Shown: one piece after another, positions 1 through 56,439 of the stretch
How the letters are laid out: every line of letters starts with the position of its first letter
How positions within the stretch are numbered: position 1 is the first letter of the stretch
Source: Promethearchaeati archaeon
Lineage (GTDB): Archaea; Asgardarchaeota; Heimdallarchaeia; Heimdallarchaeales; Heimdallarchaeaceae
DNA length: 56,439 nt
Reading direction: 5' to 3'
Assembly: GCA_013166775.1 (NCBI GenBank)
Contig: JABLTJ010000022.1
Span: 1 to 56,439 of the forward strand
Program-made: the position numbers and the translations under genes
The notes under the pieces: model-generated
Told to the model about the DNA's origin: nothing
Seen by the model: the letters and a program-made list of their open reading frames with translations, nothing else
Databases searched by the model: none

Positions 1-3000
1 GTCTTTATTACAGTTCAATATAATGATTATAGGGCAAACTACACTGATGAGTATGTTTCAGATGTTTTTGTTTTAGAAGTAAGCGCACCTAAAACGGTAA
101 TTCAAATTAATTCAGCAGATAATTCAATCTATACTTATCATACCGCATTATTCAATTTTGATTTCTTTGATACAAATCATTCAATAGATTTAACAGGGGC
201 TGTAGTTGATGTGTGGTTTAATGTTACGGATGTTTCTGCAATTGTAACTCCTAGCGGTAGTTCTTATCAGGTAGAAATTACAAGTAATAATCCTTACACT
301 ATTGGCATATCTGTCTACATAAATGTAACAAAAACCAACTATGAATCCATCAACAACTATTTGCTTGGTGAAATAAATGTAGTCATAATTCAAACGGAAA
401 TAGTATCCATTGATGTTCCTTCTGATATGTATGATGGTTACAATACTTCAGTAATAATCCTATTCAATGATACAGATAATGTTGAAACAATAGATGGAGC
501 TTATCTAGAGAGCATTGTAACAAATTCAACTAGTTTTGTAAACATCAGTATTGTTGAACTGGGAGGAGGTCAATATAATATCACTTTCATTAATTATGAT
601 ATAGCTGTTTTCTGGTTGGACATGAATATTACGCTTGCAAAACCTGGGTATTACAATGCAGTAATACGAATAACCATAAAGATCATTGTTGTCCAAACGG
701 ATTCCGAGCTCTTGGATAGTAGTTCTGTTTCTATTTATTACGATACGGGTACAACATTCGATATTTTATATTGGGACAATATTTCCTTCGTGAATATCAC
801 CAATCCTCAAGTATTCTTCTCAGGCAATTTAACAGGTGTAGTTACTCCTAGTTATAGTTTCTTGGATAATATTACCACAATAACGATTCTCACTATAACT
901 GACTTGGGATATTATGAGCTGAACATAACTATTGTTAAACCAGGATTCGAACCTCAGATAATATCTGTTTATATTCTTGTTCAAGAAAGGCAAACTTCAG
1001 TAGATTCCGATGAGACGGATATAACATTCTATGCTGATTTGACGGATAATATACTGTTAAATTATACGGATGAATTGGATGAAGTATCAATCCTAGTTGC
1101 TACTGTAGATATTGATTTTGCAGCTGATAATAGTACATTAATTGTCCAAGATTATTTCAATATTAATTTAGTCGAAGTTGGATCATTATATGAAATTACA
1201 TTTGATCCAATTGAGAATATGGCAACTGGTTATGTGTTTATATTTAATATGACAATCAGTAAATATGGATATGTAACAAACTTCATTATAATTACTGTAA
1301 CAATCAATATTCACCCTACAGATATTGATCCCTCTTCAACTTCCCAAGATACTGTTTATACTGATGAAGATGGTGAATTCACAATAATTTATGAAACAAT
1401 TGAAGATGATTTCATCAGTGGTGCTGAAATGAGTTACATTCTCATTAATGGTACATCTGCTGAAATAGAGGATGTTGTTCTAACTCAAATAATCGATACA
1501 TATGTAATCTATGTTTACATTAGCAGTAGTATAATTCCTGAACTGAGTTTTGAAATCGAGCTTACTTTTTATAAATATGGTTTCGAAAATCAAACTTGGA
1601 TTATTCTAATAACTGTAGCTATTCATCCAACAGATATTGATCCCTCTTCAACTTCCCAAGATACTGTTTATACAGATGAAGATGGTGAATTCACAATAAT
1701 TTATGAAACAATTGAAGATGATTTCATCAGTGGTGCTGAAATGAGTTATTCCCTTCTTAATGGTACATCTGCTGAAATAGAGGACGTTGTTCTAACTCAA
1801 ATAATCGATTCATATGTAATCTATGTTTACATTAGCAGTAGTATAGTTCCCGAACTGAGTTTTGAAATCGAGCTTACTTTTTATAAACATGGTTTCGAAA
1901 ATCAAACTTGGATTATTCTAATAACTGTAGCTATTCATCTAACAGATATTGATCCCTCTTCAGATAATCAAGATACTATTTATACTGATGGAGTTGGCAA
2001 TTATACAATAATCTATGAAACAATTGAGGATGATTTCATCAGTGGTGCTGAAATGAGTTATATTCTCATTAATGGTACTTCAATGGATATAGAGAATGTT
2101 GCTCTTTCTCAAATACTTGGCTCATATGTTGTTGATATTTATATTAACAGTAGTATAGTTCCTGTTACGAGTTTTCTAATCGAGCTTACATTCTACAAGC
2201 ATGGTTATGAGAACCAAACTTGGATAATAACAATAAATATCATTAACCACCCAACAGATATTGATCCCTCTTCAGATAATCAAGATACAATAAATACTGA
2301 AGAAGATGGTGAATTCACAATAGTCTACGAGACTGAAGAAGGAGATTTCATCAGTGGTGCTGAACTTAGTTACATTCTCATTAATGGTACTTCAATGGAT
2401 ATAGAGAATGTTGCTCTTTCTCAAATACTTGATTCATATATTGTTTCTGTTTATATTAACAGTAGTATAGTTCCTGTTACGAGTTTTCTAATCGAGCTTA
2501 CATTCTACAAGCATGGTTTTGAGAACCAAACTTGGATAATAACATTAACTGTAGCGATTCATCCCACTTCAATTGATCCCTCAGAAGATCAAGATACTAT
2601 TTATGCTGATGAAGATGGCGAATTCACAATAGTCTACGAGACTGAAGAAGGAGATTTCATCACAGGAGCTGAAATGGAATACAACATTATTAACGGTACT
2701 TCAGCTGAAATTTTATTAATCACTTATTCTCCAATTACTGATTATTACCTAATTTTCATCAACTTTGATGAATCTCTAGTAGCTGGGAAAAACTTCTCTA
2801 TTGAGCTTATCTTCTACAAACATGGTTTTCAGAATCAAACATGCATCATTAACATCAACGTTCTTCCTAAAATTACTTATGATATTATTTTGGAAATTGT
2901 AGGTGAATTAAGGCAATTAAACACAATTCAATTCCAAATAACATTAAGTAATTTTAGTATCGATTTATTAACAGCTTTATCATTCGAAAATATTAAGTTC

Positions 3001-4062
3001 TATACTAATCCAAATGGAGATTTTGCTTTGATAACATATATATTCACATTTGCAAATGGAACTACGAAAGAATATCAAATTCAAGCAGAATTTCAACAGA
3101 TTTCAGAAGGTGTTTTTGTAGCACTAACTAGTGAAATAACGATACCATGGCGTGTGACTGAAGTTTCGTATATTGCAACATACACTCCCACTAGTCAATC
3201 AGTGATATCAATTGAATCAACAAGTATTTCAGAAAGCTTGACTCAAAATCCCAAAATCTTGGAACTTCTATCATACATGTTTACTGAATTTACACCTTAC
3301 ATGGCTGCTGCCTTAGCAGTTATTGCAGCAGTATTCATAAGCTTGACAATATTCTTTGGAGTTATAAGACCTAGAAAACAAAAAAGAAGTGCTAAGAAAC
3401 GTGGTTATCTTGATAAAATTTCTAAGATACTTGCAAGTGTTATATCTATGAGGAAAGTCATTGTTGTTCATAATGAAACTGGATTACCTGTTTACGAATG
3501 GGATCTCGGTGGAGAAATTTCTGTTGATTCTTCATTAGTTTCTGGTTTCTTACAAGCTGTTTCAGGTATGGGTGGTGAGATAAGTGGAGGAGAAGTTGGT
3601 GCAGTAAGAAAAATTGATTATGGTCAATTCTGCGTTTCTAGTGCAGGAACAGATTGTATTACAACCTATCTATTTAGTACTGGTGATATTTCAGCTGATG
3701 TTGAAATAGGTTTAGCAAGCTTTGTTGAATGGTTTGAAAAGAAATTCCATGATCTTGTTAGCACAACATGGGATGGTAAAACTGAAGAATTTCTATCAAA
3801 TGAAAGATCAATAATTGATACATTATCTGAAAATCTATTTGTTTGGACATTACATCCACTTTCTGTTAATACAGTAAAAGAAAAAGATGTCCTAAAATTG
3901 GGCACATTTAGTCAGAAATTATACAAATTCATTAAAGATTATAATGAAGTATCAATAAGTGTAGCTCTAGAATTCTTCGGTAAACAACCTATGGAAGAGA
4001 CACTTTCAAAAATATTTGAAATGGTTGATGCTAATATTCTACTGCGTAAGAGATTAAGGTAA
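1..4062 (+). CDS. Large single-pass cell-surface protein, 5'-truncated: extracellular beta-rich (Ig-like) repeats, TM helix, cytoplasmic longin/roadblock-like domain and probable C-terminal winged helix
   Basis: Frame 1 is open from base 1 with no stop before the listed 211 start, so the true start lies outside the window. It has many N-x-S/T sequons, 104-aa repeats, a hydrophobic helix (YMAAALAVIAAVFISLTIFFGVI, ~3298-3366) followed by a basic patch (RPRKQKRSAKKR), then VIVVHNETGLPVY...DSSLVSGFLQAV...VRKIDYG. Confidence 0.8.
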   Translation, partial: VFITVQYNDYRANYTDEYVSDVFVLEVSAPKTVIQINSADNSIYTYHTALFNFDFFDTNHSIDLTGAVVDVWFNVTDVSAIVTPSGSSYQVEITSNNPYTIGISVYINVTKTNYESINNYLLGEINVVIIQTEIVSIDVPSDMYDGYNTSVIILFNDTDNVETIDGAYLESIVTNSTSFVNISIVELGGGQYNITFINYDIAVFWLDMNITLAKPGYYNAVIRITIKIIVVQTDSELLDSSSVSIYYDTGTTFDILYWDNISFVNITNPQVFFSGNLTGVVTPSYSFLDNITTITILTITDLGYYELNITIVKPGFEPQIISVYILVQERQTSVDSDETDITFYADLTDNILLNYTDELDEVSILVATVDIDFAADNSTLIVQDYFNINLVEVGSLYEITFDPIENMATGYVFIFNMTISKYGYVTNFIIITVTINIHPTDIDPSSTSQDTVYTDEDGEFTIIYETIEDDFISGAEMSYILINGTSAEIEDVVLTQIIDTYVIYVYISSSIIPELSFEIELTFYKYGFENQTWIILITVAIHPTDIDPSSTSQDTVYTDEDGEFTIIYETIEDDFISGAEMSYSLLNGTSAEIEDVVLTQIIDSYVIYVYISSSIVPELSFEIELTFYKHGFENQTWIILITVAIHLTDIDPSSDNQDTIYTDGVGNYTIIYETIEDDFISGAEMSYILINGTSMDIENVALSQILGSYVVDIYINSSIVPVTSFLIELTFYKHGYENQTWIITINIINHPTDIDPSSDNQDTINTEEDGEFTIVYETEEGDFISGAELSYILINGTSMDIENVALSQILDSYIVSVYINSSIVPVTSFLIELTFYKHGFENQTWIITLTVAIHPTSIDPSEDQDTIYADEDGEFTIVYETEEGDFITGAEMEYNIINGTSAEILLITYSPITDYYLIFINFDESLVAGKNFSIELIFYKHGFQNQTCIININVLPKITYDIILEIVGELRQLNTIQFQITLSNFSIDLLTALSFENIKFYTNPNGDFALITYIFTFANGTTKEYQIQAEFQQISEGVFVALTSEITIPWRVTEVSYIATYTPTSQSVISIESTSISESLTQNPKILELLSYMFTEFTPYMAAALAVIAAVFISLTIFFGVIRPRKQKRSAKKRGYLDKISKILASVISMRKVIVVHNETGLPVYEWDLGGEISVDSSLVSGFLQAVSGMGGEISGGEVGAVRKIDYGQFCVSSAGTDCITTYLFSTGDISADVEIGLASFVEWFEKKFHDLVSTTWDGKTEEFLSNERSIIDTLSENLFVWTLHPLSVNTVKEKDVLKLGTFSQKLYKFIKDYNEVSISVALEFFGKQPMEETLSKIFEMVDANILLRKRLR
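1309..2865 (+). repeat. Five tandem intragenic repeats of ~312 bp (104 aa)
   Basis: Units start at 1309, 1621, 1933, 2245 and 2557 (IHPTDIDPSS...FYKHGFENQTW), exactly 312 bp apart. Units 1 and 2 are near-identical in DNA. Confidence 0.95.
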
Positions 4063-4102
4063 ACCAGTTACTTTAAAAACCAATAATTTCCTTTTTTTTG
4101 TT

Positions 4103-4828
4103 ATGAATGATACATCTAGCTGGAATAACTATTGTATACTATTCGATATGGATGGTGTTCTTATTAGTCTCAAAGCTAGATGGATTGATCCTGTAGAACA
4201 AATTATTGAGAAAATCCATCCAGATTTTGATAGAAACAAAATTGCTCAACATGCTCCTTCTCTTATGCTTATCCATGGTGGTCGAAGTGCTAATATCATG
4301 TTTAAAGGTATTCTGGAAATCTGCAAAATAGGAGGTCTCTCAAAATTTCAAACATTTAGAGTACTAGTAAGATTGTTTTTTTCAATCCTCTCAAAAAAGA
4401 AATGGCCAATAGTTCCATTTGAAGGGACATTTGTAACTCTCAAACAACTAAGAGAGATGGATTTCAATTTAGCATTGATTACTTCTGCCTCCAGATATAC
4501 TCTCAGAAGAGTAAAAAGGGAATATCCTTCAATCTATGGTGCGTTTGATTGCATAGTAACAAGAAATGATGTTCGTTTTACAAAACCATCACCTGAACAA
4601 ATTCTTATTGCCCTTGAAAAACTAAGCATTCAAAATGAAAATTCTGTTGTCGTTGGTGATTTCATGAGTGACATACAGGCAGGGAAAAATGTTGGAACAA
4701 AAACTATAGGCGTACTAAGTGAATTTACTGAAATAAGTCAATCTTATATAGAAAGTACAAATCCCGATTTGATCGTATCAAGTATAACTGAAATTCCTAC
4801 TCTATTACCTAAGGTCTTTTCAGTCTAA
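4103..4828 (+). CDS. HAD-superfamily hydrolase (phosphoglycolate phosphatase-like)
   Basis: Motif I FDMDGVL, motif II ITS, motif III KPSP, motif IV VGDFMSDIQAG. Confidence 0.9.
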   Translation: MNDTSSWNNYCILFDMDGVLISLKARWIDPVEQIIEKIHPDFDRNKIAQHAPSLMLIHGGRSANIMFKGILEICKIGGLSKFQTFRVLVRLFFSILSKKKWPIVPFEGTFVTLKQLREMDFNLALITSASRYTLRRVKREYPSIYGAFDCIVTRNDVRFTKPSPEQILIALEKLSIQNENSVVVGDFMSDIQAGKNVGTKTIGVLSEFTEISQSYIESTNPDLIVSSITEIPTLLPKVFSV

Positions 4829-4891
4829 TATATAATGAAAAAAGAAAAAGATTAAGAAGGAAAACTTCAAAAAGATATTAGAAAGGATGAA

Positions 4892-5371
4892 TTGACTAAG
4901 ATGAAAAAACAGTTTAGATTTCCCGAAAAATGCCTTTACCAATCCACATACGTTTGGCTAGAGGAAATGGGTAGAGGTGTCATCCGTTTGGGAATTACGG
5001 ACTACGCTCAATTCTCACTTGATGATATTATCTCCATTACACTTCCTGAGAAGGGGATCTATATCGAAAAAGATGAAGAGCTTATATCAATTGACTCTAT
5101 AGAAGAAACAATTGTCATCACAGCTCCCATTAGTGGTACCATAGAAGAAATTAATGAAGAACTAAGACAATCACCTGAACTTCTTAATGAAAGTCCATAT
5201 AAAGAGGGATGGATTCTTGAATTGGAAATAGGAGATAACGATGATCTTGATTTATTAATGGATGTGGATGAGGTCCTAGACGCATATCAAGAAGAAATAG
5301 AAGATGAGGAATTAGAAGACGAAGATTTCAAAGAAAACATTGGTGATTACGACCTCGAAAGTGAATTTTAA
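4892..5371 (+). CDS. gcvH: Glycine cleavage system H-protein-like, lacking the lipoyl lysine; acidic C-tail (start may be ATG 4901)
   Basis: LGITDYAQFSLDDI, APISGTIEEINEEL..PELLNESPY.EGW are GcvH hallmarks. The canonical ESVKA motif reads DSIEE. Confidence 0.85.
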   Translation: MTKMKKQFRFPEKCLYQSTYVWLEEMGRGVIRLGITDYAQFSLDDIISITLPEKGIYIEKDEELISIDSIEETIVITAPISGTIEEINEELRQSPELLNESPYKEGWILELEIGDNDDLDLLMDVDEVLDAYQEEIEDEELEDEDFKENIGDYDLESEF

Positions 5372-5406
5372 GGTTAATAGTCACTTTTTTAGATTATATT
5401 TATGCT

Positions 5407-5421
5407 CGAAAGTTTTAAATA
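5407..5421 (+). promoter_or_regulatory. Putative archaeal BRE + TATA box upstream of pheS
   Basis: CGAAA followed by TTTAAATA in the intergenic region, ~140 nt before the pheS start. Confidence 0.5.
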
Positions 5422-5558
5422 AGTTACAAAATACTTTCTAATACCGTAAATTGGGGCGTATCGTGACTTGGAATTTCATTAACTCTTTCTAAAGTGCCCG
5501 ACAACAACAACTTAAAGGTAATTAGTTTTTTATATCAATATTTTAGGATTGTTAGACA

Positions 5559-7049
5559 ATGAGTAGTGTAAAGAAGAAAATTTCGTTAGCACCAGAAGTA
5601 GTAAAACTCTATAAAGAAATTAGCTTAAAGGACGAAATATCGATAGATGAATTGAAGAACATCACAAAGCTAGATCATGGGAAACTAGAATATCTACTTG
5701 GAGCTCTAACTTCAAATAATCTTGTTGAAAGGATTATAGAAGTTAAGAAAAAAGTTCTCTTAACTGAAGCAGGTGAAATTGCAGCTGCAAATCAATTAGT
5801 AGAACGCAGGATTCTTTCTGCTTTAAAAGAAAATCAACCAATTAATTCTTCTGATCTTTCAAAAATATTAGATTGTGATAATAGGGAATTGAATGCTGGG
5901 ATTGGTTATCTGAAAAAACAGGGAATGATTGACATTGTTCAAGGACAGATATCTTTTTCTCAAAAAGAGGTAGAAGTTAGCACGGATATACAGGAAATTT
6001 TAGTTGAACTGTCCAAAGGAAACGAAGTAGATATTCAGAATTATGAAAAAACATTGCTTCAAAGAAGTTTAATAACAATTGAAGATGAGAAAAAAATAAT
6101 CGTTAAAACAATTGTCAAGTTTGAAGAAATGAAAAAGAATATAGTTGAAACATCTGATATCAGTAGATTAACTCCAGAAATGATTAGAAATGGCACCTGG
6201 AGAAAAACAAAATTGCGAGAATATAATCTAGATGTTTCTCCACCTGAATTCTTTACTGGCAGAAAACAACCTTATGCTAGATTTTTGGATGAAGTTAAAC
6301 AGAAATTAGTTGCCTATGGATTTCAAGAAATGCGAGGTCCTATTGTGGAGCTAGAATACTGGAATTTTGACGCTCTATTTCAGGCTCAAGATCATCCAGC
6401 GAGAGAATGGTCAGATGTATATAGAATTACTAATCCTAGTAAAGGAAAATTACCAAAAGAAAATCATGTTAAATTTGTTCAGAAGGCTCATGAAGACGGC
6501 TATGATACTGGAAGCAAAGGATGGAGATACAAGTGGGATCCGATGAAGAGTGCCCGTTTGGTTCTCAGAGCTCAAGGAACTTCTGTGAGTGCAAGAACTC
6601 TTGTAGATTTACCAATCCCTTCAAAGTATTTTAGTATCTCTCGATGCTTTAGACCTGATACAACAGATGCTACACATCTATCAGAATTTAACCAAGCTGA
6701 AGGAATTGTTTGTGATCCTTCTATTACATTTCGAGATTTATTAGGTATTCTCGAAACTTTTGCAATTGAAATATCTGAAGCACCAAATTATACATTCAAA
6801 CCAGATTACTACCCATTCACAGAACCATCAGTGGAATTAAGTGTTAAGGATCCTAAAATTGGACATATAGAATATGGTGGAGCTGGAATATTTCGACCTG
6901 AAGTAACAAGGCCATTTGGCATTGATGCTCCAGTAATTGCTTGGGGTTTAGGTGTGGACAGATTATTCATGGTCAAATATGGAATAACCGACATTAGGGA
7001 ACTTTATAGCTATAAGTTAGATTGGCTGCGATCAGCTAGGATGTCGTGA
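5559..7049 (+). CDS. pheS: Phenylalanine--tRNA ligase alpha subunit (archaeal/eukaryotic long type)
   Basis: WNFDALFQAQDHPAR, FRPDTTDATHLSEFNQAEG, YYPFTEPSVE, GAGIFRPEV, AWGLGVDRL. Confidence 0.98.
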   Translation: MSSVKKKISLAPEVVKLYKEISLKDEISIDELKNITKLDHGKLEYLLGALTSNNLVERIIEVKKKVLLTEAGEIAAANQLVERRILSALKENQPINSSDLSKILDCDNRELNAGIGYLKKQGMIDIVQGQISFSQKEVEVSTDIQEILVELSKGNEVDIQNYEKTLLQRSLITIEDEKKIIVKTIVKFEEMKKNIVETSDISRLTPEMIRNGTWRKTKLREYNLDVSPPEFFTGRKQPYARFLDEVKQKLVAYGFQEMRGPIVELEYWNFDALFQAQDHPAREWSDVYRITNPSKGKLPKENHVKFVQKAHEDGYDTGSKGWRYKWDPMKSARLVLRAQGTSVSARTLVDLPIPSKYFSISRCFRPDTTDATHLSEFNQAEGIVCDPSITFRDLLGILETFAIEISEAPNYTFKPDYYPFTEPSVELSVKDPKIGHIEYGGAGIFRPEVTRPFGIDAPVIAWGLGVDRLFMVKYGITDIRELYSYKLDWLRSARMS

Positions 7050-7058
7050 GGTGAAATA

Positions 7059-8753
7059 ATGGTATCTATAAAAGCAAGTTATACAAAAATTCAGGAATTC
7101 CTAGGAAAAGAATTATCACTGGAAGAACTAGAAGAGCTGCTATCATTCGCAAAAACAGAGATTGATGATTACGTCAAAGAGGAAGACATGCTTGTCCTTG
7201 ATATTAAGACGAGTAATCGTCCTGATCTTTGGTGTGCTGAAGGAATGATTAGAGAAATAAAAGGAATTTTGGATATGGAAAAAGGCATTCCTTCTTATGA
7301 AGTGAAAGAAAGTGGTTTCAGTGTCAAAGTGGATTCATCATTAGCTTCATCTCGACCTTATATCGCTTGTGCAATAGCAAAGAAAATTAATTTAGATGAT
7401 TTCTATATTAAGCAACTAATGCAGCATTCCGAGAAAATAGATAATTCTTATGGTAGAAAGAGAAAACGGTCATCTATTGGAATGTATAATCTTTCAATGA
7501 TTCAAAGCCCCGTACTTTATCAAACAGCTCAGAAATCTCATAAATTCACTCCTCTTGGGTATGAAAAAGAAATGACCTTAGATAAAATTCTTAATGAGCA
7601 TGAAAAAGGGCAGGAATTTGGTCAAATAGTCAAAGATTATGGTATCTATCCCATCTTATTGTCTGCAGATGGAATGACACTATCTTTACCTCCTGTGATT
7701 AACAGCAATGATGTAGGAAGAATTACTGAAGATACAACTGAATGTTTAATCGAAGTTACTGGCACCAATTTCGAGACAGTTAATGTAGTTCTGAATATCT
7801 TATGTCAAACAATGGCTGATCATGGAGCAGATATCTATAGTGTTGTTATCGAATATCCACCTGAAATTCATAAAGAGCAAGTTATTACTCCTATACTAGA
7901 ACTTGAAAGTATCATCATAGAACTAGACATAATTGAAAAGTATTTAGATGTAAAAATCAATTCCACAAAAGCAAAGGAACTAATGCAGAAAAGAAGATTT
8001 GAATGTGAGGAATTAGAAGGTAATAAAATCAAAGTAATGATTCCCCCCTATCGAAAAGATATACTACATTGGGTAGATATAGCAGAAGAGATAGTAATAG
8101 CGTTAGATTATAATAAAATAGGTCCAACAAAATGGAAAGTACTAACAACAGGAGGTCTCCTTCCAGAAACAGAAAGCGAAAATCTTGTACGAGAAATTTT
8201 AGTGGGTGCTTATGGCATCGAATTGGTTACAAATATACTTACAGATCCTAGTATTCTGACTAGCAATGTTAACCTCGACAAGCAAGAACTGATAAAAATT
8301 GAAAATCCAGTCAGTCAAACATATAGTGTTTTAAGAAATCAGCTCTTTCCCAATTTGGTAAATGTAATTTCAAAAAATACTCACGAATCCTATCCTCAGA
8401 TTATTTTTGAGGTTGGTGAAGTAGTAAGAATGGATAAGAATGATGTCTGGACTCAAACCAATGCTGCTTTTTGTATTGCAGATGCAGATGCTAGTTTTGA
8501 AGATGCTCATAAAAGACTTCATCATCTTATGAAACTGTTAAACACTGAATATAAGATTGAAAGCACAACTCACCCTTCCTTTACAGATGGACGATGTGGA
8601 ATAATAAGTATCAAAGATATCCAATGCGGAATTATTGGAGAAATTAATCCACTTATACTTGAGAAGAATCAAATTTGGGTACCTTTAGTTTGTTTTGAAG
8701 TAGAATTACCTAGCATTCCAACTCTTAACTGTAAAACAAAGAAGACTTACTAG
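7059..8753 (+). CDS. pheT: Phenylalanine--tRNA ligase beta subunit
   Basis: NRPDLWCAEG, SLPPVINS, YRKDILHWVDIAEE, IFEVGEV; directly downstream of pheS. Confidence 0.97.
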   Translation: MVSIKASYTKIQEFLGKELSLEELEELLSFAKTEIDDYVKEEDMLVLDIKTSNRPDLWCAEGMIREIKGILDMEKGIPSYEVKESGFSVKVDSSLASSRPYIACAIAKKINLDDFYIKQLMQHSEKIDNSYGRKRKRSSIGMYNLSMIQSPVLYQTAQKSHKFTPLGYEKEMTLDKILNEHEKGQEFGQIVKDYGIYPILLSADGMTLSLPPVINSNDVGRITEDTTECLIEVTGTNFETVNVVLNILCQTMADHGADIYSVVIEYPPEIHKEQVITPILELESIIIELDIIEKYLDVKINSTKAKELMQKRRFECEELEGNKIKVMIPPYRKDILHWVDIAEEIVIALDYNKIGPTKWKVLTTGGLLPETESENLVREILVGAYGIELVTNILTDPSILTSNVNLDKQELIKIENPVSQTYSVLRNQLFPNLVNVISKNTHESYPQIIFEVGEVVRMDKNDVWTQTNAAFCIADADASFEDAHKRLHHLMKLLNTEYKIESTTHPSFTDGRCGIISIKDIQCGIIGEINPLILEKNQIWVPLVCFEVELPSIPTLNCKTKKTY

Positions 8754-8770
8754 TTTTAGGATTCACTTAA

Positions 8771-9724
8771 CTAGCTTTTCTCCTTCCCTTTTTCCAATTT
8801 TTCAAGTTCTATGATTCTATCCCATATTAAATCCATCATTTTACCAATAGCTTTACTGCTAATGGAGGTTTCTATCATATGTAAACCTAATTTTGTAGCT
8901 TCCTCTACAAGGTATGTTTGTATGTTTCTAATCTCAGAAAATGCTGAAATATATCTATCAGCACTTCGTTTTACTATTGATGAACCTCTAGTTCGAATTC
9001 TTGTAGAATGTTCCTCTTCATCTTCTAAATAAAGAAGGAACATCAAAATATGTGGATTTTCAAGAATTGAGGATTGAAGAATATTTGGTGCTAAATGCAC
9101 ACCTTCTATAATCGTACTCTCTCTTGAGTATAGAGCTGATTGAATTGCTGCTTCTACACCTACTATTATGTGTCTACACTGTTCTTCGTAACCTACTATT
9201 GACTGCCTTAAAATCGGATTCAGTTTTGATTTGAGATATTTATAAGCATCATAGCTACTACAATGGAGTTCAGGTACTAATTTTGGAGAAATTGTCTGCC
9301 GAAGAATCTCTCTGATCATATCAGTTCCTATAATGCTTGATATTTCCAATCTTTGAGAAAGACGGGATGATATTGTGCTTTTTCCTATCCCTGGAACTCC
9401 TGCAAGTAGTATAACGATTGGTTTGTAATTTCCATCTCCTTCATGGATTTTGTATCTCTCTGCTAATCGTCTGTCAATCTTCTCGATTTCATCAGTTATT
9501 GTTTTAATGAGTTTTTTTCTTGGAACAGGGTCCTCTAATTCTCCCATTGTCTGTTCTACGTGATTTGCTATTTCCATTGCTGAATTTGCATTCATTCCAA
9601 TTGAATATAAAGAAGAAGAAAGTATTCCTTTAGAGAAATATTCAATTTTATCTTTTCCTCTTCGAATCTTCAAAAAACTACTGGAAACATTGCTATTCAT
9701 TAATAATAGGATAGGATAACTCAT
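8771..9724 (-). CDS. 2-phosphoglycerate kinase family protein (ATP-cone-like N-terminus + P-loop)
   Basis: YFSKGILSSSL N-terminus, LAGVPGIGKST, IGTDMIREILR, PELHCSSYDA, IIEGVHLAP. Confidence 0.85.
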   Translation of the reverse strand: MSYPILLLMNSNVSSSFLKIRRGKDKIEYFSKGILSSSLYSIGMNANSAMEIANHVEQTMGELEDPVPRKKLIKTITDEIEKIDRRLAERYKIHEGDGNYKPIVILLAGVPGIGKSTISSRLSQRLEISSIIGTDMIREILRQTISPKLVPELHCSSYDAYKYLKSKLNPILRQSIVGYEEQCRHIIVGVEAAIQSALYSRESTIIEGVHLAPNILQSSILENPHILMFLLYLEDEEEHSTRIRTRGSSIVKRSADRYISAFSEIRNIQTYLVEEATKLGLHMIETSISSKAIGKMMDLIWDRIIELEKLEKGKEKS

Positions 9725-9868
9725 CTAAAAATGTAACTTTTGGGAAAGCAAGAATAACTATGAAGATAAATAAGGTAAAGTGGGTGATTTATATGATATA
9801 TACATTCTTCATTAAAACGCAAAAATTCTTAATGGTGGTGTAACTAATATATTTCATGTGATTAACCG

Positions 9869-10762
9869 ATGGGTACTGAACCTCAAATACTAATCAAAGG
9901 AAAACCTGATCAACTTTTTTCTAGAGGTTTACTAGCTAAGAAATTGGAACTAATAGGTTTTAGTCTCTCTGATGGTTACGAGTTTTCAATACAGGTTCAT
10001 AATGAATTGATAAAACTAAAAAAGAAAGTAATCACTAAAAAACAATTGGATGAAATTGTAAGTGATCTCTTGAATCAGAACTACACTAATAGACTTGCTG
10101 GACAATACAAAAAAATAGAAAATTGGCGAGAATCAGAAATTCCATTGTGGATTTTAATCTCTGGCGCAATAGGTGTTGGAAAAAGTACAATCTCAAGACA
10201 AATAGCAGGAGATTTAGGAATTCAACATGTAGTGGGGACAGGAATTATTCGAGATGTTCTTCAAAAAGTCCTTTCAGCTGATATAATGCCTGAACTTCAT
10301 TCTTCTTCCTATAATGCTTTTCAAACATTAAGACCGATATACAGTAGCAGATTTGAGGAAGTTATATTAGGTTTCGAAAATCATTCAAAATTTGTTAATA
10401 TAGGAGTTGAGGCTGTTTTATCAAGAGCTGAGACTGAATCTGTATCGATTGTGGTCGAGGGTGAGCATCTTCTGCCTGCTTTTTATGAAGAAACTGTGCT
10501 GAAAAAACCTAATGTGCTCTACATTACCGTTGCTACTCCAGATGAATCATTACATAAAGAAAATATAAGTGCTCAATATACAAAAGAAAAAGAAGAATTG
10601 CTTAACCATTTTAAGCAAATTAGGAAAATACATGACCATCTAGTTAACGAAGCCAAAATACGTAAGCTCAATTTAGTTTTATCTGAAAGAGGAAAGAAAC
10701 CCATAGGAAGAGTAAGACAATTGGTTGTGGAAAAAATAACTTCCTTAATTGCATATGAATAG
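9869..10762 (+). CDS. 2-phosphoglycerate kinase family protein, second paralog
   Basis: FSRGLLAKKL, ISGAIGVGKST, VGTGIIRDVL, PELHSSSYNA, VVEGEHLLP. Confidence 0.85.
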   Translation: MGTEPQILIKGKPDQLFSRGLLAKKLELIGFSLSDGYEFSIQVHNELIKLKKKVITKKQLDEIVSDLLNQNYTNRLAGQYKKIENWRESEIPLWILISGAIGVGKSTISRQIAGDLGIQHVVGTGIIRDVLQKVLSADIMPELHSSSYNAFQTLRPIYSSRFEEVILGFENHSKFVNIGVEAVLSRAETESVSIVVEGEHLLPAFYEETVLKKPNVLYITVATPDESLHKENISAQYTKEKEELLNHFKQIRKIHDHLVNEAKIRKLNLVLSERGKKPIGRVRQLVVEKITSLIAYE

Positions 10763-10840
10763 CAATTCTTTAAAATTGTAACAAGAATCAATCACAGCCA
10801 ATGATGTAGTTGCAACGATCTGAATTTTGATGATCGACTT

Positions 10841-11146
10841 TTGGCTGAGGCACCATATGTGGTTGATATGACTAAATACTGTTATATTCACAGAACTAAG
10901 GAATCTTTCAAGGAGTGCGAGAATTGCGGAAATAACATATGCCATGATTGCTCTAAAAAATATTGGCATACTAATGCTATTTCAGCTATGTTCTCTCCTC
11001 AGAAACAGAAACAACAGGAAATGATTTATTGTCCAAGTTGTCTTAAAAGAGCTAAAATCAGGAATATGATAATTACAAGTTTTCTACTTGTAGTAATCTT
11101 AGGTATAATAATATCTACAATTATGTTAGCTAGAATGGGATTTTAA
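10841..11146 (+). CDS. Small B-box-like zinc-finger protein with C-terminal TM helix
   Basis: CYIH...CENC...ICHDC...YCPSC, then hydrophobic tail MIITSFLLVVILGIIISTIML. Confidence 0.7.
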   Translation: MAEAPYVVDMTKYCYIHRTKESFKECENCGNNICHDCSKKYWHTNAISAMFSPQKQKQQEMIYCPSCLKRAKIRNMIITSFLLVVILGIIISTIMLARMGF

Positions 11147-11188
11147 AACTAATAGACCTAATACTTCTGACTTGTATTAGTTATCTAA

Positions 11189-12103
11189 TTATGATGTTGA
11201 TTTTTCTTCTTCTTGTTCTTCTTCTAAATCTTCAGAATCGTCTACAATTTCATATTCTGCATCTATCATTTTGATTTCCTTTTCAAAATCTGCATTGCAG
11301 ATTGGACATTCTGTAAGATTGCTGGAAATTAACGAACCACAAGAGAAACATGTGATAGGGAAAAACTCATCTTCTGACCAGTCGTATGTATATGGTTTTT
11401 TACCCCAAGTTCTTGCTCTCCATTTTTCTAAATCTACTTCTCCATCTTCTCTAAGAAATTCTTTAAGATCAACATCAGACATATGTATCATACGTTTTCT
11501 TTGATAATATTGGTAAATTGTTAAAATTGATGGAAAAATAATGATATGGGTAATCAGAAAGACTGTATATAGAATACCTAACGACTGTTGGAGACCACTT
11601 AGAATAAAGGAAATAATTAATACGAAAATAAGAGAACAAATACCCGCAGTAATAATTTCTGCAATTATGAATGATATTATTGAAAATCCTGCTATTTTTA
11701 AAATATCAAAAAATACTTGTTTTGAGTTCTCAAATTTGGTAAACCCTTTAAAATCTAATTTCAAATACTCAATATAAGTTCTAAACGAACCTATTCGAGT
11801 TTTTGTTATTAAAAATGTTAATGGGATAATAACCACTAAAGAGAATAGGAAGATTAAGAAAATAAACCACCATCGATTTGCAATGAAACCTAGAAAATCA
11901 ACGATACCACTCCTATATCCAAGAAAGGTCAAATCGTATTCTCTTAAGATAGGATATGTTCCGCCAGATATACCAAAAATGAACAATAAGAAATAAAAGA
12001 AAATCATGATTGTTGCAATTACATCAGCAAAATCCTGATTTTTTTTTCGCATTCTTATTTTTTGAGAATCCCATAAATAGACAGCTTCGATGATAGAAGG
12101 CAT
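11189..12103 (-). CDS. Multi-pass membrane protein with C-terminal zinc ribbon
   Basis: About 4 hydrophobic helices, CFSC...CPIC, acidic tail. Confidence 0.7.
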   Translation of the reverse strand: MPSIIEAVYLWDSQKIRMRKKNQDFADVIATIMIFFYFLLFIFGISGGTYPILREYDLTFLGYRSGIVDFLGFIANRWWFIFLIFLFSLVVIIPLTFLITKTRIGSFRTYIEYLKLDFKGFTKFENSKQVFFDILKIAGFSIISFIIAEIITAGICSLIFVLIISFILSGLQQSLGILYTVFLITHIIIFPSILTIYQYYQRKRMIHMSDVDLKEFLREDGEVDLEKWRARTWGKKPYTYDWSEDEFFPITCFSCGSLISSNLTECPICNADFEKEIKMIDAEYEIVDDSEDLEEEQEEEKSTS

Positions 12104-12184
12104 TTAGCATTTATAGGATTTATAATATAATAAACCTTATCTAAATAGTTCTGAAAAAAGGGTTTTTATACAAACTTTACGACA

Positions 12185-13192
12185 TTGTTTCATCAAATGA
12201 TCTCTCTAGGAATCGAATGCTCTGCAGATAAATTGGGTATTGGGATTGTAGATGTAAACGGAAATATTTTAGCAAACATTAGAAAAACCTACAAACCTCC
12301 ACATGGTAGTGGAATCCATCCAAGAGAAGCTTCAGAATTTCATTCAAACAATATGTCACAAGCAATTGATGATGCGTTCAAACAGGCATCAATTAAACCA
12401 AGAACGATTGATCTTGTTTCATTTACAAAAGGACCCGGTTTAGGACCCTGTTTACGTGTAGGCGCAGTAACTGCAAGAACTCTTTCACTTGCTCTAAACA
12501 AACCGTTAATGGCTGTAAACCATCCAATTGCCCATGTAGAAATTGGGAGGTTAGTTGGAGAGCTAAATGATCCAGTCGTACTTTATGTAAGTGGAGGAAA
12601 TACACAAATTATTGCTTTTTCAGAAGGAAGATATCGTGTTTTTGGAGAAACGATCGATATTCCTATTGGAAACTGTTTAGATGTTTTCGGACGTAATGTT
12701 GGATTAAGTGACCAACAAATGCCTATGGGAAGAGTGATTGAGCTTAAAGCAAAAGAAGGTAAAAATTATATCTCGTTTCCATACGTAATAAAAGGAATGG
12801 ATGTTTCCTTTTCAGGGATTTTAACCCATGCAACTCGATTATATGAAAGCAATAAATACTCAATTGAAGATTTATCTTACAGTTTGCAAGAAACTGTTTT
12901 TTCTATGCTAGTAGAAGTGACTGAAAGAGCTCTTGCTCATACAAAGAAATCTGAAGTTTTGGTAACTGGTGGTGTAGCATCAAACAAACGCTTAAAGGAG
13001 ATGTTAAACGAAATGACATCATCTCATGGAGCTATTTTTAGTGGTTTAGATGCTGATTTAGCTTTAGATAATGGAGCAATGATAGCTTGGTTGGGTTTGA
13101 TTATGAAAGGAGCAGGAGATAAGACAGATTTTGAAGATACTTTAGTTGATCAACACTTCCGTCCTGAAGAAGTCGAAGTAACCTGGAGATAA
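12185..13192 (+). CDS. kae1: KEOPS N6-threonylcarbamoyltransferase Kae1/TsaD
   Basis: LGIECSAD, GIHPREA, GPGLGPCL, VNHPIAHVEIG, YVSGGNTQ, FGETIDIPIGN, DNGAMIAW. Confidence 0.97.
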   Translation: MFHQMISLGIECSADKLGIGIVDVNGNILANIRKTYKPPHGSGIHPREASEFHSNNMSQAIDDAFKQASIKPRTIDLVSFTKGPGLGPCLRVGAVTARTLSLALNKPLMAVNHPIAHVEIGRLVGELNDPVVLYVSGGNTQIIAFSEGRYRVFGETIDIPIGNCLDVFGRNVGLSDQQMPMGRVIELKAKEGKNYISFPYVIKGMDVSFSGILTHATRLYESNKYSIEDLSYSLQETVFSMLVEVTERALAHTKKSEVLVTGGVASNKRLKEMLNEMTSSHGAIFSGLDADLALDNGAMIAWLGLIMKGAGDKTDFEDTLVDQHFRPEEVEVTWR

Positions 13193-13197
13193 TTAAC

Positions 13198-14517
13198 TTG
13201 AAGAATAGTTCTAAAGCTTTAATCTTTGATTTCAGCAAGAAGAATTTTTACAGTCTCACTCCCTTGATATCCACGATTGATAATGATGAAAATTTGAGCG
13301 ATCTAGATGTAATCTTAGCAGAGGAGCTAGATGTAAATGTCATCAAAAAAGAATTGAAGAAACATGATGAAATCATAATAGGAACTTCTTTTCGAACTGC
13401 TCAACTTCCTGAAATATATGAGAGAATGAAAATAATTTATTCGAATCTCAAAACTACTGATTTGGAGAAAATAACATTTATTGCAGGTGGAAGCCATCCT
13501 TCAGGGGATCCATTAAGCACATTGAAAATCGGTTTTGATGCAGCTTTTATCGGTGAAGCTGAATCCTCATTATCCTCTTTTCTGGATGCATTTTTACAAC
13601 AAGGGGCAATATTCTCTACACCAGGTATAGCATATTTAGACGATAAAACTGATGAACTAAAGATAAATCCAAGACCCCCTGCAATAGTTTTAGATGAGTA
13701 TCCATTTATTTCTGCAAAAAGAGGACTTTACCCCCCATTAGAGATTTCAAGAGGGTGTGCTTTTGGATGTACTTTCTGCCAAGTGCCAAATTTATTCCAT
13801 CGGCAAGTACGTCATCGTTCTCCAGATGTTATAATTGATGCCATAAAATGGATGCTCCCCAGAAGATTGAATGATATTCGATTCATAACTCCTAACTCCT
13901 TTGGTTATATGTCATCAAAGTCGAAATATGTTAATGAGGAAGCAATCCTATATCTTCTTGCTTCAATAAGATCAATGGATGGTATCAGAGATGTATTCTT
14001 TGGAACTTTTCCAGGGGAAGTAAGACCTGAAACCGTTAGTGAAGATTTTATGAATAATATCAAGCCATATCTATCAAATAGGAGAATCTCTGTTGGACTT
14101 CAATCTGGTAGTGATAAAGTGCTCAAAGAAATACGCAGAGGACATTCAGTTAAAGATGGTCTAGAGGCTATTAATATTCTCCTATCCACCGGTTTCACTC
14201 CTGTTGTTGATATTATAATAGGGATACCAGCTGCAAGTGAAGAAGATGAGCACTTAACAATGGAATTGATGAATAATTTCATTGAAGAAGATGTTGTATT
14301 CAGAGCTCATGCGTTTATGCCTTTACCAGGAACTGCTCTTGAGAAAACTGAATATTCTCCAGTCTCTTCAAAAATTAAAAAAACATTGGGGAGATTAAGC
14401 TCACAAGGAAAAATAGAAGGAAGTTGGTCTCAACAGGAGATATATGCACAAAATACGTGGAATACGATTAAAAGAATATATGATTTGCCCCCTATTCAGA
14501 GAGAAGATATTCATTAA
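13198..14517 (+). CDS. B12-binding domain / radical SAM protein (TIGR04013, MJ0865-like)
   Basis: AGGSHPSGDP and IGEAE in an N-terminal cobalamin-binding-type domain; EISRGCAFGCTFC (CxxxCxxC); RFITPNSFGY, GTFPGEVRPE, QSGSD, HAFMPLPGT. Confidence 0.88.
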   Translation: MKNSSKALIFDFSKKNFYSLTPLISTIDNDENLSDLDVILAEELDVNVIKKELKKHDEIIIGTSFRTAQLPEIYERMKIIYSNLKTTDLEKITFIAGGSHPSGDPLSTLKIGFDAAFIGEAESSLSSFLDAFLQQGAIFSTPGIAYLDDKTDELKINPRPPAIVLDEYPFISAKRGLYPPLEISRGCAFGCTFCQVPNLFHRQVRHRSPDVIIDAIKWMLPRRLNDIRFITPNSFGYMSSKSKYVNEEAILYLLASIRSMDGIRDVFFGTFPGEVRPETVSEDFMNNIKPYLSNRRISVGLQSGSDKVLKEIRRGHSVKDGLEAINILLSTGFTPVVDIIIGIPAASEEDEHLTMELMNNFIEEDVVFRAHAFMPLPGTALEKTEYSPVSSKIKKTLGRLSSQGKIEGSWSQQEIYAQNTWNTIKRIYDLPPIQREDIH

Positions 14518-15187
14518 CAAGTGCTTCTTCTTTTAAGTGTCTCCCACGAGCTTCGACTTTTACTGCTCTTTTCAGAACACTTTTCGCATTTTTCATAGTA
14601 ATGTAATATCCCTTTTGAAAAGACTCAAACAATTCTTTGCTGATTTCAGTGTGTGTGCTTATGAAGCATTTTTTTAGGAGTAAAATATCTACTGCTTTAT
14701 CTTCGACAGCACTAGAAAATTTTCCTAATCCAAAATCTATGAAAATAATTTTTTTCTTAGTATCACTCACTATGTTGCTTGTGGTCAAATCACCATGGAT
14801 TATATCATTTGAATGAAGTTTTCCTACTTGCTGTCCTATTTTATAAACTAATTCTTGTTTTTCTTTGATAGCAATCTGCTGTTTTAAGATTTTTTTAAAT
14901 AGTTCTCCCTCAATTTCCTCCATTATTATTGTTGTATTTGGAATATCAATTTCATATATGTAAGGTGTTCTCACACCTAATTTTTTAGCTTCAATTATTA
15001 AACGAGATTCAGAGATTGTTCTACTGTTTCTTAGTTCTTGATCAATTTGAGGTATCCTATATTTCTTAGGCTTTCTTATTTTCTTAATAACATTGAATCC
15101 TAACCAGTTGTCCTTTACAAGAATAGCTTCGGCTCCCCATTCTTCTGCTTTTGAATTGCTATCATCTGTTTTTATTCTCTTATGCAA
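14492..15187 (-). CDS. bud32: KEOPS kinase/ATPase Bud32
   Basis: GAEA, KIRKPKKYR..ID..LR..RT..E, IIHGDLTTSN, FIDFGLG, EDKAVD, C-terminal RGR. Overlaps the radical SAM 3' end by 26 bp. Confidence 0.95.
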   Translation of the reverse strand: MHKRIKTDDSNSKAEEWGAEAILVKDNWLGFNVIKKIRKPKKYRIPQIDQELRNSRTISESRLIIEAKKLGVRTPYIYEIDIPNTTIIMEEIEGELFKKILKQQIAIKEKQELVYKIGQQVGKLHSNDIIHGDLTTSNIVSDTKKKIIFIDFGLGKFSSAVEDKAVDILLLKKCFISTHTEISKELFESFQKGYYITMKNAKSVLKRAVKVEARGRHLKEEALVNEYLLSE

Positions 15188-16220
15188 TTTTCATCCTCTC
15201 TAGTTTTTTCAATGCGATTATAACTTGATCACCCTTTGGTTTGTCAAGAATTTCTCCATCTAGTTTAACAATTCCTTTTTCTTCAATTACTGAACCAACA
15301 ACATCAAACGGTATTTTTAGATTAAGAAGAAAAACTTCCAATTCTTTTATCTTTGCTTCATCGATACAAATAACTAAAACTCCAGAAGATATGATTCTGT
15401 AAGGATTGAAATCTAGCCATAAGGCAAGTTTTTGCAAAATAAGAGAAATTGAAGGTTTCTTATCCAATTCTATCCCGAATTTCCTATAGGCAACAATCTC
15501 TGTCAATGAACCATAAATTCCCCCTTCTGTTGCATCGTGAATAAGAGAAGGCTTGAATTTTTTATTAATCTCAAGAGCTAGTTCCGCAACACAAAGAAGT
15601 TTCCCCATCTTACTCCCCTGCTTAATCTCTTCTTCAGATAAAACATCTTGAATTATCTTTCCTGATTCAGCTAATATTATTCCAATCCCTTCAGCACCTA
15701 TTTGTCCTACTACAACTATTTTCTCTTTTATTTTCAACTTGTTTGGAACCGCAAAATCAGATGGTACAAATCCTAACATATGACCGGAAACTACACAAGT
15801 TCTAACTGCATCCGAGATTTCAGTATGCCCTCCTAAGACACTTATTTCCAAATCGTAACACTGTTCATGAATCTGTTTTTGAATATCCGAGATTCTATCA
15901 AAAGATGTTCCTGGAGGAACTATGATTGTTGATAAAAATCCATAAGGCTTAGCTCCTGAGCATGCAATATCATTAGCATTTACAATCACTGCATATTTAC
16001 CTGGTTTTGGAGTAGGGAATGTTATAGGATCTGATTTTTCTACTAAAAGCACTTCCGAATCTGAATTGTAAAATTCTTTTACTTTCATCTTTGCTTTTTC
16101 TAAATCTATAACAGCTGCATCTCCTCCAACCTCCCCTGATAAAACGATACCTTCATTTTCAAATCCTTTGAGTTGTAATATTTTTTCAAGTTGTGAAATT
16201 GGTAGCTTTCCTTCTTCCAT
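15180..16220 (-). CDS. AIR synthase (PurM-like) family protein
   Basis: GGDAAV, SDPIT, VNANDIACSGAKP, GGHTE, HDATEGGI. Overlaps the bud32 start by 8 bp. Confidence 0.85.
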   Translation of the reverse strand: MEEGKLPISQLEKILQLKGFENEGIVLSGEVGGDAAVIDLEKAKMKVKEFYNSDSEVLLVEKSDPITFPTPKPGKYAVIVNANDIACSGAKPYGFLSTIIVPPGTSFDRISDIQKQIHEQCYDLEISVLGGHTEISDAVRTCVVSGHMLGFVPSDFAVPNKLKIKEKIVVVGQIGAEGIGIILAESGKIIQDVLSEEEIKQGSKMGKLLCVAELALEINKKFKPSLIHDATEGGIYGSLTEIVAYRKFGIELDKKPSISLILQKLALWLDFNPYRIISSGVLVICIDEAKIKELEVFLLNLKIPFDVVGSVIEEKGIVKLDGEILDKPKGDQVIIALKKLERMKIA

Positions 16221-16297
16221 TATATGTTCTAAGAAAATAAATTTCTAAAAGTTTTCTGCTAATGTATCGCTTTTTAATAGAAGATAGGGAAGTAGCA

Positions 16298-17281
16298 TTA
16301 GAATCCCATTGTATTCAAAATGTGTTTTACTATCTTGAATTTATATCCTACATTAATAACATCGTTAACATTAGTAGTCATACCAATCAATAATTTACCT
16401 TCAGAACAATCCTCAACTATAATTTGCACTACTTCAGCGTTCAGTGCTTTTATTTCGTCTTCCGATCTAATCATCTCATAGATAACTCGTGGAAAATTGG
16501 TTATTGTTTCTAGAACATAGATAATCTTTCTCTCTTCAAGATTTCCTGCGTACAGCTCTCCCATTACTCCGTCTTCCTTTGGAAAAATATATGCGGAAGC
16601 AGAGGCTGCTTTACATCCCCTTATCGAAGAGAATAATAATGAAGTGATTGCTCTCTTATTTGCTTCATCAAGTATTTCCTGTGTCATCTCACTTGTAGGT
16701 ATTTTGGGTACTGTTTCAAACGGTCTTATTCTCTCATATGTTTCTAATCTGGCTTCCATTCTTTCTTGTTCTACTGTCTTTATCGTAGGAACAATCTCTT
16801 GTTCTTCAATCCCTCCAGTTGGAACAATCTCTTGGTCTAATTTCTCGATACCAATACGTGTAAAGACTTTATTCAACTCTTCCCTATAAGTAGCAACATT
16901 CTGGATTTTCTTTATAACGGTTTTTGTTAGATTGGAAGGAGTATCGTGAATTAAAGCATTTAGAATTGTAGATCCTAGTAATTTCACATATTCCAGAATT
17001 CTAGGTCTAATTTCTGCACCTATATTTTCAACTCGTGAAACAAATAAGATAGTTACATCAAAAAATGTGATATAAGTTGCCCTGTACTTTCCTCGAAATA
17101 TGGTGATTTCATTATACCTTCTTACCCATTGATAGAATTCAATAGGTTGGATGAAATATCTATGAACCTCTTCTTTTTCAAATTCATTAATAATTTGCTC
17201 TAATTCAAAAATATTAATACCTTCTAAATTATAAACAATTACTGCAACTAAAGGACTAATATCAATTTTAGGGAAAGGCAT
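16298..17281 (-). CDS. Hypothetical protein: longin-like N-domain + roadblock-like C-domain (paralog A)
   Basis: The C-terminal ~115 aa align by eye with the 17479 and 18794 proteins. The N-terminus VAVIVYNLEGINIF has a longin-like beta-hairpin pattern. Confidence 0.6.
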   Translation of the reverse strand: MPFPKIDISPLVAVIVYNLEGINIFELEQIINEFEKEEVHRYFIQPIEFYQWVRRYNEITIFRGKYRATYITFFDVTILFVSRVENIGAEIRPRILEYVKLLGSTILNALIHDTPSNLTKTVIKKIQNVATYREELNKVFTRIGIEKLDQEIVPTGGIEEQEIVPTIKTVEQERMEARLETYERIRPFETVPKIPTSEMTQEILDEANKRAITSLLFSSIRGCKAASASAYIFPKEDGVMGELYAGNLEERKIIYVLETITNFPRVIYEMIRSEDEIKALNAEVVQIIVEDCSEGKLLIGMTTNVNDVINVGYKFKIVKHILNTMGF

Positions 17282-17478
17282 AAGACCTCAACTAGAAATT
17301 ACTAGGTATTTTTTGCTAATAAATGTTGTTGGACATCACTTTATATTTAATTTTTAAAATAGAAGTGAAAAAAACACCTTTCCTTTGGCTTTTTATCTCT
17401 CTATTTCATTATTTTAATGTACGAATACAAAGGAAATATTTTTAGATTTTAGTGATATAATCAGTTTGAGGATAAATA

Positions 17479-18060
17479 ATGAGCTCAAAGAAGAAATCAG
17501 ATGAATCTCTATCAAGCAATATTATTACAAGAAAAAGAAAAGTTCCTAAAAAAGATCTTTTTGTTGAAATGGAAGAAACTGCATATGAGACACTAAACAT
17601 CTCCAAAAGAAAAATACAAACTGGTCAGTATCTAAAAGAATTCCTAAAAGAAACTTCTTCAGCTGAAGCTGTTATAGAAGCTATACGCGTTACCATAGAC
17701 GCCCTTCTAGATAGTATAGCATCTGATTTGAGATCTTTATCAGCTGCCGCCTTAGTTCCACACCCCGAAAGCACAGAAACCAAAGCTATTGTCAGAGGTC
17801 CTTTAAGCAGAGACATTGTCAAAAAAATTCTAGGGATTTTTAGAAAATATCCTCCTGTTATAAACGATTTACTGGGATCAGACGAAGAAGTAAAATTTCT
17901 AGATACTGGTATTGGGTATGTAGTTCTGGAAAACTGCCAGAAAGACAATTTTCTTGTCGGGATAGTACAAAAACAAAAAGATGTGGATGAGCTCTCAAGA
18001 AAATTGAGGCATGTACAAAATGTTGTTGTAGATAATACTCTTCTAATCGAAGAATTGTAA
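17479..18060 (+). CDS. Hypothetical protein with roadblock-like domain (paralog B)
   Basis: IDALLDSI...ILGIFRKYPPVINDLLGSDEEVKFLDTGIGYVVLE...FLVGI...ELSRKL. Confidence 0.6.
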   Translation: MSSKKKSDESLSSNIITRKRKVPKKDLFVEMEETAYETLNISKRKIQTGQYLKEFLKETSSAEAVIEAIRVTIDALLDSIASDLRSLSAAALVPHPESTETKAIVRGPLSRDIVKKILGIFRKYPPVINDLLGSDEEVKFLDTGIGYVVLENCQKDNFLVGIVQKQKDVDELSRKLRHVQNVVVDNTLLIEEL

Positions 18061-18075
18061 ATTAACTCATTTTTT

Positions 18076-18729
18076 CTATTGTTTCAGAGAAACTTTACAA
18101 TTCGGACAAATTTTCTCGTTTTTAGTAATTTCAGAGAAACAGTTCCAACAAATTGTTCCTGATAGCTCTTTTTTTGTATAGTCCAAAATCAAGTCTTTGA
18201 TTCTACCTATTAATTCCGAAGCTAGTTTTTTTTGATTTAATCTTCTTTTTACAGTCAAAGGATTGAGCGCTAAATAGAGTATATAAAAGAGGCCACCACA
18301 ACTGACCAATACTGTTCCAAACACTCTCAACATTAGTAATCTTTCCGAAACAATACCTATAACAATAATTGGTATTAGTATAGTCATTACTAAAAGAAGA
18401 ATTAACCATATACTATTTTTCAGTCTTAGAAATTTTTTATCCAACCATTTTCTAACTGATTCAGGAATTAGCACTATTTCTGATGATATTTCAATGTTCA
18501 CTAAATTAGATACCACATCATCCTCTATAGATATTATTTCTCTTTTAATGAATTTTCTTGATTTTAGCTGTAAAGCGTATTCATTGATTTCTTCAATTTC
18601 GTAATTTGTTTGCAGAAATTCCTGTTTGATAAAATCGAATAAAGCAGCAAGATTCTTCACTTTACTTTTAATATCACTTGATGCGAGGATATTTCTTTTT
18701 TTCATGCTATCTGATATTGTTATCACCAC
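18076..18729 (-). CDS. Two-TM membrane protein with C-terminal zinc ribbon
   Basis: Two hydrophobic helices; CWNC...CPNC at the C-terminus. Confidence 0.7.
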   Translation of the reverse strand: MVITISDSMKKRNILASSDIKSKVKNLAALFDFIKQEFLQTNYEIEEINEYALQLKSRKFIKREIISIEDDVVSNLVNIEISSEIVLIPESVRKWLDKKFLRLKNSIWLILLLVMTILIPIIVIGIVSERLLMLRVFGTVLVSCGGLFYILYLALNPLTVKRRLNQKKLASELIGRIKDLILDYTKKELSGTICWNCFSEITKNEKICPNCKVSLKQ

Positions 18730-18793
18730 TATTATTCTAAATAGATATGTATGAAATTTCAGTTTTTGGTTAAGAAATATAAGATCTGTCTAA

Positions 18794-27564: not shown

Positions 27565-28701
27565 TTATTTTGTTGCCATTCTTCGTATTAAAGTTATTAT
27601 TAGGAATATTATATAGGCTACTAACATGTTAATTAGAAGTAGATTAGTAAATTCAGTGAAAATAGTAAACCAGGTTGATGTTCTAATATAGAAGTAAGAA
27701 GCGAATCCCATTGCATTTTGAAGTATGAAACTATATGCACATATAATCAAGAATGGGGCAACGTTGAGTGTTAGAAAAGTACCTTGATGGTTAAATCTCA
27801 TAAAATTACTAGTTCCGTTTGCTCTTTGATAAACAATCAAAGCCATACCTATTCCTATTACAAATCCTACAATTGGAAGGATATAAAAAGCATTCAAGAG
27901 CTGAACTGCCATAAATTGACCATCCACCATTTTGGCAAATAATCCGTTTAGATAGTATGTATTGGTTTCTCCAAATACTGATGCTGCTGTTGTGCTAGTA
28001 AATATCTCATGTGAGAAGACAATGAATATAAGCGATCCAACAATGCCTAAGAAAATCAGGACTTGTCCAATTATTTCAAATTTCTTGCTAGAATGTTCTA
28101 CAGTGACGTTTCTTCTAGATAGAATAATAAATACTATCATGTAGATTAAGGAAAAGGCTCCTACTATGACATCATAAAGTGGAAAGGTACCCATCCCCCC
28201 TCCATGAGCGATTCCAATTGAATTATCATGGAAATTCGAGACTGCACCTTCCCAGGTGGTAAAGAAACTTACTCCTGCTCCAATCAATCCTTGAAGTCCC
28301 ATAACTATGCCTATGGTTAGTAATGCTGATTTTCCTGTGATTCTTACTGTTGAGAAGAAACCAGCAAAAAATGCTGTCACTGCATATATAATTACTACAG
28401 ATATGAATCCGTAATCAAGAGTAGAATAAGGAGTGTAGAACGAAAGAATCGCTGCAGTTGCTAGTAGAATAGAAGCTGCAACATTCTTTGCCATTGCAGA
28501 AGAAACAAGAATTATAGCTATCGTAAACATGATTGTAACAGGTGTAATCCAATCCCACAAAGCTTCAATTTGAAGGATTCCTAACCATGGAAGAAGAAAT
28601 TCCGTGATAACTATTAAACCTGCTCCAAAAAACGTAGATAAGAAAGCCCTTTTAGTTAAAAACTGTCCGATATGGAAAAATTTTGGTTCTGTCATAAACA
28701 T
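27565..28701 (-). CDS. Polytopic membrane protein of unknown function
   Basis: Roughly 10 hydrophobic segments; no motif recognised. Confidence 0.75.
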   Translation of the reverse strand: MFMTEPKFFHIGQFLTKRAFLSTFFGAGLIVITEFLLPWLGILQIEALWDWITPVTIMFTIAIILVSSAMAKNVAASILLATAAILSFYTPYSTLDYGFISVVIIYAVTAFFAGFFSTVRITGKSALLTIGIVMGLQGLIGAGVSFFTTWEGAVSNFHDNSIGIAHGGGMGTFPLYDVIVGAFSLIYMIVFIILSRRNVTVEHSSKKFEIIGQVLIFLGIVGSLIFIVFSHEIFTSTTAASVFGETNTYYLNGLFAKMVDGQFMAVQLLNAFYILPIVGFVIGIGMALIVYQRANGTSNFMRFNHQGTFLTLNVAPFLIICAYSFILQNAMGFASYFYIRTSTWFTIFTEFTNLLLINMLVAYIIFLIITLIRRMATK

Positions 28702-28784
28702 CTTTCTCTTTCTATAAATTAACCGATTAACAAACTATATGTACTAAGGTAAAAAAAAGATTTTGGGTGTAGGAAGAGAGAAAT

Positions 28785-29192
28785 CTATCTTGGTTTGACA
28801 GACATAAACATGCAACCAATGAACGTTAGCAAGCCTGATGCTGCTGCAATCATTATCACAGAGACACCTGAGAGGACTCCAATGTTTAAATCTGCATGAT
28901 CGTTCTGCCAAATTGCTAAGTAAACTGTGTAAAGAATCAAAGCTGCTAGCATAAATCCAGTGAGAACAAGATATGCATTTTTCTCCTCAGTTTTATAGAC
29001 TCTTGATACAGAACCCAAACCAAAACCACCAATTAATCCAATAGCTATGTAGAATAAAAACCACCAGTATTGATTTGTAAGCTGGACAATTGTAATTATT
29101 ACTCCAAACATTCCAATTGCGAGTAAAACTCCTCCTATAAACGATGAAGGTCGAGCTGTCATATTTGCATCTCCATTATTCTTTACTATCAA
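28785..29192 (-). CDS. Small four-TM membrane protein
   Basis: Four hydrophobic helices; the start may be the downstream ATG (MTARP). Confidence 0.7.
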   Translation of the reverse strand: MIVKNNGDANMTARPSSFIGGVLLAIGMFGVIITIVQLTNQYWWFLFYIAIGLIGGFGLGSVSRVYKTEEKNAYLVLTGFMLAALILYTVYLAIWQNDHADLNIGVLSGVSVIMIAAASGLLTFIGCMFMSVKPR

Positions 29193-29260
29193 TTTGCTAT
29201 ATTAATATTTCTAAATGCTTTGTAGTTAATTATCAAAAGAAGTGGAAACAGTTACTATTT

Positions 29261-29998
29261 TTAACTACTTAAAAAATCTTTAATTATTGTTCCATCATTC
29301 ATAATTAGTTGCCTAGAAGCTAGCATTGCTTGTTCTGTATCATGTGTAACATATACTAGCGTTTTCTTGTGCTTTTTACTTAAATCCAAAAGAAGTTGCA
29401 AAATTTTTTCCCCCGTTGAGGAATCTAAATTCCCTGTTGGTTCATCAGCCAAAATTATCTGAGGATTATTTGCTAAAGCTCTAGCAATTGCAACTCTTTG
29501 TTGTTCCCCCCCTGATAATTGCTCAGGTTTGTGATCTTTTCTATCAGATAGGTTTACCGCTGCAAGAAGCTCTTCAACTTGTTTTTTTCTCACCTCTTTT
29601 GGCTTGCGAGAAAGTATCATTGGCATTTCAATATTTTTTTCAGCATTTATCTCTTCAAGAAGATTGAAATTTTGAAAAACATACCCTATAGTCTCCCTCC
29701 TAAGATAGCTTAATTCCTTATCACTTTGGTCACTTAGTTTTTTACCATCGATTCTGATCTCTCCTGAATCTACATAATCTAATGCACCAATGATATTTAG
29801 AAGTGTAGTTTTTCCACTTCCACTTGGACCAACTATAGATACAATCTCTCCCTTATTAATTGACAAAGAAACGTTATCAAGAGCCTTAACTTCTACTTCT
29901 CCCAAAGAATAAGATTTGGAAACATCTTTAACTTTGATGAACTCCTTATTCTCCTTTCTCTCTTTTCGAGCAGATTTCTTCTTTTGTTCCTTTGCCAT
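29261..29998 (-). CDS. ABC transporter ATP-binding protein (LolD/MacB type)
   Basis: GPSGSGKTT, GYVFQNFNL, LSGGEQQRVAIARAL, LADEPTGNLD, VTHD. Confidence 0.96.
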   Translation of the reverse strand: MAKEQKKKSARKERKENKEFIKVKDVSKSYSLGEVEVKALDNVSLSINKGEIVSIVGPSGSGKTTLLNIIGALDYVDSGEIRIDGKKLSDQSDKELSYLRRETIGYVFQNFNLLEEINAEKNIEMPMILSRKPKEVRKKQVEELLAAVNLSDRKDHKPEQLSGGEQQRVAIARALANNPQIILADEPTGNLDSSTGEKILQLLLDLSKKHKKTLVYVTHDTEQAMLASRQLIMNDGTIIKDFLSS

Positions 29999-30021
29999 TA
30001 TTATCTTCTCACAAAACTACT

Positions 30022-30345
30022 CTATTTGTGTTTATCGTTTATTGGAAATCTCGCTTTCATTATTTCAATCTCTTCCAACCAAACATTTTCCAAATCTATA
30101 TTTAGCAATATGCATAACTGCATAAAAAGAGAAAATGCTTGAGCAATTTCTCTTGAAAGATTTGCGATAGGAGGTTTTTCATGACCTTGTTTTTCAGTTT
30201 TGTATTTCGATAGAAAAAGGAGATATTTACCTATCTCTCCTAGTTCCTCAATTAAGTGTATGAAAACATCATTTGGAGAAAAGGATTGCCATCCTCTTTC
30301 ATCTAAAAATTTTCTAAATTCATCTATAATTTCATTTAATTCCAA
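30022..30345 (-). CDS. MazG-like nucleotide pyrophosphohydrolase
   Basis: ERGWQ, HLIEELGEI, EIAQ, NIDLE; all-alpha NTP-PPase pattern. Confidence 0.8.
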   Translation of the reverse strand: MELNEIIDEFRKFLDERGWQSFSPNDVFIHLIEELGEIGKYLLFLSKYKTEKQGHEKPPIANLSREIAQAFSLFMQLCILLNIDLENVWLEEIEIMKARFPINDKHK

Positions 30346-30359
30346 GTAAAACCCTCAAT

Positions 30360-32435
30360 TTATACTGCATATGATTTAAGATTTCTTTTCGATATTTTTG
30401 TTTTACACATAGGGCATTCGTTCTTTATCTTCATCCACTGTTCCATATGATCATCATGAGCAACATTGGAACAATTCGGACATTCTAGGATATTATCCCC
30501 TCTTTTAATTAAACCCTGACACACTGAACATTTTGAAGGAATTTCTTCGCAGTTATTGCATGGTTCATATGCCGATTTGATTAAATGCCCACAATTTAAA
30601 CAATGCATCTTTAATGATGGTAAAGTGAGTTGTCCTCTTTTTTCGAAGTATGTGTTTGTAAGAATCCCAGTGTAATACCCATGAGCAAGCAATTGACAGA
30701 TGATTCTAAAAATATCGTGCTCCATTAAAGAGAGATTAGAAGCAACAATATTGAGTCTGATTTTTTTCCTTCTTGATTTTTCTATTTCATTAACTATCCG
30801 GACATAATTTTCTCCTAAATCTTCCAATTCCTTATTTGGTAAGAATTTCTGATAAGATAAAACATTTAGAGAATTGCTTCTCAATTCCAGATTTACTAAA
30901 CCTGAACCTGTTAATTCATAAACAATATTTCTAGCTGCATTTATCGATTTACTCCAGTTTTTCTGAATACTACTTAATGGGACTTTCTTATTCGCAGTAA
31001 TATATCCAAATATTTCTTGATAATGAATGGGGAGGTCTTCTAATTGTGTGAGAGGAGGAAAAATAGGAATCTCATCTGGCTCTAATCGATTTCCCACAAT
31101 TGTACCTTTTATCAATCCTTTACCATAAAAACCATACAATCTCTCTTTAGCATAAAATTTGTCTACCCCTAGTGCTAATGCTATATCTCTAACATTGATT
31201 TGTTTTTTAGCAATAACCATTCCAAGTAGAATCTTTTCCCATCTATCTAGAGTTCCTTCTTGTGTTCTACTATATCTTCGAATGCTTTCAACATAAAGAG
31301 TATTTCCCTTAATTGTTCCAGAAATAAATCCTTCCAATAGAAGTGTAATTACTCCCTCTAGAATTTCACCAGTTGTTCTGTTCATAAGAGTTCCTAGTTT
31401 TTTAAGAGGAATTCTATCTTGGGTAGATAATAATCCAAACAAAGCTTCATAGTTGAAGAATGAAAGAGTAGCCATTTCCTCAATAGTTCGTTTGGGTTTT
31501 AATTCAGGTATAACGATTGGATTGATATAATTGGACTCTGTAAAAATTACTTGAAAAGTACCTCTCGCTGTTAGAAAAGCTAAAATTTTCAGCACTCCAA
31601 TTGGTTCCTTATCTACAAACTTAACTAATTCCTTGATTGAAACCCTTTTTCTTAGTATTGTGTATCCTGCAATATCCTTTTCAACACCTTGTAAAGAAGC
31701 TAATGGGAGAATTCTAGGTGAAATATGATATTTTTTCACATTAACAAAAATATTTGAAGAACCAACTAATTTTGATTCAACTTCGAACTGAGCTTCCAGT
31801 TTTCTATAAAGCATTAAATGAGAAAGTTTCGTAAATACTTGTTCTCTGGAAAACCCTGTGTGTTTTGCTACTATTTCTAATTTAGCATTTCTTAGCATCA
31901 TACAAACTCCTACGACAAAGGTATCATCTGATGAAATAGTCACTTTTTCAGGTGGTCTCCAAATGTAATTTGAAATGAACTCTTTGTTTTTTATAATGCC
32001 TATTATAAGTCCTCTATTGATGAAATATTTCAAATGATCCAATAGATTATCATATTTAATCTCTGCAATCTTAACCAGTTCTCTCAAACCTATTTTCTTC
32101 GAATATGCTAATAATCCCAAAATAGCTTTTCGATTTGAAGTTAAACGTCCAGGATTGATATTAGGAAACTTGTAGATAGATCCTACGACAAACCTATCTT
32201 TTCTGTAGTAACCTCTAATAGTTAGTGATTGTATGAGTAATTGAATGTATTCTTTTACTGCACCCAAATTCATTTCGTGCTTTTCAGAGAAATCTGTTAA
32301 AGTTATGCTACGATAGAGAAATAATTGAGTAAGAACTAGAGCTTGTTTGGTTTTCGACAATTTGGGCTCAGGAAGTTCTTGTTTTTTAAAATTGATGTTA
32401 TAAACATCTTCTCTCTCGTAACTCAGTTTAATCAT
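30360..32435 (-). CDS. Tandem winged-helix (PCI-like) repeat protein with zinc ribbon and C-terminal RING finger; putative E3 ligase
   Basis: About 8 repeats of pattern G.....K.I.L..L...........L..L...G.I.G.I; CLNC..CNNC; CSVC-x12-CPNC-x4-H-x2-H..W.....CPMC. Confidence 0.8.
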   Translation of the reverse strand: MIKLSYEREDVYNINFKKQELPEPKLSKTKQALVLTQLFLYRSITLTDFSEKHEMNLGAVKEYIQLLIQSLTIRGYYRKDRFVVGSIYKFPNINPGRLTSNRKAILGLLAYSKKIGLRELVKIAEIKYDNLLDHLKYFINRGLIIGIIKNKEFISNYIWRPPEKVTISSDDTFVVGVCMMLRNAKLEIVAKHTGFSREQVFTKLSHLMLYRKLEAQFEVESKLVGSSNIFVNVKKYHISPRILPLASLQGVEKDIAGYTILRKRVSIKELVKFVDKEPIGVLKILAFLTARGTFQVIFTESNYINPIVIPELKPKRTIEEMATLSFFNYEALFGLLSTQDRIPLKKLGTLMNRTTGEILEGVITLLLEGFISGTIKGNTLYVESIRRYSRTQEGTLDRWEKILLGMVIAKKQINVRDIALALGVDKFYAKERLYGFYGKGLIKGTIVGNRLEPDEIPIFPPLTQLEDLPIHYQEIFGYITANKKVPLSSIQKNWSKSINAARNIVYELTGSGLVNLELRSNSLNVLSYQKFLPNKELEDLGENYVRIVNEIEKSRRKKIRLNIVASNLSLMEHDIFRIICQLLAHGYYTGILTNTYFEKRGQLTLPSLKMHCLNCGHLIKSAYEPCNNCEEIPSKCSVCQGLIKRGDNILECPNCSNVAHDDHMEQWMKIKNECPMCKTKISKRNLKSYAV

Positions 32436-32536
32436 CCATAAAATGTTAGTTTTATATTATTAAACAAGATTTATTAACCTTCTCTTATTCAGCAGAGTTG
32501 TTATGTGATTCTTAATACAAGATTAATTAAACTAAT

Positions 32537-33841
32537 TTATACCCTTTCTAAATATGTTTGATACTCCCAATCCCATTCTTGTTCTTCGCCTTTATTTCTT
32601 GCATCAAGATAGTCTTTGTACTCTTTGCGTTTTACATTCAAGAAAATTTCTAGTATCTCATCATTCATAACTTCTCTAACAAAAGTGCTTTCTTCTAAAA
32701 AGTCTAAGGCTTCATCTAGATTTTCAGGAAGTTTTGTTATTCCCATTTCTTCTCTTTCTTGAGAAGATAAATCCTCTAAGTTTCTGGTAGTTGAAGAAAT
32801 AGGTTCGATCTTTCTTTTAATACCATCTAATCCAGCTGCTAATAAAAGCGCAGAAGCTAAGTAAATATTTGCTGCTCCATCAGTAGCTCTGTACTCTAAT
32901 CTAGCATTCTTTTCGTAACCAGGAATGCGAATTAATGCTGTCCTGTTAGCTACACCCCATGATTTGAATACGGGTGCTTCATGACCTGGAACTAACCTCT
33001 TATAGGAGTTTGTCGTCGGATTGAATATTGCTGTCATCGCATCCACATGTTCCAAAATTCCCCCAACGAAATATCTGAGTTCATCACTAATTCCTTTCTC
33101 CTCATCTGAAAAAATATTTTTCCCATCTTTAACCAAATACTGATGAATGTGAAATCCGTTCCCAGCTTGATCAGGGAAAGGTTTTGGCATAAATGTGCTA
33201 ATAATCTCTTCAAACGCTGAATCAGCTTTAATAATCATTTTTGCTGTTTGAACATTATCTGCTTGTTTGAGTGCGTCTAAAACTAAAAATTCTATCTCTT
33301 GTTGTCCAGATCCACATTCATGATGAATTGTTTTTATAGGTATTCCCATCTTTTTCATATCAGCAGCTATGTCTCTTCGCAGGGATCCCATCATATCAAA
33401 AGGAAGTATATCCATATACTGACCATAATCTATTGGATCGAACTCAAAATCTAAGAAAAACCATTCCAATTCAGGTCTTGTTTTGTATTCATAACCTAGT
33501 TTTTTTGCTTGATTAATTATTCTCTTTAAAATACTTCGAGGATCTGTAGGATGAGGCTTACCATCATTTCCATAAATATCACATATAAATCTCGCTACTC
33601 TTGGTTCCCATGGAAATATAGCTAAAGTATCAAGATCTGGAATGATTAGCATATCACTCTGTTCTGTTTTAAGAAAACCTAAGGAGGAACCATCAACTCC
33701 TGTACCATTACGCATCTCTTCCCAAATATCAACAGGAAATTCTACAGATTTTAATTCCCCAAAAATAGTTGAGAATTGAAACTGAATAAACTCTACTCCG
33801 TTATCTCTAAAATAATTTTCTAAATCATTCATCGTTTTCAT
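32537..33841 (-). CDS. glnA: Glutamine synthetase type I
   Basis: DGSS, PELEWF, HHE...GQQEI, FMPKP, GNGFHIH, NSYKRLVPGHEAP, NRTALIRIP, RLEYR. Confidence 0.92.
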   Translation of the reverse strand: MKTMNDLENYFRDNGVEFIQFQFSTIFGELKSVEFPVDIWEEMRNGTGVDGSSLGFLKTEQSDMLIIPDLDTLAIFPWEPRVARFICDIYGNDGKPHPTDPRSILKRIINQAKKLGYEYKTRPELEWFFLDFEFDPIDYGQYMDILPFDMMGSLRRDIAADMKKMGIPIKTIHHECGSGQQEIEFLVLDALKQADNVQTAKMIIKADSAFEEIISTFMPKPFPDQAGNGFHIHQYLVKDGKNIFSDEEKGISDELRYFVGGILEHVDAMTAIFNPTTNSYKRLVPGHEAPVFKSWGVANRTALIRIPGYEKNARLEYRATDGAANIYLASALLLAAGLDGIKRKIEPISSTTRNLEDLSSQEREEMGITKLPENLDEALDFLEESTFVREVMNDEILEIFLNVKRKEYKDYLDARNKGEEQEWDWEYQTYLERV

Positions 33842-33929
33842 CCATGAGATACTGTTTTACTCAATATCGTATCTATTCTATATATATGTTTTTTCGACAA
33901 TTATTTAAGTAGTTCAAAATGACTATGAG

Positions 33930-34499
33930 TTGTTACTAATGTTACCAACAAGATTTTGGCTCACAGCAGGAAAAGGTGAATCTGAGAGTTCTGAATTAGA
34001 ATCTATAGATTCAGCCTTTATGGATGCTGGAATAGGGTACCAGAACCATGTTGCTGTTTCTTCTATCCCCCCAAAAGAGGAAATCTACCCTAAAGTAGAT
34101 AGTGAGAGAGGAATAACATACGTTCCAGTTAATGGTGAACTAATGCTATTACCTTTTAGTTCCATAATTCATGTAGTAAGATCAATGAATAAAGGAAACA
34201 AAGGAGACAAAATCTCATGCTGTATAGCTTTAGCTAAAATTGAAACAGACGTAGCTGGAAAATCCATAGAGTGTGTCCTAGCATTTGAGGTTCAAAATTC
34301 ATCGTTAAGTAAAGCTGAAGAAAGTGCTCTTGAAGGAATAAAAAAAATGGTTGAATTGCGAGATGGGCGCGTACAGGAAGATTGGGGAAAATCTGGATAC
34401 AAACTAATCTCCTCATCTCTCCAGATTGAGAGGCAATTTGGGTGTGTCGTAGCGTTCGTTGTTTTCGATCCTTTCACATATGGAAAAATAAGAATTTAA
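33930..34499 (+). CDS. pdaD: Pyruvoyl-dependent arginine decarboxylase family protein
   Basis: G.GE...EL.S.DSAFMDAGIG.QNHVAVSSIPP with the Ser-Ser self-cleavage site; C-terminal GCVVAFVVF. Confidence 0.8.
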   Translation: MLLMLPTRFWLTAGKGESESSELESIDSAFMDAGIGYQNHVAVSSIPPKEEIYPKVDSERGITYVPVNGELMLLPFSSIIHVVRSMNKGNKGDKISCCIALAKIETDVAGKSIECVLAFEVQNSSLSKAEESALEGIKKMVELRDGRVQEDWGKSGYKLISSSLQIERQFGCVVAFVVFDPFTYGKIRI

Positions 34500-34579
34500 G
34501 GAATTTAGAAAACGTATGAGACGCAAAGCATAAAAATAGTACAATTTAAAACTACCAAGCACAAATAAAGTGACGCAAT

Positions 34580-36442
34580 ATGAGACGCAAAAAATCACTA
34601 ACCCTACTTTTATTAACTTCAATATTAGTGAGTGTTGTATTTAGTGTTATAAATACAAAAAACGTTTTAGCAGAAAATGAAGCTAGACCAAGACTCGAAA
34701 GCATAATTGCAGAAGGTTTTGAAGGCTTTAATGGTCAGAATTATCCTAATGGAACTCTGATTACTGTCGAATATTCTGTTAAGCGTTATGTTGGTGTTGA
34801 TGGAGTTAAATTAGTTGGGGCTGGTTCCAATTTTACTCTAGATATAAACCTAGGATTGGAATTAAATTTCTCAAATTCGTTTGAGTTACGATCATACTAT
34901 ACTGGGACATTCAATCTAACAGAACATTCATACTTCAAAGCATATGGCTGGATTGGGGATGTTACAAATGGAACCTATGAAGAAGTTGATTATTTTGCTC
35001 ACTTAGGTCCTTGGCACTATCTTTTTGTCAACGAAAATTTAGCACCAGAATTTGATAAAATTCTAAATGCAACATCGACTGATGTATCTAAGGTATTTTA
35101 TTCTCCTGCTAATTATACAAATCATACAATTGTAATCCGTTACAAAGTTTATGGAGGAGGGGAAAATGAAAATATCACTCTAGCGACTTCAGTTTATCGT
35201 GATAAAATTGCAAATTCATCTATAACTGAATTTGATGCAGATGTATCTTTCATTAAAATGGATTGGGTGAATGAAACTCATGAAACATATGAGGTTTATA
35301 ACACAACAATACTATTCACAACGAGAACCTTCTACTTCAGTGCAAATAATTCAAATGGGTGGGATACCTGGAATAATGGTGTGATTACAGATAGATTAAA
35401 CATCTACAGGATAGATAATGGTTTTCATTTTGAATCCAAAACGGTATTAAATGAAAAACATACAGAAGTTAATCCAATATCGTTTAATATCACATCAATA
35501 AATGCTACCGAATACGAAACGTTTGGAATCAGTTATTATGTAGTTGAAAGTTCAGAAAACAGTACAGAAATAGTTCCATGGACGTTAGTAGAAGCATTAC
35601 TAAACACTACATATATTGATACTGATAGTGATGGATACAATAGTACAATCAGGAAATTTAATGCAACTATAGGTCCTTTCAATGTTGGTAATATAATCTA
35701 CTTTGAAGCATACAATATTTACAAAGGAGAACATTATAACGAAACTACAGGTAACCTTCACAGAATAGAGATTTACGATTCCACACCTGAGCTGTATCTT
35801 ACTCCTATAGATGGGATATACACAAATAATCACACTGTCACCTTCTTCTATGAGGTTGAATTAAATAGTGGAAATATTACTGAAGCAACTTTTGATTATG
35901 GTGATGGAACACCTTTAGATATTCTATCTCTTGAGAGTCATGATACGCTTGTTCACGATTATCCATTCGGTGTTGCAGCTTTCTATAACTACACTCTTTT
36001 TGTAAACAATTCTCTAGGTACATCAAATAATATTACTCACTTGATTTATTTGGACTTCCAAAATCCTCTTCTTGACATGACTTCAAATACAAATACTTCA
36101 CGAGACATAGTGGATGGTTTAGTTGAACTTCGCTTCGAGTATTCCGACGATTATACAGGAATAAAATTCGTACACATCGATTGGGGAGATGGCATTGTTC
36201 AAAATGTAACTGATGAGCATTATGCTTTGCATTACTACGTTGAAAGTGGTACTTATAATGTAACAATAACTGCTCAAGATCGTGCAGGAAATAATCAAAG
36301 TGTAATCTTAATCTACAATGTTGTACTGTCTACAGAGACACCAACAGAACCTACTCCTAATAGTTTTGTTTCAGTACTGATTACTCTAGTCGCAATGGGG
36401 ATAGTTATAAGTAGTAATCTGAAACTTAAAAAGAGAAAATAA
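34580..36442 (+). CDS. Secreted PKD-domain surface glycoprotein with C-terminal membrane anchor
   Basis: Signal peptide MRRKKSLTLLLL; FDYGDG and IDWGDG...HYYVESGTYNVTITA PKD motifs; T/P linker, TM helix and KLKKRK. Confidence 0.85.
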   Translation: MRRKKSLTLLLLTSILVSVVFSVINTKNVLAENEARPRLESIIAEGFEGFNGQNYPNGTLITVEYSVKRYVGVDGVKLVGAGSNFTLDINLGLELNFSNSFELRSYYTGTFNLTEHSYFKAYGWIGDVTNGTYEEVDYFAHLGPWHYLFVNENLAPEFDKILNATSTDVSKVFYSPANYTNHTIVIRYKVYGGGENENITLATSVYRDKIANSSITEFDADVSFIKMDWVNETHETYEVYNTTILFTTRTFYFSANNSNGWDTWNNGVITDRLNIYRIDNGFHFESKTVLNEKHTEVNPISFNITSINATEYETFGISYYVVESSENSTEIVPWTLVEALLNTTYIDTDSDGYNSTIRKFNATIGPFNVGNIIYFEAYNIYKGEHYNETTGNLHRIEIYDSTPELYLTPIDGIYTNNHTVTFFYEVELNSGNITEATFDYGDGTPLDILSLESHDTLVHDYPFGVAAFYNYTLFVNNSLGTSNNITHLIYLDFQNPLLDMTSNTNTSRDIVDGLVELRFEYSDDYTGIKFVHIDWGDGIVQNVTDEHYALHYYVESGTYNVTITAQDRAGNNQSVILIYNVVLSTETPTEPTPNSFVSVLITLVAMGIVISSNLKLKKRK

Positions 36443-36626
36443 ATCTCTTTTACTTTTCATTTATTTTTGAAACAATCTCTTGTTTTTTATGTTCAAACCA
36501 AGAAATAATTGTTTCAATTAAGTGTTTATAATACATATCAAATTCACGTATCTGGGCGCTTTAAACTACAAGGATTTAGCTAGCTTTATATATGTCTATA
36601 GGTATCTGAACATAGTGAGAAGATAG

Positions 36627-37583
36627 ATGAGTAGAGATCGCTGTCCTAACTGCAATTCCGAAGAAATAGTATCCGACTTTCAGAGAGGAGAGTCTATTTG
36701 TAGTAATTGTGGGCTAGTGGTTTCCAGATTAATTGATACAACTCCTGAGTGGAGAGCATTTTCTGGAGAGGAGAAAGCAGCTCGAAGCAGAACCGGTGGT
36801 CCTGTTTCAGCTTTGAAATCAGATTATGGTATTTCATCCCAGATTAGTTTCGGTAATATGGATATTCATGGGAAGAAACTTGAACCCAATGTCATGGCTA
36901 AAATGCGAAGACTTCGATGGTTGAACAGAAGAGATTCAAGATCTCAAATTAGGAATCTTAGAATAGCCCTTAGAGAACTTCGAAGGATAGCAAGCCAACT
37001 TGAGCTCAGTGAAGAAATAGCTGAAGCAGCAGCAACAACCTATAGGAAAGCTTTGAAAGCAGATCTGATCAGAGGTAGAAGTATTGAATCGATGGTAGCT
37101 GCTGCAGTCTATATAGCAGCAAGACAATATAATAATCCAACAACGTTGAAGGATATTGAAAAGACAATCAATGCTGACAGAAAAGTAATTGCTAGATGTT
37201 TCAGATTATATGTTCAAGAATTAAGAATCAGACCAACACCAATTGATCCAGCTGTTCTATTATCAAGGCTTTGCAATGAACTAGAATTAACAACAGCTAC
37301 ACAAAATGAAGCTCTGAAAATACTAGAAGAAAGCAAATCAAGAAGACTTGATATGGGTAAGAATCCACTAAGTGTAGCAGCTGCTGCAATATATATCGCA
37401 GGAATTAGAACTGGTGAGAGAAGAACTCAACAACAAGTAGCAAAAGCTGCAAAAACCACACCCGTTACATTAAGAAATCGTTTCAGAGAAATAGTCGATT
37501 CCTTAGAACTTGCTAATGTCATTGTCAAGAGAGGAGCAGCAAGCGCACCAGTGTATGTTCGAGATCCTTGGAAATTTGACTAG
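36627..37583 (+). CDS. tfb: Transcription initiation factor IIB (TFB)
   Basis: CPNC...CSNCG zinc ribbon, PEWRAF, RTG, RGRSIE...AAAVY, GKNP..VAAAAIY, VTLRNR. Confidence 0.97.
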   Translation: MSRDRCPNCNSEEIVSDFQRGESICSNCGLVVSRLIDTTPEWRAFSGEEKAARSRTGGPVSALKSDYGISSQISFGNMDIHGKKLEPNVMAKMRRLRWLNRRDSRSQIRNLRIALRELRRIASQLELSEEIAEAAATTYRKALKADLIRGRSIESMVAAAVYIAARQYNNPTTLKDIEKTINADRKVIARCFRLYVQELRIRPTPIDPAVLLSRLCNELELTTATQNEALKILEESKSRRLDMGKNPLSVAAAAIYIAGIRTGERRTQQQVAKAAKTTPVTLRNRFREIVDSLELANVIVKRGAASAPVYVRDPWKFD

Positions 37584-37585
37584 GT

Positions 37586-37608
37586 TCTTTCGTTTTCTTT
37601 TCGTTTTC
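37586..37608 (+). terminator. Putative U-rich archaeal terminator after tfb
   Basis: T-rich tract TTCTTTCGTTTTCTTTTCGTTTTC immediately after the stop codon. Confidence 0.4.
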
Positions 37609-37716
37609 AATAATATGATGGTAATTTTTTCAATTTTCTAGTATTACCCTCATGTTACTACTGTATTAATCTGCTTTTATTAGCAGATAATCATCCTAAA
37701 TATAGGTGTATAATCT

Positions 37717-38085
37717 ATGGCAAAGAAAAAAAAGGATATGCGCCAATCTAACACTAGTTCAAAGGATGAGGTTAAAGTAGTTAATAGTCCTCCTGGTGTA
37801 AAGTTTTATTCTTTAATAGATGTGGTTCAAACTGAAAGAATATTGAGTGAAGTGGAAAATGGAAACCTTGTGTTTCTAAATATTGGTCGTATAGCTGCTT
37901 TTCCAGAAAGAAAGACTGAATTTCTTAAAAATTTAAAAGCGACTTCTAAACAACTTCGAGCAACATTGAAAATGGTGTCAGAAGAAACAGTAATGGTTGC
38001 ACCTTCTTCAGTACCTATAGAAATACGATCTTTATCACCTGAAAAAATAAACAAAGATAAAGTTAATGAATTGAAGATGGAATAG
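37717..38085 (+). CDS. sepF: SepF-like cell division protein
   Basis: ILSEVENGNLVFLNI...LK......VMVAPSSVPI matches the archaeal SepF core pattern. Confidence 0.65.
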   Translation: MAKKKKDMRQSNTSSKDEVKVVNSPPGVKFYSLIDVVQTERILSEVENGNLVFLNIGRIAAFPERKTEFLKNLKATSKQLRATLKMVSEETVMVAPSSVPIEIRSLSPEKINKDKVNELKME

Positions 38086-38118
38086 GATCAGAGATTGATC
38101 TTTGAGAGCTTAGACAAT

Positions 38119-40878
38119 TCATATTTTTGATGTAATTATATCTTCAATCTTGTTAAGTATCTCATCAATCTTTTCGGTATTTGGACCTCCGCCTATTGCT
38201 AAATCTCCTTTTCCTCCTCCTGATCCTCCCGCTATGAGAGAAAGCTCCTTAATAATGCCTGAGATATCAGCAGAAGAAGAAGGAGTTTTTACACCTACAA
38301 TTACTATTTTGCTTTGAACTTCAGACATTAAGATACAAAGACCTTTATCAAAACTTTTTATCGCTTCACTTGCTTGAATAATTAGTTCTTTCTGGTTTCC
38401 CTCTGTTTTTCTAATTATTACCTCTTCATCCTTGATTTTTTTTGAAGCAATTTTGGTTGAAGAGAATTGTAGCTCAGCGATTTGTTTGTTCAAATTTTCA
38501 ATTAGCTTTTTCTGCTCTTTCCACTCTTTAAAGAATCGTTTAACAGTCTTGGGGAGAATTTTTGGCTCAACACTCAGCTCAGAAGATGATTCTCTAAGAA
38601 TTGATTCCTGTGTCTGAATGTACTTTATTGCAGGTTCTCCTGCTAGAATTTCAATCCTAACAACGCCATCTTGTATTCTTTCGCTACTGGGCAGTTTAAT
38701 GATTCCTATATCACCTGTGTTATTTAGATGAGTACCACCACATGCTTCGATATCCCAATCATTAATTGCTACAATGTGAAGAGATTTTCCAGGTACAACA
38801 CCCCCCTGATATATCTGAAAACCAAAATCTCTTTCTGCATCATCTCTATCCACATCTTGTTTATCGACTGAACGATTCTCTAAAACAACTTGATTTGCAA
38901 GATACTCTATTTTCTGTAGTTCTTCAAAACTTATTGACTGATAATGTGTGACATCTAATCTAGCTTTATACTCGGTTTTATCCGCACCTGCTTGCCAGAT
39001 GTGTTTTCCTAAGACTTCTCTTGCAGCATTATTTACAACATGCACTGCAGTGTGATGTCTCATAATATCCATTCTTCTTTTTGCATTGATCTCTCCTTTA
39101 ATCTTCATCCCTTCCTTCAATTTACCTACAGTTTCTAATTCATGCAAAATGGTTGAAGCTTTCCTGAAAACATTAACCACTTGAAGCTCTGTTTCTTCAA
39201 CAAAAAACTTACCTGTGTCATGTATTTGTCCTCCACCTGTTGGATAGAATAGAGTTTTGTCTAGAATAACATATTTGTTGTCAATTAAAGCAATAATTTT
39301 CGCTTCAAACTCAGTTTGATATACATCCTCGTAAAATAATGGTTTTGTCTCATATTCTTTATCTAATTTAATTTCTACTGCTTCCTCTTTCTCTTTTCGT
39401 TTAGCAGCTTGCTGAGCAAGATATTCTTCGATTTTTATATAGAAATCATCAGGAACATCAACATCAACATCTCTTTCTTTTGCAAGCTCTTTAACCATCA
39501 AGGGATTGATGCCATTATTCTGATACAAATCAACAAGCGTCGCAAAATTGAATTCTTTCTTTTTCTGGAGAAGTTGACTGACTATTCTTCTACCACTTGT
39601 TTTTGTATCTTCATATCTTTTGGTCTCAATATCAACGATTTTGTGTATAATATCTCTATTTTCCTTTACTCTAGGATATGAAACAGAGAGATGATCAATT
39701 TGGAGATCAAAAATCTTCTCAACTGAAAATTGAAGTTTGTATAATTCTTTGAGTGCTATTATCCTGCGAAGTAGAACACGCAAATTATACCCTCCTCCAA
39801 CATTGGATGGTATTGCACCATCAGTTATTGTTATGGAAAGAGTTCTTGCATGATCCGCGATTGCATAGATTGCTTCTTGTGGTCCAAGTTCCTTTAACAT
39901 TTCTTCATATGTCATACCAAGCTTCTTAGCCATTAGTTTTCTCTCTTCTCTAAGATCTTTCACTTCTTCAACAGCAAGTAAACCTGCTAGTCTGTTATAT
40001 TCTACTAATAGCTTATGATCAGCTTTGTAACCATTTTCTTTTTGCAGGTAATCAATTGCTTTTGGAAAAATAGCTTCATAAATTGAAGGAGTTCCTTGAG
40101 TAAACCAAGAGACTCTTTCCAATCCCCACCCTACATCGATTACTTGCATGTCTAGCTTCTTAACAGTGTTATTTTCAAAACCATATGCGATGAATACATT
40201 ATTCACTAGTTCTGATCCGTATGCCATAGCTTCCAGATTTGGTCCAAAGTTTCCTCCACCAGACCAAATACCTTCAACATACGATATTTCTTCTGGTTTT
40301 AGACCTAGTTCTTCTGTAAGAAATTGGAAATTTAACTCTAAACATCTATCCATCCAATATCCTTGAGTTAATGTTCTAGAATTGAAAGAGTGTTGCCCAA
40401 ACATAACAAAACTAGTTAAATGTCTTGCAGTCTTTCCGATGTTATCTATATCCGAGAAATCTCCTCCTGTCCTAATGCACATCTGAGGAACCACAAGTGG
40501 ATTTGCAGGAGGATCTATTACTCCTTCTAATACCCAAGGTTGGAAATCCGCAATAGAAGCAATTGTGAAATCCATATCTGGTCTCCATCTCGCTACTACT
40601 GGATAATCATTGATTGCTGTATGTCCATGTTTTACAAAGAAATCTGTTAGTCTATTTAGGGTTTGATCAAAATCCAGATCTTTTCCTTTCTTATCTAGAA
40701 ATTGATAGCCACCAGAACATCTTGTATCTCCACATGTTTCTTGATCTGGAACGAGTGTCCAGAATTGATGATTACAAATTGGGCAATGCTTTCGAACAAA
40801 TCCTTTCTCTTTGAAGAGATTTACTTCATAGCTATCTTTATTGAATCTCTTCTTTAGTTCATCTTTGGATATAGACAT
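38119..40878 (-). CDS. alaS: Alanine--tRNA ligase (archaeal type)
   Basis: YPVVARWR, ASIADFQP, PPANPL, IDVGWGLER, IADHAR, HHTAVH, EACGGTH, GGSGGGK. Confidence 0.98.
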   Translation of the reverse strand: MSISKDELKKRFNKDSYEVNLFKEKGFVRKHCPICNHQFWTLVPDQETCGDTRCSGGYQFLDKKGKDLDFDQTLNRLTDFFVKHGHTAINDYPVVARWRPDMDFTIASIADFQPWVLEGVIDPPANPLVVPQMCIRTGGDFSDIDNIGKTARHLTSFVMFGQHSFNSRTLTQGYWMDRCLELNFQFLTEELGLKPEEISYVEGIWSGGGNFGPNLEAMAYGSELVNNVFIAYGFENNTVKKLDMQVIDVGWGLERVSWFTQGTPSIYEAIFPKAIDYLQKENGYKADHKLLVEYNRLAGLLAVEEVKDLREERKLMAKKLGMTYEEMLKELGPQEAIYAIADHARTLSITITDGAIPSNVGGGYNLRVLLRRIIALKELYKLQFSVEKIFDLQIDHLSVSYPRVKENRDIIHKIVDIETKRYEDTKTSGRRIVSQLLQKKKEFNFATLVDLYQNNGINPLMVKELAKERDVDVDVPDDFYIKIEEYLAQQAAKRKEKEEAVEIKLDKEYETKPLFYEDVYQTEFEAKIIALIDNKYVILDKTLFYPTGGGQIHDTGKFFVEETELQVVNVFRKASTILHELETVGKLKEGMKIKGEINAKRRMDIMRHHTAVHVVNNAAREVLGKHIWQAGADKTEYKARLDVTHYQSISFEELQKIEYLANQVVLENRSVDKQDVDRDDAERDFGFQIYQGGVVPGKSLHIVAINDWDIEACGGTHLNNTGDIGIIKLPSSERIQDGVVRIEILAGEPAIKYIQTQESILRESSSELSVEPKILPKTVKRFFKEWKEQKKLIENLNKQIAELQFSSTKIASKKIKDEEVIIRKTEGNQKELIIQASEAIKSFDKGLCILMSEVQSKIVIVGVKTPSSSADISGIIKELSLIAGGSGGGKGDLAIGGGPNTEKIDEILNKIEDIITSKI

Positions 40879-40979
40879 TTTACTCTAAAACCAGAATATT
40901 TCTGAAATATAAAAATTTGTTTAAAAAAGGGTGAGTTTCCTTGCAATAGTTTTTTAAACGTTTTTTCAAGCATTTTTCT

Positions 40980-42167
40980 ATGAATAAGGTTGAAATAAAG
41001 GAGCTAAGAGGAGAAGATGTTGATCCTATTCTTGAGCTCGCTTTCTATGCTTTTTTTCCAACTCCTGGAAATATAGAGCTGATAATGAAAAGAAAACCAT
41101 ACATGAAAGAAGACACATGTTTAGTTCTCTACGAAAATGAAAAACCAGTTTCAGGATTGATATGTAAACCCATTCCTCAGAATGTAAGGGGGGTAATAAA
41201 GGATATGTGTGGAATTTCAGAGGTAGCAACTCATCCAGAAGGGAGAAGAAAGGGGTATGCAAAAAAGTTAATGAAATTAGCTTTTGACAAAATGAAAGAG
41301 TATAATCAAGGTTTTTCAACACTCTATCCTTTCAAAGAATCATTCTATGAGAGATTAGGATATGTTTCTTTTCCACAAATACGAACAGCGATTATTTCAG
41401 CTAAATCTTTGGTTCCATTGTTAAATTTGAAACTTGATGGAACTGTGGAACGAATGGATTTTGAAGAAGGCTTTGAGACCTATAAAGAATTCCTAAAAGA
41501 AATAAGACAAAGAATTCATGGAATGGGTGTTCTTCATGATACTGAGCTAGAACGACATAAAGAAGAGAAAAAAATGTGGGTGATTGTTGCAAAGGAAGGA
41601 GACGAAATCATAGGAATTATGACCTATGCAATAACAGGTTTTTGGAAGGATGTTAAAGTAAGAGATTTTTATTGCAAAAATAGTTTAGCGAAATACTTAT
41701 TTCTTCAATGGTTTGCTCTCCATGCAGATCAGATAAAAAACGTTCATATTCCTATCAAACCTGATGAATATCCAGAAACATGGTTGAATGATACTTTCTG
41801 GGGTGAATATGGAAAAATACAGAGTAGAGAATGGGTTCCATCTTGTATGGGAAGGGTTGTGGTTGTTGAAAGCATATCCAATCTGAAGGTTGGTCATGGG
41901 AAACTCTCTGCTAAAATAACAGATGACCACTGTGATTGGAACAATAAGCATTATACATTTGAAGGAAAAGAAGGAAGGTTATCGGTTTCAGAATCTACAG
42001 ATTATGAATGCGAACTTAGTATTCAAGCCCTTTCAGCAATCGTTTATGGATGTTATAATCTGGATGATTTCGAAATCAAAGGATGGGCTAAACTGTCTGA
42101 AGAAAACAAGGAAAAAATACGCGAATTATTCCCAAAAATACCTCCGCATCTTCATGCGGATTTCTAA
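40980..42167 (+). CDS. Eis-like GNAT acetyltransferase with SCP2-like C-terminus
   Basis: VATHPEGRRKGYA, STLYPFKESFYERLGY, D....WN, SIQALSAIVYG. Confidence 0.9.
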   Translation: MNKVEIKELRGEDVDPILELAFYAFFPTPGNIELIMKRKPYMKEDTCLVLYENEKPVSGLICKPIPQNVRGVIKDMCGISEVATHPEGRRKGYAKKLMKLAFDKMKEYNQGFSTLYPFKESFYERLGYVSFPQIRTAIISAKSLVPLLNLKLDGTVERMDFEEGFETYKEFLKEIRQRIHGMGVLHDTELERHKEEKKMWVIVAKEGDEIIGIMTYAITGFWKDVKVRDFYCKNSLAKYLFLQWFALHADQIKNVHIPIKPDEYPETWLNDTFWGEYGKIQSREWVPSCMGRVVVVESISNLKVGHGKLSAKITDDHCDWNNKHYTFEGKEGRLSVSESTDYECELSIQALSAIVYGCYNLDDFEIKGWAKLSEENKEKIRELFPKIPPHLHADF

Positions 42168-42174
42168 TCTTTTT

Positions 42175-43152
42175 TTACATTAACGACTCCCAAATAGTGG
42201 GAGCTGAATCAGGATAGAAATTTCTGATATCTTTAATCACAATAGCTATTTGTCCTGTTTTTCCATGAACAGAATAAGGCATTCTACTTACTCTTCGTGT
42301 ATCCATTGTAACCTTTCTATCTATCCTAGGGTACCTTCGAAGAATGAACTCGTCAGATAATTTTCTTCTAACTAATGTGTCATTAGGTATAATAATATTG
42401 TATTGTGTATGATTGAATTGCTTACTTAATTGAACATTTTGTATAATTTCTTTAGCTTTATTCAAGGAGATTCCAAGTTCCTTAAGTTGTTCAGGAGTTG
42501 ACTTTTCTAGAAATGATTTAGCTACTAAAGAATAGATTCGATTCCGAAGTGGTTTTGCTTCATTTGGAATTTCTTCTATGGATTGTGTCCTTTTTTCATC
42601 ATGTATAAAAGTCAGATAATTTAGAATTGCTACACGTTGTGCTTGATTGAAATCTTGAGTAATTTTATCCATAACCCAGCCATGAACGCCTCTTCTTCCA
42701 GAAAAAATCCAGATTACATCTTTAAATCCAAAATCATCTTTCATTGTTTCATCGATGAATATTGCAGCGTCTTGTACAAGTGACCAGCATTCTTTGCAAT
42801 ATTGATCACCTTTGCATCCACATTTTCGAACTAAATCATACTCATCAATGTCAATATCAAAAATAAATTCTCTTCCCTTCCACTCTATTTTTTGAATGGG
42901 ACTTTCTCGTGATGGTGATGTATCATATATAGCACCAACATATGCATGTTTAACTGCATTATTAATCATATATTCCCGTAATTGATCGGTATTCTGAAAA
43001 GAAATGTTTCGAACAAACGCATCCTTGCCAACAACAAATCCAAATTCTCGGTTTGAAAAATTAGAGAGTCCAATAAAAGACATAAAGTAATCCATTGGAA
43101 ATTTTTTTTCATAATATTCAGCAAGGAATTCTGGTTTGAGTTCGTTATTCAT
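42175..43152 (-). CDS. priS: DNA primase small (catalytic) subunit, eukaryote-like
   Basis: NREFGF, EFIFDIDIDEYD..RKCGC....CKECW, FSGRRGVHGW, YPRID, RMPYSVHGKTG. Confidence 0.96.
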   Translation of the reverse strand: MNNELKPEFLAEYYEKKFPMDYFMSFIGLSNFSNREFGFVVGKDAFVRNISFQNTDQLREYMINNAVKHAYVGAIYDTSPSRESPIQKIEWKGREFIFDIDIDEYDLVRKCGCKGDQYCKECWSLVQDAAIFIDETMKDDFGFKDVIWIFSGRRGVHGWVMDKITQDFNQAQRVAILNYLTFIHDEKRTQSIEEIPNEAKPLRNRIYSLVAKSFLEKSTPEQLKELGISLNKAKEIIQNVQLSKQFNHTQYNIIIPNDTLVRRKLSDEFILRRYPRIDRKVTMDTRRVSRMPYSVHGKTGQIAIVIKDIRNFYPDSAPTIWESLM

Positions 43153-44512
43153 TCTGTTTCACTTCATCAGTTTTTTCCTTTTTCTTTTCATCATCCTTTT
43201 GTTTCTTATTATGGAACCGCTTGTATACTTGTCTTGAATAGTTAACCATATGGTTCACTCTATTACCACCCATCCTCCACCCCGTGAGTAGATTAAAATA
43301 ACGAGCACATGCTGTTTGAAATTTCTGATTGATTATAAGCCTTGAAATATCTTCAATAGCTTTTTCTACTACCTCTGCGTTTCTATCAGCTAAACCAACT
43401 CTAATATCCTCAGAGAGATCTTCCAATTTTTTATGTGCCCAGTAACAGAAATATCCATCTATACATGTTTTACAACTTGGTGGAGAATAATCTATTCCTC
43501 CCCCCGCTTTTCCATAAATATGTCTTATTTGATATCCCACTCTATTTACAAATTCATCAAAAGACATCCCGACATTGTCTACGGAATTTCGATACCAAAA
43601 AGCATATTGTTCTTCTATACTCATACCAACTCTCTTGAGATATGTTCCAAGTTGCCAATTTTCAACATGAGAGAGATGACCTTTGGCTTGTAAAACGGAA
43701 ATTAAATCTCGTATACATGGAGGAAAAGTTTCAGGCTTAGTGAATATTTCTTCTCCTGCTTCTATACCTAATCTTGATAAATCTCCAGATAAACGAGCAG
43801 ATCTTGCGATTTCGTCTATTTTATCTTTTATTGGTTTGACAGTAGCTTCCAAGCTAGAATCTTTCTCTATTATCATCTTTGATTTCTCAATTATCTCTTT
43901 CAGATTCTTCTCAAATTCTCTTTTCACTGCGAGTCTAATATCAGCTAATCTAACAATTGCCCATCCTTGATACAGTAATACTTTCTTAGCGGAAACAACT
44001 GATGGTATTTTGAAGAATTTAATTGCTACTCTCTTATCCAAATCTTTTACTTTTCCTCCGAATTTACTACTGGAATATTTCTTTTTCTTAGGAGGAACAT
44101 CTGCTAGATTGAATTTTCTGTAGATATCTATTCTGAAAAAAGCATCAATCTCATCCATGGTTTTAACATTATCTTCTCCATAGAGATCCATTAAGACATG
44201 AATTTTTTCATCAAAAATACTACTGCTAACAAATCTAAATTCAAACAAATCACCCTCAACTTCTACTAACCAAGAAGTTAATCTTGGATCTTTTGCAACC
44301 GCTAATCTTAGAAAGAAATGCCCACCAATTTCCTGAACTTTTGTATCGTTCCACTCTTCGTTAGACATCCAAGTTGGTTTCTGAATAATCCATAGATCTT
44401 CAGATAGAAATCTCTCTAACCTAGTATCAGCATACTTGTACCAACTATTTACATCTATAGTGATATCACCTGGATCTTTCAAAATATACCAATCTGGAAG
44501 TGCAACAGACAT
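43145..44512 (-). CDS. priL: DNA primase large subunit, eukaryote-like
   Basis: GHFFLRLA...W...E.DLFEFRF, FPPCI, HLSH....QLGTYLK, YQIRHIYG..G...DYSPPSCKTC (Fe-S domain). Overlaps priS by 8 bp. Confidence 0.93.
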   Translation of the reverse strand: MSVALPDWYILKDPGDITIDVNSWYKYADTRLERFLSEDLWIIQKPTWMSNEEWNDTKVQEIGGHFFLRLAVAKDPRLTSWLVEVEGDLFEFRFVSSSIFDEKIHVLMDLYGEDNVKTMDEIDAFFRIDIYRKFNLADVPPKKKKYSSSKFGGKVKDLDKRVAIKFFKIPSVVSAKKVLLYQGWAIVRLADIRLAVKREFEKNLKEIIEKSKMIIEKDSSLEATVKPIKDKIDEIARSARLSGDLSRLGIEAGEEIFTKPETFPPCIRDLISVLQAKGHLSHVENWQLGTYLKRVGMSIEEQYAFWYRNSVDNVGMSFDEFVNRVGYQIRHIYGKAGGGIDYSPPSCKTCIDGYFCYWAHKKLEDLSEDIRVGLADRNAEVVEKAIEDISRLIINQKFQTACARYFNLLTGWRMGGNRVNHMVNYSRQVYKRFHNKKQKDDEKKKEKTDEVKQNE

Positions 44513-44540
44513 AGGATTTTCCTTTGTTTCTTTTAAACAC

Positions 44541-45683
44541 TTAATCTGTCTTATTAAAAAATTGTGTTAACGTTTTTTGATTATCATCAATTTTAATCAT
44601 ATTAGAGATTTTTACACCAACTAATCGGATGTTATCAGGAGATTTATCAGAAAATTCTTCTAATAATATGGATACAACTTCTCTCACTTGCTTTTCTGAA
44701 TTAGCATAACATTGCAGAGAATAACTTCTTGTATAAGTATCAAAATTCTGAAATCTGATTTTTAAAGTAACAGTCCGAAAATTCATTTTTTTCTCTTTAG
44801 CTTTTGTAACTATAGTCTGAATGGAGGAATCTAGACTAACCCATATGTCCTTCCAATTAGAATAAGAATGAAAGAATGTTCTTTCTTCACTAATGGATTT
44901 TCTCTCTCTACTAACGAATTTTCCTTCAGTTTTTTCTGTGTTATATCCATTAACCAATTTCCAAGTTTTCAAACCATATTTACCGAATTTCTGATAAACA
45001 AGCTGATGTGGTAATTTCGCCAAATCTCCACAAGTATTTACACCATTTCTTATGAAGATCTCCTTGCTCTTTTTTCCAACCCCAGGAATTGCAGTAATAT
45101 CTAAAGGTGCAAGAAAGTCAGATATTTCCAAAGGTTTCAATACTACAAGTCCATCTGGTTTATCAGTTTCACTTGCTATTTTTGCTAATATTTTGTTAGG
45201 AGCAATTCCTACTGAACAAGTCAATTTCTCACTCGCGTATACATCATCTTTCAGTTCCATTGCTAGTTTTCTAGCTTCCTCATAATCAGATACAACATCT
45301 GTCAAATCTAGATGTGCTTCATCATTGCCTGCAACTTTCATTACATCAGAATAGTGCTTTAATATACCCATAATATTATTGGAAACTTTAGTATAGAGAC
45401 TGTAAGTCCCTCTAACCATAACAAGATGTGGGCATAATTTAACAGCTTGAGAAACAGGCATTCCTGAATGAACACCAAATTTTCTAGCTTCATATGAACA
45501 TGTACTGACCACTCCTCTCTTTGTTTTAGGATTTCCACCTACAATAAGTGGCTTTCCAGCTAATGAAGGATTTTCTCTGATTTCCACTGATGCAAAAAAA
45601 GCATCTAAATCCATATAGAGAATTATGGAATCAAATGATTGCTCTTTTTCAGAGAAATAAGTTGCTTGGTTGGCGAGGGCCAT
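44541..45683 (-). CDS. dinB: Y-family DNA polymerase IV
   Basis: YMDLDAFFASVE, RGVVSTCSYEARKFGVHSGMP, NDEAHLD, SVGIAPNKILAKIAS..KPDG, IPGVG, KSISEERTF. Confidence 0.96.
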   Translation of the reverse strand: MALANQATYFSEKEQSFDSIILYMDLDAFFASVEIRENPSLAGKPLIVGGNPKTKRGVVSTCSYEARKFGVHSGMPVSQAVKLCPHLVMVRGTYSLYTKVSNNIMGILKHYSDVMKVAGNDEAHLDLTDVVSDYEEARKLAMELKDDVYASEKLTCSVGIAPNKILAKIASETDKPDGLVVLKPLEISDFLAPLDITAIPGVGKKSKEIFIRNGVNTCGDLAKLPHQLVYQKFGKYGLKTWKLVNGYNTEKTEGKFVSRERKSISEERTFFHSYSNWKDIWVSLDSSIQTIVTKAKEKKMNFRTVTLKIRFQNFDTYTRSYSLQCYANSEKQVREVVSILLEEFSDKSPDNIRLVGVKISNMIKIDDNQKTLTQFFNKTD

Positions 45684-45740
45684 GTCATGAGAAAATGGTT
45701 ATTTTAATATATAAACCCAAAAAAATAAAAAAAAGAGATA

Positions 45741-47783
45741 TTATCTCTGTATTTTTCTTTTTAGAAATAGAACAGCAAGTGCTGCAACAGCTATTATTGG
45801 TAGAACTAGAAATGTTGTAAATTCAGGTCCTACTGGTGCAACCAATCCTGGAGTTGGATTGTCTATAGTAAAATCTGCATTACAATCATCTGAATCTTCG
45901 TTAGGTGGACTGCGTTGTAATGTCTCATCTTCCCCTGTTGAACTTCCTGACCAACTAACTACTCCTGATACCGATCCTGATCCCCATGCGACAGCATCTT
46001 TTATACTGTCATCTGGATCTTTGAGTATGGTTTCATCTCCAGTGTTTGCCAAGGCTATATCCCCTAATCCATAATCAGCAGCTGATACGGTGATACCTAA
46101 TGCTGCCATCTCACTTACATAAGCTGCACTGCTTTGAGCAAAAACCAATACCTCATTAGCATTAATTTGAGCATCCTCAGGTACCGTATAAGTTCCTTCA
46201 TTATCCGTCAATGTCCAGCCTTCTATTGCTAAAGCAAAACTAAAGTCGTTGAAGATTTCAACAAATTCACCATCAGGTTCAGTGTCAGCATCATATCTTA
46301 CTTCCGTTATAAGAAGCTTCCAATCTACTGTATTCACAATGTTAATGTTTTTCTCTATCTCTATTGGTGATCCTACTGTAGGAGTTCCTATTACCTTCAC
46401 TGTATGAATTCCATCTGTATAAGTGGAAGTATCTACTGTGTAACCAACAAGTCCTGAAGGACTCGCCCATGTATGAACTGAAACTGAATCTATTAGCAAT
46501 TCACCAGAAGTATATGAATTAATGGAAAATGATGCTTGGAAGTTAAAATTACCATCAGCGATACCTCCTGCTTTTGGTGAAACAAGATCCACAGGTTTTG
46601 CAAAACCAATTGGAGTTTCACTAACAGCCCAATCCTCATCGAAGACATCTTTGTAGTAAGCTGCAATATTAGAATTCTTTACAATTGCTCCAGATTCTCT
46701 ATTATAATCTACCGAGTTGTTTGACCAGTTAATACTTGAAATTTGTACAGTTTCACCATCAACTAAAACATACTTATTATGATTATGTCCCAAACCTTTG
46801 AAGAACTTAACCTGTATGCCGTGATTTATGAGAGTTTCAGTAACATTTTCATTTGCTACTCCTGGTTCTGGAATTAAGACTCTTACTGCAACACCTCTTA
46901 GTGCAGCATCTAATACATCATCTACCAAATCACAGTCAAATTTCATATACTGTAATTCAAGATCTATAGAAGTTGTAGCAGCATCAATGATTCCAGAGAG
47001 TAGTTCATAACTGTTATCTGGTGCAAAAATAGGTGTAACTTCTGTATATTCATTAAAAGTCGATATTGATGAAACTGGAGTGTAAGTGCCTGTTGTTTCA
47101 TTAGCTTGTAAACTACCACCACCAGAACCAAGTACATATGGAGTTGAGATTAGCCCATCAGCAATGAACACATTTTCAAAATATGTTGCAATACCTGCAT
47201 GATTGAATAGAAAACCCATCTCTCTATTTGTTCTAGCACCTGAATATTGAGGAATACTTGAAGGCGCCCAATTTCCTGAATAAACAAAAGTTTCCAATCC
47301 ATCAATTATCCAGAATTTTGCATGAGTAAAAACAAATTCTGTTCCATTAGTCCAATAAACATCAATACCTGCATCTTTCAATCTATATGCAGCTTCTTCT
47401 GTGTAATCCTCTTCATAGGGGTTTACTCTGTCATCTGACAGCTGAACTATAACTTGCACTCCTCTCTCATGAGCTTTAATTAAAGCATTAACAAGAGGTT
47501 CACTAGAAAGTGTGTATACTTCAAGATGAATTGATGTTTGAGCATGTTTTAACGCTTTATAAATTACATCGTAAGCATAATCAGGTCCTACAATTGTAGT
47601 AACGTTTATTGTACCAGTAAATGTTTGTGTTGTGATAACTTCTGTCGAAATTTCAGAACTATCTTGAGACAAAATTAATCCATTTGTTGTGTAAGGTGTT
47701 TTTATTGTTGTAAATAATAACGTCGTTATGATTAGAATATTGACAAAATCTTTCTTGTTCATAAGTATACATAGAAATTTCAC
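45741..47783 (-). CDS. Secreted phospholipase D-family enzyme with two HKD motifs, lamin-tail-like domain and PEF-CTERM-like anchor
   Basis: HAKFWIID...GNW, HNKYVLVD...SINW, NRE; LLITEVRYD..EFVEIFN..GWTLTD..LANTGD; GPEF + TM helix + KRK. Confidence 0.9.
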   Translation of the reverse strand: MKFLCILMNKKDFVNILIITTLLFTTIKTPYTTNGLILSQDSSEISTEVITTQTFTGTINVTTIVGPDYAYDVIYKALKHAQTSIHLEVYTLSSEPLVNALIKAHERGVQVIVQLSDDRVNPYEEDYTEEAAYRLKDAGIDVYWTNGTEFVFTHAKFWIIDGLETFVYSGNWAPSSIPQYSGARTNREMGFLFNHAGIATYFENVFIADGLISTPYVLGSGGGSLQANETTGTYTPVSSISTFNEYTEVTPIFAPDNSYELLSGIIDAATTSIDLELQYMKFDCDLVDDVLDAALRGVAVRVLIPEPGVANENVTETLINHGIQVKFFKGLGHNHNKYVLVDGETVQISSINWSNNSVDYNRESGAIVKNSNIAAYYKDVFDEDWAVSETPIGFAKPVDLVSPKAGGIADGNFNFQASFSINSYTSGELLIDSVSVHTWASPSGLVGYTVDTSTYTDGIHTVKVIGTPTVGSPIEIEKNINIVNTVDWKLLITEVRYDADTEPDGEFVEIFNDFSFALAIEGWTLTDNEGTYTVPEDAQINANEVLVFAQSSAAYVSEMAALGITVSAADYGLGDIALANTGDETILKDPDDSIKDAVAWGSGSVSGVVSWSGSSTGEDETLQRSPPNEDSDDCNADFTIDNPTPGLVAPVGPEFTTFLVLPIIAVAALAVLFLKRKIQR

Positions 47784-47829
47784 TTTTTAAATATCTTACT
47801 ACAAAACAAAAAAATGAGAAAGATAATGG

Positions 47830-48285
47830 TTACGATATATTTTCCAGCAGATTATATGCTTTAACAACTTCAGGGGGGGCAGAAGCATTACTTGCAGCCA
47901 CTTTTATGTACCTGCAATATTGTTCATAATCGCTTTCACTTATTTCCATTATGGCTGTTATATCCTCTATTGTTAGTTCATTCACATTTGGGATTTTTAC
48001 AATTTCTTTTGCAAATACAAGCGGTGTCATCTTTTGAACAATTTTCTTAATTGGTTCTCCCCAGAATTGTTTTAGATAATTAACATCCTCATCTTTAGCT
48101 CCCCAAACCTGTATTCTGTGTCTATATTCCCTTACCTTTTCTACGATTTTTAATTTAGCTTTAACAAAAATGAAGTGTCCTTTCCCTGTATCTTGTTGTT
48201 TTACTGTTGTCCCATATTTTTCTGCAATTTCTTGTAATTGATCAAATATTGCTTCTTTGTTTTCTGGTTCAAAAACGACTTTCAT
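47830..48285 (-). CDS. Hypothetical protein
   Basis: 151-aa ORF filling the gap, with normal protein composition. Confidence 0.7.
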   Translation of the reverse strand: MKVVFEPENKEAIFDQLQEIAEKYGTTVKQQDTGKGHFIFVKAKLKIVEKVREYRHRIQVWGAKDEDVNYLKQFWGEPIKKIVQKMTPLVFAKEIVKIPNVNELTIEDITAIMEISESDYEQYCRYIKVAASNASAPPEVVKAYNLLENIS

Positions 48286-48344
48286 AAGATAAATAATGGA
48301 AGCGTATTAAATAATTTATTTGTAGTTCTAATAACACACAATGC

Positions 48345-50453
48345 TTACTTATGGTAATCATAAAAACTTTGCATTTTCTTTTCCAGATTTTCTTCTTCTG
48401 GTTGTACAACTACAATATTTTGCTTCAACCAATTTGGTAAATGCTTCTTATAATAAAATCGTGCAAATCTATAATCCATTAGAACAATGACTCCGAAATC
48501 CTCTAAACTTCTTATGGGTCTTCCTGCTGCTTGTGAAGCTCTAGTAAGTGCTGGTAGATTGTATCCATACTCTCTACCTTTCGTTGGAAATTGGTCTTCT
48601 AGGTATTCAATTGTTGCATCCAATGATGGACTAGGTTTTGCATAAGGAATGCCTATGATTATTACGCTCTGCATCTCTTCCGCAGGATAATCACTACCTT
48701 CTGAAGATCTACCACCGAGAACAGAAATAAGGACTCCTCCTGAATTTCTAGCTTCATCTTTAAAATTGTCAACCAAATCATCAGTATCAAACGAGGACAT
48801 CCCTCTTCGAGCAATATAAACTGGTCTTGCTATTCTGTTCTCTAGTCCATGTTTCAATAATCCATCCATAATAGTATAGCTTGCACAGAACACACCTACA
48901 TTTTTAGGGGTGTTCTCAATAACAGTTGCAATTGCATCTACTATTTTTAGGTAGTTTGCGGGAATTCTATCCTCTAGTTTTGAGGAAACTTTATCGACCA
49001 CAACAGTCAAATGATTTTCTTTTTTGTATGGTGATGGCAAATCAAGACTCACAATTTTGTTCTTCTCTAAACCTATTATTTCAGAATAGGCATTGATAGG
49101 CTCCAAAGTTCCAGATAATGACACTGAAGCATATACTTTATCATAAATTTCTTTTGTGATGTTTCTTGCATCGAGAGAGAGAACAATTAGTTTTGGAATT
49201 GGATTCCCTCCTCGTGACTGGACTTTGGTTATAAAATGTGCATAATCGTCTCTTGTCTTTGTGTTATATAACAATGCTAATGATCGTGCAACAGATGAAA
49301 TATAGGAAAAGGGAGCCTTGTTTTGCTGAATGAGATTTTTCTTAGCTAATTCTCCCATCTTATTTAAGGTTTTAATTAAATCTTCATCTATTTTATTCTG
49401 TGCTCTTTTTTCAACAATAGCTAGAAATTTAGTAGCCTCTATTCTCTTCTCTTCATCTACTTTTAGGTTCTTAGTTTCGATATTGAGAACATGAGAAAGA
49501 GCTTCTAGAGTATCATAAATCTCTCCCATCCTATGTTTTATAGCTTCTTTTTCTGCACTTTCGACAGTATAACTGGATAATGTTGAACTACTTACATCAA
49601 TTGCAGTTGAAGGAAGATTATGTGCTTCATCAACTATTAAAATGACATCCTTTAATTCCTTCTCCAAACTGTTGAAAAAGGTGGTTTGAATGTGAGGATT
49701 AAACACATATTGATAACTACATGCAACGACATCTGCTTTTGGAAGAAGATCGTATGTTATCTCAAAAGGACATACTTCAAGAGACTTACCAATATCTAGC
49801 AGTTCTTGACCATCGATAACTTGTTTCTTTGTAATCTCCTCCAATTTAATCTGGACATTCTTGTTTGCTAATCGATTGAAATATTTGCACTTTCCACCTT
49901 CTTTTAAGTATCTACAGATGTCTGAAGCATTTCCTGCATCTACTGCAAATTTCTGAACTATAGGGTGAAGACATATCTCTTTCCTTCCCCTCAAAGCTAT
50001 TCCAGTTACAGGTTTCAGCTGTTTAATCATCTTGAGCTCTGAGATCACTCTGCCCATTTGTTGGTGAGTTCTGCAACTATAAACTATGGTTTTCTTTTTA
50101 TTTTTACTTTCAAGAAGCAGTGCAGCAAGAACAGCAATAGTTTTGCCAACACCATTTGCTGCTTGAATTATGAAATGAGGTTTTTTATTTATTTTTGTGA
50201 AAATTGCTTCACTAATTTCTCTTTGTAAAGGTCTAATTTCTAAATAAGGGAAAAAATCTTCCCAATTCCCTTTGGATGGTTGGTTCTTAATCTGTACTTC
50301 TTCTTTTTCCAATTTAGAACTAATTTGTTTATTAGGTAGTCTCTCTCCGCACTTAGTGCATCTAGTACCTAATCGATCAGTAATTAGTATTTTTCCACAA
50401 TCAGAGCAAAAAACATAGGAATCTGAATAGTGATTGTCTTCATTTTCGTTCAT
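48345..50453 (-). CDS. xpd: XPD/Rad3-family Fe-S DNA helicase with N-terminal zinc ribbon
   Basis: FPY..IRPLQ, AANGVGKT, RTHQQ, four Fe-S Cys (CLHP/ICR/CKY/CPF), VDEAHNL, SGTL, SEGSDY, GIPY, QAAGRPIR, DYRF. Confidence 0.93.
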   Translation of the reverse strand: MNENEDNHYSDSYVFCSDCGKILITDRLGTRCTKCGERLPNKQISSKLEKEEVQIKNQPSKGNWEDFFPYLEIRPLQREISEAIFTKINKKPHFIIQAANGVGKTIAVLAALLLESKNKKKTIVYSCRTHQQMGRVISELKMIKQLKPVTGIALRGRKEICLHPIVQKFAVDAGNASDICRYLKEGGKCKYFNRLANKNVQIKLEEITKKQVIDGQELLDIGKSLEVCPFEITYDLLPKADVVACSYQYVFNPHIQTTFFNSLEKELKDVILIVDEAHNLPSTAIDVSSSTLSSYTVESAEKEAIKHRMGEIYDTLEALSHVLNIETKNLKVDEEKRIEATKFLAIVEKRAQNKIDEDLIKTLNKMGELAKKNLIQQNKAPFSYISSVARSLALLYNTKTRDDYAHFITKVQSRGGNPIPKLIVLSLDARNITKEIYDKVYASVSLSGTLEPINAYSEIIGLEKNKIVSLDLPSPYKKENHLTVVVDKVSSKLEDRIPANYLKIVDAIATVIENTPKNVGVFCASYTIMDGLLKHGLENRIARPVYIARRGMSSFDTDDLVDNFKDEARNSGGVLISVLGGRSSEGSDYPAEEMQSVIIIGIPYAKPSPSLDATIEYLEDQFPTKGREYGYNLPALTRASQAAGRPIRSLEDFGVIVLMDYRFARFYYKKHLPNWLKQNIVVVQPEEENLEKKMQSFYDYHK

Positions 50454-50781
50454 AGTTCTTTTCTCAACTCAATTGATAGTAATAAAAAGGTTTGTCAAGG
50501 AGGTAGAAAAAAATATTGAAAGTGAAGAAAGAATAACAGATTTTTTATATCATTTTTGGATTAAAAATACGTTTCATGGATTCATTTATTAATTTCCAAA
50601 GCTTATTATTTCTTTAGACAGCTTTCAACCAGGCTTTCGAAAGAAAACTAGCAAATATTTAAATACAACAGACAGAGAAAAAATATTTCAATAGGGATTA
50701 AGCGGTCTTAGGAACTAGCAATTTAAAAACTAAATCCTTTCATATTTAGGGGTTAAACTAAGTCTGGTTTGGTAAAGCTTA

Positions 50782-52557
50782 ATGACTCAAGAAAATAAAA
50801 GAACTATAGATCAAGTGTTGGAAAATACTACCGTCCTATTGGAGACTATAGTTTCTGACGTTATACACTCAACTGAAAAAATATATGGTAGTCACCTACC
50901 TGGGGAGATGGGTCCAAGCTTATTTGATTTTAAAAATGATGATTTTCTTGATGACTTTACCTATAATATTGAAACAATAAAAAACACTTTAGTAAAAAAC
51001 ATATCCTCACTCCCGTATGAGAAATTTGATGAGATATTGATACTCGCAAATCTTTTACTTGAGATTAAGGAATTTGATCTTGCTATAGTTCTTTATGAAA
51101 ATCTCATAAAACAAAAATCTGATAATCATTTTGCATGGGCTAATTTGATGTCAATTTACATTTACAAGAGGGAAAATGAAAAAGCTATGGAGTGTTATTT
51201 ACACTTACCACCAGAATTTATTGGACACTCAACAAATGAGAAAAAGAATCCTGAGAATAATTCCTATAGAATACTTAACATTTCATCAACATATCCTCTA
51301 CATTCCTCCCTGAGGTCATTGGGAGGAAGATTAGAAGAATCAACAGAATTGAAACAACAATATGAGAAGGAATTGAGAGAACTTTATTCCATGAGTGATT
51401 TTGTTAAAGGTCAAGAAGCTTTGGCAAACAATAATTTCGATGAAGCTTTCATTCTTTTTTCAAGTTTATTGCAAGGACAACCAGAGAGTCATCTACTGTT
51501 ATTCTTCACAGGAAAAGCAGCTGCTGAAGGAAAACATTATCTCATAGCTGAAGAAAATTTCAAAAAAGCCATTCAGATAAAAAATGATATACCTGAATAT
51601 TGGAATGAGCTAGCAGAAACCTTCTTTGCTCAGCATAAAAATGAACAAGGAATCAAAGCTCTGAAGACAGCACTTACTCTGGATTCTTCTTGTAAGGAAT
51701 GTTGGGATTTAGCAGGTCGTACTATAAATATATTAGAATCACTTAATGAATACGATTATTTCATTAAACAAATTCAACTTATGCCTTCAGCAGATGCAAT
51801 CCTGAAATTTGTGGGTGGATTAATTTCAAGAAAACGTTTTGAAAATGCATTAGAGGTTCTACAAATTGGTGTATCTAAATTTCCTGAGGAAACAAGGATA
51901 TTAGAACACTTAGCACTTGTTTATGAAAGAATGGGTAAATTCGATGAAGCTATTTCAATCTATGAAGAATTACTTATGGATGGGAAATCAGTTCAAAAAT
52001 ACCTACAGAAAATAACTTCTATATTATCAATTTTACATGACGATAAAAGATTGGTTAGAATACTTAAAATGGTTTCATCTTATCTTCCATGGGATGAAAC
52101 AACTCTGTGGAATAAAATTGGTGACTTATTAATGAGGGCTAAAGATTACTTGGGAGCAAGTGAAGCTTTTAGAAAAGTTGTTTCATTCGATGAAAATGAC
52201 CCAACAATACAATTTAATCTTGCTCTTGCGTACCAAGAATTAAAATTATATAAGAAAGCAGAGGAAACATACAGAAAAGTATTGGAATTAAATCCAAACG
52301 ATCACGCTGCATTAAACAATTTCGGAAACGTTCTGAAGGAACTAAAAAGGTATGATGAAGCTATCGAAGCGTATCAAACAGCAATAGAAATTGAACCCAT
52401 CAAAGCTATTTCTTGGGCTAATCTTGGAATTCTTTATGAAGAATTAAAACTAAAGAATGAGGCAAAAGATTGTTATCAAAAAGCTAAAGATATAGCACTT
52501 AAGAATAAAGATTATAAAACAGCATCTAAGTTTGAAGAATGGGAAAACTCAGTATAA
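50782..52557 (+). CDS. Tetratricopeptide repeat protein
   Basis: Multiple TPR consensus units, e.g. AEETYRKVLELNPNDHAALNNFGNVL and AIEAYQTAIEIEP. Confidence 0.92.
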   Translation: MTQENKRTIDQVLENTTVLLETIVSDVIHSTEKIYGSHLPGEMGPSLFDFKNDDFLDDFTYNIETIKNTLVKNISSLPYEKFDEILILANLLLEIKEFDLAIVLYENLIKQKSDNHFAWANLMSIYIYKRENEKAMECYLHLPPEFIGHSTNEKKNPENNSYRILNISSTYPLHSSLRSLGGRLEESTELKQQYEKELRELYSMSDFVKGQEALANNNFDEAFILFSSLLQGQPESHLLLFFTGKAAAEGKHYLIAEENFKKAIQIKNDIPEYWNELAETFFAQHKNEQGIKALKTALTLDSSCKECWDLAGRTINILESLNEYDYFIKQIQLMPSADAILKFVGGLISRKRFENALEVLQIGVSKFPEETRILEHLALVYERMGKFDEAISIYEELLMDGKSVQKYLQKITSILSILHDDKRLVRILKMVSSYLPWDETTLWNKIGDLLMRAKDYLGASEAFRKVVSFDENDPTIQFNLALAYQELKLYKKAEETYRKVLELNPNDHAALNNFGNVLKELKRYDEAIEAYQTAIEIEPIKAISWANLGILYEELKLKNEAKDCYQKAKDIALKNKDYKTASKFEEWENSV

Positions 52558-52576
52558 TCGTTGATTCTGTGATAGA

Positions 52577-53104
52577 ATGGTTTTTGAAGAAGATAGATTT
52601 AAAATAAACTGGAAAGAAGCACAAAATTCTATAGCTAAGTTTTTAGCTGACAACAGTTTTATGATTTGGGAAGAAAGAAGTTTATACAATAAAAGAGTAG
52701 ACATTTTAGCAAAACGAACTTACAGGAATAAGATTTTCTACCTTGTTTTTGAAGTGAAACATTACAACAATGTCACAGCTAGCGTAGAAGAGAAATTTAG
52801 AAAACAACTTGAAGAATATCTCAAATTACTAATCAAGAGGGAAGTAAAAAGGAAATCAGATAGACAAATTTCTAATAATTATGTATTTGTAGGTTATCTA
52901 GTTTTATCAAAAGATTATGGTATTTATCTAAATAGAAGAAAGAATTGGATAAAGAAACAGCAATTTGCTAAAGATTCGAATCTTGATAAAATATGGAGAA
53001 GGAATGTCTATCTTTTCTGCTCAACTGAGGATTTCATTCAGAAAAACCTTGAAGATATTGGATTACCATTTTATTCTCAATCAAAACTAAGCGATTTTTT
53101 CTAA
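52577..53104 (+). CDS. PD-(D/E)xK nuclease-fold protein
   Basis: RVDILAKR...LVFEVKH...QLEEY motif order. Confidence 0.7.
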   Translation: MVFEEDRFKINWKEAQNSIAKFLADNSFMIWEERSLYNKRVDILAKRTYRNKIFYLVFEVKHYNNVTASVEEKFRKQLEEYLKLLIKREVKRKSDRQISNNYVFVGYLVLSKDYGIYLNRRKNWIKKQQFAKDSNLDKIWRRNVYLFCSTEDFIQKNLEDIGLPFYSQSKLSDFF

Positions 53105-53153
53105 ATAGGGATAATAACAAGAGTAAAAAACCCAATAACGCTTAAAATATCAG

Positions 53154-54062
53154 ATGAGTTCTAGCATATCAGACTACAAAGATATACTATACTCAATACA
53201 TATTTTGGAACAAGGAGTCAGTATTCACAGCGAAAAATTCGATGAATTTCTGAATATCGATGACATATTGTTGTTTGGTTTCATGTCAGCTTTACATAGT
53301 TATACATACTCTGTTGGTCAAGAAGAAGTAAAATCCATAGATTTTGGTACATGCAAATTTATCTTCGAACCTCTCAACAAGGATAAACTTTTAGTAATAA
53401 TTGCGAAAAAAGCTATCCCGTTTGAGGAGGAAATTGAACTTGTTCAAAGCCTAAAGATAAGATTTGAAGTTATATCTGCTTCTGGATCCATTAAACGGGG
53501 TAGTTCATTACTAGATGTTAAAGAACGAATGATACCATTTGAATTGATTTTAGAAATGAGAAGGAAGGGAGAAAAGGAAGAAGCAAGTGAAAAAGCTTCA
53601 AAAGTCGATCTTTCAATCCCTGCTATTCCTGAGATAAAATCAGAAGAATTCTATTTTGAATGTCTTATGAATGAAAAAGTGTTAACAGAAAATAAAATCA
53701 TGTATATTAAAAGAACTCTAAGCAATTTTTTTCTTGGATATAAAAAACTAATCCTGGGATTCTTTGTCATGGGAAAAGAAGAACAACTAACATCTTTTGC
53801 TTATAGTAGAAAAGAAATCAATGAAATCTTCCCTCTTATCCAACAAATCCTTAACGACAAAACCATAACAGAAAAAGAACTCTCAGAGGAAATGAATTTT
53901 TATAAGAAAATAGAATTTGAAAACCAAAAGATTTGGGTATTAACTCACGCTTCAAATAAATATGCTGCGAGAGTTATATTTTTCAGTATGTCAAAGGCAG
54001 AACTTGAATCTATGGCTCCTCATTTAAGTAGAATTATGTATTTTGTCAATAAATTAATCTAG
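53154..54062 (+). CDS. Longin/roadblock-like domain protein
   Basis: SIHILEQGVSIH...DDILLFGFMSAL...VKSIDFG..KFIF...LLVIIA, the same pattern as the cytoplasmic domain of the 1-4062 protein. Confidence 0.65.
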   Translation: MSSSISDYKDILYSIHILEQGVSIHSEKFDEFLNIDDILLFGFMSALHSYTYSVGQEEVKSIDFGTCKFIFEPLNKDKLLVIIAKKAIPFEEEIELVQSLKIRFEVISASGSIKRGSSLLDVKERMIPFELILEMRRKGEKEEASEKASKVDLSIPAIPEIKSEEFYFECLMNEKVLTENKIMYIKRTLSNFFLGYKKLILGFFVMGKEEQLTSFAYSRKEINEIFPLIQQILNDKTITEKELSEEMNFYKKIEFENQKIWVLTHASNKYAARVIFFSMSKAELESMAPHLSRIMYFVNKLI

Positions 54063-54132
54063 AAATGTTTTAAATACCTTAATTCAAAGATAATATTGAA
54101 ATACTATAAGTTCTACAACATACTGTAGAGTA

Positions 54133-54522
54133 ATGGTGGGTAATATGAGCCTATCTGGACAACAAATAGAAGAAATGTTACGTGAATTTGAATCGAACAC
54201 TGAAGGTGTTCTGGGCTGTTCAATAATTTATGCGAAAGATGCGCTGCTTCTAGCAGAATCTTCTCAACAATTTGAACGATTGGTTATACAGTGGTTGAGT
54301 GAAAAAATGCTATCACTTGCCAAAGAATCTCTGCAACAATTGATGAAAGAATATACTCTCATGAGTGTAACGATAGAAGAAAAGGATCATTTTGTTTATT
54401 TGAGACCAATTGGGGAAGAATATTACGCTGTTATAATCACAACTAAAGAAGAGAATAGAGGTTTATTAGAACACAACATTAAACGGTTATTACAAAGACT
54501 AACACCAATGATGGTAACCTAA
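54133..54522 (+). CDS. Roadblock/LC7 domain protein
   Basis: IEEMLREFESNTEGVLGCSII..DALLLAES...VTIEEKDHFVYLRPIGEEYYAVIIT...NRGLL. Confidence 0.85.
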   Translation: MVGNMSLSGQQIEEMLREFESNTEGVLGCSIIYAKDALLLAESSQQFERLVIQWLSEKMLSLAKESLQQLMKEYTLMSVTIEEKDHFVYLRPIGEEYYAVIITTKEENRGLLEHNIKRLLQRLTPMMVT

Positions 54523-54546
54523 AAAACAAATCAGAGGTAGGAGATT

Positions 54547-54933
54547 GTGGATGTCACGACACTAAAAATTCTTGCTAGAATGGCAAAAGGAGAAGAAGGG
54601 CAAAATGTAAGGTTTCATTTTGTTTCTTCCGACTCCACGAATGTTCTTTGCTCATGTTCTACATTGGAAGAATTATACGAATGCGTTATGAAGACTGATC
54701 CGAAGATTCTGATTAAACATGTATGTTCCTGTGAAGAAGTAGATAAGATTGAAGGAACCAGAGATCTTGCATTCTATATTCATTATGTATTTGGTGATGC
54801 AGAGCTCTCTATGAAAATCTATAACCTAGCAGAACGTTTAGCAGATGAACCTGATAAACTGAAACTAGAACTTGGTAATCTATTATTCACAAGATTACTA
54901 AATTTCAGTGAAATAGCACTCATACCAGATTAA
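54547..54933 (+). CDS. Hypothetical protein, DUF5752-like
   Basis: FHF...TLEELYE......I..H...DLAFYIHYVFGDAELS.KI resembles DUF5752. Confidence 0.5.
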   Translation: MDVTTLKILARMAKGEEGQNVRFHFVSSDSTNVLCSCSTLEELYECVMKTDPKILIKHVCSCEEVDKIEGTRDLAFYIHYVFGDAELSMKIYNLAERLADEPDKLKLELGNLLFTRLLNFSEIALIPD

Positions 54934-54961
54934 ATGAAGCCGCACAAATTCTTTTAGTTAT

Positions 54962-56398
54962 CTATTTTTTCTTTCTTCGAAAAACTTTCTTTACGCCACC
55001 TTTAGTCTTGGAATAAGCTCCCCCTATTGCACCTGCTACTTTTTTAGTAGGAGAGACAATTACTTTTCTAGCAGCAGATTTTGCTCCTACCTTAATTCCT
55101 TCTTTGATAACCATGTTGGCATATTGTTTCCATGAATCTTCTCCTCTTCGTATTCTATCTAACCTCTCAACTAATTCATCGAAAGGAGGTAAGAACTCAA
55201 ATCTATATAATTCAGGAGAAGCATATCTCCTAAAGTTTTCAGACATTCTGTAATTTAGAAGGAGAAATATGATAATACAAGCTAACAAGATAATTGCAAA
55301 TTTATCTCTTAAACCTGCAAGTTCAGTTTTTGATAAATAAAAAACACTGAATAGATCATCTTCTGTTAGAAACTGAAGATAAGTCACATGATAGCTTAAT
55401 ATTAAACCCATAACTGTCATCAGAACTCCTAATGGAGATAAGAATCTTGGAATTCTTAACAAGAACCACTTACTTACTTCTTCCAATTCTGTGATTTCTT
55501 TATCCTTCTTTTTCTTAGTTTCCTCTACTTCTTCCAAAACTAATTCTTCGGATATCCCCTTTTCTATTCTTTTCACTCTTCTGCCATATGTAGAGACTGT
55601 ATAGAAAATCAGGAAAAGAGCTATCAAAACACTTCCAACATTGTCTCTTGCATCGTTTCCCTGTGCAGTATAGAAAGTCAATTTCCACAATGTAAAAGAA
55701 GCAAATACATAGAAGAAAGCAAGGATAGTGTAAAAGACATCATCACTTTTACCAAATCTGAATATCATCAAGTTCACTAGAACAACTGCAAGTACTGCAA
55801 ATCCTGCAGTAATAATCAGTGTTATTTGTAGAGGATTTATTGCTTTGTAGATTAGAAATCCACCCATACCTGCATTAGTGAGTGTTAACACGAATACAAA
55901 CCATCCAAAGATGATTGTTCCTTCTCCATCTTGCTTACCTAGAAACATAATACTTCCTAGAACCTTATTTCCCCAAAAATTTCTTGAGAGTGAAAAAGTG
56001 ATAAAGACTGAAACTAGAATCCAAGAAAGATAACCAATAGTTGCTATGTATGGAGAAATTACATCTACAAAATAGAGGAGTACAGCTCCTCCTGCTGTAG
56101 TTAAGAATGCTGGACCTACCCAGAATTTAAATGGGTATCTAGCAAAACAAATTCCAAAGAATACGTACGTGACTGCAGCGGATAATTCTATCGCTACAAG
56201 AATATCTCCTACTATTCCTAATATCTCACCAGAAACATTTTGCAACTGCCTTTCAATTAGATAAAAAACAGTAGAAGTTATTGTAATAAGTATAAATGCA
56301 ACTGTGTAGAAAATGTATTTTCTGCTGAAAAGAACTTTAATCCCAGTTGTAAAAATGCTCTTAATGTATTTGTAAAAAGCTTTCTCAACATATGACAT
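54962..56398 (-). CDS. Polytopic membrane protein of unknown function
   Basis: Roughly 10-11 hydrophobic segments, a charged loop and a basic C-terminal extension. Confidence 0.8.
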   Translation of the reverse strand: MSYVEKAFYKYIKSIFTTGIKVLFSRKYIFYTVAFILITITSTVFYLIERQLQNVSGEILGIVGDILVAIELSAAVTYVFFGICFARYPFKFWVGPAFLTTAGGAVLLYFVDVISPYIATIGYLSWILVSVFITFSLSRNFWGNKVLGSIMFLGKQDGEGTIIFGWFVFVLTLTNAGMGGFLIYKAINPLQITLIITAGFAVLAVVLVNLMIFRFGKSDDVFYTILAFFYVFASFTLWKLTFYTAQGNDARDNVGSVLIALFLIFYTVSTYGRRVKRIEKGISEELVLEEVEETKKKKDKEITELEEVSKWFLLRIPRFLSPLGVLMTVMGLILSYHVTYLQFLTEDDLFSVFYLSKTELAGLRDKFAIILLACIIIFLLLNYRMSENFRRYASPELYRFEFLPPFDELVERLDRIRRGEDSWKQYANMVIKEGIKVGAKSAARKVIVSPTKKVAGAIGGAYSKTKGGVKKVFRRKKK

Positions 56399-56439
56399 AA
56401 TAAGGATTATTGAACCGATACATAAAAAAGTTTGTAAAA

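What the first reader, a model, noticed from the sequence alone, without database searches (positions are those of the whole stretch)
1..4062. Receptor-like architecture: large repeat ectodomain + single TM + cytoplasmic longin-like domain + winged helix
Seen: more than 1090 aa of acidic, sequon-rich beta repeats, one TM helix (~3298-3366), a basic stop-transfer patch, then a ~230-aa cytoplasmic part. Its first half matches the longin/roadblock-type pattern also seen at 53154, and its end looks like a winged helix. S-layer and adhesin proteins normally end right after the TM. Inference: a type I transmembrane adhesion receptor coupling surface contact to longin/small-GTPase signalling.
Basis: partly seen in the sequence, partly recalled or inferred. 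Interest (0 to 1): 0.78.

Follow-up and report, generated by a model that had tools for sequence, protein, structure and literature searches.

The report
Asgard surface glycoprotein with longin tail
This is most of a giant sugar-coated surface protein of a Heimdall-group (Asgard) archaeon whose highly conserved intracellular tail is a longin domain plus a winged helix, the fold eukaryotes use to dock small GTPases, so it may link the cell surface physically to GTPase-type machinery, although no binding partner has been shown.

Summary
ORF 1-4062 encodes 1,353 residues. It has about 1,098 aa of acidic (net -140), sequon-enriched ectodomain with five 104-aa repeats, one TM helix, a basic stop-transfer patch and a 231-aa tail.

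With a 61-sequence alignment the tail folds confidently (pLDDT 87) into a longin domain (Z 11-12 to sedlin, Sec22b, Fuzzy, VAMP7) plus a winged helix. Pfam and NCBIfam do not match it.

The gene is cut by a contig end. Its start, with a signal peptide, lies at the end of contig C6, and about 730 aa are unassembled.

It is a positional ortholog (phosphoesterase, this gene, HAD, GcvH, PheS) in 29 mostly Heimdallarchaeota genomes. The tail is as conserved as PheRS. The ectodomain is swapped and its repeat number varies from 0 to 12.

The module occurs in 188 of 201 sampled genomes of the phylum. Most copies sit behind a TM helix; some are soluble and some are fused to Rab-like GTPases.

GTPase coupling is therefore plausible but inferred. 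No GTPase gene is adjacent, the FLCN-type arginine finger is missing, and the winged helix looks non-DNA-binding.

The scan found this family before on other DNA. It is a new variant of a known kind.

The parts
1..1311 (+). Visible N-terminal part of the ectodomain (aa 1-437): beta-rich, acidic, sequon-rich domains with weak internal repetition. Residue 1 corresponds to about residue 829 of full-length orthologs.
1312..2865 (+). Five tandem 104-aa repeats (aa 438-955). They are probably Ig-like or prealbumin-like beta-sandwiches, each with conserved NGTS and NQTW sequons. The first two are near-identical.
   Evidence: The fold assignment is a lead only: sub-threshold Pfam TTR-52 and CarboxypepD_reg hits and Atlas feature hits to Big_3_5/MG4 clusters at 0.81-0.86.
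2866..3294 (+). Membrane-proximal ectodomain (aa 956-1098).
   Evidence: It is only 34% identical to the closest relative, L005.
3295..3363 (+). Single transmembrane helix (aa 1099-1121).
   Evidence: The only Kyte-Doolittle peak, 2.1-2.7 over 19 aa. A TM helix lies at the same place in about 90 family representatives.
3364..3447 (+). Basic stop-transfer patch (RPRKQKRSAKKR) and juxtamembrane helix (aa 1122-1149).
   Evidence: (helix at model residues 2-15). Soluble paralogs start at this helix.
3448..3852 (+). Cytoplasmic longin domain (aa 1150-1284). It carries the motifs VVHxETGLPVY (b1-b2), DSSLVSGFLQAV (a1) and WF...W.G.
   Evidence: AF2 model. VIA-align Z 10.4-11.7 to longins over model residues 14-150. 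Foldseek E about 2e-4. Conservation.
3859..4059 (+). C-terminal winged helix (aa 1287-1353) with an acidic third helix. The stop codon is at 4060-4062.
   Evidence: AF2 model. VIA-align: MecI 1okr_A Z 8.4, 58 aa, rmsd 2.1; TigE and MibB Z 8.5-8.6. Charge analysis.

Best explanation
Bases 1-4062 encode the C-terminal 1,353 residues of a type I surface glycoprotein of about 2,180 residues from a Heimdallarchaeial (Asgard) archaeon. The protein has a signal peptide, a conserved head of about 750 aa (here unassembled), variable beta-sandwich domains and repeats, one TM helix and a cytoplasmic longin plus winged-helix tail.

Shown:
- the architecture, topology and fold;
- that the gene is a positionally conserved ortholog;
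- that its tail evolves as slowly as a tRNA synthetase while its ectodomain is exchanged and resized.

Inferred mechanism:
- The ectodomain is part of the non-crystalline glycoprotein coat of the cell and is under diversifying pressure.
- The tail is a membrane-anchored docking platform. Its longin domain would pair with another longin or roadblock domain. Candidates are itself, the soluble longin-wH paralogs, or the C-terminal domain of Arf/Rag/Rab-like GTPases. Alternatively it binds a small GTPase directly.
- This would tether GTPase-type machinery under the surface protein, much as Ragulator anchors Rag GTPases.
- The acidic winged helix would be a second protein-binding surface, not a DNA reader.

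Whether information flows outside-in (signalling) or inside-out (positioning or sorting of the coat protein) is open.
For: Topology:
- The N-terminus of the same gene lies at the end of contig C6. It follows the same metallophosphoesterase gene as in orthologs and has a classic signal peptide. Seven full-length orthologs have it too.
- Sequon enrichment (34 against 13.6 +/- 3.2) occurs only outside the membrane, and a basic patch lies inside.

Fold:
- AF2 model with pLDDT 87.3.
- The top 26 VIA rows are all longins, Z 10.4-11.7 with 120-134 residues aligned. Roadblock domains score Z 9.7-10.4 with about 100 aligned and stop at model residue 120.
- The winged helix scores Z 8.4-8.6.

Selection:
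- Against L005 the tail is 90% identical, PheS 95%, and the proximal ectodomain 34%.
- Against L013 the tail is 70%, PheS 65%, and the ectodomain 60-68%.
- Repeat number ranges from 0 to 12 among orthologs.

Family:
- 391 representatives match the module.
- In 67 of 153 representatives the module is C-terminal, just behind a TM helix. In 23 more it is followed by a further C-terminal extension.
- It is found in 188 of 201 genomes of the phylum sample.

GTPase link:
- P0083 and its neighbour gene are Ras/Rab GTPase plus full-module fusions.
- The tail profile matches the C-terminal domains of two Arf/Rag-like GTPases of this genome at E 1e-6 and 8e-6.
- Other fusion partners are PCI/DDRGK-type winged-helix arrays and BBS2/7-like propellers, which are protein-scaffold parts.
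- Soluble copies lie next to membrane forms on contig C102.

Winged helix not DNA-binding: helix 3 has net charge -3 here and a mean of -1.2 over 61 sequences. The longin domain has net -13.
Against: - No GTPase, roadblock or longin gene is adjacent. Neighbours in 29 loci are a metallophosphoesterase, HAD, GcvH and PheS. The paralog cluster on C102 is flanked by acyltransferases and transporters.
- The GTPase fusions come from one contig of unknown organism and are about 20% identical to this tail.
- Longin domains also have roles unrelated to GTPases, for example in SNAREs and adaptor small subunits, which are among the best structural matches.
- No Pfam or NCBIfam family covers the tail, so nothing is transferable by sequence.
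- No ligand or adhesion function of the ectodomain is known.
Confidence: 0.5

Rival explanations
1. The tail is only a structural organiser of the surface coat. It holds or clusters the glycoprotein, through self-association or a link to the cytoskeleton or membrane, without any small GTPase. The longin fold is used as a generic dimerisation or packing module.
For: The neighbourhood is housekeeping, with no GTPase genes. The best structural matches include SNARE longins and adaptor sigma/mu subunits that are not GTPase regulators. Strong purifying selection on the tail fits any essential interaction.
Against: The same module is fused to Rab-like GTPases and is related to the C-terminal domains of Arf/Rag-like GTPases in this genome. 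Soluble free copies of the module exist, which a pure anchor would not need.
Confidence: 0.25
2. The tail is a catalytic GAP of the folliculin/SMCR8/NPRL2 type. The surface protein would then directly switch off a Rag- or Arf-like GTPase.
For: The domain order, longin followed by winged helix, is that of NPR2/NPR3 (PMC3521125). A G-x-P motif with an invariant Pro at the start of strand 2 resembles the GP motif that PMC12290439 finds only in GAP longins and some Heimdallarchaeial longins. VIA row 8fw5_C (GATOR1 complex) spans both domains at Z 8.3, but with rmsd 9.8.
Against: The b3-b4 connection is where NPRL2 and FLCN carry the arginine finger; that position is from my own knowledge, not tested by superposition. 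Here it is a tight two-residue turn (GQ, YD, YG, HG or YS) with no conserved Arg. The motif is GLP, not GP. No Pfam NPR2, NPR3 or Folliculin hit was found in 61 members.
Confidence: 0.1
3. The protein is a membrane-tethered transcription factor. The C-terminal winged helix binds DNA, either at the membrane (ToxR-like) or after proteolytic release of the tail (Notch/SREBP-like).
For: A genuine winged-helix fold sits at the C-terminus, and its best match is the repressor MecI. Free soluble copies of the module exist.
Against: The putative recognition helix is acidic and hydrophobic, with no conserved basic residues: net -3 here and a mean of -1.2 over 61 sequences. The adjoining longin domain has net -13. 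Fusion partners are protein-scaffold winged helices of PCI/DDRGK type.
Confidence: 0.05

Closest known systems
Eukaryotic and Asgard longin domains (sedlin/TRAPPC2, Sec22b, VAMP7, Ykt6, Fuzzy/Mon1 LD1, AP sigma/mu, and the Lokiarchaeal Roadblock-Longin protein 8yqg)
   Same: They share the b-b-a-b-b-b-a-a fold, with Z 10.2-11.7 and 120-135 residues aligned at rmsd 2.7-3.6. The conserved small-residue a1 motif is also shared.
   Different: No sequence family matches. Here the domain follows a TM helix of a type I giant glycoprotein and is followed by a winged helix. Longin SNAREs are tail-anchored with an N-terminal longin domain.
NPRL2/NPRL3 (Npr2/Npr3) of GATOR1/SEACIT
   Same: The domain order is longin followed by winged helix(es) (PMC3521125). 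Asgard 'NPRL2-like longin' families are known to be abundant (bioRxiv 10.1101/2020.10.19.343400).
   Different: This tail has one winged helix, not three. It has no arginine finger and no Pfam NPR2 or NPR3 match, and it is membrane-anchored. The structural match across both domains is weak (Z 8.3, rmsd 9.8).
Ragulator/LAMTOR and MglB-type roadblock platforms
   Same: The core fold is related (Z 9.7-10.4). The concept is also shared: a membrane-anchored platform that docks GTPases through their roadblock or longin domains.
   Different: Roadblock alignments stop at model residue 120, and the C-terminal helices here are of longin type. Ragulator is lipid-anchored, not a transmembrane glycoprotein. 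Binding is untested.
GTPase-longin fusion proteins of Asgard archaea (Tran et al. 2024, PMC10933270)
   Same: The same longin-wH module is fused to a Rab-like GTPase in P0083 and its neighbour gene. Arf/Rag-like GTPase fusions in this genome match the tail profile.
   Different: Those proteins are soluble. In this protein the module is separated from any GTPase and attached to a surface protein.
Archaeal surface (S-layer-type) glycoproteins with a C-terminal TM anchor
   Same: It has a signal peptide, a large acidic N-glycosylated ectodomain of beta-sandwich repeats and a single C-terminal TM helix with a basic patch.
   Different: Those proteins end a few residues after the anchor. This one continues for 231 conserved, folded cytoplasmic residues. 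Asgard cells have no ordered S-layer (PMC9834061).

Membership tests
Longin domain (fold level) | Five-stranded antiparallel sheet in the order b1-b2-a1-b3-b4-b5-a2-a3, with a1 on one face and a2/a3 on the other | tested here: met
   AF2 secondary structure. All of the top 26 VIA rows are longins, with Z 10.4-11.7 spanning model residues 14-150.
Longin domain (sequence families in Pfam: Longin, Sybindin, Sedlin_N, Fuz_longin_1 and others) | Match to a curated profile above its gathering score | tested here: not met
   None of the 61 tails gave any longin-family hit at E <= 1. Only a paralogous TPR-longin protein gives Fuz_longin_1 at E 0.003, below the cut-off.
Roadblock/LC7 (MglB type) | a-b-b-a-b-b-b(-a) topology with an N-terminal helix packed on the sheet; Pfam Robl_LC7 | tested here: inconclusive
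   Roadblock structures align at Z 9.7-10.4 but over only about 100 residues, to model residue 120. A juxtamembrane N-terminal helix exists. There is no Robl_LC7 hit.
FLCN/SMCR8/NPRL2-type GAP longins | GP motif at the end of the b1-b2 loop | tested here: inconclusive
   The tail has G27-L28-P29, with Pro invariant at the start of b2. The motif is defined in PMC12290439. G-x-P is similar but not identical.
FLCN/SMCR8/NPRL2-type GAP longins | Conserved catalytic arginine finger | tested here: not met
   No conserved Arg lies in the two-residue b3-b4 turn. The expected position is taken from my own knowledge of NPRL2 R78 and FLCN R164, not from a superposition.
NPRL2/NPRL3 architecture | Longin domain followed by C-terminal winged helix domains; NPR2/NPR3 profile match | tested here: inconclusive
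   The domain order is the same, but with one winged helix. There is no Pfam NPR2 or NPR3 hit. 8fw5_C gives Z 8.3 with rmsd 9.8.
Winged helix (fold) | Three helices plus a beta hairpin wing | tested here: met
   Model residues 153-219. MecI Z 8.4, rmsd 2.1, 58 aa; TigE and MibB Z 8.5-8.6.
DNA-binding wHTH regulators | Basic or polar recognition helix | tested here: not met
   Helix 3 has net charge -3 here and a mean of -1.2 across 61 sequences.
Type I single-pass membrane glycoprotein | Cleavable signal peptide, extracellular N-glycosylation sequons, one TM helix, positive-inside flank | tested here: met
   Signal peptide on the C6 fragment and in orthologs. Sequons 34 against 13.6 expected outside and 1 inside. 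No dedicated topology predictor was available.

The most novel reading that the evidence does not exclude
These proteins are true archaeal outside-in receptors. Engagement or clustering of the variable ectodomain changes the pairing state of the longin-wH tail. The tail then recruits or regulates Rab/Arf/Rag-like GTPases at the plasma membrane. This would be a prokaryotic forerunner of Ragulator-type GTPase anchoring and of cargo/receptor-to-coat coupling in eukaryotic membrane traffic, and it is present across the whole Asgard phylum.
Probability: 0.2. Interest if true: 0.85.

Novelty: new variant of a known kind. Interest (0 to 1): 0.64.

Why it matters
Asgard archaea encode many longin and roadblock proteins and small GTPases. 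What these connect to in a cell without proven endomembrane traffic is an open question. Here the longin fold is welded to the cytoplasmic end of large, fast-evolving surface glycoproteins, in 188 of 201 genomes of a sample of the phylum.

That gives a concrete, testable place where GTPase-type machinery could meet the cell surface. It also supplies matched candidate partners: soluble paralogs and GTPase-longin fusions. In addition, it identifies a likely major component of the non-S-layer surface coat seen by cryo-ET.

I found no description of this architecture in the papers searched.

Tried and rejected
- Single-sequence AF2 of the TM helix plus tail failed (pLDDT 36).
- An HMM of five tails against PDB sequences gave only chance-level hits (PEX1, E 0.06).
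- Pfam and NCBIfam gave nothing for the tail.
It was repeated with the 12-sequence subfamily.
- Homodimer prediction of the tail gave no verdict: score 0.37 against a mark of 0.42, with controls at 0.00. This is not evidence either way.
- No RNA holder was listed among public runs, so expression is untested.
- Laying Logan contigs did not bridge the C6-C56 gap. Contigs are fragmented over bases 1-2650.
- FLCN, NPRL2 and SMCR8 chains did not appear among the 50 rows shown by either VIA search, apart from 8fw5_C. Absence from a list is not exclusion.
- C-terminal extensions of 10 longer members gave only sub-threshold Pfam hits. Ten 330-450-aa members had no Pfam domain N-terminal of the module.
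- The neighbour of P0036 is not a soluble paralog. The neighbourhood of P0096 is housekeeping.
The C102 paralog cluster has no GTPase within 4 kb.
Full report
**What is there**

Frame +1 is open from base 1 to the stop at 4060-4062 and gives 1,353 residues. The window is the entire contig C56 of a 115-contig, 3.85-Mb genome, so the ORF is truncated by a contig end and not by biology.

- Residues 1-1095 are strongly acidic (161 D+E against 21 K+R). They carry 34 N-x-S/T sequons, against 13.6 +/- 3.2 in 1000 shuffles (maximum 23).
- The last 231 residues carry one sequon, the chance level.
- Five tandem 104-aa repeats occupy aa 438-955.
- There is one hydrophobic peak, aa 1099-1121 (nt 3295-3363). 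It is followed by RPRKQKRSAKKR.

**The missing start**

Full-length orthologs align residue 1 of the window with their residue of about 829. The ortholog of the metallophosphoesterase that precedes the gene elsewhere lies at C6:28663-30183. It is followed, up to the end of contig C6, by 99 codons matching the ortholog N-termini.

This fragment begins with a typical signal peptide: a basic n-region, about 20 hydrophobic residues, then AQV-YS. Seven full-length orthologs of 1,666-1,976 aa begin the same way.

The last 35 bases or so of C6 are GC-rich, unlike this 31% GC genome, and contain the stop codon. I read them as assembly junk.

About 730 residues are unassembled, so the whole protein has roughly 2,180 residues. 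The missing part is the conserved 'head' also present in the paralogs on contig C102. In 17 of 29 related loci the gene is likewise cut at a contig end. Logan contigs of the source metagenome are fragmented across bases 1-2650. The repeats therefore break assemblies.

**The tail fold**

Alone, the tail did not fold. With 61 homologs it folds with pLDDT 87.3 and pTM 0.81. The elements in order are:

- a juxtamembrane helix;
- b1-b2-a1-b3-b4-b5-a2 plus further helices;
- a three-helix, hairpin winged helix.

Structure comparison gives the following.

- Foldseek finds longin and roadblock proteins at E of about 2e-4 to 2e-3.
- In VIA-align the first 26 entries of the re-ranked list are all longins: TRAPP sedlin/sybindin-type subunits, Sec22b, Fuzzy LD1, VAMP7, Ykt6, AP/COPI small subunits and a Lokiarchaeal longin. 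They score Z 10.4-11.7 with 115-134 residues aligned over model residues 14-150.
- Roadblocks (MK-D1 Roadblock3, MglB, LAMTOR) score Z 9.7-10.4 with about 100 residues aligned and end near residue 120.

The Z values are nearly tied, but the coverage favours the longin type. No longin subfamily stands out.

Residues 151-219 match winged helices: MecI at Z 8.4, rmsd 2.1; TigE and MibB at Z 8.5-8.6.

At sequence level nothing in Pfam or NCBIfam covers the tail. A profile comparison links it to the longin domain of a TPR-longin protein of this genome (probability 95.6%). That protein gives a sub-threshold Fuz_longin_1 hit. The link to the ORF at 53154 is only at motif level.

**Cytoplasmic or not**

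Four observations put the tail inside the cell:

- the signal peptide;
- sequons restricted to the N-terminal side of the TM helix;
- the positive-inside patch;
- paralogs that consist of the module alone, with no signal peptide.

**An orthologous, positionally fixed gene with a mosaic history**

A search of one genome per species found 29 loci, nearly all labelled Heimdallarchaeota. In them the gene lies in the order metallophosphoesterase, this gene, (HAD hydrolase), GcvH, PheS. This holds down to 46-48% tail identity in the two complete Ca. Heimdallarchaeum genomes.

The tail is about as conserved as PheRS alpha. The ectodomain does not follow species distance:

| Locus | Tail | PheS | Membrane-proximal 140 aa | Upstream domains |
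|---|---|---|---|---|
| L005 | 90% | 95% | 34% | 29-39% |
| L013, L015 | 70-71% | 65% (L013) | 60% | 62-68% |

The 104-aa repeat is present 0 to 12 times among orthologs. Co-occurring variants of the ectodomain part are visible in the source metagenome.

My inference is that ectodomain cassettes are exchanged and resized under diversifying pressure, as expected for an exposed coat protein, while the tail is under strong purifying selection.

**The wider family**

- A five-tail profile found 391 representatives at 50% clustering, 38 of them at E <= 1e-30.
- Of 153 proteins examined, 67 have the full module at the very C-terminus, within 70 residues after a TM helix. A further 23 have TM, module and a C-terminal extension. 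Eight are small and soluble with the full module. The rest include longin-only matches.
- In an even sample of the phylum the module was found in 188 of 201 genomes and in 85 of 85 high-quality ones. There are usually 2-15 matches per genome, many in open frames of 750-2,900 aa.
- The nearest ESM Atlas clusters are all Promethearchaeota.
- This genome has four membrane forms (the window gene, two on C102, one on C97) and three soluble forms.

**Link to GTPases**

This is the part of the reading that remains inference.

For it:
- P0083 is a Ras/Rab-type GTPase (Pfam Ras E 1e-49, intact G motifs) joined by a linker to the complete longin-wH module. The gene two positions away on the same contig has the same architecture.
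- In this genome the tail profile matches the C-terminal domains of two Arf/Rag-like GTPases (E 1e-6 and 8e-6). Such domains mediate dimerisation and Ragulator docking in Rag GTPases (established knowledge).
- Other fusion partners are PCI/DDRGK/UFL1-type winged-helix arrays and FG-GAP/BBS2/BBS7-like propellers.

Against it:
- No GTPase, longin or roadblock gene neighbours the gene in any of the 29 loci.
- The C102 paralog cluster is flanked by three Acyl_transf_3 genes and transporters.
- The GTPase fusions are distant relatives from one contig.

**What the tail probably is not**

The GAP longins FLCN, SMCR8 and NPRL2 share a GP motif before b2 and an arginine finger (PMC12290439). The tail has G-L-P with an invariant proline. 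Its b3-b4 connection, where I expect the finger from my own knowledge of NPRL2 and FLCN, is a two-residue turn without arginine.

NPR2/NPR3 do combine a longin domain with winged helices (PMC3521125), so the domain order has a eukaryotic parallel. Membership is not supported.

The third helix of the winged helix is acidic (net -3 here, mean -1.2 in 61 sequences) and the longin domain has net -13. A DNA-binding, membrane-tethered regulator is therefore unlikely.

**Comparison with the literature and with the scan**

Abundant Asgard longin and roadblock families, NPRL2-like longins and GTPase-longin fusions are published. So is the fact that Asgard cells carry an amorphous coat of complex surface proteins in place of an S-layer. 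I found no description of longin-tailed type I glycoproteins in three full-text searches.

The scan itself has met this family several times on other DNA: e1-4809572, e1-5449619, e1-4799556, and e1-5550751 for the C102 cluster. My results agree with the longin plus winged-helix readings and disagree with the 'Roadblock-type' label.

New in this report:
- the recovery of the N-terminus on contig C6;
- the fixed synteny;
- the discordance between ectodomain and tail;
- the phylum-wide census;
- the Rab-GTPase fusion.

**Verdict**

The architecture is real, conserved and confidently modelled. The functional reading, a membrane-anchored longin platform that couples a variable surface glycoprotein to GTPase-type machinery, is the best available (about 0.5). 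It rests on fold, domain fusions and conservation, not on any demonstrated interaction.

Noticed in passing
L034 (G000:C6:28000-30600) 2272-2601: The true 5' end of the window's gene, with its signal peptide, lies at the end of contig C6. The last 35 bases or so of that contig are GC-rich, unlike the 31% GC genome, and introduce a stop codon. This is probably an assembly or adapter artefact.
   Followed up: yes
L037 3311-4687 (+) and 5106-6428 (-): Two nearby genes on a Logan contig each encode a Ras/Rab-like GTPase fused to the complete longin-wH module. This is a natural 'Rosetta stone' for the module's partner class.
   Followed up: partly
L002 (G000:C102:42000-60000) 165-3901 (-): Three tandem Acyl_transf_3 (membrane acyltransferase) genes lie directly upstream of the cluster of two giant longin-tailed glycoproteins and two soluble tail copies. 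They may modify the glycans of these proteins.
   Followed up: no
L031 (Ca. Heimdallarchaeum endolithica) 3771-8363; G074:C1:1560289-1560924; L030 7152-8651: In one complete genome the orthologous tail is interrupted: there is one in-frame TGA, and the blast match stops at tail residue 127. In the other complete genome the syntenic gene has only about 500 aa. The gene may have decayed or been shortened in that genus.
   Followed up: no
window 53154-54933 (+): Three co-oriented small genes. The first (302 aa) has longin-like motifs. The second (129 aa) has a weak Robl_LC7 hit (E 0.014). The third (128 aa) is unassigned.
   Followed up: partly
P0125:1234-1643, P0093:448-675, P0095:712-912: C-terminal extensions that follow the module in some longer members give sub-threshold Pfam hits to Spatacsin_C (E 0.003-0.005, two proteins) and CCDC22_N (E 6e-4). 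All are below the curated cut-offs. It is curious because AP-5 sigma, the partner complex of spatacsin, is among the best structural matches of the longin domain.
   Followed up: no
P0087, P0063, P0131, P0085, P0117: Soluble relatives combine the module with PCI/DDRGK/UFL1-type winged-helix arrays and with FG-GAP/BBS2/BBS7-like beta-propellers. These are building blocks of eukaryotic coat and UFMylation complexes.
   Followed up: no
L008 (JBHLQZ010000048.1): A contig labelled Thorarchaeota carries the full Heimdallarchaeial synteny, with 79% tail identity and 75% PheS identity to the window. The bin label is probably wrong.
   Followed up: no
window 1-450 in runs X1 and X2: Contigs of the source metagenome carry 15-25 substitutions and a 3-base deletion in the ectodomain-coding part. 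Downstream of 2633 they show 0-1 differences. This suggests co-existing ectodomain alleles in the population.
   Followed up: partly

What the first reader, a model, noticed from the sequence alone, without database searches (positions are those of the whole stretch)
12185..15187. B12-dependent radical SAM gene between kae1 and bud32: candidate t6A hypermodification (hn6A-type) enzyme
Seen: the radical SAM ORF starts 5 bp after the kae1 stop on the same strand and overlaps the convergent bud32 by 26 bp. It has a cobalamin-binding-type N-domain and CxxxCxxC, but no TRAM domain or N-terminal Cys triad of MtaB/MiaB. Known: KEOPS makes t6A37; class B radical SAM enzymes methylate unactivated carbons; hn6A (hydroxynorvalyl-carbamoyladenosine) is t6A with one extra carbon on the side chain and occurs in some archaea; to my knowledge the TIGR04013 family has no assigned function. 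Inference: this enzyme could convert t6A (or Thr) to the hydroxynorvaline form.
Basis: partly seen in the sequence, partly recalled or inferred. Interest (0 to 1): 0.8.

Follow-up and report, generated by a model that had tools for sequence, protein, structure and literature searches.

The report
Candidate hn6A tRNA methylase beside Kae1
An Asgard (Heimdall-group) archaeon keeps an uncharacterised vitamin-B12-type radical SAM enzyme wedged between the two catalytic genes that make the universal tRNA base t6A. The same enzyme family is present in every known producer of the unexplained one-carbon-larger base hn6A that I could check, so it is a good, directly testable candidate for the missing hn6A enzyme.

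Summary
kae1 (12185-13192, +) is followed after 5 nt by a 439-aa TIGR04013 B12-domain/radical SAM gene (13198-14517, +), whose 3' end overlaps convergent bud32 (14492-15187, -) by 26 bp.

- **Linkage:** the block is kept in all five genera of this Heimdallarchaeial family while the flanks are rearranged. A distant lineage (38% identity) keeps kae1>rSAM. It is absent from 80 other diverse loci.
- **Other tRNA neighbours:** two further Asgard lineages place their single TIGR04013 gene next to other tRNA anticodon-loop genes, TrmJ and TYW1/Taw1.
- **Distribution:** the family passes its cut-off in 5 of 5 checked producers of hn6A or its derivatives (T. maritima, T. commune, M. jannaschii, M. acetivorans, M. 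kandleri) and in 0 of 11 other control genomes. All five are strict anaerobes, so this is confounded.
- **Fold:** closest to the MCR glutamine C-methylase MgmA/QCMT, then other cobalamin radical SAM methylases and MiaB/MtaB.
- **Literature:** no held paper assigns the family a tested function.

Best reading (about 40%): it C-methylates the threonyl side chain of t6A37 on selected tRNAs to give hn6A. This is unproven, and Thermococcus was not checkable. Earlier agents of this scan reached the same idea on sister genomes.

The parts
12185..13192 (+). kae1, the KEOPS N6-threonylcarbamoyl transferase (probable start ATG 12197)
   Evidence: TIGR03722 451.9 bits (cut-off 375) and Pfam TsaD 258 bits. 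N-terminus set from the alignment with relatives.
13185..13189 (+). GGAGA Shine-Dalgarno-like motif inside the kae1 3' end, 9-13 nt before the radical SAM TTG start. It suggests translational coupling.
   Evidence: Read directly from the sequence. Function is inferred.
13198..14517 (+). TIGR04013-family B12-binding-domain/radical SAM gene (439 aa, TTG start), the candidate hn6A-forming C-methylase
   Evidence: TIGR04013 385.2 bits against a cut-off of 251. AF2 model with pLDDT 95. Best PDB fold match is MgmA/QCMT 9CCB.
13213..13587 (+). N-terminal Rossmann-type (cobalamin-binding-like) domain, residues about 6-130, with the conserved GG-H-P motif (G97, G98, H100)
   Evidence: Pfam PF02310 26.9 bits over residues 51-126. 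Alternating strand/helix pattern in the model. Family invariants. Whole-chain fold matches to cobalamin radical SAM enzymes.
13741..14259 (+). Radical SAM core (residues 182-354)
   Evidence: Pfam PF04055 79.4 bits.
13756..13779 (+). CxxxCxxC [4Fe-4S]/SAM cluster motif (C187, C191, C194)
   Evidence: Translation. Invariant in a 42-member alignment.
14492..15187 (-). bud32, the KEOPS kinase/ATPase, convergent with the radical SAM gene
   Evidence: TIGR03724 216 bits against a cut-off of 125.
14492..14517 (.). 26-bp overlap of the 3' ends of the radical SAM gene and bud32
   Evidence: ORF coordinates.
15180..16220 (-). PurM/AIRS-superfamily gene of unassigned subfamily. Its stop overlaps the bud32 start by 8 bp, and it is part of the conserved block.
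   Evidence: Pfam AIRS and AIRS_C. Best NCBIfam hits are HypE at 76 bits and ThiL at 59 bits, both below cut-off. Kept next to bud32 in five genera.

Best explanation
The gene encodes a cobalamin-dependent (class B) radical SAM C-methyltransferase that turns t6A into hn6A. After Sua5 and KEOPS (Kae1/Bud32) have put the threonylcarbamoyl group on A37, the enzyme would act in two steps. It abstracts a hydrogen from the terminal methyl carbon of the threonyl side chain with a 5'-deoxyadenosyl radical. It then transfers a methyl group from methylcobalamin, converting the methyl into an ethyl group. That is the only difference between t6A and hn6A. It would act on selected ANN-decoding tRNAs, and the organism's e-MtaB could then add the 2-methylthio group.

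Shown here: gene order, family membership, fold class, conservation of the linkage, and the distribution of the family.

Inferred: cobalamin use, methyl transfer, the substrate, and the stage at which methylation happens.
For: **1. Conserved linkage to kae1.**
- The gene is translationally coupled to kae1 and interlocked with bud32.
- The kae1>rSAM><bud32 block is kept in 16 of 16 same-genus genomes that have the gene, and in all five genera of the GTDB family, down to 48% radical SAM identity.
- Genes on both sides of the block are rearranged.
- A 50%-GC Asgard contig keeps kae1>rSAM with a 28-nt gap at only 38% radical SAM identity.
- In other Asgard families bud32 directly follows kae1 or is fused to it. 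Here the radical SAM gene takes that slot.

**2. Other tRNA neighbours.** Genomes carry one TIGR04013 gene each. In two other Asgard lineages it sits co-directionally next to other tRNA anticodon-loop genes:
- a TrmJ/YjtD-family methylase, 208 bits against a cut-off of 167;
- TYW1/Taw1, 372 bits against a cut-off of 318.

**3. Distribution.**
- Among the 14 named control genomes, only T. maritima, M. jannaschii and M. acetivorans pass the cut-off.
- T. commune DSM 2178 (AIH04638.1) and M. kandleri (AAM02002.1) also carry a member.
- T. maritima, T. commune, M. jannaschii and M. acetivorans are documented hn6A or ms2hn6A producers, and M. kandleri carries methyl-hn6A (PMC6313347, PMC10702137, PMC7430679).
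- T. maritima and T. commune are described as the exceptional bacterial producers of hn6A.
- 113 of 121 sampled Methanosarcinaceae genomes have the gene.

**4. Chemistry.**
- The fold is closest to the cobalamin radical SAM C-methylase MgmA/QCMT.
- It is also close to CysS and TokK, which extend methyl to ethyl, and to MiaB/MtaB, which act on A37.

**5. Substrate stage.**
- The origin of hydroxynorvaline is unknown (PMC7430679, PMC10702137).
- In the machine-read M. maripaludis table of PMC7668247, hn6A sits on tRNAs with anticodons GAU, C+AU, CAU and GUU, while t6A sits on the UUU-type and UCU tRNAs.
- M. acetivorans has ms2hn6A but no ms2t6A.
- A tRNA-specific pattern fits a tRNA-recognising enzyme better than a free amino-acid pool.

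**6. Downstream step.** The same genome encodes e-MtaB, 366 bits against a cut-off of 315.
Against: - In 80 diverse GTDB loci there is no kae1, tsaD or bud32 within 8 kb, and neighbours are heterogeneous. The same holds for seven genomes of a sister Heimdall family. The KEOPS linkage is therefore confined to one family plus one lineage.
- My rough, untested estimate is that the enrichment of RNA-related neighbours overall is only about two- to three-fold.
- All five positive hn6A producers are strict anaerobes, and most negatives are aerobes. An anaerobe-specific family could give the same pattern.
- The family also occurs in the aerobe Aeropyrum pernix and in many bacteria whose tRNA has not been analysed.
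- The t6A enzymes of E. coli and T. maritima accept free hydroxynorvaline in vitro (PMC7430679). This supports the published view that hn6A is made from the free amino acid.
- The B12-binding Pfam score of this protein is below threshold, and cobalamin binding is untested.
- No RNA-binding domain (TRAM, PUA, THUMP) is present.
Confidence: 0.4

Rival explanations
1. The enzyme makes hn6A one step earlier. It C-methylates free L-threonine to 3-hydroxynorvaline, or methylates threonylcarbamoyl-AMP. The ordinary Sua5/KEOPS machinery then installs the product.
For: - Bacterial TsaC/TsaD and P. abyssi Sua5 accept hydroxynorvaline (PMC7430679; PMC3561968).
- The same phyletic match and kae1 linkage as for the main reading apply.
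- No RNA-binding domain is detected.
Against: - hn6A and t6A sit on different tRNAs in one cell. A shared amino-acid pool does not explain that.
- From my general knowledge, hydroxynorvaline is a threonine analogue, so a free pool would risk mischarging.
- T. maritima TsaC2 prefers threonine about four-fold.
- No amino-acid biosynthesis genes recur next to the family.
- The TrmJ and TYW1 neighbours point to tRNA.
Confidence: 0.12
2. It is a C-methylase (or other radical enzyme) for a different macromolecule of the translation apparatus. The target could be another tRNA or rRNA position, or a protein residue, as for its closest characterised relative MgmA/QCMT. The match with hn6A producers would then be coincidental.
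For: - The closest sequence and fold relative methylates a protein glutamine.
- The neighbours TrmJ and TYW1 act on positions or bases other than t6A.
- The family is single-copy, scattered and housekeeping-like.
Against: - It does not explain the specific retention directly behind kae1 across a family and a distant lineage.
- To my knowledge, no other orphan C-methylation has this distribution.
- 5 of 5 producers carry the family.
Confidence: 0.2
3. It works in small-molecule or lipid metabolism, and the tRNA-gene neighbours are chance. Examples are the BzaE-like step of anaerobic benzimidazole synthesis proposed for MJ1487 in MjCyc, or a lipid-tail modification like Grs, Gmm or Cgm.
For: - MjCyc assigns MJ1487 to 5,6-dimethylbenzimidazole synthesis from 29% identity to BzaE (PMC11742838).
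- Many archaeal B12 radical SAM enzymes modify lipids (bioRxiv 10.1101/2025.10.20.683597).
- From my general knowledge, several bacterial hosts (Thermotoga, Thermodesulfobacterium, Acidobacteriota, Myxococcota) make unusual lipids.
Against: - The BzaD model scores 26.9 bits against a cut-off of 450, and the lipid B12 radical SAM model TIGR04072 scores 50 against 360.
- The 25 families most common among 141 adjacent genes include no cobalamin, bza or recurrent lipid genes.
- The lipid enzymes are longer than 495 aa and are present in S. acidocaldarius, which lacks TIGR04013.
Confidence: 0.1

Closest known systems
MgmA / QCMT, the methyl-coenzyme M reductase glutamine C-methyltransferase (NCBIfam TIGR04014; PDB 9CCB)
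   Same: Closest characterised relative by sequence (116 bits; PDB phmmer E 1e-21) and by fold (Foldseek E 3e-22, TM 0.70/0.74). It has the same Rossmann domain plus radical SAM barrel layout, and it methylates an unactivated sp3 carbon using cobalamin.
   Different: The score is far below the TIGR04014 cut-off of 360. QCMT acts on a protein and, from my general knowledge, is confined to methanogens. TIGR04013 occurs in non-methanogens and in bacteria, which have no MCR.
TokK/ThnK and CysS, cobalamin radical SAM enzymes that build ethyl and larger groups by methylating a methyl carbon
   Same: They carry out the chemistry proposed here, methyl to ethyl. They are whole-chain fold matches with TM about 0.63-0.65 normalised by the query.
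   Different: They are longer proteins (620-660 aa) with small-molecule or carrier-bound substrates in antibiotic pathways. Sequence identity is only 16-17%.
MtaB / e-MtaB and MiaB, radical SAM methylthiotransferases acting on (t6A/i6A)37
   Same: They are the next-best NCBIfam matches after QCMT (TIGR00089, 75 bits). The overall fold matches MiaB-RNA complexes and MtaB, TM about 0.62. MtaB uses t6A- or hn6A-tRNA as substrate (PMC10702137).
   Different: TIGR04013 has no N-terminal three-cysteine auxiliary cluster site and no TRAM domain, and all MTTase models score below cut-off.
Known t6A-tailoring enzymes TrmO (m6t6A) and TcdA (ct6A)
   Same: The proposed role is the same: a secondary decoration of t6A37 on a subset of ANN-decoding tRNAs (PMC13602947).
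   Different: The folds and chemistry are unrelated. TrmO does SAM-dependent N-methylation and TcdA does ATP-dependent cyclisation. Neither forms a C-C bond.

Membership tests
NCBIfam TIGR04013 (B12_SAM_MJ_1487) | Whole-protein score above the curated cut-off (251 bits) | tested here: met
   385.2 bits over model positions 2-382.
NCBIfam TIGR04013 (B12_SAM_MJ_1487) | Two-domain architecture: B12-binding-type Rossmann domain plus radical SAM core with a single CxxxCxxC | tested here: met
   Pfam hits. C187/C191/C194 are invariant with no other invariant Cys. AF2 model.
NCBIfam TIGR04013 (B12_SAM_MJ_1487) | One member per genome | tested here: met
   Single matches in nearly all of 185 Asgard, 113 Thermoprotei and 113 Methanosarcinaceae genomes with a match. 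The second copy in this bin lies on a 3-kb contig that is 95% identical to another Heimdall family, so it is probably mis-binned.
Class B (cobalamin-dependent) radical SAM methylases | N-terminal cobalamin-binding Rossmann domain | tested here: inconclusive
   PF02310 scores 26.9 bits, below its 32.1 gathering score for this protein, though relatives carry the precomputed PF02310 annotation. The fold matches MgmA, OxsB, CysS, TokK and TsrM. Actual cobalamin binding cannot be shown with these tools.
Class B (cobalamin-dependent) radical SAM methylases | Methyl transfer from methylcobalamin to a substrate radical | not testable with these tools
   Needs an enzyme assay. Some class B members (OxsB, BchE, and the desaturase Ted) are not methylases.
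MiaB/MtaB/RimO methylthiotransferases | N-terminal UPF0004 domain with three conserved Cys for the auxiliary cluster, and a C-terminal TRAM domain | tested here: not met
   No conserved N-terminal Cys. No TRAM hit. TIGR00089 scores 75 bits against a cut-off of 251, and MtaB scores 62 against 357.
QCMT/MgmA (TIGR04014) | Score above the 360-bit cut-off | tested here: not met
   116.3 bits.
BzaD/BzaE benzimidazole methylases | Score above the family cut-off, and a bza/cob gene context | tested here: not met
   TIGR04385 scores 26.9 bits against 450. No cob or bza family is among the 25 families listed for 141 adjacent genes.
Archaeal lipid B12 radical SAM enzymes (Grs/Gmm/Cgm; TIGR04072) | Family score, and length above about 495 aa with a membrane-binding C-terminus | tested here: not met
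   TIGR04072 scores 50 bits against 360. This protein is 439 aa. S. acidocaldarius, which has Grs and Cgm, lacks TIGR04013.
hn6A synthase (proposed function, no family defined yet) | Present in every organism with hn6A or ms2hn6A | tested here: inconclusive
   Present in 5 of 5 checked: T. maritima, T. commune, M. jannaschii, M. acetivorans, M. kandleri. T. kodakarensis, M. maripaludis, M. burtonii and S. hydrogenophila could not be searched by name.

The most novel reading that the evidence does not exclude
TIGR04013 would be the first cobalamin-dependent radical SAM enzyme known to act on RNA. It would be a tRNA-specific C-methylase that extends the threonyl side chain of t6A37 to give hn6A. 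This would settle the origin of a nucleoside whose structure was published in 1992. It would also predict hn6A in most Asgard archaea, Bathyarchaeia, many Thermoprotei and scattered anaerobic bacteria.
Probability: 0.4. Interest if true: 0.8.

Novelty: new variant of a known kind. Interest (0 to 1): 0.7.

Why it matters
The papers I read still call the source of the extra carbon of hn6A/ms2hn6A unknown, and the nucleoside's structure dates from 1992 (PMC7430679, PMC10702137). The prevailing idea needs a free pool of a threonine analogue whose source is unknown.

A named, single-copy candidate gene makes the question testable. The gene is present in genetically tractable producers (M. acetivorans and the Methanococcales) and in well-studied T. 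maritima. One knockout plus nucleoside LC-MS would decide it.

If the reading is right:
- cobalamin radical SAM chemistry would extend to RNA;
- one large orphan family (at least 329 clusters at 50% identity) would gain an annotation;
- hn6A would be expected to be common in Asgard archaea, the closest known relatives of eukaryotes.

Tried and rejected
- **Kae1-rSAM complex prediction:** no verdict (score 0.01). It counts neither for nor against binding.
- **Search for long fused forms:** nothing at E <= 1e-40, which is only weak evidence. Shorter N-terminal fusions found earlier carry only TPR or HD domains and are uninformative.
- **Neighbourhood of 80 diverse loci:**
  - The only recurrent neighbours are lineage-specific synteny, for example an HhH-GPD glycosylase in Lokiarchaeia.
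  - No t6A genes are present.
- **AIRS-like gene as a family-wide partner:**
  - Rejected. No homologue lies near other loci (no hits).
  - The M. kandleri AIRS gene nearby is methanogenesis marker 2.
- **Second TIGR04013 copy on contig C104 as a true paralogue:** rejected as probable mis-binning.
- **Thermococcus, Methanococcus, Methanococcoides and Stetteria by name:**
  - There was no route to those genomes.
  - The M. kandleri-seeded protein search was saturated by Methanosarcinales.
  - M. kandleri loci from the look-up of encoding contigs gave no genome handle.
- **Primary hn6A papers (Reddy 1992, McCloskey 2001, Noon 2003, Yu 2019):** not held, so I relied on reviews and later papers.
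- **PNAS 2024 GDGT paper:** no supplement is held.
Full report
**Observation**

The window is a 33%-GC stretch of a Heimdall-group Asgard metagenome bin. Taxon names come from the database hits, and the bin is 3.85 Mb in 115 contigs.
- kae1 lies at 12185-13192 (+). TIGR03722 scores 452 bits, and the likely start is ATG 12197.
- A 439-aa gene lies at 13198-14517 (+).
- Convergent bud32 lies at 14492-15187 (-). TIGR03724 scores 216 bits.
- The kae1 stop and the TTG start are separated by 5 nt, with GGAGA 9-13 nt upstream.
- The two 3' ends overlap by 26 bp.

The middle protein has these features:
- It matches NCBIfam TIGR04013 at 385 bits (cut-off 251).
- It has Pfam Radical_SAM, a sub-threshold B12-binding hit and one CxxxCxxC (C187/191/194).
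- It has no TRAM domain and no second conserved cysteine set.

An AlphaFold2 model is confident (pLDDT 95). Its best solved neighbours, in order, are:
- the cobalamin radical SAM glutamine C-methylase MgmA/QCMT (9CCB, TM 0.70/0.74);
- OxsB, MtaB, CysS, MiaB-RNA complexes, TokK and TsrM.

**How far the KEOPS linkage goes**
- The arrangement kae1>rSAM><bud32 is present in 16 of 16 same-genus genomes that carry the gene.
- It is present in all five genera of the GTDB family, where radical SAM identity to the window falls to 48-54%.
- Comparing 20-kb regions shows a constant block: a small upstream gene, kae1, rSAM, bud32 and a PurM/AIRS-like gene. Both flanks differ between genera. The block is therefore held together beyond background synteny.
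- The nearest outgroup protein (38% identity) lies on a 50%-GC Asgard contig. There it sits 28 nt downstream of kae1, with bud32 4.6 kb away and a different downstream gene.
- In other Asgard families bud32 directly follows kae1 or is fused to it. In two Heimdall families the two genes are on separate contigs.
- The linkage is absent elsewhere:
  - seven genomes of a sister family show no kae1 or bud32 near the gene;
  - 80 diverse loci from the species-genome collection show no kae1, tsaD or bud32 homologue within 8 kb, and their neighbours are heterogeneous.

**Other tRNA links**

Genomes almost always carry exactly one family member.
- In another Heimdall family the gene lies directly downstream of a TrmJ/YjtD-family RNA 2'-O-methylase on the same strand (208 bits, cut-off 167).
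- The second copy in this bin, on 3-kb contig C104, belongs to that type. It is 95% identical to a genome of that family, so it is probably mis-binned.
- In a Thorarchaeota-like clade (L114, L108) TYW1/Taw1 follows the gene within about 100 bp on the same strand (372 bits, cut-off 318).
- Kae1 acts at position 37 of the tRNA anticodon loop; from my general knowledge TYW1 also acts at position 37 and TrmJ at position 32.
- My rough, untested estimate is that the overall enrichment of RNA-related neighbours is only about two- to three-fold. This is supportive rather than decisive.

**Distribution against hn6A**
- The search tool tests each family in 14 named genomes. TIGR04013 passes its cut-off only in Thermotoga maritima, Methanocaldococcus jannaschii and Methanosarcina acetivorans.
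- Exact look-ups add Thermodesulfobacterium commune DSM 2178 and Methanopyrus kandleri.
- Documented status of these five:
  - PMC6313347 says T. maritima and T. commune are the exceptional bacteria with hn6A, and that M. kandleri has methyl-hn6A.
  - PMC10702137 reports hn6A and ms2hn6A in M. acetivorans and M. jannaschii.
- 113 of 121 sampled Methanosarcinaceae genomes have the gene. By my reading of GTDB taxonomy that family includes Methanococcoides, which the review lists among hn6A-bearing psychrophiles.
- E. coli, B. subtilis, H. volcanii, S. acidocaldarius and seven other controls lack it.
- Caveats:
  - all positives are strict anaerobes;
  - absence of hn6A is mostly 'not reported';
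  - the family also occurs in Aeropyrum pernix and in many unstudied bacteria;
  - T. kodakarensis, for which ms2hn6A is reported (PMC11323500), could not be searched.

**Mechanism**
- hn6A differs from t6A by one carbon at the end of the side chain.
- Class B radical SAM enzymes such as TokK and CysS perform exactly this methyl-to-ethyl extension.
- The literature holds that the t6A machinery can install hydroxynorvaline, but that its metabolic origin is unknown (PMC7430679, PMC10702137, PMC3561968).
- I favour methylation after transfer to tRNA, for these reasons:
  - In the machine-read M. maripaludis table of PMC7668247, hn6A sits on tRNAs with anticodons GAU, C+AU, CAU and GUU.
  - In the same table, t6A sits on the UUU-type and UCU tRNAs.
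  - M. acetivorans has ms2hn6A but no ms2t6A.
  - The other conserved neighbours are tRNA enzymes.
- The genome also encodes e-MtaB.
- Methylation of free threonine or of TC-AMP remains possible.

**Rivals and literature**
- The MjCyc assignment of MJ1487 as BzaE-like rests on 29% identity. It is not supported by model scores or by gene context.
- The lipid-modifying B12 radical SAM enzymes form a separate, longer family.
- A different macromolecular target cannot be excluded.
- No held paper links TIGR04013 or MJ1487 to hn6A.
- Earlier agents of this scan reached the same hypothesis on sister genomes.

**Verdict**
- The gene is a new variant of a known enzyme class, with a cheap decisive experiment available.

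Noticed in passing
window 15180-16220 (-): A PurM/AIRS-superfamily gene of no assigned subfamily (best hits HypE 76 bits and ThiL 59 bits, both below cut-off). It is translationally coupled upstream of bud32 and travels with the KEOPS block in five genera. From my general knowledge, HypE is carbamoylated by HypF, which contains YrdC- and Kae1-like domains, so a KEOPS-linked HypE-like protein may deserve its own look.
   Followed up: partly
own genome contig C104 (locus L001 226-2986); L071, L094, L152-L154: A second TIGR04013 gene in the bin lies on a 3-kb contig behind a TrmJ-family gene. It is 95% identical to a genome of another Heimdall family, so it is probably a mis-binned contig. The TrmJ>rSAM pairing is conserved in that family, sometimes with a 283-aa orphan gene in between.
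   Followed up: yes
L114 8001-10278; L108 1101-2810: In a Thorarchaeota-like clade the TIGR04013 gene is followed on the same strand by TYW1/Taw1, the 4-demethylwyosine synthase.
   Followed up: partly
L161 6721-9209 (Methanopyrus kandleri AV19, AE009439.1): The M. kandleri TIGR04013 gene overlaps by 4 bp an upstream 427-aa nucleotidyltransferase with a faint TmcAL-family (HIGH_NTase1) signal. M. kandleri tRNA is rich in ac6A, whose enzyme is to my knowledge unassigned, so this neighbour could be worth testing.
   Followed up: partly
protein P0267 (KAH3761575.1): A TIGR04013-family protein is recorded for the anaerobic amoeba Pelomyxa schiedti. It is either a gene transferred into a eukaryote or contamination of the assembly.
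   Followed up: no
window 8771-9724 (-) and 9869-10762 (+): Two divergently oriented P-loop (AAA_18) genes. The plus-strand one matches the 2-phosphoglycerate kinase model (228 bits, below its 343 cut-off). The minus-strand one has only weak P-loop Pfam hits and looks distantly related to its neighbour from shared weak matches in relatives.
   Followed up: no
L169 (Aeropyrum pernix K1, BAA81120.1): The strictly aerobic hyperthermophile A. pernix carries a TIGR04013 member. A nucleoside analysis of its tRNA would be a lifestyle-independent test of the hn6A link.
   Followed up: no

What the first reader, a model, noticed from the sequence alone, without database searches (positions are those of the whole stretch)
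30360..32435. About eight tandem winged-helix repeats fused to a RING finger
Seen: roughly 8 repeats of ~70 aa (e.g. AILGLLAYSKKIGLRELVK...RGLIIGII; ALFGLLSTQDRIPLKKLG...EGFISGTI; ILLGMVIAKKQINVRDIA...KGLIKGTI), then a zinc ribbon and a RING variant CxxC...CPNC..H..H..W..CPMC. Known: G.I.G.I-type winged helices occur in PCI domains, and tandem WH arrays occur in UFL1/DDRGK1 and ESCRT-II; RINGs recruit E2~ubiquitin. Inference: a single-chain scaffold E3 ligase, a possible analogue of WH-based eukaryotic E3 scaffolds. It is strongly basic, so it may bind nucleic acid or ribosomes.
Basis: partly seen in the sequence, partly recalled or inferred. Interest (0 to 1): 0.72.

Follow-up and report, generated by a model that had tools for sequence, protein, structure and literature searches.

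The report
Eight-winged-helix RING ubiquitin ligase, Heimdallarchaeales
A single-copy gene kept by nearly all Heimdall-group Asgard archaea encodes eight winged-helix domains followed by a zinc ribbon and an intact RING finger, so it is most likely a large, untested ubiquitin ligase whose scaffold is related to that of the eukaryotic UFM1 ligase UFL1/DDRGK1.

Summary
ORF 30360-32435 (-) encodes a 691-aa protein. AlphaFold (pLDDT 88, pTM 0.69) models it as exactly eight winged helices, a 4-Cys zinc ribbon and a C2C2H2C2 RING. All 12 zinc ligands are invariant in 32 homologues, and the E2-contact residues are kept: V/I638, W667, P675 and the linchpin K/R678.

The genome has ubiquitin, four UBC-type E2 hits and E1s. 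The same ribbon-RING cassette occurs on two RING proteins inside its E2-RING-RING-Ub-E1 operon.

The winged helices are PCI-type (Pfam PCI in 24/32 members). Foldseek's best PDB hit for two independent models is human UFL1-DDRGK1. Profile-profile comparison links the array to the Asgard UFL1/DDRGK1-like family (98.6%, E 6e-16), but not to Vps25 (0.7%) and only weakly to Vps22 (47%).

The gene is single-copy and found in 45 of 46 other Heimdallarchaeales genomes. It has no conserved ubiquitin-operon context, and its substrate is unknown.

Best reading: a RING E3 on a UFL1-like winged-helix scaffold (about 0.6). Activity, target and nucleic-acid binding are untested.

The scan found this family before in other genomes, with similar verdicts. 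I found no paper describing it.

The parts
30360..32435 (-). Whole ORF, 691 aa plus stop: eight winged helices, a zinc ribbon and a RING
   Evidence: It is the only ORF in the genome that matches the winged-helix-array HMM (E 4e-235).
32166..32363 (-). WH1 (residues 25-90)
   Evidence: DSSP of the model. It is the weakest repeat by profile: 18% (E 2.8e-4) to WH2.
31956..32147 (-). WH2 (residues 97-160), the most basic repeat region and the profile 'hub' of the repeats
   Evidence: Net charge is +9 over residues 71-140.
31722..31940 (-). WH3 (residues 166-238), with a long wing of MarR/TFE-alpha type
   Evidence: VIA Z 8.5-8.9 to MarR-type regulators and to TFE-alpha 6pln_A.
31512..31697 (-). 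WH4 (residues 247-308)
   Evidence: VIA Z 8.6 to the DDRGK1 winged helix (8oj0_C, 18% identity), Z 8.9 to a CSN PCI winged helix, and matches to BirA.
31035..31496 (-). Most conserved core (residues 314-467): WH5, WH6 and their linkers, with motifs TIEE..LSFFNYEAL.G, YSR.QEG.L.RWEK and F.GKGLIKG....E.P.FPPL
   Evidence: Invariant columns of alignment A1. Partly retained in the wider alignment A2.
31275..31460 (-). WH5 (residues 326-387)
31071..31253 (-). WH6 (residues 395-455)
30846..31037 (-). WH7 (residues 467-530), the best PCI-type match
   Evidence: VIA Z 9.0-9.4, rmsd 1.6-2.4 over 62-65 residues, to PCI winged helices of the proteasome lid, CSN and eIF3.
30633..30821 (-). WH8 (residues 539-601)
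   Evidence: VIA Z 8.5, 24% identity, to the DDRGK1 winged helix in 8c0d_B.
30546..30611 (-). Four-Cys zinc ribbon (residues 609-630; C612, C615, C626, C629)
   Evidence: All four Cys are invariant in 32/32 homologues. Weak Pfam DZR match.
30396..30536 (-). RING variant C2-C2-H2-C2 (residues 634-680; C636, C639, C652, C655, H660, H663, C674, C677), with V638, W667, P675 and K678
   Evidence: Pfam zf-RING_2 E 9e-6, 26.3 bits. Profile against Arkadia/RNF165 E 8e-6. VIA Z 9.5 to 3lrq and Z 8.1 to RNF4 in 4ap4. Column counts.
32436..32536 (-). 101-bp A/T-rich spacer after glnA, with a TATA-like AATAATATAAAA about 14-27 nt before the ATG; a possible own promoter (inference only)
   Evidence: Read directly.

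Best explanation
The gene encodes a RING-type E3 ubiquitin ligase of an undescribed architecture. A rigid chain of eight PCI-type winged helices, homologous at the repeat level to the scaffold of the Asgard and eukaryotic UFL1/DDRGK1 proteins, acts as the docking platform for a large conserved partner or substrate. That partner is unknown; a nucleic-acid-containing particle such as chromatin or the ribosome is a guess. The C-terminal zinc-ribbon-plus-RING cassette recruits and activates a ubiquitin-charged UBC-type E2 encoded elsewhere in the genome. Shown in silico: the domain architecture, zinc-ligand and E2-contact conservation, the presence of E1/E2/Ub, the repeat-level relationship to UFL1-like proteins, and single-copy near-universal presence in Heimdallarchaeales. 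Inferred: ligase activity, which E2 is used, and the target.
For: Architecture: (two independent models). RING: all eight ligands plus the four ribbon Cys are invariant in 32/32 homologues. Position 638 is V or I in 32/32, 667 is W in 30 and Y in 2, P675 is in 32/32, and 678 is K in 21 and R in 9. These positions align with the E2-binding Ile/Val, Trp and Pro and the linchpin Arg of Arkadia/RNF165 (E 8e-6). Structural match to RNF4 in its E2~Ub complex (4ap4, Z 8.1) and to 3lrq (Z 9.5). Pfam zf-RING_2 is found in 28/32 members. Ubiquitin system in the genome: four UQ_con hits, two ubiquitin hits, five ThiF/E1 hits. An HMM of this protein's ribbon-RING cassette hits the two RING proteins inside the C102 E2-RING-RING-Ub-E1 operon (E 8e-13 and 1e-7). 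Archaeal operon RING proteins of this kind were active E3s in vitro (PMC5654768; bioRxiv 10.1101/2023.07.25.550441). Scaffold: Foldseek's top PDB hit is UFL1-DDRGK1 8b9x for both models (E 2.4e-7; 3.7e-5). The nearest ESM Atlas cluster is the Asgard PCI+E3_UFM1_ligase+DDRGK family. hhalign of A2 against that family gives 98.6%, E 5.8e-16 over 294 columns, against 0.7% for Vps25 and 46.8% for Vps22. Selection: full-length single-copy matches in families f1 30/30, f2 1/1, f3 3/3 and f4 11/12, with near-constant length.
Against: No activity data exist. P0001 itself scores 26.3 bits on zf-RING_2, just under the 27.3 cut-off. The ligand 3/4 pair is CxxC with an Asn where RING-H2 has His, so the RING is a variant. 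The gene is not in a ubiquitin operon. Its neighbours are glnA, a DCTPP1-like gene and an ABC ATPase in its own genus, and pdxS/pdxT in distant lineages, so context gives no support. The same ribbon-RING layout in GATOR2 and IFT-A is largely an assembly element (my own knowledge). No rigid whole-chain match to any solved structure was found: TM 0.09-0.13, and rmsd about 14 A to UFL1-DDRGK1.
Confidence: 0.6

Rival explanations
1. It is a non-catalytic assembly scaffold. The PCI-type winged helices and the ribbon-RING tail serve only to build a multi-protein complex, as PCI winged helices do in the lid, CSN and eIF3 and as the C-terminal RINGs do in GATOR2 and IFT-A. No ubiquitin is transferred.
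For: Pfam PCI is the commonest winged-helix assignment (24/32 members, best E 2.7e-14). WH7 matches lid/CSN/eIF3 winged helices at Z 9.0-9.4. The tail matches MIOS (E 0.0067) and WDR19/IFT144 (8bbg_A, 83 columns, 29% identity, rmsd 3.2). Atlas rows for WDR24, WDR19 and WDR59.
Against: The E2-contact Trp, Pro, Val/Ile and linchpin Lys/Arg are conserved down to about 20% identity, which pure assembly does not require. There is no helical-repeat part of a PCI domain and no propeller or solenoid. The same cassette sits in the genome's ubiquitin operon.
Confidence: 0.15
2. It is a nucleic-acid-binding protein: a chromatin or DNA organiser, a transcription factor or an RNA/ribosome binder. The winged helices contact DNA or RNA and the zinc modules are structural or nucleic-acid-binding.
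For: pI 9.45, in the top 8.6% of the genome's ORFs of 200 aa or more. A Hodarchaeales relative (P0071) carries the homologous array (query 99-604, E 2e-44) fused to an Mrr-type restriction nuclease, and P0066 carries a serine recombinase in front. Foldseek hits to TFIIIC tauB, Rpc82, SelB and FokI. WH3 resembles MarR/TFE-alpha. Some sources name homologues 'DNA-binding transcriptional regulator' or 'TFIIE alpha'.
Against: The basic charge is not conserved across the family: P0048 has pI 5.6, P0067 6.1 and P0050 6.3. The best winged-helix class is PCI/DDRGK1, which mainly mediates protein contacts. This reading does not explain the conserved E2-contact residues. It is compatible with the best explanation if nucleic acid is merely the docking site.
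Confidence: 0.15
3. It is a UFL1-like E3 for a UFM1-like or other non-ubiquitin modifier. The winged-helix array, not the RING, positions a divergent E2, as in eukaryotic UFL1-DDRGK1.
For: Repeat-level homology to the Asgard PF09743-positive family. UFL1-DDRGK1 is the top solved match. Papers place the origin of UFL1/DDRGK1 in Asgard archaea (PMC10183829) and report Ufm1 homologues in nine Asgard clades (PMC12962969).
Against: No Pfam Ufm1, UFC1 or E3_UFM1_ligase match in this genome at E <= 0.1, although the genome is only 88.7% complete. Only 2/32 family members touch PF09743, at best E 1.5e-4. The genome has a separate, closer UFL1/DDRGK1-like protein of 252 aa on contig C52. A conserved canonical RING points to UBC-type E2s.
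Confidence: 0.1

Closest known systems
Catalytic RING-H2 E3 domains (Pfam zf-RING_2 PF13639; Arkadia/RNF111, ARK2C/RNF165, RNF38, RNF4) and the small RING E3s of archaeal ubiquitin operons
   Same: Cross-brace binuclear finger of the same length. It has the hydrophobic residue after Cys1, the Trp, the Cys-Pro-x-Cys and the Lys/Arg linchpin. The profile E-value to Arkadia/RNF165 is 8e-6, and VIA gives Z 8.1-9.5 to RNF4 and 3lrq. The same cassette is found on the RING proteins of the genome's own E2-Ub-E1 operon.
   Different: Ligands 3 and 4 are Cys-x2-Cys with Asn at the usual His position, and ligand 6 is His, giving C2C2H2C2. The finger is always preceded by a 4-Cys zinc ribbon. It is attached to a 600-residue winged-helix array instead of being a small protein.
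UFL1-DDRGK1 (UFM1 E3 scaffold; Pfam PF09743/PF09756; PDB 8b9x, 8c0d, 8ohd, 8qfc) and the Asgard UFL1/DDRGK1-like family (asCOG cog.003822, about 790 aa)
   Same: A tandem array of PCI-like winged helices used as an E3 scaffold. It is the best Foldseek PDB hit for two models. WH8 and WH4 match the DDRGK1 winged helix at Z 8.5-8.6 with 18-24% identity. hhalign to the Asgard family gives 98.6%, E 5.8e-16 over five consecutive winged helices.
   Different: Here there are eight winged helices, not five or six. There is a C-terminal RING, whereas UFL1 has none. The chain has no Pfam PF09743 match itself, and the alignment works in several registers, so no one-to-one domain orthology can be set. There is no rigid superposition (rmsd about 14 A). 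No UFM1 or UFC1 was detected in the genome. The Loki-type family has N-terminal Cys/His fingers and a Vps28-like C-terminus instead (described in the supplement of PMC10936438).
PCI-domain subunits of the proteasome lid, COP9 signalosome and eIF3 (Pfam PF01399)
   Same: The single winged helices are of the PCI type: 24/32 members hit PF01399, and WH7 matches at Z 9.0-9.4.
   Different: There is no N-terminal helical-repeat half of the PCI domain. Eight winged helices lie in one chain rather than one per subunit. P0001 itself scores only 12.6 bits (E 0.16) on PF01399.
C-terminal zinc-ribbon-plus-RING tails of GATOR2/SEACAT (MIOS, WDR24, WDR59) and IFT-A (WDR19/IFT144, WDR35)
   Same: The same two-module layout, ribbon then RING. 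MIOS E 0.0067. 8bbg_A matches over 83 columns with 29% identity and rmsd 3.2. Atlas neighbours also include these families.
   Different: Those tails follow a beta-propeller plus alpha-solenoid and act mainly in complex assembly (my own knowledge). Here the tail follows winged helices.
Nse1 of the SMC5/6 complex (WH-WH-variant RING, a KITE protein)
   Same: Tandem winged helices directly followed by a variant RING. Foldseek hits 7dg2_A (E 1.3e-2, and 2.4e-3 with the second model) and 5hvq_C.
   Different: The matches are weak and there is no Pfam SMC_Nse1 hit. Nse1 has two winged helices, not eight. No kleisin or MAGE partner was looked for.

Membership tests
RING-type E3 ligase (zf-RING_2 / RING-H2) | Eight Zn ligands in cross-brace order | tested here: met
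   C636, C639, C652, C655, H660, H663, C674 and C677 are invariant in 32/32 homologues. The spacing is C-x2-C-x12-C-x2-C-x4-H-x2-H-x10-C-x2-C. It is a variant: CxxC replaces CxH at ligands 3/4.
RING-type E3 ligase (zf-RING_2 / RING-H2) | Match to the family profile above the curated threshold | tested here: inconclusive
   P0001 scores 26.3 bits against a cut-off of 27.3 (E 9e-6). 28/32 homologues hit at E <= 0.01. The profile against PDB gives Arkadia/RNF165 at E 8e-6.
RING-type E3 ligase (zf-RING_2 / RING-H2) | E2-binding and E2~Ub-activating residues (hydrophobic after Cys1, Trp, Pro after Cys7, linchpin Arg/Lys after Cys8) | tested here: met
   V/I638 in 32/32, W667 in 30/32 (Y in 2), P675 in 32/32, K/R678 in 30/32. 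They align to the Arkadia/RNF165 residues.
RING-type E3 ligase (zf-RING_2 / RING-H2) | RING fold | tested here: met
   VIA Z 9.5 (rmsd 2.5, 65 aligned) to 3lrq_B. Z 8.1 to RNF4 in 4ap4_A. Z 8.1-8.2 to U-boxes.
RING-type E3 ligase (zf-RING_2 / RING-H2) | Cognate E1, E2 and ubiquitin in the same genome | tested here: met
   Four UQ_con hits, two ubiquitin hits and five ThiF hits, with operons on contigs C27 and C102.
RING-type E3 ligase (zf-RING_2 / RING-H2) | E2-dependent ubiquitin transfer | not testable with these tools
   This needs a biochemical assay.
UFL1 (E3 UFM1-protein ligase 1, PF09743) | Match to PF09743 above threshold | tested here: not met
   P0001 has no hit at E <= 1. Only 2/32 family members hit at E <= 0.01, best E 1.5e-4. 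An HMM of the Asgard UFL1-like family does not find P0001 at E < 1e-3.
UFL1 (E3 UFM1-protein ligase 1, PF09743) | Tandem PCI-like winged-helix scaffold related to that of UFL1/DDRGK1 | tested here: met
   hhalign of A2 against the Asgard PF09743-positive family gives 98.6%, E 5.8e-16, against 0.7% for Vps25 and 46.8% for Vps22. Foldseek's top hit is 8b9x.
UFL1 (E3 UFM1-protein ligase 1, PF09743) | Works with UFM1, UFC1 and UBA5 and has no RING | tested here: not met
   A conserved RING is present. There are no Pfam Ufm1 or UFC1 matches in the genome at E <= 0.1, but the genome is only 88.7% complete and divergent Asgard Ufm1 could be missed.
PCI-domain proteins (PF01399) | Helical-repeat segment followed by one winged helix, matching PF01399 | tested here: not met
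   The winged helices are PCI-like in 24/32 members. However, P0001 scores only 12.6 bits against a cut-off of 22, and the model shows only winged helices with no helical-repeat half.
ESCRT-II (Vps22/Vps25/Vps36) | Sequence-profile relationship to the EAP30 or Vps25 winged-helix pairs | tested here: not met
   hhalign of A2 against Heimdallarchaeales Vps25 gives 0.7%, and against Vps22 46.8% (E 2e-4, 86 columns). The genome has its own Vps22 and Vps25.
Nse1 / KITE | WH-WH-variant RING with a match to Nse1 | tested here: inconclusive
   Only weak Foldseek hits: 7dg2_A at E 1.3e-2 and 2.4e-3, and 5hvq_C at 4.5e-3. No Pfam SMC_Nse1 hit appears among the listed families.
GATOR2 / IFT-A type proteins | Beta-propeller plus alpha-solenoid before the ribbon-RING tail | tested here: not met
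   Only the tail resembles them. Residues 1-600 are winged helices.

The most novel reading that the evidence does not exclude
This family is a RING-bearing sister of the UFL1/DDRGK1 lineage. On this reading the PCI-type winged-helix scaffold that eukaryotes use in the RING-less UFM1 ligase first served as the substrate platform of ordinary ubiquitin RING ligases in Asgard archaea, and UFL1 arose by losing the fingers. The Heimdallarchaeales protein would then be a housekeeping E3 docking on a large conserved particle such as the ribosome, as UFL1-DDRGK1 does on the 60S subunit.
Probability: 0.15. Interest if true: 0.8.

Novelty: new variant of a known kind. Interest (0 to 1): 0.6.

Why it matters
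Asgard archaea have a eukaryote-like ubiquitin system, but apart from small operon-encoded RING proteins their E3 ligases and substrates are essentially unknown. This is a large E3 candidate that is single-copy, strongly conserved and present almost throughout an order. Its substrate platform is related to that of UFL1/DDRGK1, proteins whose pre-eukaryotic function is an open question (PMC10183829). It gives a concrete, expressible protein with which to ask what Heimdall-group archaea ubiquitylate. It also lets one test whether winged-helix scaffold E3s predate the UFM1 system.

Tried and rejected
- **Self-BLAST:** no internal repeats at E <= 10. The repeats are visible only by fold and by profile.
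- **NCBIfam:** nothing meaningful.
- **Rfam and tRNA scans of the window:** nothing.
- **ESM Atlas search by language-model features (residues 1-605):** only generic wHTH regulators at scores <= 0.84.
- **Exhaustive VIA search of 48,161 PDB representatives:** only single-domain winged-helix and RING matches, and no whole-chain counterpart.
- **Gene context:** glnA, this gene, a 107-aa DCTPP1-like gene and an ABC ATPase keep that order in all 13 loci of the same genus that I checked. The order is lost in distant homologues, which sit after pdxS/pdxT. I therefore treat it as inherited synteny, not functional linkage.
- **ESCRT-II analogy:** rejected by the hhalign control.
- **PCI protein proper, Nse1, and GATOR2/IFT-A membership:** rejected or left inconclusive (see the membership tests).
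- **Pfam E3_UFM1_ligase, Ufm1 and UFC1 in the genome:** no matches at E <= 0.1. A family HMM did find a separate 252-aa UFL1/DDRGK1-like gene that the Pfam pass missed.
- **Literature:** searches for Asgard + RING + winged helix/wHTH + ubiquitin found no description of this architecture. Liu et al. 2021 (asCOGs) is not in the searchable library, so a catalogue entry cannot be excluded.
Full report
**Observation.** The window is AT-rich (about 33% G+C) and carries archaeal genes: TFB, SepF, alanyl-tRNA synthetase and pyruvoyl arginine decarboxylase. Homologues of the protein are labelled Candidatus Heimdallarchaeaceae or Heimdallarchaeota. An AlphaFold2 model built on 31 homologues is confident (mean pLDDT 88.2, pTM 0.69). 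It shows eight consecutive winged helices with the H-b-H-H-b-b order, then a short 4-Cys zinc ribbon and a RING. A homologue only 20% identical (P0063, 703 aa) was modelled on its own alignment and gives the same eight winged helices plus ribbon plus RING (pLDDT 88.5, pTM 0.74). The architecture is therefore a family property.

The repeats are too diverged for BLAST. Profiles cut from the family alignment do recognise each other: WH2-WH4 92%, WH2-WH5 83%, WH2-WH6 77%, WH5-WH7 72%, WH4-WH7 70%, WH3-WH4 64% and WH2-WH8 62%. WH1 is weakest, at 18% to WH2.

**The zinc tail.** All twelve Cys/His are invariant in 32 homologues that go down to 18% identity. The pattern is C-x2-C-x10-C-x2-C (ribbon), then C-x2-C-x12-C-x2-C-x4-H-x2-H-x10-C-x2-C.
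- Pfam zf-RING_2 matches at E 9e-6, 26.3 bits, just under the 27.3 cut-off, and is found in 28/32 members.
- The family profile finds the catalytic RING-H2 domains of Arkadia and RNF165/ARK2C in the PDB at E about 1e-5.
- In that alignment the Trp (W667), the Cys-Pro-x-Cys and the basic residue after the last Cys (K678) fall on the Arkadia/RNF165 residues. From established RING biochemistry (my own knowledge), these contact the E2 and act as the linchpin for E2~Ub.
- Across the family, position 638 is always V or I, 667 is W (30) or Y (2), P675 is invariant, and 678 is K (21) or R (9).
- Comparison with a paralogous RING protein of the same genome shows how this RING is a variant. The usual Cys-x-His pair (ligands 3/4) is replaced by Cys652-x2-Cys655, with Asn at the old His position.
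- Structurally the tail matches 3lrq (Z 9.5), RNF4 in its UbcH5a~Ub complex (Z 8.1) and U-boxes.

**The ubiquitin system.** The genome (3.85 Mb, 115 contigs, 88.7% complete) has four UBC-type E2 matches, two ubiquitin matches and five ThiF/E1 matches. They are arranged in at least two clusters: C27 next to Vps22, and C102.
- About 20 ORFs carry the same ribbon-RING cassette.
- Two of them lie inside the C102 cluster E2 - ORF - RING - ORF - RING - Ub - E1.
- Operon RING proteins of this kind were shown to be active E3s for Caldiarchaeum (PMC5654768) and for a Helarchaeial cascade (bioRxiv 10.1101/2023.07.25.550441).

**The winged-helix array.** Domain by domain, the best structural matches are as follows:
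- WH7: PCI winged helices of the proteasome lid, CSN and eIF3 (Z 9.0-9.4).
- WH8: the DDRGK1 winged helix (Z 8.5, 24% identity). WH4: Z 8.6.
- WH3: ordinary MarR/BirA/TFE-type winged helices.

Among all Pfam families, PCI is the commonest winged-helix assignment over the 32 members (24/32, best E 2.7e-14). DDRGK hits 4 members and E3_UFM1_ligase hits 2.

At the whole-chain level:
- Foldseek's best PDB hit is the human UFL1-DDRGK1 chimera 8b9x (E 2.4e-7), ahead of TFIIIC tauB, UFL1 on the 60S subunit, SelB, Rpc82, Nse1 and Vps22.
- The independent second model again puts 8b9x first (E 3.7e-5).
- TM-scores are low (0.09-0.25) and rmsd is about 14 A, so the arrays share units and order, not a rigid shape.
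- The nearest ESM Atlas cluster is an Asgard family of 788-aa proteins carrying PCI, E3_UFM1_ligase and DDRGK.

I retrieved that family from genomes with Pfam PF09743. About 790-aa proteins are found in 117/134 genomes of one large family (f20), with E down to 8e-20. Pfam confirms DDRGK + E3_UFM1_ligase + PCI x3 + a Vps28-like C-terminus. [quoted passage not shown]

Profile-profile comparison of the broadened alignment A2 with an alignment of 13 such proteins gives 98.6% probability, E 5.8e-16, over 294 columns: five consecutive winged helices, in several registers. The same test against Heimdallarchaeales Vps25 gives 0.7%, and against Vps22 46.8%. The similarity is thus specific to the UFL1/DDRGK1-type array and does not extend to ESCRT-II.

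The relationship is at the level of repeat units:
- An HMM of the UFL1-like family does not find this protein by sequence search.
- That HMM does find a separate 252-aa UFL1/DDRGK1-like protein in the same genome (C52:17287-18045).
- This protein is therefore not the UFL1 orthologue.

**Distribution and context.** The family profile finds a full-length, single match in 30/30 other genomes of the same family (f1), and in 1/1, 3/3 and 11/12 genomes of the three other families of the order. It also finds one in two genomes of a distant family whose NCBI label is Hodarchaeota. Elsewhere in the phylum only ribbon-RING tails match. In the window's genome it is the only ORF matching the array HMM. 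Length is almost constant at 680-703 aa. The Loki-type 790-aa UFL1-like protein is absent from these families (f2-f4 0/16; f1 hits are only the small 252-aa protein), so the two large proteins have complementary ranges.

Context gives no functional clue. The order glnA, this gene, a 107-aa DCTPP1-like gene and an ABC ATPase is conserved within the genus, while pdxS/pdxT precede the gene in distant lineages. A 101-bp AT-rich spacer with a TATA-like element precedes the ATG.

**Mechanism.** The most likely reading (about 0.6) is a RING E3. The tail binds and activates a ubiquitin-loaded UBC E2, and the eight-winged-helix chain holds the substrate or a large partner. The most conserved part is WH5-WH6 with its linkers (residues about 314-467), a candidate binding site.

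What it binds is unknown. The protein is basic (pI 9.45; genome median 5.85), and all Heimdallarchaeaceae members are basic. Some distant homologues are acidic. One Hodarchaeales relative fuses the homologous array to an Mrr nuclease, and another has a serine recombinase in front. That hints at DNA, whereas the UFL1 analogy hints at the ribosome. Neither is shown.

The rivals are a non-catalytic PCI/GATOR2-like assembly scaffold (0.15), a nucleic-acid-binding protein whose fingers are structural (0.15), and a UFL1-like E3 for a non-ubiquitin modifier (0.10).

**Novelty.** All the domains are known, and NCBI already names some members 'RING finger domain-containing protein' or 'E3 ubiquitin protein ligase'. 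I found no paper describing the eight-winged-helix plus ribbon plus RING architecture, its distribution or its relationship to UFL1-like proteins. I rate it a new variant of a known kind.

Earlier agents of this scan reached the same architecture and similar readings on homologues in other genomes. They also reported UFL1-like scaffolds with RING-like fingers inside ubiquitin operons of Hodarchaeales. Those are unchecked notes, and I did not test the Hodarchaeales claim.

Noticed in passing
window 30022-30345 (-): A 107-aa gene starts 14 bp after the stop of the RING gene, with a GAGGG just upstream of its TTG start. It is a MazG-type all-alpha pyrophosphatase resembling dCTP pyrophosphatase 1 (PDB 6sqw, E 3e-4). 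It follows the RING gene in all 13 same-genus loci checked, but not in distant lineages.
   Followed up: partly
window 34580-36442 (+); L008:10177-12021: A 620-aa secreted PKD-domain protein near the RING gene is orthologous (28% identity over the full length, E 1e-34) to the gene directly downstream of a distant homologue of the RING protein. This may be a remnant of ancestral adjacency.
   Followed up: partly
L087:5288-6046 (= G000:C52:17287-18045) and L087:6167-6604: The genome has a separate 252-aa UFL1/DDRGK1-like three-winged-helix protein. Relatives of it hit Pfam E3_UFM1_ligase at E 5e-9; the Pfam pass on this genome missed it and a family HMM finds it at E 9e-80. The next gene is an OST3/OST6-family protein (E 1.4e-8). 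That pairing is suggestive, given that eukaryotic UFL1-DDRGK1 works at the ER translocon.
   Followed up: partly
L084 (= G000:C102:20500-28000): A ubiquitin operon reading E2 (671-1201), a 235-aa ORF, a 380-aa RING protein, a 195-aa ORF, a 197-aa RING protein, a ubiquitin-like gene (5512-5868) and E1 (6012-7289). Both RING proteins carry the same ribbon-RING cassette as the finding.
   Followed up: partly
L085 (= G000:C1:180982-183957): A 991-aa Dna2-like nuclease-helicase (Dna2, PD-(D/E)XK, AAA_11/AAA_12) ends in a RING finger (zf-RING_2, E 2.4e-6). It is a possible DNA-repair enzyme fused to an E3 module.
   Followed up: no
P0071, P0066 (relatives from other metagenomes): Relatives of the winged-helix array occur with other effector ends. 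A Hodarchaeales protein of 942 aa has the array plus an Mrr-type restriction nuclease. An 892-aa protein has an N-terminal serine recombinase, the array and the RING.
   Followed up: partly
P0095, P0106, P0117 (hits): The ribbon-RING cassette also ends large proteins with extracellular-type repeats (TSP3, FG-GAP, Big, CARDB). This suggests receptor-like membrane proteins with a cytoplasmic E3 tail.
   Followed up: no
L029:433-2799 (P0206) and L030-L050: The Loki-type UFL1-like family of about 790 aa (asCOG cog.003822) begins with a Cys/His cluster whose spacing looks like an AN1-type finger. The spacing was read from the translation and Pfam did not confirm it. The family ends in a Vps28-like domain, and it is absent from the families that have the eight-winged-helix RING protein.
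   Followed up: partly
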